Position numbers and translations under genes: made by a program. The notes beneath the pieces are model-generated. The model was not told the origin of the DNA. It worked only from the letters and a program-made list of their open reading frames with translations, and ran no database searches. Positions 1 through 31,590 of a DNA stretch of 31,590 nt are shown here, one piece after another (the stretch's first letter is position 1; every line of letters starts with the position of its first letter). Source of the stretch: a virus; IMG/VR virus record IMGVR_UViG_3300019476_000022; one strand, written 5' to 3'.

Positions 1-95
1 GCCTCGGACTCAGCTTCATCATTGGTATTTTCAACTTCTGGCTCGACAACCTCGTCGGCAGACTCCACTACTGGTGTCTCTGGCTCAGCAGGCTC
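1..95. repeat. Terminal direct repeat, identical to 31496-31590 (assembly overlap of a circular or circularly permuted genome)
   Basis: Base-by-base comparison of the two contig ends: gcctcggactcagcttcatc...ctggctcagcaggctc is present at both. Confidence 0.95.
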
Positions 96-257
96 GCTTT
101 CAGCCTCAGTCTCGGTGGTGTCGGCCGTGCCTTTGGCTGCCGAAATACTCACGTACGGCCCACTATGCGCTCCCTCCTTCACAAAAACATAATATCCCTC
201 TGGTGTTCGGCGAATCTCGCCGCCCTTATAATTCTGTACTTTTTCAGTGTTTTCCAT
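1..257 (-). CDS. 5' part (85 codons) of a 100-aa protein that wraps the contig junction: small N-terminal domain plus a strongly acidic T/E/A/P-rich tail
   Basis: ATG at 257-255 lies 6 nt downstream of AGGAGG (plus cctcct 263-268). Hand translation: MENTEKVQNYKGGEIRRTPEGYYVFVKEGAHSGPYVSISAAKGTADTTETEAESEPAEPETPVVESADEVVEPEVENTNDEAESE... The ORF track misses it because it crosses position 1. Confidence 0.75.
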   Translation of the reverse strand, partial: MENTEKVQNYKGGEIRRTPEGYYVFVKEGAHSGPYVSISAAKGTADTTETEAESEPAEPETPVVESADEVVEPEVENTNDEAESE

Positions 258-352
258 ATGAATCCTCCTGATTATAAATGTACAGATTAGGCGATATTAA
301 CGTTATTTGCCGTGTAGAATTAAGACATCATCGCGTAAGTAAAAGCGTAATC

Positions 353-386
353 AAAAACCCGCACGAGACTTCTAGCCAAGTGCGGG
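353..386 (-). terminator. Rho-independent terminator closing the late operon
   Basis: Stem cccgcac (358-364) / gtgcggg (380-386) with a 15-nt loop. It is followed on the minus strand by UUUUU (353-357) and lies directly after gene 404-583. Confidence 0.6.
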
Positions 387-403
387 GTAACATTTATAGT
401 ATA

Positions 404-583
404 CTACTTATTCTCAATCCTATGAACAAGCTCTTCCTTATTCCCGCCAAGTTCTTCATATTTCTTGGCAAGGCTATCTACTTGCTCTGGGATCTCTTTG
501 AGGTTATTGCGGCGGTTAATCTCGTCCATAATAACTTGTAGTTGTTCTTGTAGTTGTTCTTCAGTTAAAGTTTTGTAGTCCAT
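404..583 (-). CDS. Small (59 aa) coiled-coil protein, last gene of the late operon (below the ORF-track size cut-off)
   Basis: ATG at 583 with GAAAGGAG 5-6 nt upstream (plus 588-595). Hand translation: MDYKTLTEEQLQEQLQVIMDEINRRNNLKEIPEQVDSLAKKYEELGGNKEELVHRIENK*, stop at 404-406. Confidence 0.6.
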   Translation of the reverse strand: MDYKTLTEEQLQEQLQVIMDEINRRNNLKEIPEQVDSLAKKYEELGGNKEELVHRIENK

Positions 584-621
584 ATAACTCCTTTCGTTAG
601 ATATTCTAGGCTTTTCTCTGG

Positions 622-1284
622 TTAATTACTCACCCCCCCCGGCAATATGGTCGGCCAATCATTTTCGGTGACATACGATATGTTAAACGAGCATGATTCG
701 CCTTTCGTCCAGGTGTCGTAGCCAGGAATAGCTCTAATCGATAAGTCAAACGAATTGCTTTGCGAGTAGATACTGCCAAGCTGAGCGCCGTTGACATTCA
801 CGAGACCGTGCCCCGTACCCCAACCTGAGTTGCGGAAGCCGTTCGGGAACATGTTATCTTTAAGGATACGTTTCAGCACGGCATGCGCACCTGTACCAGG
901 GTTATCGCCCACTTTTAATCCGCTTGAGCGGAGGTATACTACTTTGTTGATACGCCGCAGCTGGATATTGCTGGTGCTATCCCAAAATGGGTCGAGTAAG
1001 GCTTTGATATCGCGCCAGCCAGTATCGCCATACAAGACAGTCCAGCCGGTATTGCCAGTGCCCCACATCTTAATCCACTTCACAGCGCCGCAGGTGACGG
1101 CTGTGTCGGTGTAAGTGCTTCCTGGCGGGGCTGAGACGACGCCGTTGGGCTGACCGGTGCCGTAGCGGTGCCCAACATCGCCAATCTTCACGTACGAGAG
1201 GTCAGGGGCGAGCCGAATGACATTCTTGTTGGTCTTGTTGTTCCAAACTAAGAACTCATTGCCTCCACCGATACCGAACGACAT
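622..1284 (-). CDS. Tail fibre / receptor-binding-type protein (globular tip domain)
   Basis: Motifs GSTYTDT..GAVKWIKMWGTGNTGW..GDTGWRDI resemble fibre or minor-tail tip domains of Gram-positive siphophages. GAGGTG RBS present; follows fibre-like gene 1380-1814. Confidence 0.5.
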   Translation of the reverse strand: MSFGIGGGNEFLVWNNKTNKNVIRLAPDLSYVKIGDVGHRYGTGQPNGVVSAPPGSTYTDTAVTCGAVKWIKMWGTGNTGWTVLYGDTGWRDIKALLDPFWDSTSNIQLRRINKVVYLRSSGLKVGDNPGTGAHAVLKRILKDNMFPNGFRNSGWGTGHGLVNVNGAQLGSIYSQSNSFDLSIRAIPGYDTWTKGESCSFNISYVTENDWPTILPGGVSN

Positions 1285-1379
1285 ATCAGTTACACCTCTA
1301 ATCTGTCTGAATCCTAATACGCCGATGTCCGATTCAACGCTTATGGTGTGTTTGGCTTTTATCGTGCCAGAGCCGACCT

Positions 1380-1814
1380 TTACGCCTCGTTAGGGGCATC
1401 GCCCTCAATAACGATCGGTGTCGTACTTTTCGTCGTGTTGTTAACACTGAGCCTGCCGATAGTGTTTGCCGCGATGGTGTACGTGTTAGCGTTTTTCGCT
1501 ACTAAGGAAAGCGATGGGTTCTCTTTACTAATGGCGATATCACCAGTGAACGTATCGCCAGCTTTGTCAGCTTTCTTATTCAGTTCAGTAGTAAGCTCTG
1601 CATTATCTGAGATATCTCCACTAATACTTCCCCAGGCGGCAGAGCCGCCTCCGCCGGGATTACTTACGTAAGTTTTAACCGTTTCTCTGGCAATCTCCAG
1701 ACTCACATATGGCCCGTAAGCAACATTATTTTTGATCCAAACAAACAGTTCGCCTCGTTTGCCTTTGTCGATTACGTAAATCACCCCTCCCTCGTAGTCT
1801 TCTATTTTTTCCAT
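1380..1814 (-). CDS. Tail fibre-like protein with a small N-terminal module shared with the junction-spanning protein
   Basis: AAWGSISGDISDNAELTTELNKKADKAGDTFTGDI is a classic fibre motif (WG.I.G...L..KA..GDTFTG). The N-terminus MEKIEDYEGGVIYV...AYGPYVSLEIA parallels MENTEKVQNYKGGEIRR...HSGPYVSISAA. Confidence 0.55.
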   Translation of the reverse strand: MEKIEDYEGGVIYVIDKGKRGELFVWIKNNVAYGPYVSLEIARETVKTYVSNPGGGGSAAWGSISGDISDNAELTTELNKKADKAGDTFTGDIAISKENPSLSLVAKNANTYTIAANTIGRLSVNNTTKSTTPIVIEGDAPNEA

Positions 1815-1862
1815 ATCACACCTTCGTTCTCCCTGATTTGATGATTATTATTTTTCTATAAC

Positions 1863-2990
1863 TCATGGATTAATCACTTGTCCTGGATAAATCAACCCGC
1901 GATTTTTAATTCCATTACGCTCAGCTAGTCTCTGTGCATATCCATTATTACCAAACAACCCGTTTGTACCATGCCAGCCGTTTCGTAGAGCAATATGACC
2001 TAAAGTGTCCCCACGCCTCACAACGTACGTAGACGAGCTTACGTACGGTCTCGGAGTTATCCTACTGTATGTTTGTGGCACCCGTGCATTAACTGCTGCC
2101 TGTACTTCAGCTGGGTTGTAACCAGCGGCTTGTAACCGTGCTACGCGGTCATTGCCGCTACCGTACACACCCTTCAATACATCAGCTACCACTTGATCGT
2201 TCACTGCTTTCGAACTGGCTGCTGGAGCGGCTGGCGCGCTAGCAGTACTACCATTTGCCCAGATATTCGGTCGGTAGTAGCCGATAATCGAGTTGCGATA
2301 GCCGCCTAGATCCATCAAGTTAAACGCGTTACCGACGTAGATATTGCCACTGCCTTGGTTCTGTCCAAAGAATTTCCCTTGGTAATACATAGCCACATGT
2401 CCATACGTTCCGCCGCCGAAGATTGCCCAGTCGCCATCTTTCATACCAGCTTGCCCAGAGTGCCAGGTAAAGCCTAACGCTTGGATTTCACCCACTTGGT
2501 TTGCATAGCCACTCGCACCACCTGTTCTAGTTGCTACGACACGCCCACTCAAGCTGAACATGAACTGCTTGAAACCTGCCACACACTGTAGGCCATATCC
2601 CTCGTTAAAGCCGCGACCGTTCATCGCGTTGACAAAAGCAGTAGGGCTCGACATGTCAGTCTTGTAATACACACCCGATCCCATTTGTGCCAGCTCTTTA
2701 TCTGGCGCTTCGCAGCCCGAGCCTGAATCCTGCGGTACATCTAGTCCCATAATGCCAGCAATCGCTGATTCACGCTTTTTCGCTAATTCACACAAAGCCT
2801 TTTCTTGTGCCTTAGAATATTTAGCTTTTGAGCCATCAAGCGTAATGCTGCCATCTTCGGCTTGTTTGCCAGCAAGCAAAAACGTTGCCGACAGCACTGC
2901 CACCACCAGTAGTAGCACGACAGCCAAATGCGCCGACGCGTAGCTCAGTACCTTGCCAATAGACTTTGATATTGCATTTTTCAGCTTCAT
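1863..2990 (-). CDS. Endolysin: N-terminal signal-anchor TM + CHAP peptidase + CW_7-like motif + C-terminal LysM
   Basis: TM segment HLAVVLLLVVAVLSATFLLAG. CHAP Cys in GLQCVAGFKQF and His in YGHVAMYY. VLKGVYGSGNDRVARLQAAGYNPAEVQAAVNA is CW_7-like. YVVRRGDTLGHIA...GLIYPGQVINP is LysM-like. Confidence 0.85.
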   Translation of the reverse strand: MKLKNAISKSIGKVLSYASAHLAVVLLLVVAVLSATFLLAGKQAEDGSITLDGSKAKYSKAQEKALCELAKKRESAIAGIMGLDVPQDSGSGCEAPDKELAQMGSGVYYKTDMSSPTAFVNAMNGRGFNEGYGLQCVAGFKQFMFSLSGRVVATRTGGASGYANQVGEIQALGFTWHSGQAGMKDGDWAIFGGGTYGHVAMYYQGKFFGQNQGSGNIYVGNAFNLMDLGGYRNSIIGYYRPNIWANGSTASAPAAPAASSKAVNDQVVADVLKGVYGSGNDRVARLQAAGYNPAEVQAAVNARVPQTYSRITPRPYVSSSTYVVRRGDTLGHIALRNGWHGTNGLFGNNGYAQRLAERNGIKNRGLIYPGQVINP

Positions 2991-2992
2991 GA

Positions 2993-3223
2993 TTATTTCT
3001 CCTCAGTCTCAGCCTTTTTGCGGTCTTGATTGTTCTTCTGGTTGGTTACGCCCAAGAAGTAGACGTTGATACCGCCGGCAAACAGCAGCGCGGTGCTAGT
3101 CAGCTGTTTAGCGATTGCCTGAAACCCCCAGGTGTCGCCCAACCCTTGCACAATAAACGCCGCAAACGATAGTAACCCAACCGCAATTGACAGCTGGCGT
3201 GTGGTTGATGGTTTTAATTTCAT
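2993..3223 (-). CDS. Holin (two TM helices, charged C-terminus)
   Basis: 76 aa. Two hydrophobic helices (LSIAVGLLSFAAFIVQGL; ALLFAGGINVYFLGV) and a KNNQDRKKAETEEK tail. Lies immediately upstream of the endolysin. Confidence 0.6.
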   Translation of the reverse strand: MKLKPSTTRQLSIAVGLLSFAAFIVQGLGDTWGFQAIAKQLTSTALLFAGGINVYFLGVTNQKNNQDRKKAETEEK

Positions 3224-3312
3224 ATTTGACCTCCTTGATCATTATTGTTACTTCGAAAAATCAGGTAGAGAACAAGAGTGGTTGTTGTGATAGATAGTAA
3301 TAACGGTATCAT
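3220..3312 (-). CDS. 30-aa single-TM peptide, translationally coupled on both sides (missed by ORF track)
   Basis: Hand translation: MIPLLLSITTTTLVLYLIFRSNNNDQGGQI*. ATGA overlap with the stop of 3309-3692 and ATGA overlap with the holin start. Confidence 0.45.
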   Translation of the reverse strand: MIPLLLSITTTTLVLYLIFRSNNNDQGGQI

Positions 3313-3692
3313 CGCTTCGCCTCCAAATGCTGCATATCCTCTTTCAACGTCGTCACCGTTTGGCTTTGTTTAACCATCACGCCTGTCAGATACACGGCGA
3401 ACGCCACGAGTGCCACTGCAAATACCTTTGCCAAACCGCTGGTGATAAGCCGCCAAAAGTTCAGCAGGCTTTCCACATCGCTGCGCGGCAAATATTTCTG
3501 CTCCACCTCATCTGTAAGCTCTTTTTTATATTGTTCAAGCTCAGCTCGAGAAATATTACCGCTCAATATATTCTCTATTCGCTCAAGCGCTGCTGTATGC
3601 CTATCAACACCATCCTTAATGTACTCTACCTTAGCCTGTAAGGCGCCGAATTCTTTTGCTGATACGTCTGTGTTACTCATCTCACTTACCAC
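3309..3692 (-). CDS. Lysis-cassette membrane protein (N-terminal coiled coil, C-terminal TM; XhlA-like architecture)
   Basis: 127 aa with a coiled-coil-like N-terminal half and TM helix GLAKVFAVALVAFAVYLTGVMV. First gene of the lysis block. Confidence 0.45.
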   Translation of the reverse strand: MVSEMSNTDVSAKEFGALQAKVEYIKDGVDRHTAALERIENILSGNISRAELEQYKKELTDEVEQKYLPRSDVESLLNFWRLITSGLAKVFAVALVAFAVYLTGVMVKQSQTVTTLKEDMQHLEAKR

Positions 3693-3700
3693 ATTACAGA

Positions 3701-4123
3701 TTAGACATACTCAACCCTCAGTTCACCGTCAGATGTGGCGAACGCATATATTTTGAACGTACTGCTGCCGAGGTCTGACAAGAAGTCAGTTATATTTACC
3801 CACGTCTGTACGCCGCCATTGCTTCGCCGACGCTGGAAATAATGAGTGACATCTTCCAATCCCGAACCATGATTGCTACGCCTGCCGACCATCAGCTTAA
3901 AGACCATACCCGTCTGATAAATACTGGATTTTGGCGTAAATATAATTCTAAATCTTCTCAAGAACGTTGCATTACGCTTGTCGATAGTCGCTTCTAATTT
4001 CACACGGAACACTTGCACGCCATCAGCACCAACACGCTGCGTGGCTTTCATCTCTGCAATCTCACGCTCGCATCGCGTAATAATTCTCGCCATCGTTTCA
4101 CCGTCTATGTCTTTAATCCTCAT
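3701..4123 (-). CDS. Virion-module protein, member of a 3-gene paralog set downstream of Tal
   Basis: 140 aa. N-terminal helix ARIITRCEREIAEMKATQRV is shared in pattern with the two upstream genes. ATGA coupling at 4120-4123. Confidence 0.55.
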   Translation of the reverse strand: MRIKDIDGETMARIITRCEREIAEMKATQRVGADGVQVFRVKLEATIDKRNATFLRRFRIIFTPKSSIYQTGMVFKLMVGRRSNHGSGLEDVTHYFQRRRSNGGVQTWVNITDFLSDLGSSTFKIYAFATSDGELRVEYV

Positions 4124-4575
4124 AACATCCTGCTTTCGACAGTTAAATCAACATCGGTATTTGCCACCACGGCACACTTCATCTGTGCCAACACGCTCGT
4201 TAGTCCCTTGCTCACGAACACATATACGAACCACCTGCGAACGTGTCGCAAATCACTCGATATCGGCACCATGTCAACACGCACTGGCACTGCACTATTT
4301 ATCAACACCTTGTCAATAATCAAATCGGCCAACAGGAATGTTTTATCCTTTTTTGCTGTCGCCGTAATAACAAACGGCACGCCAGATGCCTGCTGTTGTC
4401 CACCAACCACATTAGCCACTTGATTAAAGTCCCAATCGCCACTGCTGGCACTTTCATAGAACACCAGCCCGCTCGATGCCATCACCTGGCCAGTTTTAAG
4501 ATCGCGAATATTGCGGTCAAGTGACGCCAGGATGTCCGCTAGTTGATTTTCAGGTAGCATATTCAGCCGATTCAT
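4120..4575 (-). CDS. Virion-module protein, paralog set member (start trimmed to the ATG at 4575)
   Basis: The internal Met MNRLNMLPENQLADILASLDRNIRDLKTGQ gives an ATGA overlap with the stop of 4572-5072. The track start at 4629 would overlap the upstream gene by 58 nt. Confidence 0.55.
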   Translation of the reverse strand: MNRLNMLPENQLADILASLDRNIRDLKTGQVMASSGLVFYESASSGDWDFNQVANVVGGQQQASGVPFVITATAKKDKTFLLADLIIDKVLINSAVPVRVDMVPISSDLRHVRRWFVYVFVSKGLTSVLAQMKCAVVANTDVDLTVESRML

Positions 4576-5072
4576 AATAGGCTCGCTTTCATACTGAACG
4601 ATCCTTTGTCGGTTCCCAGAAAAATACACTTGGCGTAGACGTATTTTGTCTGCCCTGGTCGTGGATTGTCGATTGAAGTAGTAACGTTGAACGCTAGCTG
4701 GTTTGGTATCTCTAGTTTGTTAATGTCTGGTGCACTCTGATCGATAATGCTGCCGGTGATCGGCTGTGCACCAGCAAGTGTGTCGGGGTTGTCGCTGACG
4801 TAAAACTGCGGCAAGAACAATACATACGGCCACTGCTGTTTACGTGCGGTGAAAATCGTTTCAATTTTGATTATTCTGCCGCCGAGAAAAGTCGGGTCGT
4901 ATGTGATAGGTATCATCGCGTCATATTCTTGAGCGCTTTTCGTTTCATAGTAAATAATGCCAGACTTATTACTGGTTCTCTGCGCCGCTTTCATCTGCTC
5001 GGTGGCACGCAGAAGTGCCCGCAACCTGCCAATGGCGCGCCGCTCCTCCACTAGGTTCAAACGCTCACTCAT
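4572..5072 (-). CDS. Virion-module protein, paralog set member
   Basis: 166 aa. N-terminal helix RAIGRLRALLRATEQMKAAQR. Overlaps the stop of the Tal-like gene. Confidence 0.55.
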   Translation of the reverse strand: MSERLNLVEERRAIGRLRALLRATEQMKAAQRTSNKSGIIYYETKSAQEYDAMIPITYDPTFLGGRIIKIETIFTARKQQWPYVLFLPQFYVSDNPDTLAGAQPITGSIIDQSAPDINKLEIPNQLAFNVTTSIDNPRPGQTKYVYAKCIFLGTDKGSFSMKASLL

Positions 5073-6157
5073 AGGTCATAATTATCCAGCGTTAAGGTTA
5101 TCTCTTCACTCATATTTTCATCGACTTTCACCGACAACTGCTCGATACGGTAATAGCCACTCAGTGGACAAGACGAATACTTGCTTTGCTCGACAACGAT
5201 TCGATCACCGACGCCGATATTGTTCAGATCAAACTGAGTACCACGCACTGTGACGCGCGGCAGATCAACCAGTCGGCTCATTACCGCCACATCAGCCTCG
5301 CAGTGTCCCGCCAGCGTGCTCAGATTTTTAATGCTGTTGTATAACTGCACCTTCTCTCGTAAGATGAACTCCTGCTGGCTCAAAACGTCCTCAGCACTAT
5401 AACGAATTGTCTCTTCACCCATGCCAGAGGCCTTACCTATGATGTTGTTGTACAAGTTTGCTCCAGACTGCGGTAGCTCCATGCGGATGGCGCCAATTCC
5501 CAGTCCGTCATCGGGATAGTGTACTGTCACGTCTGGCCGTTCGTTGCCGAGTGTCTGGAACGTCTCAAACTCGCGGTTGTAGGTGAACCGAAAATCAAAC
5601 TTGCCATCTTGTAAATTGGTTAGCGACACCAACGCGTCTTTAGCGTTGATATCCTCCCAGTCGTCCGTCCTGTCACGTCGTACGCCGGTGCGGTGCTGTC
5701 TGCTGCCCCTAGTGATACCAACGTCGCCATTAGGTCTATTTTGCACTTCCTGAATAATATCCCAGGCAATGTCAGTAGCTTCAATCCCTTTCCAGCGACC
5801 ATTCAAGTATCGTGCGTCAATCAGATTCAAGTAGCCGTCGCACTGCACTAGTATTCGTGCGTTGTCGGTGTTCAGGTTTCGGTTTGCTTCTACCACCACT
5901 GCACCGAACAAATACTCGCCGTTACGCTTGACTCTGATGTCGCTCACCCATGGCTTTAAGATAGTGTTTGGGTTCTCGCCGATCCGTCGGCACTTCTCTT
6001 CCCAGTCTGGCATCGACATATTAAAATCTAGCGACTCAACACCATTCCGTATCATGCTCCAGTCGATGTCTTGGCAAAGCCTCGTAATATCTGCCACCTT
6101 GGTCTTTCCGCGGTGCCATAGCTCGATGGTGTAGCGTGGTGGTACGTACTCGTCCAT
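5069..6157 (-). CDS. Tail-associated (Tal-like) / baseplate hub protein
   Basis: 362 aa, located immediately after the Dit-like gene downstream of the tape measure. The call rests on position and size. Confidence 0.55.
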   Translation of the reverse strand: MDEYVPPRYTIELWHRGKTKVADITRLCQDIDWSMIRNGVESLDFNMSMPDWEEKCRRIGENPNTILKPWVSDIRVKRNGEYLFGAVVVEANRNLNTDNARILVQCDGYLNLIDARYLNGRWKGIEATDIAWDIIQEVQNRPNGDVGITRGSRQHRTGVRRDRTDDWEDINAKDALVSLTNLQDGKFDFRFTYNREFETFQTLGNERPDVTVHYPDDGLGIGAIRMELPQSGANLYNNIIGKASGMGEETIRYSAEDVLSQQEFILREKVQLYNSIKNLSTLAGHCEADVAVMSRLVDLPRVTVRGTQFDLNNIGVGDRIVVEQSKYSSCPLSGYYRIEQLSVKVDENMSEEITLTLDNYDL

Positions 6158-7044
6158 TACGCCACTCCCGTGTAGCCGTTATACCACTCAACGATAGCCG
6201 TGCCAGTATCAGTGCTGTTTGATGTGTTGAAAATCAGTTCGTTCAGCCCTGGCACTAAACGCCAATATTGACTGCTGGTGAGGTTGTTATCGATACCCAC
6301 GCCATTCAGAGTCACCTCTCGGTTGTATGTATCAAATACGATTGTGTCGTTGTCTGTTGTGCTGATATTCAGCGCCAGAACCTCGCCAGTCGTCTGATTG
6401 GACACGGTCGGATTGGTTACCTTGCCGGTAATTGTGATTGTCGGCCAAACATAGGTGTTGCCATCATTTATGGCGTGATTCAGTCCTCCGCCAGCTACCC
6501 AGTGCAAGCCGTCACGCTCCCAAAGCATACCTGTCGGGCTCCACAATAAACCACCGTCACGCGGACGCTCTAGCGTGATTCGCTGTGCTGCGCCGTCGGT
6601 GTAGTCATACATCCGCGGATCACCCGCTACCAGCTCGATGTCATAGTCGGCAATGAGCGGCCACTCAATCTTTGGATCGAGAGGCTGTGTCAGTTTGGCA
6701 ATGGTCTGATAAACACGTCCGGTTGGCGTGAACAGCCGCACCCGCAACTTGTCACGAATCTTGATAGTTCTGGCAATTTTTGCCATCTCGGCGTGCATCT
6801 CGGCCAGTTTTCCGTCATGCTCCACCAACACGAAAAAACTCAGCGGTATTTGTCGCACACCATAAAACTGCTCATCTACGCTACCGCCATCCGCACCAGA
6901 GAACACATACTGGCTGTTGCGTACGTCAGGGTCGCCAAAACCTTTCAGTGGCGGCGTTAGGTGTGATAACCCTTGTTTACTGCCTGCCAAAAACACGCTC
7001 TCGTTGGTGCGCATATTAGTGATCTGTACGTCATATGTTCTCAT
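6157..7044 (-). CDS. Distal tail protein (Dit-like)
   Basis: 295 aa, the first gene after the tape measure, which is the canonical siphovirus position. Confidence 0.6.
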   Translation of the reverse strand: MRTYDVQITNMRTNESVFLAGSKQGLSHLTPPLKGFGDPDVRNSQYVFSGADGGSVDEQFYGVRQIPLSFFVLVEHDGKLAEMHAEMAKIARTIKIRDKLRVRLFTPTGRVYQTIAKLTQPLDPKIEWPLIADYDIELVAGDPRMYDYTDGAAQRITLERPRDGGLLWSPTGMLWERDGLHWVAGGGLNHAINDGNTYVWPTITITGKVTNPTVSNQTTGEVLALNISTTDNDTIVFDTYNREVTLNGVGIDNNLTSSQYWRLVPGLNELIFNTSNSTDTGTAIVEWYNGYTGVA

Positions 7045-7046
7045 AT

Positions 7047-9614
7047 CTAGCCCCTCCTCATCTGCTGCACCAAGCTGCGGTTATATTGGTCAACGTCGAT
7101 ACCGTTTGTCAGGTTGACAGTTTGGTTGATTTGCGGATACCCATCATTAGGGCCGCCATTGTTTTTGCTGCCCCAGATATCATCAGCTCTGAGCGACACG
7201 CTACCACTGCCAGACAGCGCCAAATCTGGCGTAATCGATGTTGCTACCCGACCATAAATAGCGTCGTTCATATCGTCCACCGCGCTAAGCACGCCATCGA
7301 CACTGCCAGAGACACCTATAGCCATGCCCTCGCCGAGAAACTCGCCGATTTGCATCATCACGCGAGACGGTGAATGAATGCCAAAGAACCCTTTGATGCT
7401 CTTAATCACGCCATCAGTGAACCCTTTAATTTTTCCAACTATCCAGTCAGTGACATTGTTGATGCCGTTCCACAACCCCTTAAGAAAATTAACACCGATA
7501 TTGAACAAGCTGGACGGCGACAGTACAGAGCCTATCTGGTTAATAACCTGCCAGGTAGCGTTTCCGATATTGCCAATCATACTGCCAATACCTCTAACGA
7601 TTCCAAACATCAGGCGAACCGCCGCCTCGCCCATTTTCACGATAAATTCTGGCTTCGTCACTGTATTAATGATGGCGTCAACGATACGTGGTATAGCGAT
7701 GACAAGTGCATTGATTATAGTTGGTAGCGCGTCGATAATTGCCAGCAGTAGTGTTATTGTTCCCATGATTACTTGCTGCAACGACTCTGGATTGCTCAAA
7801 ACGTCCACTACTGTATTAACTAAAGCAGGTATCGAATTAACAAGTGCCGTTATTACATCTGGCAATGCCAATAGTAACGACATGAGTAATTGCGTAGCTG
7901 CCGCAACCAGGGCGGGAACAGCTTGTAGTAGCGCCTGTAGTACCGATGGGAATGCCGCCACTAATCCTTGAATAAGCGCTACAGCTCCTTGCACAACAGC
8001 CGGTATTAAACGCTGCATTATCGGTGGAATCAATGGTAACAATTGGTCAACCACCTGAGGCAGCGCCTGAGCTATACCTCCAATCGACTTCGCGAGTGCT
8101 GGCGTTAGGTTTTTCAGGAATGTTTCGAGAGAGGTCATGAAATTCCCGATGAGTTGATCCAAGCTTAAATCTTCGTTGCCGATACCAGCCAGCAAGTCCG
8201 ACCATGCCGATTTCATCGAGTTAAAACTGCCACTGATAGTCTCGCTCGCCTCTTTGGCAGTGGTGCCAGTGATGCCCATTCGCTCCTGGACGACGTGAAT
8301 ACTCTGGACAAGCTTGTCGAACGGAATGTCTTTGACGTTCTCTGCTGTAGCCTTGAATGACTTGCCCATCACGCCGCTTTCGTTGACTAGGCGCGCCATC
8401 TCCCCGGCAGTACCGCCATACCCAAGCTTCAGGTTGTCGAGCATGGTAAAGTTATCTTTTGCGAAACCCTGGTAGGCATCCTGGATCCTTGCAATATCAG
8501 TGCCCATTTTGTTGGCATTGTCAGCCATGTCTGTGACGGCCATATCGGCGTATTTGGCAGCCGCTTCAGTGTCGCCTTTCAGACCCTGCAAGAGGCTGGC
8601 GCTAAAGCTGGTGACTGTCTCCATGTACTGGTTCGAGCTTAACCCAGCGGTTTTGTACGCATTTTCAGCGTATCTCATGACTGTATCGCTTGAGTTTTTG
8701 AATAAAGTCTCGACACCGCCTACCAGCTGCTCATAGTCGGCGAATCCCTTGACTGCTTTGACTGCCAGCCCACCAATAGCAGCACCGGCGGCGGCAGTGC
8801 CGACCAAAAACGCCTTGCCTAGTCCAGCAGCTGCACTGCCGACAGCAGACAGAGCGCCGCCTAGCTTGTCTTTGATTTTTGTGCCAAGGCTAGCCAACTG
8901 CGGTGATATTTGCCTCACCATGCCGCCAATTTTATCGGTGACCCCACTCGTCAATTCAGATATACCAGCGCTAACAGTTGACAACCCAGGCGCGAGGTTA
9001 GTGCTGATTGCATTGCCGATTCCACCAAACACGGCGGATATCTTTTGTCCGACTGGCGCAAGAAAGCTCGACACCTTGTTACTCAGGCTTATGAATGGCG
9101 CCGCAATAGTGCTGCCCACACTAACGAATGCGCCGCCTATTTTTTGACCAAACCCTACAATGCCGTTTGTTATTGAGCTTATTCTATTCAGCACCCCATC
9201 TTTCATACGTGTCATAGCGCTTATCACTCCGTTGCCAACAGAAGTAAACGCCGTCGAAACTCTCGTGGCGATAGCAGAAACTCTGCTTGTGACCGGCTCA
9301 ACGAATTTAGCAACACGGTCGCCGACAGCTGCCAGCCCAGCGCCAACCTTGCTACCCAGGGCTGCCACTTTGTTGGTGACGGGCGAAATTAGTTCGTTAT
9401 TAACGACCGCCGCACTTTCAGCGACCGCCAACCGGATGCCACTACCGATTTGCGCAAAACCGGTGCCAACCTTTTTCCACGAATCAGACATCTTTTTTGT
9501 GTCTTTTTCGTGTTCTGCTGTCGCCTTTTTCATCTTTTTCTGAGCGTCGTCAATACCCCTGTCGAGTTCCGACTTGTTCACTCTGTAGGTGATGGTGATT
9601 ATTCCTTGGTTCAT
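7047..9614 (-). CDS. Tape measure protein
   Basis: 855 aa. Periodic G/A/S/V-rich helical repeats (..VGAGLAAVGDRVAKFVEPVTSRVSAIATRV..) and a hydrophobic L/A/V/I/P-rich segment. Located after the chaperone genes. Confidence 0.9.
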   Translation of the reverse strand: MNQGIITITYRVNKSELDRGIDDAQKKMKKATAEHEKDTKKMSDSWKKVGTGFAQIGSGIRLAVAESAAVVNNELISPVTNKVAALGSKVGAGLAAVGDRVAKFVEPVTSRVSAIATRVSTAFTSVGNGVISAMTRMKDGVLNRISSITNGIVGFGQKIGGAFVSVGSTIAAPFISLSNKVSSFLAPVGQKISAVFGGIGNAISTNLAPGLSTVSAGISELTSGVTDKIGGMVRQISPQLASLGTKIKDKLGGALSAVGSAAAGLGKAFLVGTAAAGAAIGGLAVKAVKGFADYEQLVGGVETLFKNSSDTVMRYAENAYKTAGLSSNQYMETVTSFSASLLQGLKGDTEAAAKYADMAVTDMADNANKMGTDIARIQDAYQGFAKDNFTMLDNLKLGYGGTAGEMARLVNESGVMGKSFKATAENVKDIPFDKLVQSIHVVQERMGITGTTAKEASETISGSFNSMKSAWSDLLAGIGNEDLSLDQLIGNFMTSLETFLKNLTPALAKSIGGIAQALPQVVDQLLPLIPPIMQRLIPAVVQGAVALIQGLVAAFPSVLQALLQAVPALVAAATQLLMSLLLALPDVITALVNSIPALVNTVVDVLSNPESLQQVIMGTITLLLAIIDALPTIINALVIAIPRIVDAIINTVTKPEFIVKMGEAAVRLMFGIVRGIGSMIGNIGNATWQVINQIGSVLSPSSLFNIGVNFLKGLWNGINNVTDWIVGKIKGFTDGVIKSIKGFFGIHSPSRVMMQIGEFLGEGMAIGVSGSVDGVLSAVDDMNDAIYGRVATSITPDLALSGSGSVSLRADDIWGSKNNGGPNDGYPQINQTVNLTNGIDVDQYNRSLVQQMRRG

Positions 9615-9628
9615 AGTGCTGCGCTTTG

Positions 9629-9637
9629 TGATATAAT
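9629..9637 (+). promoter_or_regulatory. Extended -10 promoter (TGATATAAT) for the plus-strand TM2 gene
   Basis: TGA+TATAAT at 9629-9637, with AAAGGA RBS at about 9650-9656 and ATG at 9665. There is no good -35, which is usual for extended -10 promoters. Confidence 0.5.
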
Positions 9638-9664
9638 TTCTTTATTAAAGAAAGGACTTATTGC

Positions 9665-9889
9665 ATGAAAGACGTCGAAACTTTTAAGAAAAGGTCGCTC
9701 CTCGGATTTATTCCTATGCTGAGTGGTTTGCCGTATTTCTATATCGGCGATATCAAGACCGGAATCATATACACCTTTACCCTTGGTTATATGTATATCG
9801 GGTCTATTTACACATTCTTTAAGGCTGGTGAGATAGTCGACCGCTACAACACCGGTCGCGGCTACGTCAACACCACCAAACGGCAGTAG
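9665..9889 (+). CDS. TM2-domain-like small membrane protein (moron on the opposite strand, inside the tail operon)
   Basis: LLGFIPMLSGLPYFYIGDIKTGIIYTFTLGYMYIGSIY fits the TM2 pattern LLG..(L)GG.G.H.FY.G....GI..L. It has its own promoter and RBS and fits exactly in the 9615-9894 gap. Confidence 0.6.
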   Translation: MKDVETFKKRSLLGFIPMLSGLPYFYIGDIKTGIIYTFTLGYMYIGSIYTFFKAGEIVDRYNTGRGYVNTTKRQ

Positions 9890-9894
9890 TGCCA

Positions 9895-10203
9895 TCAGCC
9901 CAACCTCTTTATTGCGCTCTCGATCGATGAGCGCATTTTTTTGTAGGATTCTCTATTCATCGACGAGGCTATGACTGACATCAACATCATTGACGATTGA
10001 TATTCGCTGATTAGCGCCGACTTAGCCATCGATATCGCATCCGCTGTGTCTAATTCCATGGCGGCGTTCAGGTCATATGCCGGATAGTGCCGCATGATTA
10101 AATAAACACGTTCCTCGAAACTCGAAAGGACTTTGTCAACCTGACTCTGAATGAATCGCTCGTATTTCTCCTGGTCAAAATCAGGTTGCAAATCCTCGTT
10201 CAT
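9895..10203 (-). CDS. Tail assembly chaperone-region protein (second of two)
   Basis: 102 aa, acidic, located between the G-like gene and the tape measure. It has its own ATG 1 nt after the upstream stop. Confidence 0.5.
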   Translation of the reverse strand: MNEDLQPDFDQEKYERFIQSQVDKVLSSFEERVYLIMRHYPAYDLNAAMELDTADAISMAKSALISEYQSSMMLMSVIASSMNRESYKKMRSSIESAIKRLG

Positions 10204-10204
10204 A

Positions 10205-10576
10205 CTAGGCTTCTACCTCTTGAATTTCAGCGCCCTCGGCTGCTAATTTCGCGGTGCTCGTAGTAGCCAGACGTAAAACCTCCTCAATCAGCGCGTCAGA
10301 ATTGTCGGCGTCAAGCTCGTTGAGTAGTTCGTACAACGACAATTCGCCCTCTACAGTCTTCGTTCGCTCGACAATGTCCATCACGATGACACTGCCGGTG
10401 ATTGACTTGCCATCAGTGCCGCTAATCTTCAAGCGGGCAGTGTTTGCCTCCATCGCCTTGTATTGCTTGATGCGCGGAATGAGATATTTGTAGTGCTTGA
10501 CGTCTTCGCCCTCGCCAGGCGTTTCAACATCAAGCAACACTCGCTTCTCCGTCTGATTTTTAAGCTTAAAAGCCAT
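10205..10576 (-). CDS. Tail assembly chaperone (gpG-like position)
   Basis: 123 aa, acidic, directly downstream of the major tail gene. AGGAGGGAGAGG RBS. Confidence 0.55.
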   Translation of the reverse strand: MAFKLKNQTEKRVLLDVETPGEGEDVKHYKYLIPRIKQYKAMEANTARLKISGTDGKSITGSVIVMDIVERTKTVEGELSLYELLNELDADNSDALIEEVLRLATTSTAKLAAEGAEIQEVEA

Positions 10577-10678
10577 CTTCCTCTCCCTCCTCGTAGTTCT
10601 GTTGTCAAAACTACGTTACTTTTTAACGTTTTGGCTATTGACACGATGTTTTTTAGAGGCGTGCCACCTCTGTTATGG

Positions 10679-11188
10679 CTAGGCGAATGTCAAATCACCC
10701 TCGATAAACCTACCGTTCACGGTGATTTGGAACTCCATCAAGCCGTCCTCTAGCGACCAGTCGGTCAGCGTAGCGTCTGCGTCCAGCATGTATGCTGTAT
10801 GTTTTGCTTGCGACGCCAACTTCGGCACCAGCTTCAGTATGCCCGGCACCTGCATTGATGAGCCTTTTTTCAGCCCGACCTGCACCGCACCGCCCTCGCC
10901 GACAGTCACACCCTCGACACCGTCGATAGTCTCGCCGCTGTTATAAACATGCCCAGGCACGATGTTTTTCAAATTCTCCTGCCCGATGTCGGTGATTTTG
11001 AGTTTAATGCTTGAGGTGAAACTCTTGACGATTTTCAGGTTTGTACCGTCGATGAATTTGCGCTCAACCTCTTCCGCGTCGTTGTCCGGCTCCAGATCAT
11101 GCACAGCCAGAACTTTTTTGAAGTTTTTACCAGTCTTGTCCCCGAAATATAGATCGTGGGTCAAGCCAGAGTAATCGATGATTGCCAT
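10679..11188 (-). CDS. Major tail (tube) protein
   Basis: 169 aa, positioned between the tail terminator-type gene and the chaperones. Confidence 0.65.
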   Translation of the reverse strand: MAIIDYSGLTHDLYFGDKTGKNFKKVLAVHDLEPDNDAEEVERKFIDGTNLKIVKSFTSSIKLKITDIGQENLKNIVPGHVYNSGETIDGVEGVTVGEGGAVQVGLKKGSSMQVPGILKLVPKLASQAKHTAYMLDADATLTDWSLEDGLMEFQITVNGRFIEGDLTFA

Positions 11189-11206
11189 TTTAATTGCTCC
11201 TTTGCT

Positions 11207-11593
11207 TTAATCTTTCAAAACTAATGTTACAGATTGGGCACTCCATACCCCCATCCGTAATTCAGAGGCTTCATAGTCGCTGTCTTGCATCGGAAATACG
11301 CTCACACGAATAAATCTCGCATCAGTGTATGGCAATTGCATTAGTGCCGTACGTAGCTTGCTGTCAAGCTCGTACAGCTCGGCTGCATCAGCTTTTACTA
11401 CAGTAATTGTTAGCTCCGTAGTTAACTTGGTATTGCCCAAACTGCCGCCGCTATATTCACCGCCGCTAGCAGCAACCGCCACCATACCGTCTTGGCTCTT
11501 GCTTGCTGGCAATCGCCCGACAAAAACATCTTTACCAAGCTCCCCGCCAGCGACAGTAGCCACTACTTTTGCAATCTCCAATGCTACATTCAT
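11207..11593 (-). CDS. Tail terminator / tail completion protein
   Basis: 128 aa. Position in the HK97-type connector series, directly upstream of the tube gene. Confidence 0.5.
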   Translation of the reverse strand: MNVALEIAKVVATVAGGELGKDVFVGRLPASKSQDGMVAVAASGGEYSGGSLGNTKLTTELTITVVKADAAELYELDSKLRTALMQLPYTDARFIRVSVFPMQDSDYEASELRMGVWSAQSVTLVLKD

Positions 11594-11931
11594 CTAAAAA
11601 ACCTCTTGTAATCTTTCATGGCGCTTCTCACGCCCTCGTCAACGAAACCCTTGCCAGTGCCGGCCGTGGTGTACTTACGTACCACATGAGTACCATTCGC
11701 ACGCCTGCCGCGGTTCTGATACTGTGAGCAAACTGGCTTCCACGTCAATCTGATAGCGTCTCTGCCGATTCGCCGCACCTCGACATTGCGGGACTTTAGC
11801 GACCCCCTACGCCTGAATGGTGCGGTGAGGTTAGCTACTGTCAGAGTGTGATTCGCCATAGCGTTTAGCCCTGTAGCTGCCTGGTTCTGAAAGAATCGTT
11901 TGACAGCGACTGTATTGTCGACGACCGGCAT
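11590..11931 (-). CDS. HK97 gp10-like head-tail joining protein
   Basis: 113 aa, basic. Position third after the capsid gene; ATGA coupling at 11590-11593. Confidence 0.5.
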   Translation of the reverse strand: MPVVDNTVAVKRFFQNQAATGLNAMANHTLTVANLTAPFRRRGSLKSRNVEVRRIGRDAIRLTWKPVCSQYQNRGRRANGTHVVRKYTTAGTGKGFVDEGVRSAMKDYKRFFR

Positions 11932-11933
11932 GA

Positions 11934-12296
11934 TTACACCTCTCTATCGAGCCTTTCCAGCTCAATCTCGACGTGCTGCACTGTGCCGCTGGTGATGACT
12001 GCCCTGCCGACTGCTACGTTAGCGACGCGGTACACCCGCTTAACGCCAAACAACGTCACCTCGGCGAAATATCCCTCGATTGAGTAGCCAGTTGACGACA
12101 GCCAGCTATCTCGGCCGTCCAGGTATGCTCTGGCATCGCCTGTCATAGCGTCGTAGCTACCGCCACGAGTCAAGCCGCTCGTCTGCTCGATGACACACTT
12201 CACGCTGTGCCGCTCGCCTCCCGTCTGGCGGTATACACCGTCTACGGGTGCGACCAAGGTGATGTTATCGCGGAATATCATAGCGATGAACTCCAC
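11934..12296 (-). CDS. Head closure / head-tail adaptor protein
   Basis: 120 aa. A start at 12296 or at the Met 5 codons later is possible. Position second after the capsid gene. Confidence 0.5.
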   Translation of the reverse strand: MEFIAMIFRDNITLVAPVDGVYRQTGGERHSVKCVIEQTSGLTRGGSYDAMTGDARAYLDGRDSWLSSTGYSIEGYFAEVTLFGVKRVYRVANVAVGRAVITSGTVQHVEIELERLDREV

Positions 12297-12915
12297 GTTG
12301 GCTCAGTGGCGTACCAAATGTATCACCAGATACTACACATGAACTGACTGGACGCACGAACTTCGCCAGCAGGTCGACATTCGCCTCAGCGAACTGATCA
12401 ATAACTTGCTTGGTATTGTCGTACGTCACCGAATGGCTCAGCACTGTTTCAGATTTTATATTGTTGTAAAAACTACCTTGATTAGCTATTGACAGCGTGT
12501 CAAATAGCCTCGCAATGAGGATTTTCAAGCCGTATGGCAACGGCTCGCCATATCCCCAGGCCGCCTTGACAACATACCGTCCTGTCTCCAGCGGCTCAGC
12601 CATCTCGATGATGTTGAACCAGCTGGCGTTCAGTTCGTCAGATTGACTTACACACTTGACCACCAGTGGCTTACCGCTCTCAGTAGTTACCTCTGGCAGT
12701 AAACTGGTGAACGGATCGACAATTAGGAAACGTGAGCCGCAAGTTGTCTCATATCGACGCGGCGTATTCGCCTCGCCCTGCATTTTGACATCTAGCAACG
12801 CCTCTAATGTCTCTGTCACCTGCTGCAACAACTGCTCAAAGTACTTATTTTCGGTATCAGAAAGGGGGCGTAAAAGTACGCCCTCGATATCTTCTTTAGT
12901 TACCAATGCTGCCAT
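12265..12915 (-). CDS. Head-tail connector (gp6-like) protein
   Basis: 216 aa, the first gene after the capsid gene. The N-terminus MAALVTKEDIEGVLLRPLSDTENKYFEQLLQQV looks like gp6-type connectors. Confidence 0.5.
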   Translation of the reverse strand: MAALVTKEDIEGVLLRPLSDTENKYFEQLLQQVTETLEALLDVKMQGEANTPRRYETTCGSRFLIVDPFTSLLPEVTTESGKPLVVKCVSQSDELNASWFNIIEMAEPLETGRYVVKAAWGYGEPLPYGLKILIARLFDTLSIANQGSFYNNIKSETVLSHSVTYDNTKQVIDQFAEANVDLLAKFVRPVSSCVVSGDTFGTPLSQRGVHRYDIPR

Positions 12916-12931
12916 CTTACGCCCCTCTCTG

Positions 12932-14824
12932 TTAGGCTACATGTTTAATAGCCACTGCTGATGCGATGCCGCTCAAGCCACCACCTGCGAAGACTTCCTG
13001 CAAGTACTGCTGCTTGTTGTTCTCCAGCTTAAAGTTGCTGAACGCCTCGATTGAGTTGTCGCCAACAACCTTGTACTTATTCAATACGACCAGATACGCG
13101 TCGTTGTCGGCGTCGTTGGTGTCGTTGAACCATTGCGGTACAAATTTACCGGCAAGCTCCAAGTCCTCAAGAATGCTGACTCCTGGCGTGTACAGCATGT
13201 GTCCGTCGCTACCACGCTCGTCTTTCAAAGCGGTCAGGTAGCCGCGCTTAGCGATGATATACACGTCGCCCTCAGCCTCGATTAGGTCGCGTGCGTTCAA
13301 AATAGAAGTGCGGCGGCTCTCTTTGGCTTTCGGTGTGTAGGTTTTAGCGAATACGTTACCAGCTTTGGCGTCGTCTTTGACAGAGATAAACTCTTTAATC
13401 TTGTCATCAGCAGTAGCTTCGCGCCCATCGCCGATAATAGCAGCACGCTCCATGCTTGCAACGATACGCTTCGGCAACTCTGTCAAGACATACTTCAAGA
13501 TTGATCCAGTGCTTCGGTTCTTGCGCAATGTTTCCTTGTCAAGGTCGATACGCGAGTAGACATATTGACCGTTAATGACGCGGTTATCCAGAACAATATT
13601 AGCCTCTTTCTTGGTTTTGCCGGCTTTGTGACCATACGCGCCATCGGTGTTGGTGTCCCAGGCGGTGTTGTAAGCGTCAAGTCCAGTCCTGTCGAACAGG
13701 TTCCAGATTTGACCGCCCGCCTTAAACGCACTCTCGATCGCCTCGACGACTGGTGTCGGCAAGACCTTTTCAGGGTTTGTTACGCCCATGGTTGTTTTCA
13801 AATGGTCTTCCCACGCCGAACGAATGTCGCTCGTCTCTGCACCTGCGTTTTTGACAAGCACATTAGCAAAATCAATTAATGCCTTTGGTGTGTCCAGATA
13901 ATTCGTAGCAACAGTCGTTGCAACAGCTGCTGGATCAGCTGGTTCTTTAACTTGCATTTTTGCAATATCTTCCGGTTTCATTTCCGTATCCTCCTCAGGA
14001 TTGTTATCAGTTGGTTCTCCCGGCTCTGATTGCTCAGCTTCGTCAGTAGGCTCAGCCTCTGGCACGGCTTCCGGTGCCGCTGGTTCGTCAGTCTTCGTTT
14101 CAGGTTCAGTCGTCGTTTCCTCGGCTGGCTCTGCCGTCTTAGCTGCTTCCGCCTCTGCTTTCGCCTTGATTTGTTCAACCAGGCTCTGCATTGGCTTGGC
14201 ATCTGCCTGCTTTACGGCCGACATGCTAAACGCAAAGTTCATACCCATTGCATTTTGCACGCCCTCGTCTTGCTTTTGCTTCTCTGGTGCTTCAGACACC
14301 TCATCGGCAAAACCAAGCTCGACAGCCTTATCGGCAAGCATCCACGTTTCCGCTTCCAGCAACTCAGCGATTTTATCCTCGTCAAGCCCTGTCCGTTTGG
14401 CGTAGATAGGCGTGATGCCCTCCTCGATTTTCAACAGCACATCTTTGGCTTTCTCCATGTCATCAACCGTGCCCATCGCGCAAACAGACGGACGGTGAAT
14501 CATGATCATTGAGCCTGGCGACATGATAATCTTGTCGCCCGCCATCGCAATTACTGATGCAATCGACGCCGCTAAACCATCAACTCTGACAGTGACATTT
14601 CCGTTATGATTCACAAGTGCGTTATAGATTGCCAAGCCTGCGAACACGTCGCCGCCGGGGCTGTTGATAACAACTGTCAAATCGCCCGCATGCTGCTTGA
14701 GTTCTTCGCGAAAGAGGTCGGGTGTGACTTCGTCGCCCCACCAGGTATCACTCGCGATAGGCCCGTCAAGTATAAGCTCTTGATTATTCGATGAAACGGA
14801 ATTGCTCCACTTCCAGAACTTCAT
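12932..14824 (-). CDS. Fusion of ClpP-family prohead protease, acidic linker and HK97-type major capsid protein
   Basis: The N-terminus VVINSPGGDVFAGLAIYNAL...DGLAASIASVIAMAGDKIIMSPGSMIMIHRPS is a ClpP/S14-like Ser protease. Next comes an E/P/T/A-rich acidic stretch. The C-terminal roughly 300 aa are capsid-sized and sit at the capsid position. Confidence 0.8.
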   Translation of the reverse strand: MKFWKWSNSVSSNNQELILDGPIASDTWWGDEVTPDLFREELKQHAGDLTVVINSPGGDVFAGLAIYNALVNHNGNVTVRVDGLAASIASVIAMAGDKIIMSPGSMIMIHRPSVCAMGTVDDMEKAKDVLLKIEEGITPIYAKRTGLDEDKIAELLEAETWMLADKAVELGFADEVSEAPEKQKQDEGVQNAMGMNFAFSMSAVKQADAKPMQSLVEQIKAKAEAEAAKTAEPAEETTTEPETKTDEPAAPEAVPEAEPTDEAEQSEPGEPTDNNPEEDTEMKPEDIAKMQVKEPADPAAVATTVATNYLDTPKALIDFANVLVKNAGAETSDIRSAWEDHLKTTMGVTNPEKVLPTPVVEAIESAFKAGGQIWNLFDRTGLDAYNTAWDTNTDGAYGHKAGKTKKEANIVLDNRVINGQYVYSRIDLDKETLRKNRSTGSILKYVLTELPKRIVASMERAAIIGDGREATADDKIKEFISVKDDAKAGNVFAKTYTPKAKESRRTSILNARDLIEAEGDVYIIAKRGYLTALKDERGSDGHMLYTPGVSILEDLELAGKFVPQWFNDTNDADNDAYLVVLNKYKVVGDNSIEAFSNFKLENNKQQYLQEVFAGGGLSGIASAVAIKHVA

Positions 14825-14914
14825 GCTTTATTTCCTTGTTAAAGTTTGCTTTCGACTCCTGCTTGCCCGTCCAATTTGAGCGTTTTGCTCTCGTCTTATT
14901 TCTAAGACTACAGA

Positions 14915-17227
14915 TTACGATTTATCGAACTCATAACGCACCTGATCGTCTGTCGAGGTGGCGTTGACTATCTTGATGTTGTTAACGTGCTTACACTTCG
15001 CATTACTACAACGCACTTGTGCGATCATCTGCGTGACACCCTTGATGTTTAGGTAGCGGCCACACTCCTCGCATCGCAAGTCCAGATCAGCCATCTCGTC
15101 ATCAATGATTCGCCGCTCAGCGTTGAGATACGCCTTGACGACGCGGTACTTCGGGTGGCAATGACCGTTTGGGTGGACATCATAGCCATCGTTTTGTGCA
15201 AAGTTGTTGATAAATATACCGCCGTCCCTGCCAATGATTGCCTCATTCAGATTTAGGATTGGCTCATCAACTGCCACCCACTTATCGATTAGCGTTGCAC
15301 AAAACTCACACGGCTTGCCGGTTTCACTCTCCATTGATTTCTCGATCAGCGTACCTGTCTGATTCTGTACCTGCTTCATCGCCTCAACACTCGACAATGC
15401 ATCAGCTCGTGATATCTCAGTACGAGCCATTCGCTGCACTCGCCACTCGTCGGTCTTCATAATGCCACGCAGCTTCTCCTCTAGCTCAGATTGTGCCCAG
15501 CCATGAGATGCCGCATGATCAAGCACGCGGCGGATTGAGGCGGCCGTATCATCGGCGTATGAGCGAGCCACATTTAGTAGATATGCTCGGTATGCTTCCT
15601 GTGTTGACGCTGCCACCACAAAGCCCGTTAGCTCGGTGGTAGACACTCCGTTATCTATCAGTAGCTGCTTACCATCCTCAAAGTAAATTGCCCCCTGAAC
15701 TATCATCAGCGCCACGATAATCAATAGTAGCGCTTCGGCAAATTCGTTCTGTTCGTCGTCTTCTTCAGTGCTGTTTTCGGCCGTCTGGCGTGATTCAGCA
15801 ATCGCTCGGTCGACTTGCTTCTGCATAAACTCAGTCGTTGCGTCATAGATCAGCTGCTCGAAATCATCGAGCGTCTGCGGCTGATCATCGACTGATGCTT
15901 TTGGGCTGGTGCCGTTCGCTTCTCCCCAAACCCCCGTGTCGCCAACCTTGCGGCGATCTGGTGCGTCTGCCACTTCATCTCCCTCGTCAACATCTGGCTT
16001 GTCATTTTCAATCTCTGGCGGTTTGTAATCGCCCTTACGCAATAGCTTAAAGTTGTTCGGCAGCTTCAGTGCATCGATAATACTCTCAGTGCTGTAGCCT
16101 GCCGCCTCCAACTTCAAGATGGAATTGATACGAATATCATCAGCCTCAGCCTGCACCTTGACCTCGTCGACGACCTGAGGAATAGCGAACTCGTAGGTAA
16201 TGGCCACGCCCATACCGCCGGTGATTCGGTTCAGCTCGTGCGTCAGCTGTGTGTAGTTGCGTAGCAGCAATGGATCAACGACATTCTCAGCAAACACCTG
16301 CTTGGACACCTGTGCGTTAGCGTACGTCGCCGTGTCATCGATACCTTTCATGATTGCCGACACACCGAACGACGTATCAATACGCCTGTCTACCTGCTTA
16401 AATAAGTTCTCAAAGTCAATATCTTTGTTTGGTTGTGAAAACGGCACCCACTCAACGGCCGCTGTAGTCGACGGCTTGCCGGTCTTAGAATCAACCGGTC
16501 GGTGCGTGTAGGTGACGTTGTTATTGCTGCCAGCTCCGCGATGAGCGTCTTGCAACATCGCCACACTCTCCTGGAAAGCCTGCCGTGTTGGTGCGGTAAT
16601 AATGAATTGCCCAGCTGGCACTGCTCCGTTCTCGAAAAAGCCGGCCTGGAAATCGGCAATGTAGTCGTCAAGTGTCGCCCAACGTCTTGAGGCTTCAGAT
16701 GGCGAATAGCCAGCATATAAATCGTTCGGGTCAACGCCGCCAGGCAGCACCAGCACCTCATCTTCAGTAAACGTCTGCGTGCCGACGGTGTATGTTGTCT
16801 TGCCGCCAACCCTAGAAATTCGCGGGAGCTCCAGGAACGTAAAGCCGGCAATATTCTTGCCGCCCTGCCCCATGAAGTCGCCGCCAGGATTTGCCGTGCC
16901 GCCGTAGTTACTCCACACCAAAATGTACGTCTTACGCAGCGATAGCGTCGATACAGCTATCTTCTCGGCGAACGCCACCGAGCTGTCAGATTTATTCGGG
17001 TGGTACAGTGCATTGATGACTTCATGCGGCACTTGCTTGCCGTTGCCGTCGATAGCAAACGGCCGCACCGTCATGTACTTATTGGCAATCGTACGAATAT
17101 TAGGATAAGCCGTCGCGTAACTGCTGGCTCGGTAATGATCGAACATCGATAATCTTTGAAAAGCAGGGTCAACACCGCTCACACGCCGCTCACCCCTTAA
17201 TCCCATGGCTGTCTTAATAATTCCCAT
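14915..17227 (-). CDS. Portal protein fused to a MuF/SPP1 gp7-like head-morphogenesis domain and a C-terminal Mu Com-like zinc ribbon
   Basis: 770 aa. The N-terminal half is portal-sized and directly follows terL. WRVQRMARTEISRA...HPNGHCHPKYRV is MuF-like. LRCEECGRYLNIKGVTQMIAQVRCSNAKCKHVNNIKIV matches the Com pattern (IRC..C..L.....I.IRC..CK). Confidence 0.75.
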   Translation of the reverse strand: MGIIKTAMGLRGERRVSGVDPAFQRLSMFDHYRASSYATAYPNIRTIANKYMTVRPFAIDGNGKQVPHEVINALYHPNKSDSSVAFAEKIAVSTLSLRKTYILVWSNYGGTANPGGDFMGQGGKNIAGFTFLELPRISRVGGKTTYTVGTQTFTEDEVLVLPGGVDPNDLYAGYSPSEASRRWATLDDYIADFQAGFFENGAVPAGQFIITAPTRQAFQESVAMLQDAHRGAGSNNNVTYTHRPVDSKTGKPSTTAAVEWVPFSQPNKDIDFENLFKQVDRRIDTSFGVSAIMKGIDDTATYANAQVSKQVFAENVVDPLLLRNYTQLTHELNRITGGMGVAITYEFAIPQVVDEVKVQAEADDIRINSILKLEAAGYSTESIIDALKLPNNFKLLRKGDYKPPEIENDKPDVDEGDEVADAPDRRKVGDTGVWGEANGTSPKASVDDQPQTLDDFEQLIYDATTEFMQKQVDRAIAESRQTAENSTEEDDEQNEFAEALLLIIVALMIVQGAIYFEDGKQLLIDNGVSTTELTGFVVAASTQEAYRAYLLNVARSYADDTAASIRRVLDHAASHGWAQSELEEKLRGIMKTDEWRVQRMARTEISRADALSSVEAMKQVQNQTGTLIEKSMESETGKPCEFCATLIDKWVAVDEPILNLNEAIIGRDGGIFINNFAQNDGYDVHPNGHCHPKYRVVKAYLNAERRIIDDEMADLDLRCEECGRYLNIKGVTQMIAQVRCSNAKCKHVNNIKIVNATSTDDQVRYEFDKS

Positions 17228-17431
17228 CTACTTATTGCTCCTGTATAAATAAACCGACCAAAATATCAGCTGTACGCCGACAAATACCACTGTGGCGACC
17301 TTGCCGCCGTAATATAGCCAAATACAAAATGGCACACCGACGAACATCAGCAGCCCTATCCACGCCTCGATGACAGTGTCCTTGTCTGGCTTTTGAAACT
17401 TTAATTTGCGCAAAAAGTCTTTCAATTTCAT
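17228..17431 (-). CDS. Small two-TM membrane protein between terL and portal
   Basis: 67 aa with hydrophobic helices IEAWIGLLMFVGVPFCIWLYY and VATVVFVGVQLIFWSVYLY. Its stop abuts the portal ATG. Confidence 0.6.
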   Translation of the reverse strand: MKLKDFLRKLKFQKPDKDTVIEAWIGLLMFVGVPFCIWLYYGGKVATVVFVGVQLIFWSVYLYRSNK

Positions 17432-17458
17432 ATAGTCCTCTAACTGTAAATATACGGA

Positions 17459-18856
17459 TTACATAATTCCGCCCCACTCCATCACTACCTCGTGCTTCAG
17501 TTGTAGCCAAAAGCCCATCAATACCGAATCGAATATGTCAGGCGATTTGCCGAGCCGCTTCTTGATTGATTCCTTAGATTCCAACACAAACACCTTGTCT
17601 TTATATTCATGATGATGCATCTGTGCCTCCTTGATGAACTCATTGAGAAAAGGAAAGCTCTCGAGGATTTTGACCTTGCCGCTATCTAGCCCCATAGCCA
17701 ACATATATGCCACTTGTGATCGTAAATTATTAAACGCCATCAGCTCCTGTGAACGCTCAGCGTCCTCTCGGCTCTTTGGCTCGTCGCCAAATGTCAGGAA
17801 TGGATCAGGCGCAAAGCCAGACTTAAACACCGCAAACTCAGCACCGCGGTCTTTACCGCCATCGATAACGCCAACGCCAACACCAACACCGTCAACCGCG
17901 ATATTCTCGTACCCAATAGCGAAGTTATCTGAATGATCAATCAGCCACTCTGCCTGCTTGCCTGTTTCCATCTGCTCGCTTGAATCTTTCGTGATGCTGC
18001 CATCAATCAGTGTCAGGTTCTCCCAATCTGCCGCCACGCTGCGGTCAACACCATCACGTGCCACGTCGTAGCCAGTCGTTTTGCGTCCTGGCTCGTAGCT
18101 ACTCACAATCGCCTTAGCGAAAATGCTCGAACGGAATATCGTCTTGCTCTCGTCCTGGTACTCCCAGTTATTTTTGAGGTACCGCTCGACCCACCATGTC
18201 GGGTTGGTCATCATCGCGTCGATGTCTGATTGCATTTGCCACGAATCAGACAAATCGAACTCGACCACACGAATATTTGACGGCAGCGGCTCATACTTGC
18301 CATTCCCGCCATACTTCCAGCGCATGTACACCTCTTTAATATGCTCGACATCATTTGGGTTTAGGGTGATAATAGCGATGCTTGGCTGTCCGTTAGTATT
18401 GCGGCGGCCCTTACGGGACTTAGCCGTAGTAAACATCGTCAGCGACAATTCGTCGGCCTCATCAATGTGACTAGCGCTAGCGTTGATACCCTTAATTTTC
18501 TGGCCGCTCCTGTCTTTCGTCTCGTCCGCCTCCACAAAGCCAATCTTTGAGCCGTTAGGAAACTTGATTTCATAGTCTTGGCCGTTATATGTGTAATCCT
18601 CGCCCTCCTTGAAGTTCTTGCGGTCGAGCATCGTCAGATACGACGGAATCACCGATCGCTTCGCCGTGCTGATATTCTTGCGAAAAACCGTCCAGTATGT
18701 CTTCTCAAATGTGTCGCAAATATCGATGCCGACGCTCGCCGCAATGTCTGTCTTGCCAGTACCTACCGCACCAATCAAATAAATAGTATCGACTTCAGGG
18801 CAGTCGTTAATAATATCGACAACGCTTTGCTGCTTCGGCTTTAATTCTAGCGACAT
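17459..18856 (-). CDS. terL: Terminase large subunit
   Basis: 465 aa with Walker A GAVGTGKT near the N-terminus. Typical size and position upstream of the portal gene. Confidence 0.9.
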   Translation of the reverse strand: MSLELKPKQQSVVDIINDCPEVDTIYLIGAVGTGKTDIAASVGIDICDTFEKTYWTVFRKNISTAKRSVIPSYLTMLDRKNFKEGEDYTYNGQDYEIKFPNGSKIGFVEADETKDRSGQKIKGINASASHIDEADELSLTMFTTAKSRKGRRNTNGQPSIAIITLNPNDVEHIKEVYMRWKYGGNGKYEPLPSNIRVVEFDLSDSWQMQSDIDAMMTNPTWWVERYLKNNWEYQDESKTIFRSSIFAKAIVSSYEPGRKTTGYDVARDGVDRSVAADWENLTLIDGSITKDSSEQMETGKQAEWLIDHSDNFAIGYENIAVDGVGVGVGVIDGGKDRGAEFAVFKSGFAPDPFLTFGDEPKSREDAERSQELMAFNNLRSQVAYMLAMGLDSGKVKILESFPFLNEFIKEAQMHHHEYKDKVFVLESKESIKKRLGKSPDIFDSVLMGFWLQLKHEVVMEWGGIM

Positions 18857-18859
18857 GAG

Positions 18860-19405
18860 CTATTCGCCTTTCGTTTTGCGCGGCTTGATAGTCGATACGA
18901 TTTTTGGCGGCTGCTTCTCACGAACATCGACAGACAAATCAACGTGATCAACTGGCTTGCCGAATGCTCGGTCGAGCATGTCCTTAATAGCTTTGTTATC
19001 TGGCTTCTGCGTAGCGATGAAATAATACTCATCGTCCACGCCATCCAGCTCGCCATCAAGAAATGCCGCAATAGTCTCAGGGTCGGTAACTTGCTCTGCC
19101 GGCAACCGATTGCCTTTGCGGTCAGTCCTGATCACAAACAACAACTGTACGCCAGTAGCCAGCCGAAACTGTGCTTCGTATAGTTTGTCAGCATTCCTAG
19201 TGATTCGATCTAAAATCCGCTGCTTCTCTTTCATCCGATCTAGCACTTTTTGGGTCTTTTTGCCCTTAACGCCGCCGCTGCCCTTTCTGGCTCCACCATG
19301 AGTTGACGGCGACGTACGATTACAACTGGCTACGTGAACATCGTAGTTGTCTTGCCGCTTATACTTTCGGCCGCATTTAGGACATGATTTGAAGTCATCT
19401 TTCAT
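18860..19405 (-). CDS. Putative terminase small subunit with an N-terminal zinc finger
   Basis: 181 aa, immediately upstream of terL. Contains CPKCGRKYKRQDNYDVHVASC and a basic linker. Confidence 0.5.
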   Translation of the reverse strand: MKDDFKSCPKCGRKYKRQDNYDVHVASCNRTSPSTHGGARKGSGGVKGKKTQKVLDRMKEKQRILDRITRNADKLYEAQFRLATGVQLLFVIRTDRKGNRLPAEQVTDPETIAAFLDGELDGVDDEYYFIATQKPDNKAIKDMLDRAFGKPVDHVDLSVDVREKQPPKIVSTIKPRKTKGE

Positions 19406-19415
19406 GGTTATAATT

Positions 19416-19736
19416 CTAGAGATTGACGCGTAGTTCCTTTGGTATTGACTGCTCGGAAACAGCTGAGATGTGCACGCCGTAACTGTTCGCGATGAGCTGT
19501 GCCTGCATGAGAGTCAAGCCCTTGGTGCTTTGTAGCTTACGCAGCATATTCTGATATGGTTTTTTATTTCGGTCTTGCCAAGACTGTAAGAGAATATAGT
19601 GCGACAACGGCTTGCATTTTCGCTCGTCGCCAATAATAATTGCTTGTTTCGAAATATAATAAATGGCGACCTGCCCGATCTCTTGACGGCGTCGCCTCGT
19701 CTTGTCTTGTTTGTCGATTTTTAGCCATTTGACCAT
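19416..19736 (-). CDS. Small basic protein with a C-terminal HTH-like segment (possible late regulator or packaging accessory)
   Basis: 106 aa. GLTLMQAQLIANSYGVHISAVSE looks HTH-like. It is the first gene after the 19763-19780 motif. Confidence 0.3.
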   Translation of the reverse strand: MVKWLKIDKQDKTRRRRQEIGQVAIYYISKQAIIIGDERKCKPLSHYILLQSWQDRNKKPYQNMLRKLQSTKGLTLMQAQLIANSYGVHISAVSEQSIPKELRVNL

Positions 19737-19897
19737 GTTTGTTATCCCTCCTCTACCTCTGAAATATACAGATTAGGCGCTGGCAATCGCGGCCTCCCAA
19801 CCGCTCAATCTCACCAGCGCCTAGCTATAAAATGCTTTGACTGTTTTATCAAGTAGTCAAGCGTTCCACTTCGGTCATAAACCTCTCAATCGTTCGA

Positions 19898-20248
19898 TTA
19901 CTCTTGCGTTTTTGGCGGAATAACAATCAGCTCGTCAAACGTCAAGATGAACGCTCGGCACCCCAGCAGCTGATCAACCTCAACCACCGCTTCGCTACCT
20001 TTCGTCGCAATCACATCGCCACATAGAGCTTCTGTCGGTTCGTCGCCATGCTTGAACGCAACCCTGTCGCCAACTTTAATCTCTGGTGTTTCAGACTGCG
20101 CACACTTCTCGTCGGCTTGAGATTTAGCACCATCAGCGATTGCCTTTGACGCGGCGCTAGCATTTTTAGCTACCGCTTCAAAAGATCCAGCGGCAGGCTT
20201 CAGCTTCCAGCTCTTGATTCTCAAAACGTTTTCCAAGTAAACGACCAT
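19898..20248 (-). CDS. Hypothetical protein
   Basis: 116-aa ORF on the coding strand, with its ATG at 20248. Confidence 0.6.
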   Translation of the reverse strand: MVVYLENVLRIKSWKLKPAAGSFEAVAKNASAASKAIADGAKSQADEKCAQSETPEIKVGDRVAFKHGDEPTEALCGDVIATKGSEAVVEVDQLLGCRAFILTFDELIVIPPKTQE

Positions 20249-20543
20249 CGACGACAGCTTTTAACATCGTGACGCATCTCCGTTTCAATCTCTTCAAGGT
20301 TCGTGAGACTCAAGAAATAACCTCTACGATAATTGACGTCAAAATTACCGTCCGAGTAATAGATAGCAGCGCCACTCAGGTCAGCGTCACTCAGGTCAGC
20401 GTCACTCAGGTTTGCGCCACTCAGGTTTGCGTCATCGTCAACAGCTGCTTCAACTGCTTTTTTATCGTGGCGTTCTCTGATTCATATTCAAACAACACGC
20501 CGCCGTGAATCCATGATTTAATTTCGATTTTAACTTTAGACAT
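20221..20543 (-). CDS. Pentapeptide-repeat protein requiring a -1 frameshift at A_AAA_AAG (20463-20457). The 0-frame product is 40 aa (20421-20543); the shifted product is 107 aa
   Basis: AGGAGG (20549-20554), then ATG at 20543. The 0 frame reads ..ENATIKK QLKQLLTMTQT*. The -1 frame reads ..AVEAAVDDD ANLSG ANLSD ADLSD ADLSG AAIYYSDGNF..WKTF* and has no start codon of its own (TGA 8 codons upstream of the slip site). Confidence 0.5.
20373..20432. repeat. 4 x 15-bp perfect-phase tandem repeat (CACTCAGGTCAGCGT x2, CACTCAGGTTTGCGY x2)
   Basis: Read directly from the sequence. On the minus strand it encodes the four A(N/D)LS(G/D) pentapeptides. Confidence 0.95.
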
Positions 20544-20552
20544 TTTAGCCTC

Positions 20553-20996
20553 CTATTTAGTTATTGATTCAATAAACTCAATCGCCGCGTCACAACCTTT
20601 GCACACGACGGTCTGAATACCAGCCTCATTGAGCGTTTTAATCCACTGCTTTTGATTTGCTGATGTCACGCCTCCTTTCTTGCGTTTCATTTCGATGAAT
20701 ACCAAGCGGCTAATAGGCTGGTCGTAATCAGCGCTATCGTCGCTATCAAGTGTTTCTACGTAGACTCGTCGTGTTCCTGTATTCGGCACGACTACGGCCA
20801 AATCTGGCACGCCAGAGCTCACACCAAGCTTCTTATTCTTGATTCTCTGCTTGTGGCTTTTGGTGTATGTTTCGTTAGGTACTCTGAAACGTGGATAGCC
20901 GTTATCATCCAGCCATTTGACAAACGCCTCTTGCTCTTGGTCTTCGTATGGATTATCTATGTTTGCGAGATTAGGCATTGCTACTTCCTCCGTCAA
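20553..20996 (-). CDS. VRR-NUC domain nuclease
   Basis: GVSSGVPDLAVVVP ... LVFIEMKRKKGGVTSANQKQWIKTLNEAGIQTVVCKG fits the VRR-NUC (PD-(D/E)xK) motifs. Confidence 0.7.
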   Translation of the reverse strand: MTEEVAMPNLANIDNPYEDQEQEAFVKWLDDNGYPRFRVPNETYTKSHKQRIKNKKLGVSSGVPDLAVVVPNTGTRRVYVETLDSDDSADYDQPISRLVFIEMKRKKGGVTSANQKQWIKTLNEAGIQTVVCKGCDAAIEFIESITK

Positions 20997-21288
20997 TTAC
21001 CTTGAAACATTCACTCGGCTTTCTCAAGAAGCGCTCGGTGTTCTCGCCATCTTTCATTTCAACCAGCACCTTGGTAACTTTTCGGGTTTTGAATATTACG
21101 AAGAGTCCATCAAGTAGGCGCGTAGTATGTTGCTCCTCGGTTACTCCGCCAGCAACAACAATGCCAAGTCCATATCTGTCGGGATTACTTTTTCTTTCGT
21201 CTCGATAGGCGAAATACACTTTGTCACCGATGGCAAGCCCATCAAAAGACTGCCGAAACGCCGACTCTTTAAGTTCGATTTTGCCCAT
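20971..21288 (-). CDS. Hypothetical protein
   Basis: 105-aa ORF with AGGAGGAAG RBS directly upstream. Confidence 0.6.
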   Translation of the reverse strand: MGKIELKESAFRQSFDGLAIGDKVYFAYRDERKSNPDRYGLGIVVAGGVTEEQHTTRLLDGLFVIFKTRKVTKVLVEMKDGENTERFLRKPSECFKVIDGGSSNA

Positions 21289-21410
21289 TACTTCCTCCTT
21301 TTTTTAGATTCATTAAGCCACTCTCGATACTGGACTTCGTCTTCGATTGCTGGCACGATTAGGGCTGTCAGTATTACGATTGCAAAAATTACCGCGATTA
21401 TTATGGTCAT
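21288..21410 (-). CDS. 40-aa single-TM peptide (missed by ORF track)
   Basis: Hand translation: MTIIIAVIFAIVILTALIVPAIEDEVQYREWLNESKKRRK*. ATGA overlap with the upstream stop and TAATG overlap with the downstream start. Confidence 0.45.
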   Translation of the reverse strand: MTIIIAVIFAIVILTALIVPAIEDEVQYREWLNESKKRRK

Positions 21411-21850
21411 GATTGTTTCTCCTCTGGCTTCTTGATTCGGACAAGGCGACAATTTGTAATGTATGTCCCCATGATGCTTGTCCTATCGCCCGTCTCTAAT
21501 GCTCTAAGCGCCGGTAGTCCCACGCCACACATCTCTACAATCTGGCAGACGATGTTAATTTTGTTGCCAGTCTCCGCATCTGGATAGATAACCAAAACAT
21601 AATCGTGCATCCGCAACTTGTCATCGTCGCCTATTTCCCAGTCGTCGTAGGTAAAATGGCTTAAAACCAGGTCGCAGCATGCTGCGTGGTTATAGTTGTA
21701 ATCGCTGTGGTCTAGCGGCTCTTTAACGTAGTCTTCCCATAGCGGTTGGCCGCAGTTGTGGCATTCTGGACGGCCAGCGCAATAGCAAAGGTCGTGTCCG
21801 TCGTTGCATGACAGTGCACGAGGGTCGCCTCGTCGTTTTATGTCAGTCAT
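21407..21850 (-). CDS. Cys/His-rich hypothetical protein (probable metal binding)
   Basis: 147 aa containing CNDGHDLCYCAGRPECHNCGQP. Confidence 0.55.
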   Translation of the reverse strand: MTDIKRRGDPRALSCNDGHDLCYCAGRPECHNCGQPLWEDYVKEPLDHSDYNYNHAACCDLVLSHFTYDDWEIGDDDKLRMHDYVLVIYPDAETGNKINIVCQIVEMCGVGLPALRALETGDRTSIMGTYITNCRLVRIKKPEEKQS

Positions 21851-22271
21851 TGCGCCTCTTTTCTAGTCCTTTTTCAATCTCTGGAGTTTTCGATTGTGTT
21901 ATTGAGTAGTTGCCGTCTTTATCCAACATGTCGTACCTGCGCAGTATACTAAATGCTGATTCTACGACTGATGATCCACCTGTAGCATACACGCCATCAC
22001 CAATCACGTAGCCATATTGATACACCACCTCCAGCGCAAAATCGACCAATTCTTCGCGCAACTCTCGTTCGTGCCTATCAACAATTTTCTCGATATCGGC
22101 AAGCGCAGAGAGTTTTAGGCTATTCCATTTTGCAGCAGAGTTGGGCTCGTCATTAAAGCCACAACAGCCGGCAAAAGCCCTAGCCGCGAGCCCTCTAAAA
22201 TTGCACTCTAAACGATGATCTATTTTTGATTTGACACTAGATATCATTGACATCTCCTTTCTCATGTTCAC
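21843..22271 (-). CDS. Hypothetical protein
   Basis: 142-aa ORF on the coding strand that overlaps the next gene's start. Confidence 0.6.
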   Translation of the reverse strand: MNMRKEMSMISSVKSKIDHRLECNFRGLAARAFAGCCGFNDEPNSAAKWNSLKLSALADIEKIVDRHERELREELVDFALEVVYQYGYVIGDGVYATGGSSVVESAFSILRRYDMLDKDGNYSITQSKTPEIEKGLEKRRND

Positions 22272-22338
22272 AAAATTGACATTTTACTTGACTTTCAATT
22301 TTCAAATTAAAGTAAAATGGTGGTTTAGTTTAATTTCG

Positions 22339-22839
22339 TTACATCATCCACGTCTCGCCATCGTCATATGGATTAACGCCATTCACAAACTTGCCGCAAT
22401 TAGGACACATTGAGGCAGCGTCAGGGTAACTTCCAACACGATACGGCTTTAGCGATGCTTGATACGCTTTCCAGTTCCTGCTGTCGCCACGGACAAGCAA
22501 CATTTCGCCATACGGATTTGTGCGAACAACGATTTTGCCATCATGAACATATGCTCGGTCAAAGTCGGTTTTCATGACTTTCTCAGCGGCGACGATAACG
22601 CTCTGTGGAATATTCATCGAGCAGGCTTTCGCGCCAGGCTCGGCGTCAACCTCGCGGCGGATCAGCTTATAACCGTCTGTAGCGATGAGTGTGGCTTTAT
22701 ATATGCCTTTCTCCTGCTCGACAACCTCCAGTCTGACATTCTCCAGAACCTTATTCTGCGGCGTTGGCTTCTGCGCCATTTTATATACAGCGATCTGCTG
22801 TTTGGTTAGCGAAACGATACTGCTCACTTCTCCCACCAA
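22339..22839 (-). CDS. Hypothetical protein with a beta-clamp-like motif and a C-terminal CxxC
   Basis: LIATDGYKLIRREV resembles the DnaN hallmark ATDGHRLA. The protein is only about one clamp domain long (166 aa). Confidence 0.3.
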   Translation of the reverse strand: MVGEVSSIVSLTKQQIAVYKMAQKPTPQNKVLENVRLEVVEQEKGIYKATLIATDGYKLIRREVDAEPGAKACSMNIPQSVIVAAEKVMKTDFDRAYVHDGKIVVRTNPYGEMLLVRGDSRNWKAYQASLKPYRVGSYPDAASMCPNCGKFVNGVNPYDDGETWMM

Positions 22840-23060
22840 AATCCTTTCTGCTCAGCGTCAGTCTCAGACGGATTGTCGTCCTTCAGACTGCCAGCTGGCT
22901 TATTATTTATCTTGACCGCGACGTCTACGCTCCGAACGCCATGCTCGAGTAGCCATTTCTTGGCTCGCTTAGCGTCGGCTTCGGTAGCGTAGTTTTTCGC
23001 GTGCGGCTTATTCTTGTCGTCGCTCCAGCGAACGGTGAATGTGCAATTCATTAGAGACAT
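22824..23060 (-). CDS. Hypothetical protein
   Basis: 78-aa ORF on the coding strand. Confidence 0.5.
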   Translation of the reverse strand: MSLMNCTFTVRWSDDKNKPHAKNYATEADAKRAKKWLLEHGVRSVDVAVKINNKPAGSLKDDNPSETDAEQKGFWWEK

Positions 23061-23220
23061 TACGTAGCCTCCAATTTCTTGCGCTTGCGGCGCTGTTTTT
23101 TGCGAAGTGCTTTTTTAGTCATTTGGATACTCTATCGTCAAGGTTGATTCCTCAATGTCTCCCAGATTCAATTTCTTGCCGCCAAAACTGATTCCATATA
23201 CAGTCCATCCACCTCCATTT

Positions 23221-23547
23221 TCAGTCTCCAAACCTCTCATACATACAATTTTCGTGCATATCTGGATAGTCTTTTCGCTCTGCGTCAGATTTAACGAGTG
23301 CCAAATTGCACATACTACATCTGCCGTACGGTGCGGTTTTTTCAAATTCAGCCAGCTCAGTGTCTTGTTTAGGTCTACGCTTGCTGATTCGGCCGCAAAT
23401 ACGAGCTGCTTCCCGATTGAGTGCAAAGCCTGTTTTGTCGCCTCTTGACCTCGATCCGCCCTTTCTGCCAATTTCACGGTAGAAGTTTGGATTTTTTGCG
23501 AGAATTGTTGCGGCAGCTTTCCTGCCGCCACTCTTCGTTCCCGTCAT
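23221..23547 (-). CDS. KGG-motif (stress-protein-like) small basic protein
   Basis: GGRKAAATILAKNPNFYREIGRKGGSRS resembles KGG repeat proteins. Preferred over the overlapping alternative-frame ORF 23115-23531. Confidence 0.4.
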   Translation of the reverse strand: MTGTKSGGRKAAATILAKNPNFYREIGRKGGSRSRGDKTGFALNREAARICGRISKRRPKQDTELAEFEKTAPYGRCSMCNLALVKSDAERKDYPDMHENCMYERFGD

Positions 23548-23564
23548 GACTCTCCTTTCATTTA

Positions 23565-24023
23565 TTAAAATGGTATTTCGCTCAAATCAATTGGCGCGTC
23601 GAGTTCGATATCCTCAGTGGCTTTCGCCGCTTGATTAGTCTTTGCATTTGCCGCTTTAGCATCATCTTCGGCGTATCGCTCAGTAGCTGGCGCAGCGTTA
23701 TTGCCGCTGCCCTTGGCGTCGCTCAAAAGCTGGAACTGATCGATGATGACTTCAGTGGCTTTACGCTTGATGTCGTCCTTCTCCCATATTCTGGTTTGCA
23801 AGCGTCCAGTTACGCCAATCTGCTTGCCTTTCGGTGCGTATTCTGCCAGTAGTTCGGCTGCCTTATTCCAGGCTACGCAATCGATAAAGCTAGCGTCGGC
23901 ATCTTTGCCGTAGCCATCAACCGCTAGTGCGAATGAGGCTACGGACTTGCCGCTATTCGTCGTTTTGACCTCAATGTCTCGGACGACGCGGCCGATTAGG
24001 GTTACTGTATTAATTGCTGCCAT
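23565..24023 (-). CDS. ssb: Single-stranded DNA-binding protein
   Basis: OB-fold N-terminus MAAINTVTLIGRVVRDIEVKTT..FIDCVAWNKAAE..VTGRLQTRIWE, followed by a flexible tail ending in the acidic DLSEIPF tip. Confidence 0.9.
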   Translation of the reverse strand: MAAINTVTLIGRVVRDIEVKTTNSGKSVASFALAVDGYGKDADASFIDCVAWNKAAELLAEYAPKGKQIGVTGRLQTRIWEKDDIKRKATEVIIDQFQLLSDAKGSGNNAAPATERYAEDDAKAANAKTNQAAKATEDIELDAPIDLSEIPF

Positions 24024-24025
24024 GC

Positions 24026-24832
24026 TCAGAAACTCTTTTCCTCGCGGATTTCAACGCCTGGAATTTCACGTAATCCATTAGCGATGGCTTCGCGGATTAG
24101 CTTGTCGCTCGGCTCGCAGAGATAGCGCGGCACTAATTCAGGATTGGTAACCGTGAATACCGTCTTGGTTTTAATACCAGATTTGACGGCCGGCTTCTGC
24201 GATTTAGCGGCTTTGGCTGCTTCAGCTTCGGCAATCTCCTGTTCGCGTTTACGCTGTGCTGCCAATTTGGCCGCTTCGGCTTCGTCACGTTCAGCGGTCG
24301 TCAATTCGTCTTTACGTGTCAACAACTCGTTGATGGCTTTGGTGAATGCCAGCTTGATTTCAGCGTGGTTCTGATCAGCTTCAGGTAACTCAGCGAATGC
24401 CTGCTTCAATTCAGCGCCTCGCTCGTCGCAAGCTTTCTGGCTGCGTAGTGATTTAGCGTTGGTAGCGAACTTGGCGCAGATAGCGTCAACGCGTACCGCT
24501 TCCTCTTTTGCTAGTCGCTCCTGCTCCTCTTGATAAGCTAGAATCTTTTGGCCGATGTTCTCCAACGCCTCTTCAGCCGGCGCGAGTACATCTTTTTCAG
24601 CGTCGATAAATTGCGATTTGACACTGTCAAAGTTGCGAGTGATCGCCAGTCGTGCATTCTTGACTTCGGTACGGTGAGAGGTGATCAGCTTGCGGATTGC
24701 AACTGCTTCTTTGGCGGTAGCGTCGTCGGTTACCTCTTTAGATTTGGCTTGCTCCAAAAGCTCTTGCGATTTGATTTTGAACGGCGATATCGTAGCGACT
24801 TGCGAATCGACGTATTCTTGTAATTGTGACAT
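24026..24832 (-). CDS. Coiled-coil protein of the recombination module (DUF1351-like position); start moved to the ATG at 24832
   Basis: AAAGGAGG (24835-24842) precedes the Met of MSQLQEYVDSQ. The track start at 24862 would overlap the exonuclease gene by 20 nt. Confidence 0.45.
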   Translation of the reverse strand: MSQLQEYVDSQVATISPFKIKSQELLEQAKSKEVTDDATAKEAVAIRKLITSHRTEVKNARLAITRNFDSVKSQFIDAEKDVLAPAEEALENIGQKILAYQEEQERLAKEEAVRVDAICAKFATNAKSLRSQKACDERGAELKQAFAELPEADQNHAEIKLAFTKAINELLTRKDELTTAERDEAEAAKLAAQRKREQEIAEAEAAKAAKSQKPAVKSGIKTKTVFTVTNPELVPRYLCEPSDKLIREAIANGLREIPGVEIREEKSF

Positions 24833-24842
24833 GTGTCCTCCT

Positions 24843-25538
24843 TTAGTTTTTAATAGCGGCAAGTTCCGCCAGCGTATTGTTCATCTCAACCAGCGTGCCC
24901 AGCTCCATCTCAAGAGTTTCGTCAATAAGCAGCTGCACGTCGCTGCGCTTGACGTGGATTATCCATAAAACCAGATGATCCATTTCCTGCCTGTCGTCGA
25001 ACAGCGCAAAGTACAAATCCTCCAGCTCGGGATTAACCACGAAATATTGCAAAACCTGGTCTTGATAGTTGTTCTGCGCGTCGTTTGGAATGCTGTAGTA
25101 TGGGTTGTAATCAGGGCGCTGCTTGGCTTTGTGATCGGTGTAAATATACTTGAGATGTTTTGCTGAACTCAGCGATTTTACCTCGCCGGCGTACGTCGGC
25201 AGTTGGTCGCCCTCGACAGGTTGCGCGCCATCGGGCGAAACCATGATATCGTCATCGATGTCGCTCACCCAAATGCCCGGCTCAGTATCGAATGGTAAAC
25301 CTAGTTTTTCACTCATCATCTGCAAGGCTACATTCTCCAGGCGATGACCACGCTCCATATCTGGCTCACCGTCGGCTGGTACAGCTGCTTTTTCGGCTAG
25401 TACCGTCCAAAAACCGTCGTAGCGCCGTGATTTGTCGCGTGCCATCGGACGTATGCCTTTGACTTTCGTGCCGGTGATTCGCCCCAGCCTATGCAATAGC
25501 CACTCTTCGCTGTTTTGCTCAATTTTATGAATTTGCAT
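24843..25538 (-). CDS. YqaJ-type (lambda Exo-like) recombination exonuclease
   Basis: EQNSEEWLLHRLGRITGTKV, ERGHRLENVA, and SPDG...GEVKS (PD-(D/E)xK) motifs. Confidence 0.8.
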   Translation of the reverse strand: MQIHKIEQNSEEWLLHRLGRITGTKVKGIRPMARDKSRRYDGFWTVLAEKAAVPADGEPDMERGHRLENVALQMMSEKLGLPFDTEPGIWVSDIDDDIMVSPDGAQPVEGDQLPTYAGEVKSLSSAKHLKYIYTDHKAKQRPDYNPYYSIPNDAQNNYQDQVLQYFVVNPELEDLYFALFDDRQEMDHLVLWIIHVKRSDVQLLIDETLEMELGTLVEMNNTLAELAAIKN

Positions 25539-26361
25539 TTTTCAAATCCTCGGCCTTACTTAGCGCTGCTTGTAAACGGTTTTGAGTAGCAGCGACGTGT
25601 GCCTCGCTTGCTTTTCGCTCTGGTTTCAAGTCTGGGAAGAAATCCTCAGGCTTTGATTGACCATCTTTGATTGCCTTGTAGACACCTCGCAAATCCACCA
25701 GATCCTCTTTCAAAGCAACCGTTAGTTGCTTGTCGATGTATTTCTCAAGATGTTCTTGCTTGACGCCCAACGATTTGAACGCGTCAAGTAGTACCGCGAC
25801 AATCTCATCGATTGGTCGCTTGTCGGATTCAGCAAGTGTTTTTCGAGTTTCAGCCACTGCCATCTCGACAATATCGCCAGGAATGACTGACAGAATACAT
25901 GCTCGTTGCCGGCGCGCTGCAAAGTTAGCTGTGGCTTCGTAAATATCTCGTCCGTCAGTTAAATCTTTGCGTCCCTGCTTCGTATCCCGTTTGTGCTCGA
26001 CAGAAAATGTTTTGGTGACGCGGGTGTTCGTTTCCAAATCCCACGCATATGCCATCATCTCTGAACGCCCGTTAGCGGTGCTTAACTCAATCACGCCAGT
26101 ATCGACATTGCCCCAGTTTTGAGCTAATGCTTCAGCCAGCCTGATTGATGGCCCAGATACGCGCTGGCCGGCGCGCGGATAGGTGTATATTGCTTGCTCT
26201 GCTAGCGTTGGTCGCTGGCAGGTTGCCTTGATTTTATTGATTGCCTCAGTCTCATTTCGCGGAAACTTCTTGGCTGATAGCATTGCCACCTGCACTTCCT
26301 GCGCCTGGCGAGCTATCATCATCTCAGCTTGAGTTGTGCGTTGTAGTTGAGTCTGTTCCAC
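25525..26361 (-). CDS. recT: RecT/Red-beta superfamily single-strand annealing protein
   Basis: 278 aa with a GTG start after GGGGGAGGTG. Directly upstream of the YqaJ exonuclease and near ssb. The family call was made by eye only. Confidence 0.6.
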   Translation of the reverse strand: MEQTQLQRTTQAEMMIARQAQEVQVAMLSAKKFPRNETEAINKIKATCQRPTLAEQAIYTYPRAGQRVSGPSIRLAEALAQNWGNVDTGVIELSTANGRSEMMAYAWDLETNTRVTKTFSVEHKRDTKQGRKDLTDGRDIYEATANFAARRQRACILSVIPGDIVEMAVAETRKTLAESDKRPIDEIVAVLLDAFKSLGVKQEHLEKYIDKQLTVALKEDLVDLRGVYKAIKDGQSKPEDFFPDLKPERKASEAHVAATQNRLQAALSKAEDLKNANS

Positions 26362-26431
26362 TTACACCTCCCCCGCCAAAGCTCGGTCGAGAAATGTCGG
26401 ATCGATTAGGTTTTCCAATTTTTCAAACAAA

Positions 26432-26638
26432 CTATTTTCGTCCATAGAACTTGCCCTCAATCCACTTCATTCCTTTGTCGAAAATCCGCAGCCACTTCGC
26501 TGCTTTGACCGACTTGTCGAAGTCATGGTCATTCAACTCGCGTAGCTTGTCAATCACCTTGTCGAGAGGCTCGCGCTTATGCACTGGCACCAGCTGAACT
26601 GGTGACGGCATCATGTTTACGTGTATCTTCATCGCCAA
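26432..26638 (-). CDS. Hypothetical early protein
   Basis: 68-aa ORF that overlaps the stop of the upstream gene. Confidence 0.55.
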   Translation of the reverse strand: MAMKIHVNMMPSPVQLVPVHKREPLDKVIDKLRELNDHDFDKSVKAAKWLRIFDKGMKWIEGKFYGRK

Positions 26639-26838
26639 ATCTCCTTTCGCGATTTTAATTCTTGGATAGTTTCATCGAACACGCCGTTGGCGAACAATAC
26701 GACCGCCAGCACCGCGATTGCCGCGAACTGCACCCACCAGAGACGCAAGTCTGTTGGCTCGCTCATTGCGATTATTGCGGCTGGTAGTCCAACTACCCAG
26801 CTAATGATTTTTTTGATCTGTTTGTTTTTCGCTGCCAT
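26629..26838 (-). CDS. Small two-TM membrane protein, first gene of the early operon
   Basis: 69 aa. GAAAGGAG RBS, then ATG at 26838. Hydrophobic helices IISWVVGLPAAIIAM and WVQFAAIAVLAVVLFANGV. Confidence 0.6.
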   Translation of the reverse strand: MAAKNKQIKKIISWVVGLPAAIIAMSEPTDLRLWWVQFAAIAVLAVVLFANGVFDETIQELKSRKEIWR

Positions 26839-27051
26839 TTTTCAGCTCCTTTCGTTTTACGTACAAGAGTGCTCGCAGTCACTCTCGTACTGTTAGATAT
26901 CTCGTCTCTGTCGTGTTTTAAGCGGTTTGTAGTCCGCTGTCTCTAATTTCTGACCAGCTGTTACTCAAATCTCTAAAAACCCGCTCTGACGTTTCAATGA
27001 AGCTACAAACGCTGAACGTACAGGATTTCTAGCCTCATTTTTACGTCAAAT

Positions 27052-27078
27052 AAAAAAGAATCGACGCGAAGTCGATTC
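27052..27078 (-). terminator. Strong rho-independent terminator
   Basis: Minus strand: GAATCGAC-ttcgc-GTCGATTC (27078-27058) followed by TTTTTTATTT (27057-27048). Confidence 0.8.
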
Positions 27079-27256
27079 ATGGTTGATAGATTTGACTAAC
27101 AGAGGTAGTCGCTGTTTATATCATGTAAGAATATTTCGTGATTTATATAAATCACTGAAAAATATTACATGATAGAGCAAACCGCTCAACCATGAATCTT
27201 GTTTTTCCAGTGATGTTAAAGGCCATTGATGGCGGTGGTCGCCGCTCATCTGAACT
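27052..27256 (-). ncRNA. Candidate ~200-nt structured RNA between promoter P2 and the 27052-27078 terminator
   Basis: Bounded by a consensus promoter and a textbook terminator. Contains a 52-bp imperfect palindrome (27121-27172). No RBS-preceded ORF is present. Confidence 0.4.
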
Positions 27257-27262
27257 GTCTTC

Positions 27263-27291
27263 AGTATAGCAAAACGCAAGCGTTCTGTCAA
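27263..27291 (-). promoter_or_regulatory. Promoter P2: TTGACA-N17-(TGC)TATACT
   Basis: -35 at 27286-27291 and -10 at 27263-27268 (reverse complement), with TGC extended -10. A 10-bp perfect inverted repeat (27273-27282 / 27294-27303) straddles the -35. Confidence 0.7.
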
Positions 27292-27362
27292 TACGCTTGC
27301 GTTATAAAATGGGCAAAAATGATACGAAAACTGTGGAAAAGTCCGCACCATTACCTCTGTTA

Positions 27363-28229
27363 TTATGATGTGGCGCTAAATTTCAATCTTTCAAAGCACG
27401 CTGCCATCTGGCCATCCAATCCATGCAAATATCGCTGCGTGATCACCGCATTTGAATGACCGAGCATCTCCTGCGATTCCATCAGTGTCGCTCCGTTTCG
27501 CTGAATGTCCGTTGCGAACGAGTGTCTGAGTGAGTGCGGGTGAAAATTGCGAAAACCCGCCAAGTAAAACGGCTGCCGCATTAAATGGCGCAACTCCTCG
27601 ACACTGAGCAATGTTCCGTTCGGCTTCTGCCATAAATAATCGTCAATACGCCGACTAACGATCCACTGTGTCAACCTTTCGCGAGCTTCTCGGCTCATAT
27701 GCACCTCCCGCCGTCTGCCACCCTTGCCAGTAAATACAATCATTCTGTCGGTGATATTTAATAGCCGCAGATTCCGCAGCTCAGTGATCCGTAAGCCGCA
27801 GTCGAACGATAATTTAATCAGTAGCCACTGTATCTGATTGCAATAACTCAACACCTGCTCGATTTGCTCCCTTGTGTAGAAAACTCGGCGAATTGGCTCG
27901 GTCTCCTTTTGTTTGACAATGTGGCGAATCTTTAATTCAGGCATCTCCACGCCCATATCTCTGAAATATCTGAACATTGCCACCACATGGCAAATTCGCG
28001 TATTGATAGTCCGGCTATTCAGACCTCGCCGTGCCTGCTCTGTAATCCAGTCGTTCACCTGCTGTGTCGTGATCTCGCTCAGACTGCCAGCTGGCACGCT
28101 AGCTCTGAAATCTCGCATCACCCAGCGTTTAGCGCTCAATGTTTGGCGGCTCATCCGGCGCGTAAACTCGCAGTACTCCAGATATTCGTCAAAAGCTTGC
28201 TCGATTGGCATAATTGTATTTTTCGTCAT
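27363..28229 (-). CDS. XerC/D-like tyrosine recombinase (integrase and/or invertase)
   Basis: 288 aa. GLRITELRNLRL (Arg), HPHSLRHSFAT (H-x-x-R), LGHSNAVITQRYLH (His/Tyr). Confidence 0.9.
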   Translation of the reverse strand: MTKNTIMPIEQAFDEYLEYCEFTRRMSRQTLSAKRWVMRDFRASVPAGSLSEITTQQVNDWITEQARRGLNSRTINTRICHVVAMFRYFRDMGVEMPELKIRHIVKQKETEPIRRVFYTREQIEQVLSYCNQIQWLLIKLSFDCGLRITELRNLRLLNITDRMIVFTGKGGRRREVHMSREARERLTQWIVSRRIDDYLWQKPNGTLLSVEELRHLMRQPFYLAGFRNFHPHSLRHSFATDIQRNGATLMESQEMLGHSNAVITQRYLHGLDGQMAACFERLKFSATS

Positions 28230-28254
28230 GATTTTAACTCCACTTAAAAAACCA

Positions 28255-28308
28255 GTTCTATATAGAATTGCTTATAACGAACCTTAAAAGCTCAATTGTA
28301 TATAGAAC
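28255..28308 (-). promoter_or_regulatory. Inverted repeat GTTCTATATA(G/C)AATTG (28255-28270 / 28293-28308) in the recombinase leader: attenuator hairpin plus U6, or a protein or recombinase binding site
   Basis: 15 of 16 complementary positions with a 22-nt loop. On the minus strand it is followed by UGGUUUUUU, then GGAG and ATG at 28229. Each arm contains the palindrome TT(C/G)TATATAGAA. Confidence 0.5.
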
Positions 28309-28314
28309 CCTCAC

Positions 28315-28343
28315 ATTTAATTTTCTGATAATTCTGTTATCAA
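28315..28343 (-). promoter_or_regulatory. Candidate recombinase promoter TTGATA-N17-TTAAAT
   Basis: -35 at 28338-28343 and -10 at 28315-28320 (reverse complement). TGATAA/TTATCA inverted repeat in the spacer. Confidence 0.45.
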
Positions 28344-28377
28344 AAATGGGCGGTGGCGGGCGGATTTGCGCTAATTT

Positions 28378-28404
28378 GAATAAAAAATACGGCCAGACGG
28401 CCGC
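28378..28404 (-). terminator. Short GC hairpin plus U-tract after gene 28524-28901
   Basis: Minus strand: CGGCC-gtct-GGCCG, then TATTTTTTATT. Confidence 0.45.
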
Positions 28405-28523
28405 TTTCATTACGCAAAACTCCCAAATACTCGCATATACCTAGGATTATTGCATAATATTTACATACAGGCAAACGCAAACAAGCCGCTACGCGAGCGA
28501 CGTCAAAATGTCAGCAGTGATTA

Positions 28524-28901
28524 CTACGTTATCAGGTTGTAGCTGTGCTTCATCTGCGCTAACTTCTCTAATCCAGCGATATTTAGTGGCAATGCTGCCT
28601 GCTCTTGCATTTTCTGCTTGTGGCGCTCCTCAGCTGCCTTAGCTTTCGCCTGTGTGATCAGTTTGCGTAGCCAATCTACCGTTTTCGCCAGATTCGCACT
28701 CGACCAGATAAACGCGAAGTACTTGCGTGGATTACGTTTTCGTTTCGCCAATTTAATCGAATAATCAAACTCTCTCGCATAATTGATCTGGCGATTTCTG
28801 AACATTGGCAGGTAATTATCGTCGGTGATTAGCTTTGTCGCCTTTCCCAACCGCTGCTGCATTTTCTGAACTCGTCGCTCGTCTATGGTTATGTTCCCCA
28901 T
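28524..28901 (-). CDS. Basic 125-aa protein of unknown function expressed from P1
   Basis: GAGGG RBS 4 nt before the ATG at 28901. K/R-rich, with a coiled-coil C-terminus. No family recognised. Confidence 0.65.
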   Translation of the reverse strand: MGNITIDERRVQKMQQRLGKATKLITDDNYLPMFRNRQINYAREFDYSIKLAKRKRNPRKYFAFIWSSANLAKTVDWLRKLITQAKAKAAEERHKQKMQEQAALPLNIAGLEKLAQMKHSYNLIT

Positions 28902-29034
28902 TTTACCCTCAAAATGCTATTTTTGCTCTTGACAAACAAAAATAGCCTCTAAAATTGATAACAATTTTTTGAGGCCAGATACAGACAGCCCACCCTGATT
29001 TAAATCTGGGCGGGCTGAAAATCCTGTACGTTCA
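28902..29034 (-). ncRNA. Structured 5' leader / candidate ~100-nt attenuated sRNA from P1
   Basis: Single-stranded 5' segment, then hairpin H1 (28986-28995 / 29008-29017, GC-rich). Next is H2 (28945-28975), followed by UAUUUUUGUUUG. H3 (28916-28925 / 28937-28946) overlaps that U-tract. Confidence 0.4.
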
Positions 29035-29040
29035 CCGTAG

Positions 29041-29069
29041 ATTATAGCAAACTGATTTTGCTTTGTCAA
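29041..29069 (-). promoter_or_regulatory. Promoter P1: perfect TTGACA-N17-(TGC)TATAAT
   Basis: -35 at 29064-29069 and -10 at 29041-29046 (reverse complement), with an extended -10 TG. Confidence 0.75.
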
Positions 29070-29070
29070 C

Positions 29071-29099
29071 AAAAACCCGCCCCCATTTTCAGGGGACGG
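29071..29099 (-). terminator. Terminator of the P3 operon, abutting the P1 -35
   Basis: Minus strand: CCGTCCCC-tgaaaat-GGGGCGG, then GTTTTTG running into TTGACA. Confidence 0.6.
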
Positions 29100-29142
29100 A
29101 AAGGTCACATGGATGCTTAAACCATGCGTTTGCAGTTTATCA

Positions 29143-29289
29143 CTATTTATTAGATTTCGCAACAGCAACGTCAGCAACGACCAGTCGTCGTATATATTCG
29201 CTAACTGTCATATTCAACTCGGTAGCACGCTTGACGATCATCTCGTGATCGCTCTCTGAAACTTTTACGTGTATGTGTTTAGTTTTCAC
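29143..29289 (-). CDS. Ribbon-helix-helix (CopG/Arc/MetJ-type) DNA-binding protein, 48 aa (missed by ORF track)
   Basis: GAAAGG, 6 nt, then GTG at 29289. Hand translation: (M)KTKHIHVKVSESDHEMIVKRATELNMTVSEYIRRLVVADVAVAKSNK*, a typical beta-strand/helix/helix RHH layout. Confidence 0.65.
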   Translation of the reverse strand: MKTKHIHVKVSESDHEMIVKRATELNMTVSEYIRRLVVADVAVAKSNK

Positions 29290-29337
29290 ACTGTACCTTT
29301 CTACCCGATACGATGCCTCGGGTGGGGCTGTTAATAT

Positions 29338-29769
29338 TTAATAAATAGCATTGACGGTAAAGTATTTCAAGCCGTCGTAGCGAATTTCAGCTTCATCGTT
29401 ACCACTCGATTCAATCTGCTCTACCGCGTTTCTGAGTGCCTCTCCAGCATTAAACACCTCTACCAGCTCGTCATCGCCATCGTAAAAGAATATAGTGCCG
29501 TTATCTACTACCGCTTCATAATCCTCATATCTGTCTAGCTCCTTCACCGTCTCAATGATATTCTCTAGCATAGCCTCTTCATCCAATTCGATGCTGATGT
29601 TCTCGATTGTAGCGTTCTCCGCTGTACTTCTGCTGAATCGTTTACGCATCTCTCTCCTCATAACCGTCTCAAGTTCTTCTATATCACCCTTCAAGCTCTT
29701 ATCTGCCTCGAAAGTGAATTCTTGTGTTGGCTGGTCACCCGTGTAGTACCACCCTGTAAATGTTGCCAT
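29338..29769 (-). CDS. Strongly acidic 143-aa early protein (function unknown)
   Basis: First protein gene downstream of consensus promoter P3. D/E-rich throughout. Confidence 0.65.
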   Translation of the reverse strand: MATFTGWYYTGDQPTQEFTFEADKSLKGDIEELETVMRREMRKRFSRSTAENATIENISIELDEEAMLENIIETVKELDRYEDYEAVVDNGTIFFYDGDDELVEVFNAGEALRNAVEQIESSGNDEAEIRYDGLKYFTVNAIY

Positions 29770-29840
29770 TTTAATTATCCTTTCTTGGCGGCGATGGTTG
29801 AGGAGCTGTTTATTTTTTAGTGTTTGATTTTATCGACCGA

Positions 29841-29924
29841 TTATTTTCTAGCTTTAGTTTTCTTAATCAACTCAAGCTTTATGGTTATTTTAAGTCTGAA
29901 AAGTTGTAATGATGTTTTAAGCAT
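29841..29924 (-). CDS. Possible 27-aa upstream ORF in the P3 leader
   Basis: GAAAGG, 8 nt, then ATG at 29924. Translation: MLKTSLQLFRLKITIKLELIKKTKARK*. Confidence 0.25.
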   Translation of the reverse strand: MLKTSLQLFRLKITIKLELIKKTKARK

Positions 29925-29990
29925 TTTTATGACCTTTCTTCTGCCGCCGAATTGTTAATTGTTGCTTGGTTGCCCCTCAACCATGTCTTT

Positions 29991-30019
29991 AGTATAGCAA
30001 ACGTGTTGCCGTATGTCAA
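29991..30019 (-). promoter_or_regulatory. Promoter P3: TTGACA-N17-(TGC)TATACT
   Basis: -35 at 30014-30019 and -10 at 29991-29996 (reverse complement). A 10-bp perfect inverted repeat (29999-30008 / 30017-30026) overlaps the -35. Confidence 0.7.
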
Positions 30020-30103
30020 CACGTTTTACCAAAAAAGTCAGAGATTTTTCGACATTTTTCATCACCCATGTTAAACCTGTGGAAAACTCACAATATTACG
30101 CAG

Positions 30104-30121
30104 TATAGTCCTACCACGACA
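30104..30121 (+). repeat. Left inverted repeat of the fibre-tip segment (TATAGTCCTACCACGACA)
   Basis: Perfect reverse complement of 30831-30848. Confidence 0.95.
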
Positions 30122-30482
30122 TCTCAACTCGCCATCTCTGTTAGCGTTCAGTGCTGACGGTGTCAGCCAGAGTATTTCAGGTAATATTTTGGTGCAGGCT
30201 GGCTGGGTGCAGTTCTGGGGTAATAACACAAAAAGACAGCCAGTGCCTGTTGTTTTTCCAAAGCAATTCAAGCAGGTTTTTTCAATGTCACCGACCTTAA
30301 TTGGCTACAAGACAGGCAGTAAAGCTACCAGCATTAGCGAATTTAATCAGGTGATCGGCAGTGGACTGAATATTGAGTCTGGCGTTGTTACGAACACCGG
30401 TACGACACTCAACGCTTCAACAACTGGCATATTTGGTGGGGCTTGGCATGGGATTTCATGGGTGGCAATTGGCGTTGCCTAA
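30122..30482 (+). CDS. Silent alternative fibre C-terminus (119 codons; no start or RBS of its own)
   Basis: The frame is open from 30075 with no ATG/GTG/TTG before the TTG at 30189. It encodes LNSPSLLAFSADGVSQSISGNILVQAGWVQFWGNN..VVFPKQF..ISWVAIGVA*, a recognisable fibre-tip signature (..QxG..V.FP..F....W.AIG). Confidence 0.7.
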
Positions 30483-31447
30483 GACTTCTTAATATACTGA
30501 ATTGTCACAAATGAAGTCTTATAACCGGATTGATCTGCGTACGTCTGGATATTGACGCTGCTATTATCAACGTAAACCGTTACTGTATAAGCTTGCTGGT
30601 CAGCAGCGTGTGGCAGGTTAATTGTTGCGCCAATACTGTCTTCTTTCGCAATGCCGCGAATATTGATGACCATGCCAAGATTTGTGATACCATGCGGCAC
30701 GGTTGTTTTGCCGGCGATCTTCAGGCCGCCCATCGCAAATGTCTTCTGGTAAATTGTGCGGCCGTCAATCCACTTCATGCCGGTGTCGACTTCTGACGTG
30801 CTGCGGTCGCCGCGGGCTGCTGGCGACAAGTGTCGTGGTAGGACTATATCATTGCCAAGTGCGTCAGAGCTAATCACGCCGTTTTTGAACATTTCAGCCC
30901 TGTTAATCCGTCCGTCAGCCAACGTGGCTGGATTACGCCTATCAGTGATGACAGAGTCGAGAATTGTCGTCGTGCCAGCGTTTACACGTATTTCGGCGAT
31001 TACTTCATATGGATTAGACGCACCAATTTTCGCCTTAATTTGTGATGGTGTAGGTGCACTTGGGTTGGTTGCTGGCGTGCCTGGAACGACAATGGCCTTT
31101 GTGCGATTCTCGTTGTTAGCGACGGCCTGCGATGCAGCCACGTTTGTGTCGATGTAGATCACCACCGCGTCAATTCGTGGATTGGCGCTATTTGCCGTGG
31201 TAACGCTCGCCTGAACAGGCTGCGTACTTAAATTGCTCACCGGGAATGTCGCCGACATAGCGTCACGCACCAGTAAGTCGTCAGGTATACCATTCTCGCC
31301 GCCGATCAGCACATTCATGCCGACAGGGCTGGACTGACGTACTCTAAAGCCGCTAATCCACGAGCCGACAAAAGCATTGCCGAGTGCGTGGAATAGTGCG
31401 CTATCAGTGGTGCGGCCACCGTTGCTATTAGGAAAGCCTAGTGCCAT
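30479..31447 (-). CDS. Receptor-binding tail fibre protein (constant aa 1-206 plus currently expressed tip aa 207-322)
   Basis: 322 aa. C-terminus GMKWIDGRTIYQKTF...HGITNLG...VTIQYIKKS resembles common fibre-tip domains. The ATG at 31447 follows the stop of the acidic-tail gene by 2 nt. Confidence 0.7.
   Translation of the reverse strand: MALGFPNSNGGRTTDSALFHALGNAFVGSWISGFRVRQSSPVGMNVLIGGENGIPDDLLVRDAMSATFPVSNLSTQPVQASVTTANSANPRIDAVVIYIDTNVAASQAVANNENRTKAIVVPGTPATNPSAPTPSQIKAKIGASNPYEVIAEIRVNAGTTTILDSVITDRRNPATLADGRINRAEMFKNGVISSDALGNDIVLPRHLSPAARGDRSTSEVDTGMKWIDGRTIYQKTFAMGGLKIAGKTTVPHGITNLGMVINIRGIAKEDSIGATINLPHAADQQAYTVTVYVDNSSVNIQTYADQSGYKTSFVTIQYIKKS
30831..30848 (-). repeat. Right inverted repeat of the fibre-tip segment, inside the fibre gene (codons D200-H206)
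   Basis: TGTCGTGGTAGGACTATA is the reverse complement of 30104-30121. Confidence 0.95.
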
Positions 31448-31449
31448 AA

Positions 31450-31590
31450 TTATTCTTCATCAGCGCTTTCAGCCTCAGTCTCGGTGGTGTCGGCCGCCTC
31501 GGACTCAGCTTCATCATTGGTATTTTCAACTTCTGGCTCGACAACCTCGTCGGCAGACTCCACTACTGGTGTCTCTGGCTCAGCAGGCTC
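31450..31590 (-). CDS. 3' end of the junction-spanning acidic-tail protein gene (continues from 1-257)
   Basis: Hand translation: ..DEAESEAADTTETEAESADEE*, with stop TAA at 31450-31452. Confidence 0.75.
   Translation of the reverse strand, partial: EPAEPETPVVESADEVVEPEVENTNDEAESEAADTTETEAESADEE
31496..31590. repeat. Terminal direct repeat, identical to 1-95
   Basis: See the feature at 1-95. Confidence 0.95.

What the first reader, a model, noticed from the sequence alone, without database searches (positions are those of the whole stretch)
27010..29037. 25-nt inverted repeat (16-nt perfect core) links the 5' end of the P1 transcript to the early-operon leader and brackets the recombinase
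cGCTGAACGTACAGGATTTCTAGCC at 27010-27034 (+) is the reverse complement of GGCTGAAAATCCTGTACGTTCACCg at 29013-29037, with 22 of 25 positions matching. The perfect cores are 27013-27028 and 29019-29034. A 16-mer match by chance is negligible in 31.5 kb. There are two non-exclusive readings. (a) RNA-level: both sites are transcribed on the minus strand. P1 RNA would begin at about 29034 with GGUGAACGUACAGGAUUUUCAGCC. That sequence is complementary to GGCUAGAAAUCCUGUACGUUCAGC, which lies in the early leader just downstream of the 27052-27078 terminator. This resembles the antisense immunity RNAs of P4 (CI RNA/seqA-seqC) and P1/P7 (C4). (b) DNA-level: the repeats flank a 2-kb block (recombinase, gene 28524-28901, promoter P2). 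Inversion would re-aim P2 and change what P1 reads into.
Basis: partly seen in the sequence, partly recalled or inferred. Interest (0 to 1): 0.7.

Follow-up and report, generated by a model that had tools for sequence, protein, structure and literature searches.

The report
Antisense RNA switch in TM7 phage
The inverted repeat is real and most likely marks a small RNA, made next to the integrase of a phage of the ultrasmall oral bacteria Saccharibacteria, that base-pairs with the leader of the phage's early genes; related phages carry entirely different but always matching pairs, as expected if the RNA sets immunity specificity.

Summary
The repeat exists as described; about 22 nt are conserved. 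A 16-mer alone is not rare: 11 of 100 shuffles reach it. The window is a complete circular temperate siphovirus of Candidatus Saccharibacteria (TM7).

The right arm is the 5' end of a roughly 100-nt transcription unit: a 12/12 consensus promoter, a seed, a hairpin and an intrinsic terminator. The left arm lies in a hairpin just after a terminator in the early-operon leader.

attP (palindrome 27119-27174) lies between the arms, so in a prophage they sit about 30 kb apart at opposite ends.

Relatives keep this architecture with unrelated sequences. I found seven independent seed/target sequence types whose two arms match. Six are matched on one contig and one only probably; an eighth seed/target set is a compensated variant within one of these types. 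All are inverted. Every seed starts 5-9 nt after the -10 hexamer. Two close relatives differ by two fully compensatory double substitutions.

No inversion of the 2-kb block occurs in any of 21 informative loci, although a neighbouring segment does invert.

Best reading: a trans-acting antisense RNA that silences early transcripts and sets immunity specificity. It works like P4 CI or P1/P7 c4 but is not a member of those families. Transcription and the sign of the effect are inferred, not shown.

The parts
29041..29069 (-). Promoter of the small RNA (TTGACA-N17-TATAAT, with TG before the -10)
   Evidence: 12/12 consensus match; the hexamers are kept in relatives, while the spacer and the -10 to +1 stretch vary.
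28934..29035 (-). Putative small RNA of about 100 nt: 5' seed, hairpin 1, terminator hairpin and U-tract
   Evidence: near-invariant block in 37 distinct relatives, starting at the predicted +1; fold with a free 5' end, hairpin 28986-29017, and terminator hairpin 28944-28976 followed by AUUUUUGUUUG; no Rfam family matches here.
29013..29034 (-). Seed (right arm of the repeat): UGAACGUACAGGAUUUUCAGCC
   Evidence: the first 6 nt are unpaired with probability of about 0.9.
28524..28901 (-). Small basic all-helical protein (125 aa, motif YLPMFRNRQ), always found immediately downstream of the RNA gene; function unknown
   Evidence: no Pfam or PHROG match; the family is confined to Saccharibacteria phages. 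AlphaFold2 pLDDT 86, no structural match.
28389..28404 (-). Intrinsic terminator between the small gene and the recombinase
27363..28229 (-). Tyrosine recombinase (integrase), 288 aa
   Evidence: Phage_integrase 1.6e-28 plus the SAM_1 domain; phrog_1. The integrase type changes together with the att type in relatives.
27263..27291 (-). Near-consensus promoter downstream of the integrase, aimed across attP into the early leader; a perfect 11-bp palindrome (27273-27303) overlies its -35
   Evidence: 11/12 match; invariant in relatives, including the spacer.
27119..27174 (.). attP: 56-bp palindrome; the crossover lies in the central TTATATAA (about 27139-27155)
   Evidence: I2; homology to relatives breaks here from both sides; phage/host junctions with many different host flanks.
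27048..27078 (-). Intrinsic terminator (8-bp stem plus U6), just inside the prophage end
   Evidence: invariant in relatives.
27013..27034 (-). Target (left arm): GGCUAGAAAUCCUGUACGUUCA in the early leader
   Evidence: (invariant although the next 100 nt or so exist as two unrelated alleles).
26997..27038 (-). Leader hairpin that presents the target; the loop UACGUU is complementary to the free 5' end of the RNA
   Evidence: loop unpaired probability of about 0.9; net interaction energy -7 to -10 kcal/mol for the first 12-17 nt.
26629..26838 (-). First gene of the early (recombination/replication) operon
   Evidence: followed by a phrog_3657 protein, a YqaJ exonuclease and SSB.

Best explanation
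The right arm is the 5' seed of a small RNA of about 100 nt, transcribed on its own from a consensus promoter next to the integrase module and ended by an intrinsic terminator. The left arm is its target, displayed in the loop and 5' arm of a hairpin in the leader of the early (recombination/replication) operon, 14 nt after a terminator that sits just inside the prophage end. The free 5' tail of the RNA meets the hairpin loop and then zips into a duplex of about 22 bp. I infer that this silences any transcript entering the early operon. Such transcripts could be host read-through in a lysogen, or come from the post-integrase promoter of an incoming or excised circular genome. The silencing step is probably duplex-triggered cleavage and decay or premature termination. 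The RNA would therefore act as an immunity factor whose seed sequence defines the immunity group. What is shown: the repeat, the gene-like anatomy, the position of attP, the conservation, and the co-variation of seed and target. What is inferred: that the RNA is made, that pairing is RNA-RNA, the negative sign of the effect, and the molecular step affected.
For: (1) Anatomy. A 12/12 promoter ends 6 nt before the seed, and a terminator hairpin with a U-tract lies about 100 nt downstream. (2) Selection on the transcribed part. The block from +1 to the terminator is nearly invariant in 37 distinct relatives while the promoter spacer and discriminator vary; type 4 shows the same pattern. The target and its upstream terminator are invariant although the adjacent 100 nt or so has two unrelated alleles. 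(3) Block covariation. Relatives with the same architecture carry unrelated seeds, and each has the complement of its own seed after the terminator(s) just inside att. Type 2: 27/27 in two contigs. Type 3: two pairs, 17/17 and 18/19, in L128. Type 4: 14/14 in two contigs. Type 6: 11-12 nt in three contigs from three sources. Type 9a: 15/15. (4) Nucleotide covariation. Contigs 166234 and 175229 differ at two seed positions, and both changes are compensated in their targets about 30 kb away (G-C to A-U, U-A to C-G). This was predicted before it was checked. (5) Geometry. All pairs are inverted, that is complementary in the same transcriptional sense. Every seed starts 5-9 nt after the -10 hexamer, and all targets but one follow 1-3 terminators and lie in hairpin loops. 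(6) No flanking protein tracks the seed. The small gene between the arms is 93% identical between types 1 and 2, and L075 combines type-1-like upstream genes with a type-2 seed. (7) Accessibility. The RNA 5' tail and the target loop are both unpaired, and the net binding energy is favourable; cognate type 2 RNA and target cofold (ddG -18.9) whereas crossed pairs do not.
Against: There is no expression data: the promoter, the +1 and the terminator are all predictions. Within type 1 both arms are invariant, so covariation comes only from other types. The non-Watson-Crick positions do not favour one strand (about as many G.U as C.A in the proposed sense), so the strand of pairing is not proven by substitutions. 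The target lies after, not before, the leader terminator and 175 nt upstream of the first start codon, so neither classic attenuation nor a block of the ribosome-binding site explains the effect. It is unclear how the early operon is ever expressed through the terminators, because no promoter-like site lies between the target and the first ATG. The probable type-5 cognate pair has a central A x C mismatch. The targets of types 7, 8 and 10 could not be fetched.
Confidence: 0.72

Rival explanations
1. The same RNA-RNA pairing occurs but with the opposite sign. The small RNA opens the leader hairpin and activates or stabilises early transcripts, for example by exposing an antitermination or processing element, so it is a lytic activator rather than an immunity factor.
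For: The pairing evidence says nothing about the sign of the effect. The target is sequestered in a stable hairpin. The early operon needs some way to be expressed past 1-3 terminators, and no internal promoter is seen.
Against: The RNA gene sits in the lysogeny module, next to the integrase and under a constitutive-looking consensus promoter. Diversification of seeds into many specificity types, with changes concentrated in the seed, is the pattern expected of immunity determinants. The target lies downstream of the terminators, so pairing cannot relieve them.
Confidence: 0.13
2. The arms are two copies of an asymmetric operator bound by a phage repressor, one at the +1 of the 29069 promoter and one in the early leader. 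The complementarity would then be incidental to their opposite orientation.
For: An operator at +1 is common. The neighbouring promoters at 27291 and 30019 carry palindromes that look like protein operators, so protein control does exist here.
Against: All seven independent types have the inverted orientation; random orientation would give 1/128. Point changes in one site are matched by the complementary change in the other site in close relatives, which a shared protein does not require. No nearby protein covaries with the seed. The conserved unit is the whole stretch from +1 to the terminator, not just the site. The targets lie in RNA hairpin loops.
Confidence: 0.07
3. The arms are recombination sites or terminal inverted repeats. 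Either the recombinase inverts the 2-kb block, or the arms are the ends of a mobile integrase cassette.
For: Inverted repeats bracket a recombinase. Seed type, integrase type and att type change together in most relatives. Site-specific recombination also demands identical cores, so it too would give covariation.
Against: None of 21 loci with anchors on both sides, and none of 63 with three anchors, shows the block inverted, whereas a neighbouring segment bounded by an 18-bp repeat is found in at least three arrangements in the same data. The recombinase's site is the attP palindrome. In a prophage the arms are about 30 kb apart. The small gene inside the block is 93% conserved between types whose arms are unrelated, so the block is not inherited as a unit. 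The 288-aa recombinase has no arm-binding domain.
Confidence: 0.04
4. The repeat is a chance match.
For: An exact inverted 16-mer arises in about 11% of shuffled windows.
Against: Both arms are conserved across dozens of relatives, and matching pairs recur in unrelated sequence types at the same positions.
Confidence: 0.01

Closest known systems
Phage-plasmid P4 CI RNA (seqB pairing with seqA/seqC); from general knowledge, not retrieved here
   Same: It is an RNA, not a protein, that acts on the leader of the early/replication operon by base pairing. It acts in trans on incoming genomes and so confers immunity. All of these genes run in one direction.
   Different: P4 CI is processed out of the very transcript it regulates and has two flanking targets. 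Here the RNA has its own promoter and terminator 2 kb away (30 kb in the prophage) and only one target. There is no sequence or structure similarity and no Rfam match. The host is a CPR bacterium.
P1/P7 c4 antisense RNA (review PMC12197685)
   Same: The seed sequence of a small RNA determines heteroimmunity between related phages. Specificity changes through matched changes in the RNA and its target.
   Different: c4 targets the ribosome-binding region upstream of the antirepressor gene and is cut from the same operon. Here the target is a hairpin 175 nt upstream of the first early gene with no start codon or Shine-Dalgarno at the site, and no antirepressor is involved.
Cis-antisense phage RNAs: lambda OOP and P22 sar (PMC12197685)
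   Same: These are short, terminator-ended RNAs from strong promoters. The duplex with the mRNA lowers expression; for OOP this goes through RNase III.
   Different: They are transcribed from the opposite strand of their target and so are perfectly complementary by construction. Here the two sites are separate loci, and their complementarity has to be maintained by selection.
Excision-dependent or integration-dependent rewiring (Tn916 circular-joint transcription; mycobacteriophage integration-dependent immunity); from general knowledge
   Same: attP lies between a strong promoter (27263-27291) and the genes it would drive, so integration disconnects them and circularisation reconnects them.
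   Different: In those systems the att position itself is the switch. Here it is combined with terminators and a matching antisense RNA. This link is my inference.

Membership tests
C4/CI antisense RNA family (P1/P7 c4, P4 CI, N15 CA; Rfam C4) | Sequence and structure similarity to the family covariance model | tested here: not met
   a scan of the whole window against Rfam 15 at E<=1 gives no match in 26000-30000. The only hit is an unrelated sub-threshold one at 18070-18207.
C4/CI antisense RNA family (P1/P7 c4, P4 CI, N15 CA; Rfam C4) | The RNA is processed out of the same transcript that carries its targets | tested here: not met
   The seed starts 6 nt after the -10 of its own 12/12 promoter, directly downstream of another terminator (29076-29100), and ends at its own terminator. 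The target is 2 kb away, beyond two further terminators. This is anatomy only; no RNA data are available.
C4/CI antisense RNA family (P1/P7 c4, P4 CI, N15 CA; Rfam C4) | Two target boxes (seqA/seqC or a2/b2), and/or a target overlapping a ribosome-binding site | tested here: not met
   there is a single target in the window. It lies 175 nt upstream of the first ATG with no Shine-Dalgarno. The type 3 relative does have two RNAs with two targets.
Trans-encoded base-pairing small RNA (general class) | Own promoter and Rho-independent terminator; non-coding | tested here: met
   present in every type examined. No ORF is present in the 100-nt unit.
Trans-encoded base-pairing small RNA (general class) | An accessible seed complementary to an accessible site in the target RNA | tested here: met
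   the 5' tail and the target loop are both about 90% unpaired, and the net energy is favourable.
Trans-encoded base-pairing small RNA (general class) | Seed and target co-vary in relatives | tested here: met
   seven independent types. Two compensatory double substitutions separate contigs 166234 and 175229.
Trans-encoded base-pairing small RNA (general class) | The RNA is expressed and changes target expression | not testable with these tools
   No transcriptome data were available.
Invertible DNA switch (fim-type, shufflon or Gin/Cin-type) | Both orientations of the bracketed segment occur in natural populations | tested here: not met
   21/21 and 63/63 loci are collinear. As a positive control, the segment 30104-30848 is found in several orientations.
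Invertible DNA switch (fim-type, shufflon or Gin/Cin-type) | The repeats are the recombinase's crossover sites | tested here: not met
   the recombinase's crossover maps to the palindrome 27119-27174, whose sequence is unrelated to the arms.

The most novel reading that the evidence does not exclude
Temperate phages of Saccharibacteria use a programmable, purely RNA-encoded immunity specificity. A promoter-proximal seed of 12-27 nt pairs with a matching loop at the other end of the prophage, and this works together with an attP placed between the early promoter and the early operon. Integration would then unplug the lytic genes. Terminators plus the antisense RNA would filter read-through from the host, often from a tRNA gene. 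Swapping seed and loop would create new heteroimmune lineages. This would be the first regulatory RNA system defined in phages of the Candidate Phyla Radiation, and a ready-made orthogonal set of RNA repressors for these genetically intractable bacteria.
Probability: 0.4. Interest if true: 0.8.

Novelty: new variant of a known kind. Interest (0 to 1): 0.68.

Why it matters
Prophages are common in oral Saccharibacteria, but they are known only as catalogue entries; PMC7739484 describes nine phage groups with no regulatory analysis. How these phages maintain lysogeny is unknown. This finding gives a concrete, testable mechanism, supported by unusually clean natural covariation. It suggests that immunity groups can be read directly from sequence as seed/loop types. 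It also shows an organisation not described for the classical RNA-immunity phages: the RNA and its target lie at opposite prophage ends, across attP. Finally, it offers a family of at least ten orthogonal seed types that could serve as tools in CPR bacteria.

Tried and rejected
- **Annotated records:** megablast of the region against annotated phage and plasmid records found no match.
- **Rfam:** nothing was found in this region.
- **Cofold:** RNAcofold and duplexfold on long inputs were uninformative for type 1, because nested-structure prediction cannot place a duplex inside stable hairpins. I replaced them with an opening-energy calculation.
- **Seed variant in L040/L047:** I searched for a compensated target for the rare U-to-C change. 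Only the two short RNA-side contigs exist, so the test is uninformative.
- **Genome-collection loci:** prophages in chromosomes cannot show both arms within 10 kb.
- **First systematic scan:** its threshold was too strict and missed types 4 and 6; I redid it.
- **Type 5:** the exact 16-mer search failed because the cognate target has one mismatch.
- **Metagenome scan:** scanning for the target scaffold returned 22 integrated attL ends and 5 loop variants but no same-locus seeds.
- **Small YLPMFRNRQ protein:** there was no Pfam, PHROG, PDB sequence or Foldseek match despite a confident model, so its role (excisionase, RNA partner or other) stays open.
- **Co-resident prophage test in TM7-H1:** the two copies are a 2.9-kb duplication rather than two independent prophages.
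- **G.U versus C.A asymmetry:** the counts are balanced, so this does not assign the strand.
- **Protelomerase/telomere idea for the 56-bp palindrome:** I rejected it once the phage/host junctions showed it is attP.
- **Leader-peptide idea:** short ORFs at the target in types 1, 2 and 6 are not general and lack a Shine-Dalgarno in types 1 and 6.
Full report
**Observation.** The repeat is present exactly as described. One search reports arms 27009-27034 and 29013-29038 (26 nt, 88% complementary), and the sequence read confirms the 25-mers, the 22/25 count and the perfect 16-nt cores.
- The core occurs only twice in the window.
- The chance estimate was too optimistic. In 100 dinucleotide-preserving shuffles, the longest exact inverted repeat reaches 16 nt or more in 11 cases. 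The longest one in the real window is a different 18-mer.
- The repeat's length alone would not make it remarkable. What follows does.

**What the window is.**
- The window carries an exact 95-nt terminal direct repeat, so it is a complete circular genome of about 31.5 kb.
- All genes are on the minus strand.
- It encodes a portal, a ClpP-protease/capsid fusion, a tape-measure protein, a CW_7/LysM endolysin, SSB, a YqaJ exonuclease and a 288-aa tyrosine recombinase.
- It has no close relative among annotated phage or plasmid records, but dozens among IMG/VR contigs of about 31 kb.
- A scan of species-representative genomes places the family in Candidatus Saccharibacteria (TM7, including Nanosynbacter).
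- The literature knows TM7 prophages only as catalogue entries (PMC7739484).

**Anatomy around the arms (minus strand, reading from high to low coordinates).**
1. A terminator (29100-29076) ends the upstream operon.
2. A 12/12 consensus promoter follows, with a TG extension (29069-29041).
3. The right arm begins 6 nt after the -10 hexamer.
4. The predicted transcript has a free 5' end, a hairpin (29017-28986), and a second hairpin (28976-28944) followed by AUUUUUGUUUG. That makes a unit of about 100 nt.
5. Next comes a 125-aa gene of unknown function, another terminator (28404-28389), and the recombinase (28229-27363).
6. A second near-consensus promoter (27291-27263) follows.
7. Then comes a 56-bp palindrome (27174-27119).
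8. A terminator (27078-27058 plus U6) follows.
9. The left arm starts 14 nt later, inside a hairpin.
10. The first early gene starts 175 nt further on (26838).

**attP lies between the arms.** A BLAST of all fetched loci against the window shows that homology breaks at about 27139-27155 in many relatives, when approached from either side. Other relatives read straight through. The junctions read phage...GTGATTTATATATATCA|host and host|TGATATATATAAATCAC...phage, with many different host flanks. The palindrome is therefore attP, and the window is the circular form. In a prophage the RNA gene, the recombinase and the 27291 promoter lie at one end. The terminator, the target and the early operon lie at the other end, about 30 kb away. 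The recombinase acts on the palindrome, not on the arms.

**Conservation within type 1.** Across 86 sequences (37 distinct), the block from the predicted +1 to the terminator is almost invariant. The promoter spacer and the stretch between -10 and +1 vary freely. In the leader, the terminator and the 22-nt target are invariant, although the next 100 nt or so exist as two unrelated alleles. The conserved duplex is 22 nt: 20 Watson-Crick pairs, one G.U and one mismatch.

**Covariation between types.** Relatives that keep the small gene have the same upstream layout of terminator, consensus promoter, 20-30 nt of 5' sequence, and a hairpin with a U-tract. The 5' segments are unrelated between groups. 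Wherever both ends of one phage could be read, the leader carries the complement of that phage's own seed.

| Type | Where | Match |
|---|---|---|
| 2 | Two contigs; target next to a tRNA fragment and a terminator | 27/27 |
| 3 | L128 (recombinase only 23% identical); two RNA genes, each beginning at the +1 of its own promoter | 18/19 and 17/17 |
| 4 | Two contigs; after three terminators, in a hairpin loop | 14/14 |
| 6 | Three contigs from IMG/VR, ENA and Logan; after a tRNA gene and two terminators | 11-12 nt |
| 9a | Contig 166234; seed CTAGAGCCTTAGTTG, target CAACTAAGGCTCTAG | 15/15 |
| 9b | Contig 175229; seed CTAAAGCCTTAGCTG, target CAGCTAAGGCTTTAG | 15/15 |

- For types 9a and 9b I predicted the matching sequence before reading it.
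- The two 9a/9b differences are compensated on both partners (G-C to A-U and U-A to C-G).
- Type 5 probably pairs 17/18, with a central A x C mismatch.
- All pairs are inverted. Every seed starts 5-9 nt after the -10 hexamer.
- Direct-orientation controls show no comparable signal.

**RNA, protein or DNA.**
- A shared protein operator does not require complementary changes at both sites, and it does not explain a constant inverted orientation. No neighbouring protein tracks the seed either: the small gene between the arms is 93% identical between types 1 and 2, and L075 combines type-1-like upstream genes with a type-2 seed.
- DNA inversion is contradicted directly. All 21 loci with anchors outside and inside the arms, and all 63 with three anchors, are collinear. 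The same data show the segment bounded by the 18-bp repeat TATAGTCCTACCACGACA (30104-30121 / 30831-30848) in at least three arrangements.
- The RNA reading also fits the accessibility results. The first six nucleotides of the RNA and the six-nucleotide target loop are both about 90% unpaired, and the net interaction energy is -7 to -10 kcal/mol for the first 12-17 nt. Cognate type 2 RNA and leader cofold (ddG -18.9), whereas crossed pairs do not.
- The mismatch pattern (G.U versus C.A) does not discriminate between strands.

**Mechanism.** I propose that the RNA pairs with any transcript entering the early operon and silences it.
- In a lysogen, such transcripts can come only from host read-through, often from a tRNA gene directly upstream. 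The terminators and the RNA would together keep the lytic genes quiet.
- In a superinfecting or excised circular genome, the 27291 promoter is reconnected to the early operon across attP. That promoter is invariant and carries an operator-like palindrome. The resident RNA would then confer immunity specific to its seed type.
- The concentration of differences in the seed among close relatives fits diversifying selection on immunity specificity.
- The step affected (cleavage and decay, or termination) is not determined. The target lies after the terminator and far from any start codon. I could not explain how the early operon is expressed past the terminators.
- An activating role for the same pairing remains possible.

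**Comparison with known systems.** Functionally this resembles P4 CI and P1/P7 c4, where an RNA seed sets immunity (PMC12197685; P4 from general knowledge). It is not a member of that family.
- There is no Rfam match.
- The RNA has its own promoter and terminator instead of being processed from the target transcript.
- There is a single target, and it is not at a ribosome-binding site.
- It also differs from cis-antisense RNAs such as OOP and sar, because the two sites are separate loci.
- I file it as a new variant of RNA-based phage immunity, in phages of a CPR bacterium.

Noticed in passing
window 30104-30121 and 30831-30848 (segment 30104-30848, and the adjacent 30831-31590 plus 1-320): A perfect 18-bp inverted repeat, TATAGTCCTACCACGACA, bounds a segment that relatives carry in at least three arrangements (counts 16, 8 and 10). 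This looks like a shufflon-type invertible region overlapping the C-terminus of the 322-aa ORF 30479-31447, which could mean host-range switching. No second recombinase turned up among the roughly 20 window ORFs I scanned against Pfam; the rest were not scanned.
   Followed up: partly
window 27119-27174: attP is a 56-bp palindrome. Integrated relatives sit in many different host sites of the type TGATATATATATCA, so integration has low site specificity. Two attP core alleles exist (TTTATATAAA and ATATAATTATAT). Other lineages of the family integrate into tRNA-Gly, tRNA-Thr or another tRNA instead.
   Followed up: partly
window 27263-27303: A near-consensus promoter lies between the integrase and attP and points across attP into the early operon, so integration disconnects it from the early genes. 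A perfect palindrome, AACGCAAGCGT-N9-ACGCTTGCGTT, overlies its -35 and is invariant in relatives. It is a likely protein operator.
   Followed up: partly
window 29991-30026: A third near-consensus promoter (30019-29991) carries a different palindrome, AAACGTGTTG-N8-CAACACGTTT, over its -35. It drives a 143-aa ORFan and a 48-aa NikA/ribbon-helix-helix-like protein (29143-29289), which is a candidate repressor.
   Followed up: no
window 27074-27094, 27178-27198, 29794-29806, 29973-29985: The motif CATGGTTGAG occurs four times: as an inverted pair flanking attP, and as an inverted pair between the 30019 promoter and the 143-aa gene. It may be a binding site for an accessory or regulatory protein.
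   Followed up: no
window 27327-27343 and 30073-30089; also L128 about 500-515, L142 9864-9881, L169: The conserved motif CTGTGGAAAA(G/C)T lies about 40 nt upstream of several of these promoters, in distant relatives as well.
   Followed up: no
window 28255-28308: Two near-palindromes, GTTCTATATAGAAT and ATTGTATATAGAAC, lie immediately upstream of the integrase start, with a TATATA centre like the attP core. A similar palindrome lies upstream of the integrase in L077.
   Followed up: no
window 1-95 and 31496-31590: An exact 95-nt terminal direct repeat shows that the window is a complete circular assembly.
   Followed up: yes
L154 and L155 (CP026537.1, Candidatus Saccharibacteria TM7-H1 chromosome): A 2.9-kb, 99.5% identical copy of the RNA gene, small gene and integrase module occurs twice in inverted orientation, about 31 kb apart on one chromosome.
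   Followed up: no
L242 449-778, L243 449-778, L246 4126-4452: Related prophages carry a gene with an Acb2/Tad1-hairpin domain (anti-CBASS type) next to the endolysin. L242 and L243 also carry a SNF2, PAPS-reductase and ParB-like cluster upstream of the RNA gene.
   Followed up: no
window 12932-14824: A single 630-aa ORF fuses a ClpP-type prohead protease domain to a major capsid protein domain.
   Followed up: no
L317-L338 (metagenome attL ends): The target hairpin scaffold CGGGACA...TGTTCCG is invariant while its loop occurs in five variants (GGCTCT, GGCTTT, GACTTT, GACTCT, CGGGTTT). The two GAC variants predict seed types not yet seen.
   Followed up: partly

What the first reader, a model, noticed from the sequence alone, without database searches (positions are those of the whole stretch)
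30104..30848. Tail-fibre tip inversion switch bounded by in-frame 18-bp inverted repeats
TATAGTCCTACCACGACA at 30104-30121 recurs as a perfect reverse complement at 30831-30848. The right copy lies inside fibre gene 30479-31447 and encodes IVLPRH (aa 201-206). The left copy lies in an open plus-strand frame. That frame is open from 30075, has no ATG/GTG/TTG before 30189, and has no RBS. It encodes the same IVLPRH in the same codon phase (ata gtc cta cca cga ca|N). Inverting 30104-30848 would therefore replace the present 116-aa C-terminus (..KWIDGRTIYQKTF..VTIQYIKKS) with a 119-aa one (LNSPSLLAFSADG..ILVQAGWVQFWGNN..VVFPKQF..ISWVAIGVA). The replacement carries the signature of a different, widespread fibre-tip fold. 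The two tips are convergent and their stop codons overlap (30479-30482). Just inside the repeats both arms still encode S-P (TCGCCA), offset by a 3-nt indel. This is the logic of the Mu G / P1 C host-range switches. It differs in being minimal (no tip-chaperone genes) and in sitting in a genome with no serine invertase.
Basis: partly seen in the sequence, partly recalled or inferred. Interest (0 to 1): 0.9.

Follow-up and report, generated by a model that had tools for sequence, protein, structure and literature searches.

The report
Flip switch for phage fibre tips
A temperate phage of the tiny oral bacterium Saccharibacteria (TM7) carries a 745-base DNA segment that can flip between two 18-base inverted repeats, giving its tail fibre one of two different tips; this type of switch is known in other phages but, as far as I could find, has not been reported for phages of this bacterial group.

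Summary

- **The repeat.** A perfect 18-bp inverted repeat, TATAGTCCTACCACGACA, bounds 30104-30848. One copy lies in codons 201-206 (IVLPRH) of the 322-aa fibre gene. The other heads a promoter-less, start-less frame in the same phase.
- **Both orientations exist in relatives.** Their breakpoints overlap by exactly the 18-mer. Most relatives carry a third site and a third silent tip, and all four isomers of that three-site shufflon are seen. Two contigs that are 99.97% identical differ only by one inversion.
- **Sequence conservation.** The 18-mer is invariant in 137 copies apart from one A/G position, while its flanks diverge.
- **The tips.** The constant 207 residues are joined to at least eight tip types. 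The silent tip is an H-type lectin fold like pyocin and phage fibre tips.
- **The host.** It is Candidatus Saccharibacteria, including a prophage in the complete genome of Nanosynbacter sp. BB002.
- **The recombinase.** No serine invertase is present. The only site-specific recombinase is a XerC/D-like tyrosine integrase 1.9 kb away, next to attP. Which enzyme does the flipping is not established.
- **Limits.** Evidence for this exact strain is comparative only.
- **Closest known.** The Rin shufflon of bifidobacterial prophages. I class this as a new variant of a known kind.

The parts
30104..30121 (+). Left recombination site (18-mer TATAGTCCTACCACGACA). It heads the silent tip and sits on the integrase side.
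30831..30848 (-). Right recombination site, the same 18-mer on the minus strand. It lies inside the fibre gene and encodes IVLPRH, aa 201-206.
30122..30482 (+). Silent tip B (119 aa after IVLPRH, ..GWVQFWGNN..VVFPKQF..ISWVAIGVA). H-type lectin / gp53-like fibre-tip fold. It has no start codon before 30189 and no promoter of its own.
30479..30830 (-). Expressed tip A (116 aa, ..KWIDGRTIYQKTF..VTIQYIKKS), a beta-sandwich domain.
30849..31447 (-). Constant N-terminal part of the fibre (aa 1-200). It is 96-99% identical in relatives that carry at least 8 different tips.
31450..31590 (-). 3' part of a small acidic-protein gene (about 100 aa) directly upstream of the fibre gene. In three-site relatives it inverts together with the constant part.
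1..258 (-). 5' part of the same acidic-protein gene (ATG at 258). Bases 1-95 repeat 31496-31590 because the contig is circular.
271..300 (-). Promoter-like site TTAATA-18-TATAAT upstream of the acidic gene and the fibre gene. It lies inside the stretch homologous to the invertible segment M of relatives.
27363..28229 (-). XerC/D-like tyrosine recombinase without an arm-binding domain (288 aa; the R, K, HxxR, H and Y catalytic residues are present). It is the prophage integrase and the only site-specific recombinase in the genome, so it is a candidate invertase.
27138..27155 (.). attP core, an 18-bp perfect palindrome GTGATTTATATAAATCAC. Homology between the window and integrated prophages ends here.

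Best explanation
The segment 30104-30848 is a programmed, reversible DNA inversion switch in a temperate siphovirus-like phage of Candidatus Saccharibacteria.

How it works: recombination between the two 18-bp sites, which lie in inverted orientation, flips the 709-bp cassette. The cassette holds two convergent, promoter-less tip modules. The crossover lies in codons 201-206 of the fibre gene, in the linker just before the C-terminal receptor-binding domain. The constant part (aa 1-200, transcribed with a small acidic-protein gene from a promoter-like site at 271-300) is therefore joined in frame either to tip A (322 aa, the present state) or to tip B (325 aa, an H-type lectin tip).

What is shown:
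- the sites, the shared reading frame, and both orientations in relatives with breakpoints exact to the base;
- invariance of the 18-mer;
- the fold of the tips;
- the host.

What is inferred:
- that the flip is site-specific rather than driven by homology;
- that it changes adsorption specificity;
- the identity of the enzyme. My best guess is a tyrosine recombinase. The candidates are the phage's own XerC/D-like integrase at 27363-28229 (about 0.45) or a host Xer-type enzyme acting in trans (about 0.3).

The window is the two-site form. Most relatives add a third site and a third silent tip on the other side of the promoter-plus-constant segment, so that this segment itself flips between tip cassettes.
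For: **Relatives in both orientations, with exact breakpoints.** L022 pieces overlap by the 18-mer. Census by the tip joined to the constant part: 19 contigs with tip A; 15 with tip B or its variant B', plus one with another tip type; 8 with tip C or its variant C'.

**All four isomers of the three-site system occur**.

**Near-identical genomes differ only by inversion.** L030 and L031 are 99.97% identical over 6185 bp and differ only by inversion of the 1072-bp segment between two sites.

**The site is conserved as DNA.**
- The 18-mer is invariant in 137 copies except for A/G at position 16. Nucleotide diversity is 0.4-0.7 immediately on either side, and the 5' flanks fall into three unrelated classes.
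- The core nonamer TCCTACCAC occurs in 89 loci almost only at the sites.

**The crossover point.** The G at position 16 stays with tip A in 8 of the 12 contigs that carry it, whether that tip is expressed or silent. It is therefore not tied to the constant part, which places the crossover 5' of it.

**Modular tips.** At least 8 tip types are fused at the same junction to a 96-99% identical N-terminus.

**Tip folds.**
- Tips fold with pLDDT 71-91, starting at about aa 215-220.
- Tip B matches R1/R2 pyocin fibre tips, Helix pomatia agglutinin and phage tailspike C-termini at probability 1.0.
- A homologous tip (C', P0052) passes the Pfam H_lectin cut-off.

**It is a tail protein.** In a sister family the fibre gene sits directly after the tail genes, and its N-terminal part hits a PHROG 'minor tail protein' family at 7.6e-7.

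**Distant relatives.** Relatives with only 35% N-terminal identity have their own inverted repeats at the same place and also occur in both orientations.

**Not an assembly artefact.** An 18-bp repeat is shorter than typical assembly k-mers (this is my inference). The three-site locus is present in the finished genome of Nanosynbacter sp. BB002.
Against: - There is no direct evidence that this particular strain flips. The exact 325-aa hybrid is absent from a collection of about 15 billion proteins, although the exact 322-aa protein is present on several contigs (four were read). The strain-specific flipped junction is absent from JGI metagenome contigs.
- No reads could be mapped, so heterogeneity within one population is not shown. 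The different orientations come from different samples.
- The recombinase is not identified. The integrase's attP core (GTGATTTATATAAATCAC) bears no clear resemblance to the 18-mer.
- A sister family has a 40%-identical integrase that targets a tRNA gene, yet it still uses a site with the same TCCTACCAC core. This argues weakly against the integrase as invertase.
- The N-terminal domain was modelled with low confidence (pLDDT below 40). Its role as a tail attachment domain rests on weak PHROG hits and on gene order in relatives.
Confidence: 0.85

Rival explanations
1. The switch is the same, but the invertase is encoded by the host. A Saccharibacteria Xer-type or other tyrosine recombinase acts in trans on the 18-bp sites, and the phage integrase only integrates and excises.
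For: - The attP core and the 18-mer are unrelated in sequence.
- Phage families with very different integrases and att sites (an AT-rich palindrome versus a tRNA gene) share the TCCTACCAC core of the inversion site.
- Many of the contigs showing the different orientations are integrated prophages, cut at or near the integrase end.
- Precedent: an inversion without a flanking recombinase was proposed for a second bifidophage locus (PMC6109161).
Against: - No host recombinase was examined.
- In every family a tyrosine recombinase gene lies within about 1.3-4.3 kb of the cassette.
- A third family, with a 24-27% identical recombinase, has a clearly different site, ACAAGATAGACTTTACGAC. This would fit co-variation with the phage enzyme.
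Confidence: 0.3
2. This is not a programmed switch. Rare homologous or microhomology-mediated recombination, for example by the phage's YqaJ-type exonuclease and annealing protein, occasionally inverts the segment, and the variants seen are fixed lineages.
For: - The phage encodes a YqaJ-like exonuclease and neighbouring recombination genes.
- The orientations were seen in different samples, not within one sample.
- No flipped copy of the window's strain was found.
Against: - Shared homology is only 18 bp, with sharp edges and no tendency to extend, yet it is invariant in 137 copies. This includes silent copies where the first bases code for nothing.
- Genomes that are 99.97% identical differ only by an inversion.
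- All isomers are common, and several of the protein clusters holding each fusion have roughly 90-450 members.
- The silent tips are kept intact and in frame, without promoters, in dozens of genomes.
Confidence: 0.08
3. The protein is not a virion fibre. It would be a prophage-encoded, phase-variable surface lectin of the lysogen (lysogenic conversion) that changes how the epibiont attaches to its own bacterial host.
For: - In the window the gene lies after the lysis cassette, next to the lysogeny module, with its own promoter-like site. This is a typical position for accessory ('moron') genes.
- The N-terminal domain has no strong family assignment.
Against: - The sequence shows no obvious signal peptide or membrane anchor (judged by eye, not tested with a predictor).
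- In the sister family the gene follows the tail genes directly, and its N-terminal part hits a minor-tail-protein family.
- The tip folds match phage and pyocin fibre tips.
- Other tail-like genes also lie after the lysin in the window.
Confidence: 0.06
4. The alternative orientations are assembly artefacts.
For: Metagenome assemblies can mis-join at repeats. Several contigs end 0-106 nt beyond a site.
Against: - An 18-bp repeat is shorter than the usual assembly k-mers, so each junction must be spanned by reads (my inference).
- The same junctions recur in dozens of independent assemblies from IMG/VR, ENA, Logan and NCBI.
- They also occur in a finished 804-kb genome.
Confidence: 0.01

Closest known systems
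Rin shufflon of Bifidobacterium prophages Bb423phi1, Bl157phi1 and Bl30698phi1 (Mavrich et al. 2018, PMC6109161)
   Same: - A temperate siphovirus-type prophage of a human-associated bacterium.
- A constant N-terminal receptor-binding-protein segment is joined, by inversion at short asymmetric in-frame sites, to one of several promoter-less C-terminal modules of about 100 residues.
- The predicted enzyme is a tyrosine recombinase of XerD-like build, without an arm-binding domain.
- The evidence is of the same kind: inversions between related prophages.
   Different: - Rin has a dedicated invertase gene directly flanking the cassettes, distinct from a lambda-type integrase elsewhere in the prophage. 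Here the only recombinase is the integrase itself, three genes away, next to attP.
- The site is 18 bp (TATAGTCCTACCACGACA), not the 11-bp rix (TTCCCTAACCC).
- The tips are H-type lectin and another beta-sandwich, not TP901-1-like heads.
- In three-site relatives the promoter and the constant part lie on an invertible segment between tip cassettes.
- The host is Saccharibacteria.
Gin/G of phage Mu, Cin/C of P1, Min of p15B (serine-invertase tail-fibre switches)
   Same: The logic is the same: inversion swaps the C-terminal part of a tail fibre and so changes host range. Min is also multi-site.
   Different: - Those systems use a serine recombinase, 26-bp sites, a Fis-dependent enhancer, and co-inverted chaperone (U/U') genes.
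- None of these is present here. The site lies inside the coding linker, and no chaperone gene is in the cassette.
R64 shufflon (Rci tyrosine recombinase, sfx sites, pilV tips)
   Same: Tyrosine-recombinase type. The repeat is short, conserved on one side only and unrelated on the other. This resembles the sfx build of a conserved arm plus a non-conserved arm, a comparison I make from my own knowledge of that system. The sites are in frame and swap C-terminal adhesin tips.
   Different: - The target there is a conjugative-pilus adhesin on a plasmid.
- Rci is a dedicated enzyme.
- No Rci-type model was among the ten NCBIfam hits to the window's recombinase.
BV01-like Phocaeicola vulgatus phage tail-fibre shufflon (PMC13596623, preprint 2026)
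   Same: A temperate phage of the human microbiome. Multi-cassette inversions at the 3' end of a carbohydrate-binding tail-fibre gene use short directional motifs. All configurations were seen in populations.
   Different: - That locus is flanked by its own recombinase.
- It uses a 10-bp motif, TGGGAGAACT.
- Its cassettes act by introducing different stop positions.
- The host is in the Bacteroidota.
Campylobacter fetus sap locus, and the vsa/mba inversions of Mollicutes
   Same: This comparison applies to the three-site relatives. A segment carrying the promoter, and here also the constant 5' part, flips between oppositely oriented silent cassettes. Xer-like enzymes drive such inversions in bacteria with reduced genomes (my own knowledge; PMC3047005 was listed but not read).
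   Different: Those are cellular surface-protein systems. The sap system depends on RecA and on long homologous 5' regions.

Membership tests
Phage tail-fibre / receptor-binding-protein inversion switches (general kind) | Inverted repeats bound a segment that holds alternative C-terminal coding modules in frame with a constant N-terminal part | tested here: met
Phage tail-fibre / receptor-binding-protein inversion switches (general kind) | Both orientations are found in nature, with breakpoints at the repeats | tested here: met
   Met in close relatives. Not found for the window's own strain.
Phage tail-fibre / receptor-binding-protein inversion switches (general kind) | The protein is a virion tail fibre and the tips bind receptors | tested here: inconclusive
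   - Tip B and its homologues have the H-type lectin / pyocin-fibre tip fold.
- Tip A resembles fibre C-termini in BFVD.
- The gene follows the tail genes in a sister family.
- There are no virion or binding data.
Rin-type tyrosine-invertase shufflon (bifidophages) | A dedicated tyrosine invertase gene adjoins the cassettes and is distinct from the prophage integrase | tested here: not met
   Only one Phage_integrase-family gene exists among all 105 ORFs. It lies next to attP and the prophage junction, and three ORFs separate it from the cassette.
Rin-type tyrosine-invertase shufflon (bifidophages) | A short asymmetric crossover site lies upstream of every variable module and inside the expressed gene | tested here: met
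Rin-type tyrosine-invertase shufflon (bifidophages) | Sequence homology of the recombinase or the site to Rin / rix | not tested
Serine-invertase switches (Gin/Cin/Pin/Min) | A serine recombinase (Resolvase domain) is encoded next to the segment | tested here: not met
   There is no Resolvase hit in any ORF of 70 aa or more.
Serine-invertase switches (Gin/Cin/Pin/Min) | Co-inverted tail-fibre assembly (chaperone) genes | tested here: not met
   The cassette holds only the two convergent tips, whose stop codons overlap.
R64-type shufflon (Rci/sfx) | An Rci-type recombinase | tested here: not met
   The best NCBIfam hits are the XerC, XerA and XerD models, all far below their cut-offs. No Rci model was among the ten hits.
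R64-type shufflon (Rci/sfx) | A site with one conserved arm and one non-conserved arm | tested here: inconclusive
   An 18-nt block is invariant and the 5' flanks are unrelated. The cleavage positions are unknown.
Tyrosine recombinase (catalytic competence of the candidate enzyme) | The R..K..HxxR..H/W..Y catalytic residues and a core-binding SAM-like domain | tested here: met
   Pfam Phage_integrase 1.6e-28 and Phage_int_SAM_1 7e-7. The motifs GLRITEL, GKGGRRR, HSLRHS, LGHSN and RYLH can be read in the translation.

The most novel reading that the evidence does not exclude
A single XerC/D-like phage recombinase without an arm-binding domain does two jobs. It integrates the prophage at a palindromic AT-rich attP, and it also drives a tail-fibre shufflon at unrelated 18-bp sites.

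In most members of the lineage the shufflon moves the promoter and the constant part of the fibre gene between lectin-tip cassettes on both sides.

Because the host is an obligate epibiont, the alternative lectin tips might let the phage adsorb to different Saccharibacteria strains, or even to the Actinobacteria on which those strains live.
Probability: 0.3. Interest if true: 0.8.

Novelty: new variant of a known kind. Interest (0 to 1): 0.65.

Why it matters
A 2026 paper states that no phage infecting a Candidate Phyla Radiation bacterium had been isolated before its own study (PMC13578794).

This locus shows that a widespread lineage of human oral Saccharibacteria prophages diversifies its receptor-binding tip by programmed inversion. 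At least eight carbohydrate-binding tip types are exchanged at one fixed junction.

It offers three concrete leads:
- surface glycans as the likely receptors on TM7 cells;
- a cultivated lysogen, Nanosynbacter sp. BB002, in which switching can be measured;
- a test case for whether a minimal phage integrase can double as an invertase.

It also matters for host prediction and for assembly, because contigs of these phages tend to break at the sites.

Tried and rejected
**Searches that found nothing useful**
- INPHARED phage records: no DNA or protein match to the fibre or the silent tip. The integrase has only hits of 27% identity or less.
- Sequence search of PDB chains with both tips: nothing.
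- Pfam and NCBIfam on the window's own fibre and silent tip: no hit. Family assignment came only through homologous tips and structure.
- A homologue search with tip A alone returned mostly the silent-copy ORFs of the same phages.
- PHROGs gave nothing for the acidic protein or the small genes between the cassette and int.

**Direct tests for the window's own strain**
- The exact 325-aa hybrid is not in the protein collection.
- The strain-specific flipped junction is not in the JGI metagenome contigs.

**Structure**
- The AlphaFold model of the N-terminal 200 residues has low confidence, so its fold was not used.

**Identifying the invertase**
- I looked for similarity between the attP core, or the half-site motifs derived from the prophage junctions, and the 18-mer or its flanks. 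Only short, unconvincing matches turned up (AATCACG about 20 nt inside the N-terminal coding part; TGATAT abutting the site on the N side). I rejected them as post hoc.

**Contig ends**
- Contig ends cluster 0-106 nt beyond the sites. One 30,360-nt contig lacks about 970 nt of segment M. I considered this as evidence for mixed orientations within a sample. I kept it only as suggestive, because a mixture of strains with different tips would break assemblies at the same place.
Full report
**1. The observation**

The window holds a perfect 18-bp inverted repeat, TATAGTCCTACCACGACA, at 30104-30121 (+) and 30831-30848 (-), with 709 nt between the arms (pair I5).
- Allowing up to three mismatches, these are the only two copies in 31.6 kb. 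The chance expectation is 0.02, and no shuffle of 100 reaches two.
- The right copy lies in the 322-aa ORF 30479-31447 (-) and encodes IVLPRH, aa 201-206.
- The left copy lies in a + frame open from 30075 that reads ..SIVLPRHLNSPSLLAFSADG..ISWVAIGVA*. Its first possible start codon is TTG at 30189.
- Both copies are in the same codon phase. The two tips are convergent and their stop codons overlap.
- Inversion would produce a 325-aa protein.

**2. Context**

The window is a complete circular contig. Its first 95 bases repeat its last 95 exactly.

Nearly all genes are on the minus strand. They are terminase, portal, a ClpP-type protease fused to a capsid domain, tape measure, Dit, further tail genes, an endolysin with CW_7 and LysM domains, then two tail-like genes.

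After a stem-loop followed by a T-run on the minus strand (354-395, read by eye; the terminator scan reported none) comes a promoter-like TTAATA-18-TATAAT at 300-271. Next come a small acidic-protein gene, the fibre gene and the cassette. Then follow a strong promoter-like site, three small genes, a 288-aa tyrosine recombinase (27363-28229) and a perfect 18-bp palindrome at 27138-27155.

Pfam scanning of all 105 ORFs of 70 aa or more finds one Phage_integrase protein. It finds no Resolvase and no IS110/Piv-type enzyme.

**3. Host and lifestyle**

The fibre protein has no relative in INPHARED. It does have 79 related loci in IMG/VR and 5 in bacterial genomes, all Candidatus Saccharibacteria MAGs.
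- A 98%-identical N-terminus occurs in the finished 804-kb genome of Candidatus Nanosynbacter sp. BB002 (CP146064.1). There the prophage is followed, after the recombinase gene, by hisS, trigger factor, thyA, folA and clpP.
- Homology between the window and integrated copies stops at the palindrome GTGATTTATATAAATCAC. Beyond it the flanks differ between contigs.

So the palindrome is the attP core, the recombinase is the prophage integrase, and the window is the excised or replicating form.

**4. The decisive comparison**

In the relatives the N-terminal 200 residues are 96-99% identical. What follows the 18-mer differs between contigs.
- 19 IMG/VR contigs have N->tipA with tip B reversed, as in the window.
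- 15 have N->tipB or its variant B' in frame, with tip A reversed (one contig ends before the silent tip). One further contig has another tip type in this position.
- In L022 the blastn pieces against the window are q5858-6617 (window 31590-30831), q6600-7344 (window 30104-30848, inverted relative to the flanks) and q7327-10087 (window 30121-27363). Neighbouring pieces overlap by exactly the 18 nt of the repeat.

**5. A three-site shufflon in most relatives**

Most close relatives carry a third copy of the 18-mer. It lies about 1.05 kb upstream of the one in the fibre gene, on the opposite strand, and heads a third silent tip (tip C or its variant C').

Eight contigs have N->tipC, with the A/B cassette now lying upstream. 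This arrangement arises if the 1072-bp segment M flips between the first and second site. Segment M carries about 130 nt of upstream DNA with the promoter-like site, the acidic-protein gene and the constant part of the fibre gene.
- All four isomers expected from three sites are present among the contigs.
- L030 and L031, from different samples, are 99.97% identical over 6185 bp. They differ only by inversion of segment M, with breakpoints overlapping by the site.
- BB002 has three sites and is in the N->tipB state.
- The window, L001, L002 and L006 have only two sites, and the window holds no remnant of tip C.

**6. The site as a DNA element**

- Across 137 copies the 18-mer is invariant except for A/G at position 16. 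Nucleotide diversity just outside it is 0.4-0.7 on both sides.
- The 5' flanks fall into three unrelated classes: the N-terminal coding side, the integrase side and the lysis side. The shared homology is therefore only the 18-mer, plus a conserved T three bases downstream.
- The core nonamer TCCTACCAC occurs in the 89 loci almost only at the sites.
- The G at position 16 stays with tip A in 8 of the 12 contigs that carry it, whether that tip is expressed or silent. It is therefore not tied to the constant part, which places the crossover 5' of that position. This is an inference.

A short block that is conserved on one side only, with an unrelated other side, resembles the sfx sites of the R64 shufflon. 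That comparison rests on my own knowledge and was not tested.

**7. More distant relatives**

Phages whose N-terminal domain is only 35% identical, or unrelated, carry homologous A and B tips. Their tips are flanked by their own inverted repeats: CAATCCTACCACAGAA, GATGGTTCAATCCTACC, AATATAGATTTTACGACAATGCC and ACAAGATAGACTTTACGAC. These phages also occur in both orientations.

In one such family the fibre gene follows the tail genes directly. Its N-terminal part hits a PHROG 'minor tail protein' family at 7.6e-7. This supports the reading as a tail fibre.

**8. The tips**

The protein search found 250 relatives. The constant part is joined at the same junction to at least eight tip types, giving proteins of 317-341 aa.
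- Tips B, B', C and C' align with each other, with invariant columns.
- Tip C' (P0052) passes the Pfam H_lectin cut-off (1.7e-8). Tip B' (P0043) comes close to the cut-off for Gp53-like_C.
- AlphaFold models are poor for the N-terminal 200 residues but confident for the tips: pLDDT 74-91 from about aa 215 in N-tipA, and 71-88 from about aa 220 in N-tipB. The crossover therefore lies in the linker just before an independently folding domain.
- The tip B model matches R1 and R2 pyocin fibre tips, Helix pomatia agglutinin, SLL-2, discoidin and the C-termini of phage phi297 and LKA1 tailspikes, all at probability 1.0.
- Tip A has only weak PDB matches. In BFVD it resembles the C-termini of tail-fibre and collagen-like fibre proteins.

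**9. Which enzyme?**

This is not settled.
- The only phage-encoded site-specific recombinase is the XerC/D-like integrase without an arm-binding domain. It has all catalytic residues. In every family a homologue lies within about 1.3-4.3 kb of the cassette.
- Against it: its attP core does not resemble the 18-mer.
- Also against it: the sister family has a 40%-identical integrase that targets a tRNA gene, yet it uses an inversion site with the same TCCTACCAC core.
- A host Xer-type enzyme acting in trans is therefore a serious alternative.
- Homology-driven recombination by the phage's YqaJ-type system is unlikely, given the 18-bp limit and the sharp edges of the conserved block. It is not excluded.

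**10. What is not shown**

- No reads were available.
- The exact hybrid protein of the window's strain is not in the 15-billion-protein collection, while the present form is there on several contigs (four were read).
- The strain-specific flipped junction is not in the JGI metagenome contigs.
- Nine independent contig ends fall 0-106 nt beyond a site. One 30,360-nt contig lacks about 970 nt of segment M. This is what graph branching at the sites would give, but a mixture of strains with different tips would do the same.

**11. Comparison with known systems**

- **Mu G / P1 C / p15B Min.** The logic is the same, but the defining parts are absent: a serine invertase, co-inverted chaperone genes and an enhancer.
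- **Rin shufflon of bifidobacterial prophages.** This is the closest described system. It was reported as the first phage tyrosine-invertase system. It has a constant N-terminal receptor-binding-protein part, several C-terminal modules and an 11-bp site (PMC6109161). It differs in having a dedicated invertase beside the cassettes as well as a separate lambda-type integrase.
- **A second bifidophage inversion.** The same paper notes one without any flanking recombinase and proposes an enzyme acting in trans.
- **BV01-like Phocaeicola phage shufflon.** A further parallel (PMC13596623).

I found no paper describing inversion switches in phages of Saccharibacteria or other Candidate Phyla Radiation bacteria. 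A 2026 paper states that no phage infecting such a bacterium had been isolated before its own study (PMC13578794).

**12. Verdict**

It is a new variant of a known kind. Three features are unusual:
- the host group;
- the absence of a dedicated invertase;
- in most relatives, the placement of the promoter and the constant part on an invertible segment between tip cassettes.

Interest is 0.65.

Noticed in passing
window 1-95 and 31496-31590: There is an exact 95-nt terminal direct repeat, so the window is a complete circular contig of about 31.5 kb. The join falls inside the acidic-protein gene upstream of the fibre gene.
   Followed up: yes
window 27138-27155: An 18-bp perfect palindrome, GTGATTTATATAAATCAC, lies about 210 nt past the 3' end of the integrase gene and marks the attP core. 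Integrated copies read ..GTGATTTATATATATCA and are then followed by different host sequence in each contig. This suggests integration at several AT-rich sites rather than one fixed attB.
   Followed up: partly
L056, L061, L047, L060 (downstream of int): A sister phage family has an integrase only 40% identical to the window's and is integrated at the 3' end of a tRNA gene. L047 carries the partial tRNA copy. So the att specificity differs, although the fibre inversion site is similar.
   Followed up: partly
L050 3274-3302 / 6741-6769, and L056 2572-2856: In that sister family a 29-nt perfect inverted repeat (about 43 nt with the adjoining 17-mer) lies 3.4 kb apart and appears to bracket the lysis genes. 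L050 (N joined to a C-like tip) and L056 (N joined to B') look like inversion isomers across a segment that includes holin and endolysin.
   Followed up: partly
window 12932-14824 (-): A single 630-aa ORF combines an N-terminal ClpP-type head maturation protease with a C-terminal major-capsid-like domain (PHROG and Pfam L_lactis_ph-MCP hits). It looks like a protease-capsid fusion gene.
   Followed up: no
window 29043-29071 and 29993-30021; 29099-29125 and 29912-29938: There are two copies of the same promoter-like box (TTGACA-17-TATACT on the minus strand, 11 of 12 at 30019-29991). A 27-nt imperfect inverted repeat also brackets the 143-aa gene and a 48-aa gene that looks like a ribbon-helix-helix protein by eye. 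This module is replaced by unrelated genes in several relatives (for example L023).
   Followed up: no
window 28229-28308: Two 39-nt direct repeats lie directly upstream of the integrase start codon. Each contains a TTCTATATAGAA-type palindrome. They are possible operator or regulator binding sites.
   Followed up: no
window about 320-3680: The lysis-proximal region is not conserved among otherwise 85-95% identical relatives. Its endolysin here has CW_7 and LysM domains; BB002 has GH25 plus LysM. It behaves as a swappable module. In three-site relatives the third silent tip sits at its edge.
   Followed up: partly
L009, L013: Two relatives lack tip B and the integrase-side site (window 30092-30452 is missing) but keep the upstream tip C and its site. 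This is another two-site form, complementary to the window's.
   Followed up: partly
L012, L019, L027, L036, L041, L048, L083, L136, L138: Nine independent contig ends fall 0-106 nt beyond an 18-mer site. L048 and L136 are the two ends of one 30,360-nt contig that lacks about 970 nt of the invertible segment M. This is what assembly-graph branching at the sites would produce.
   Followed up: partly
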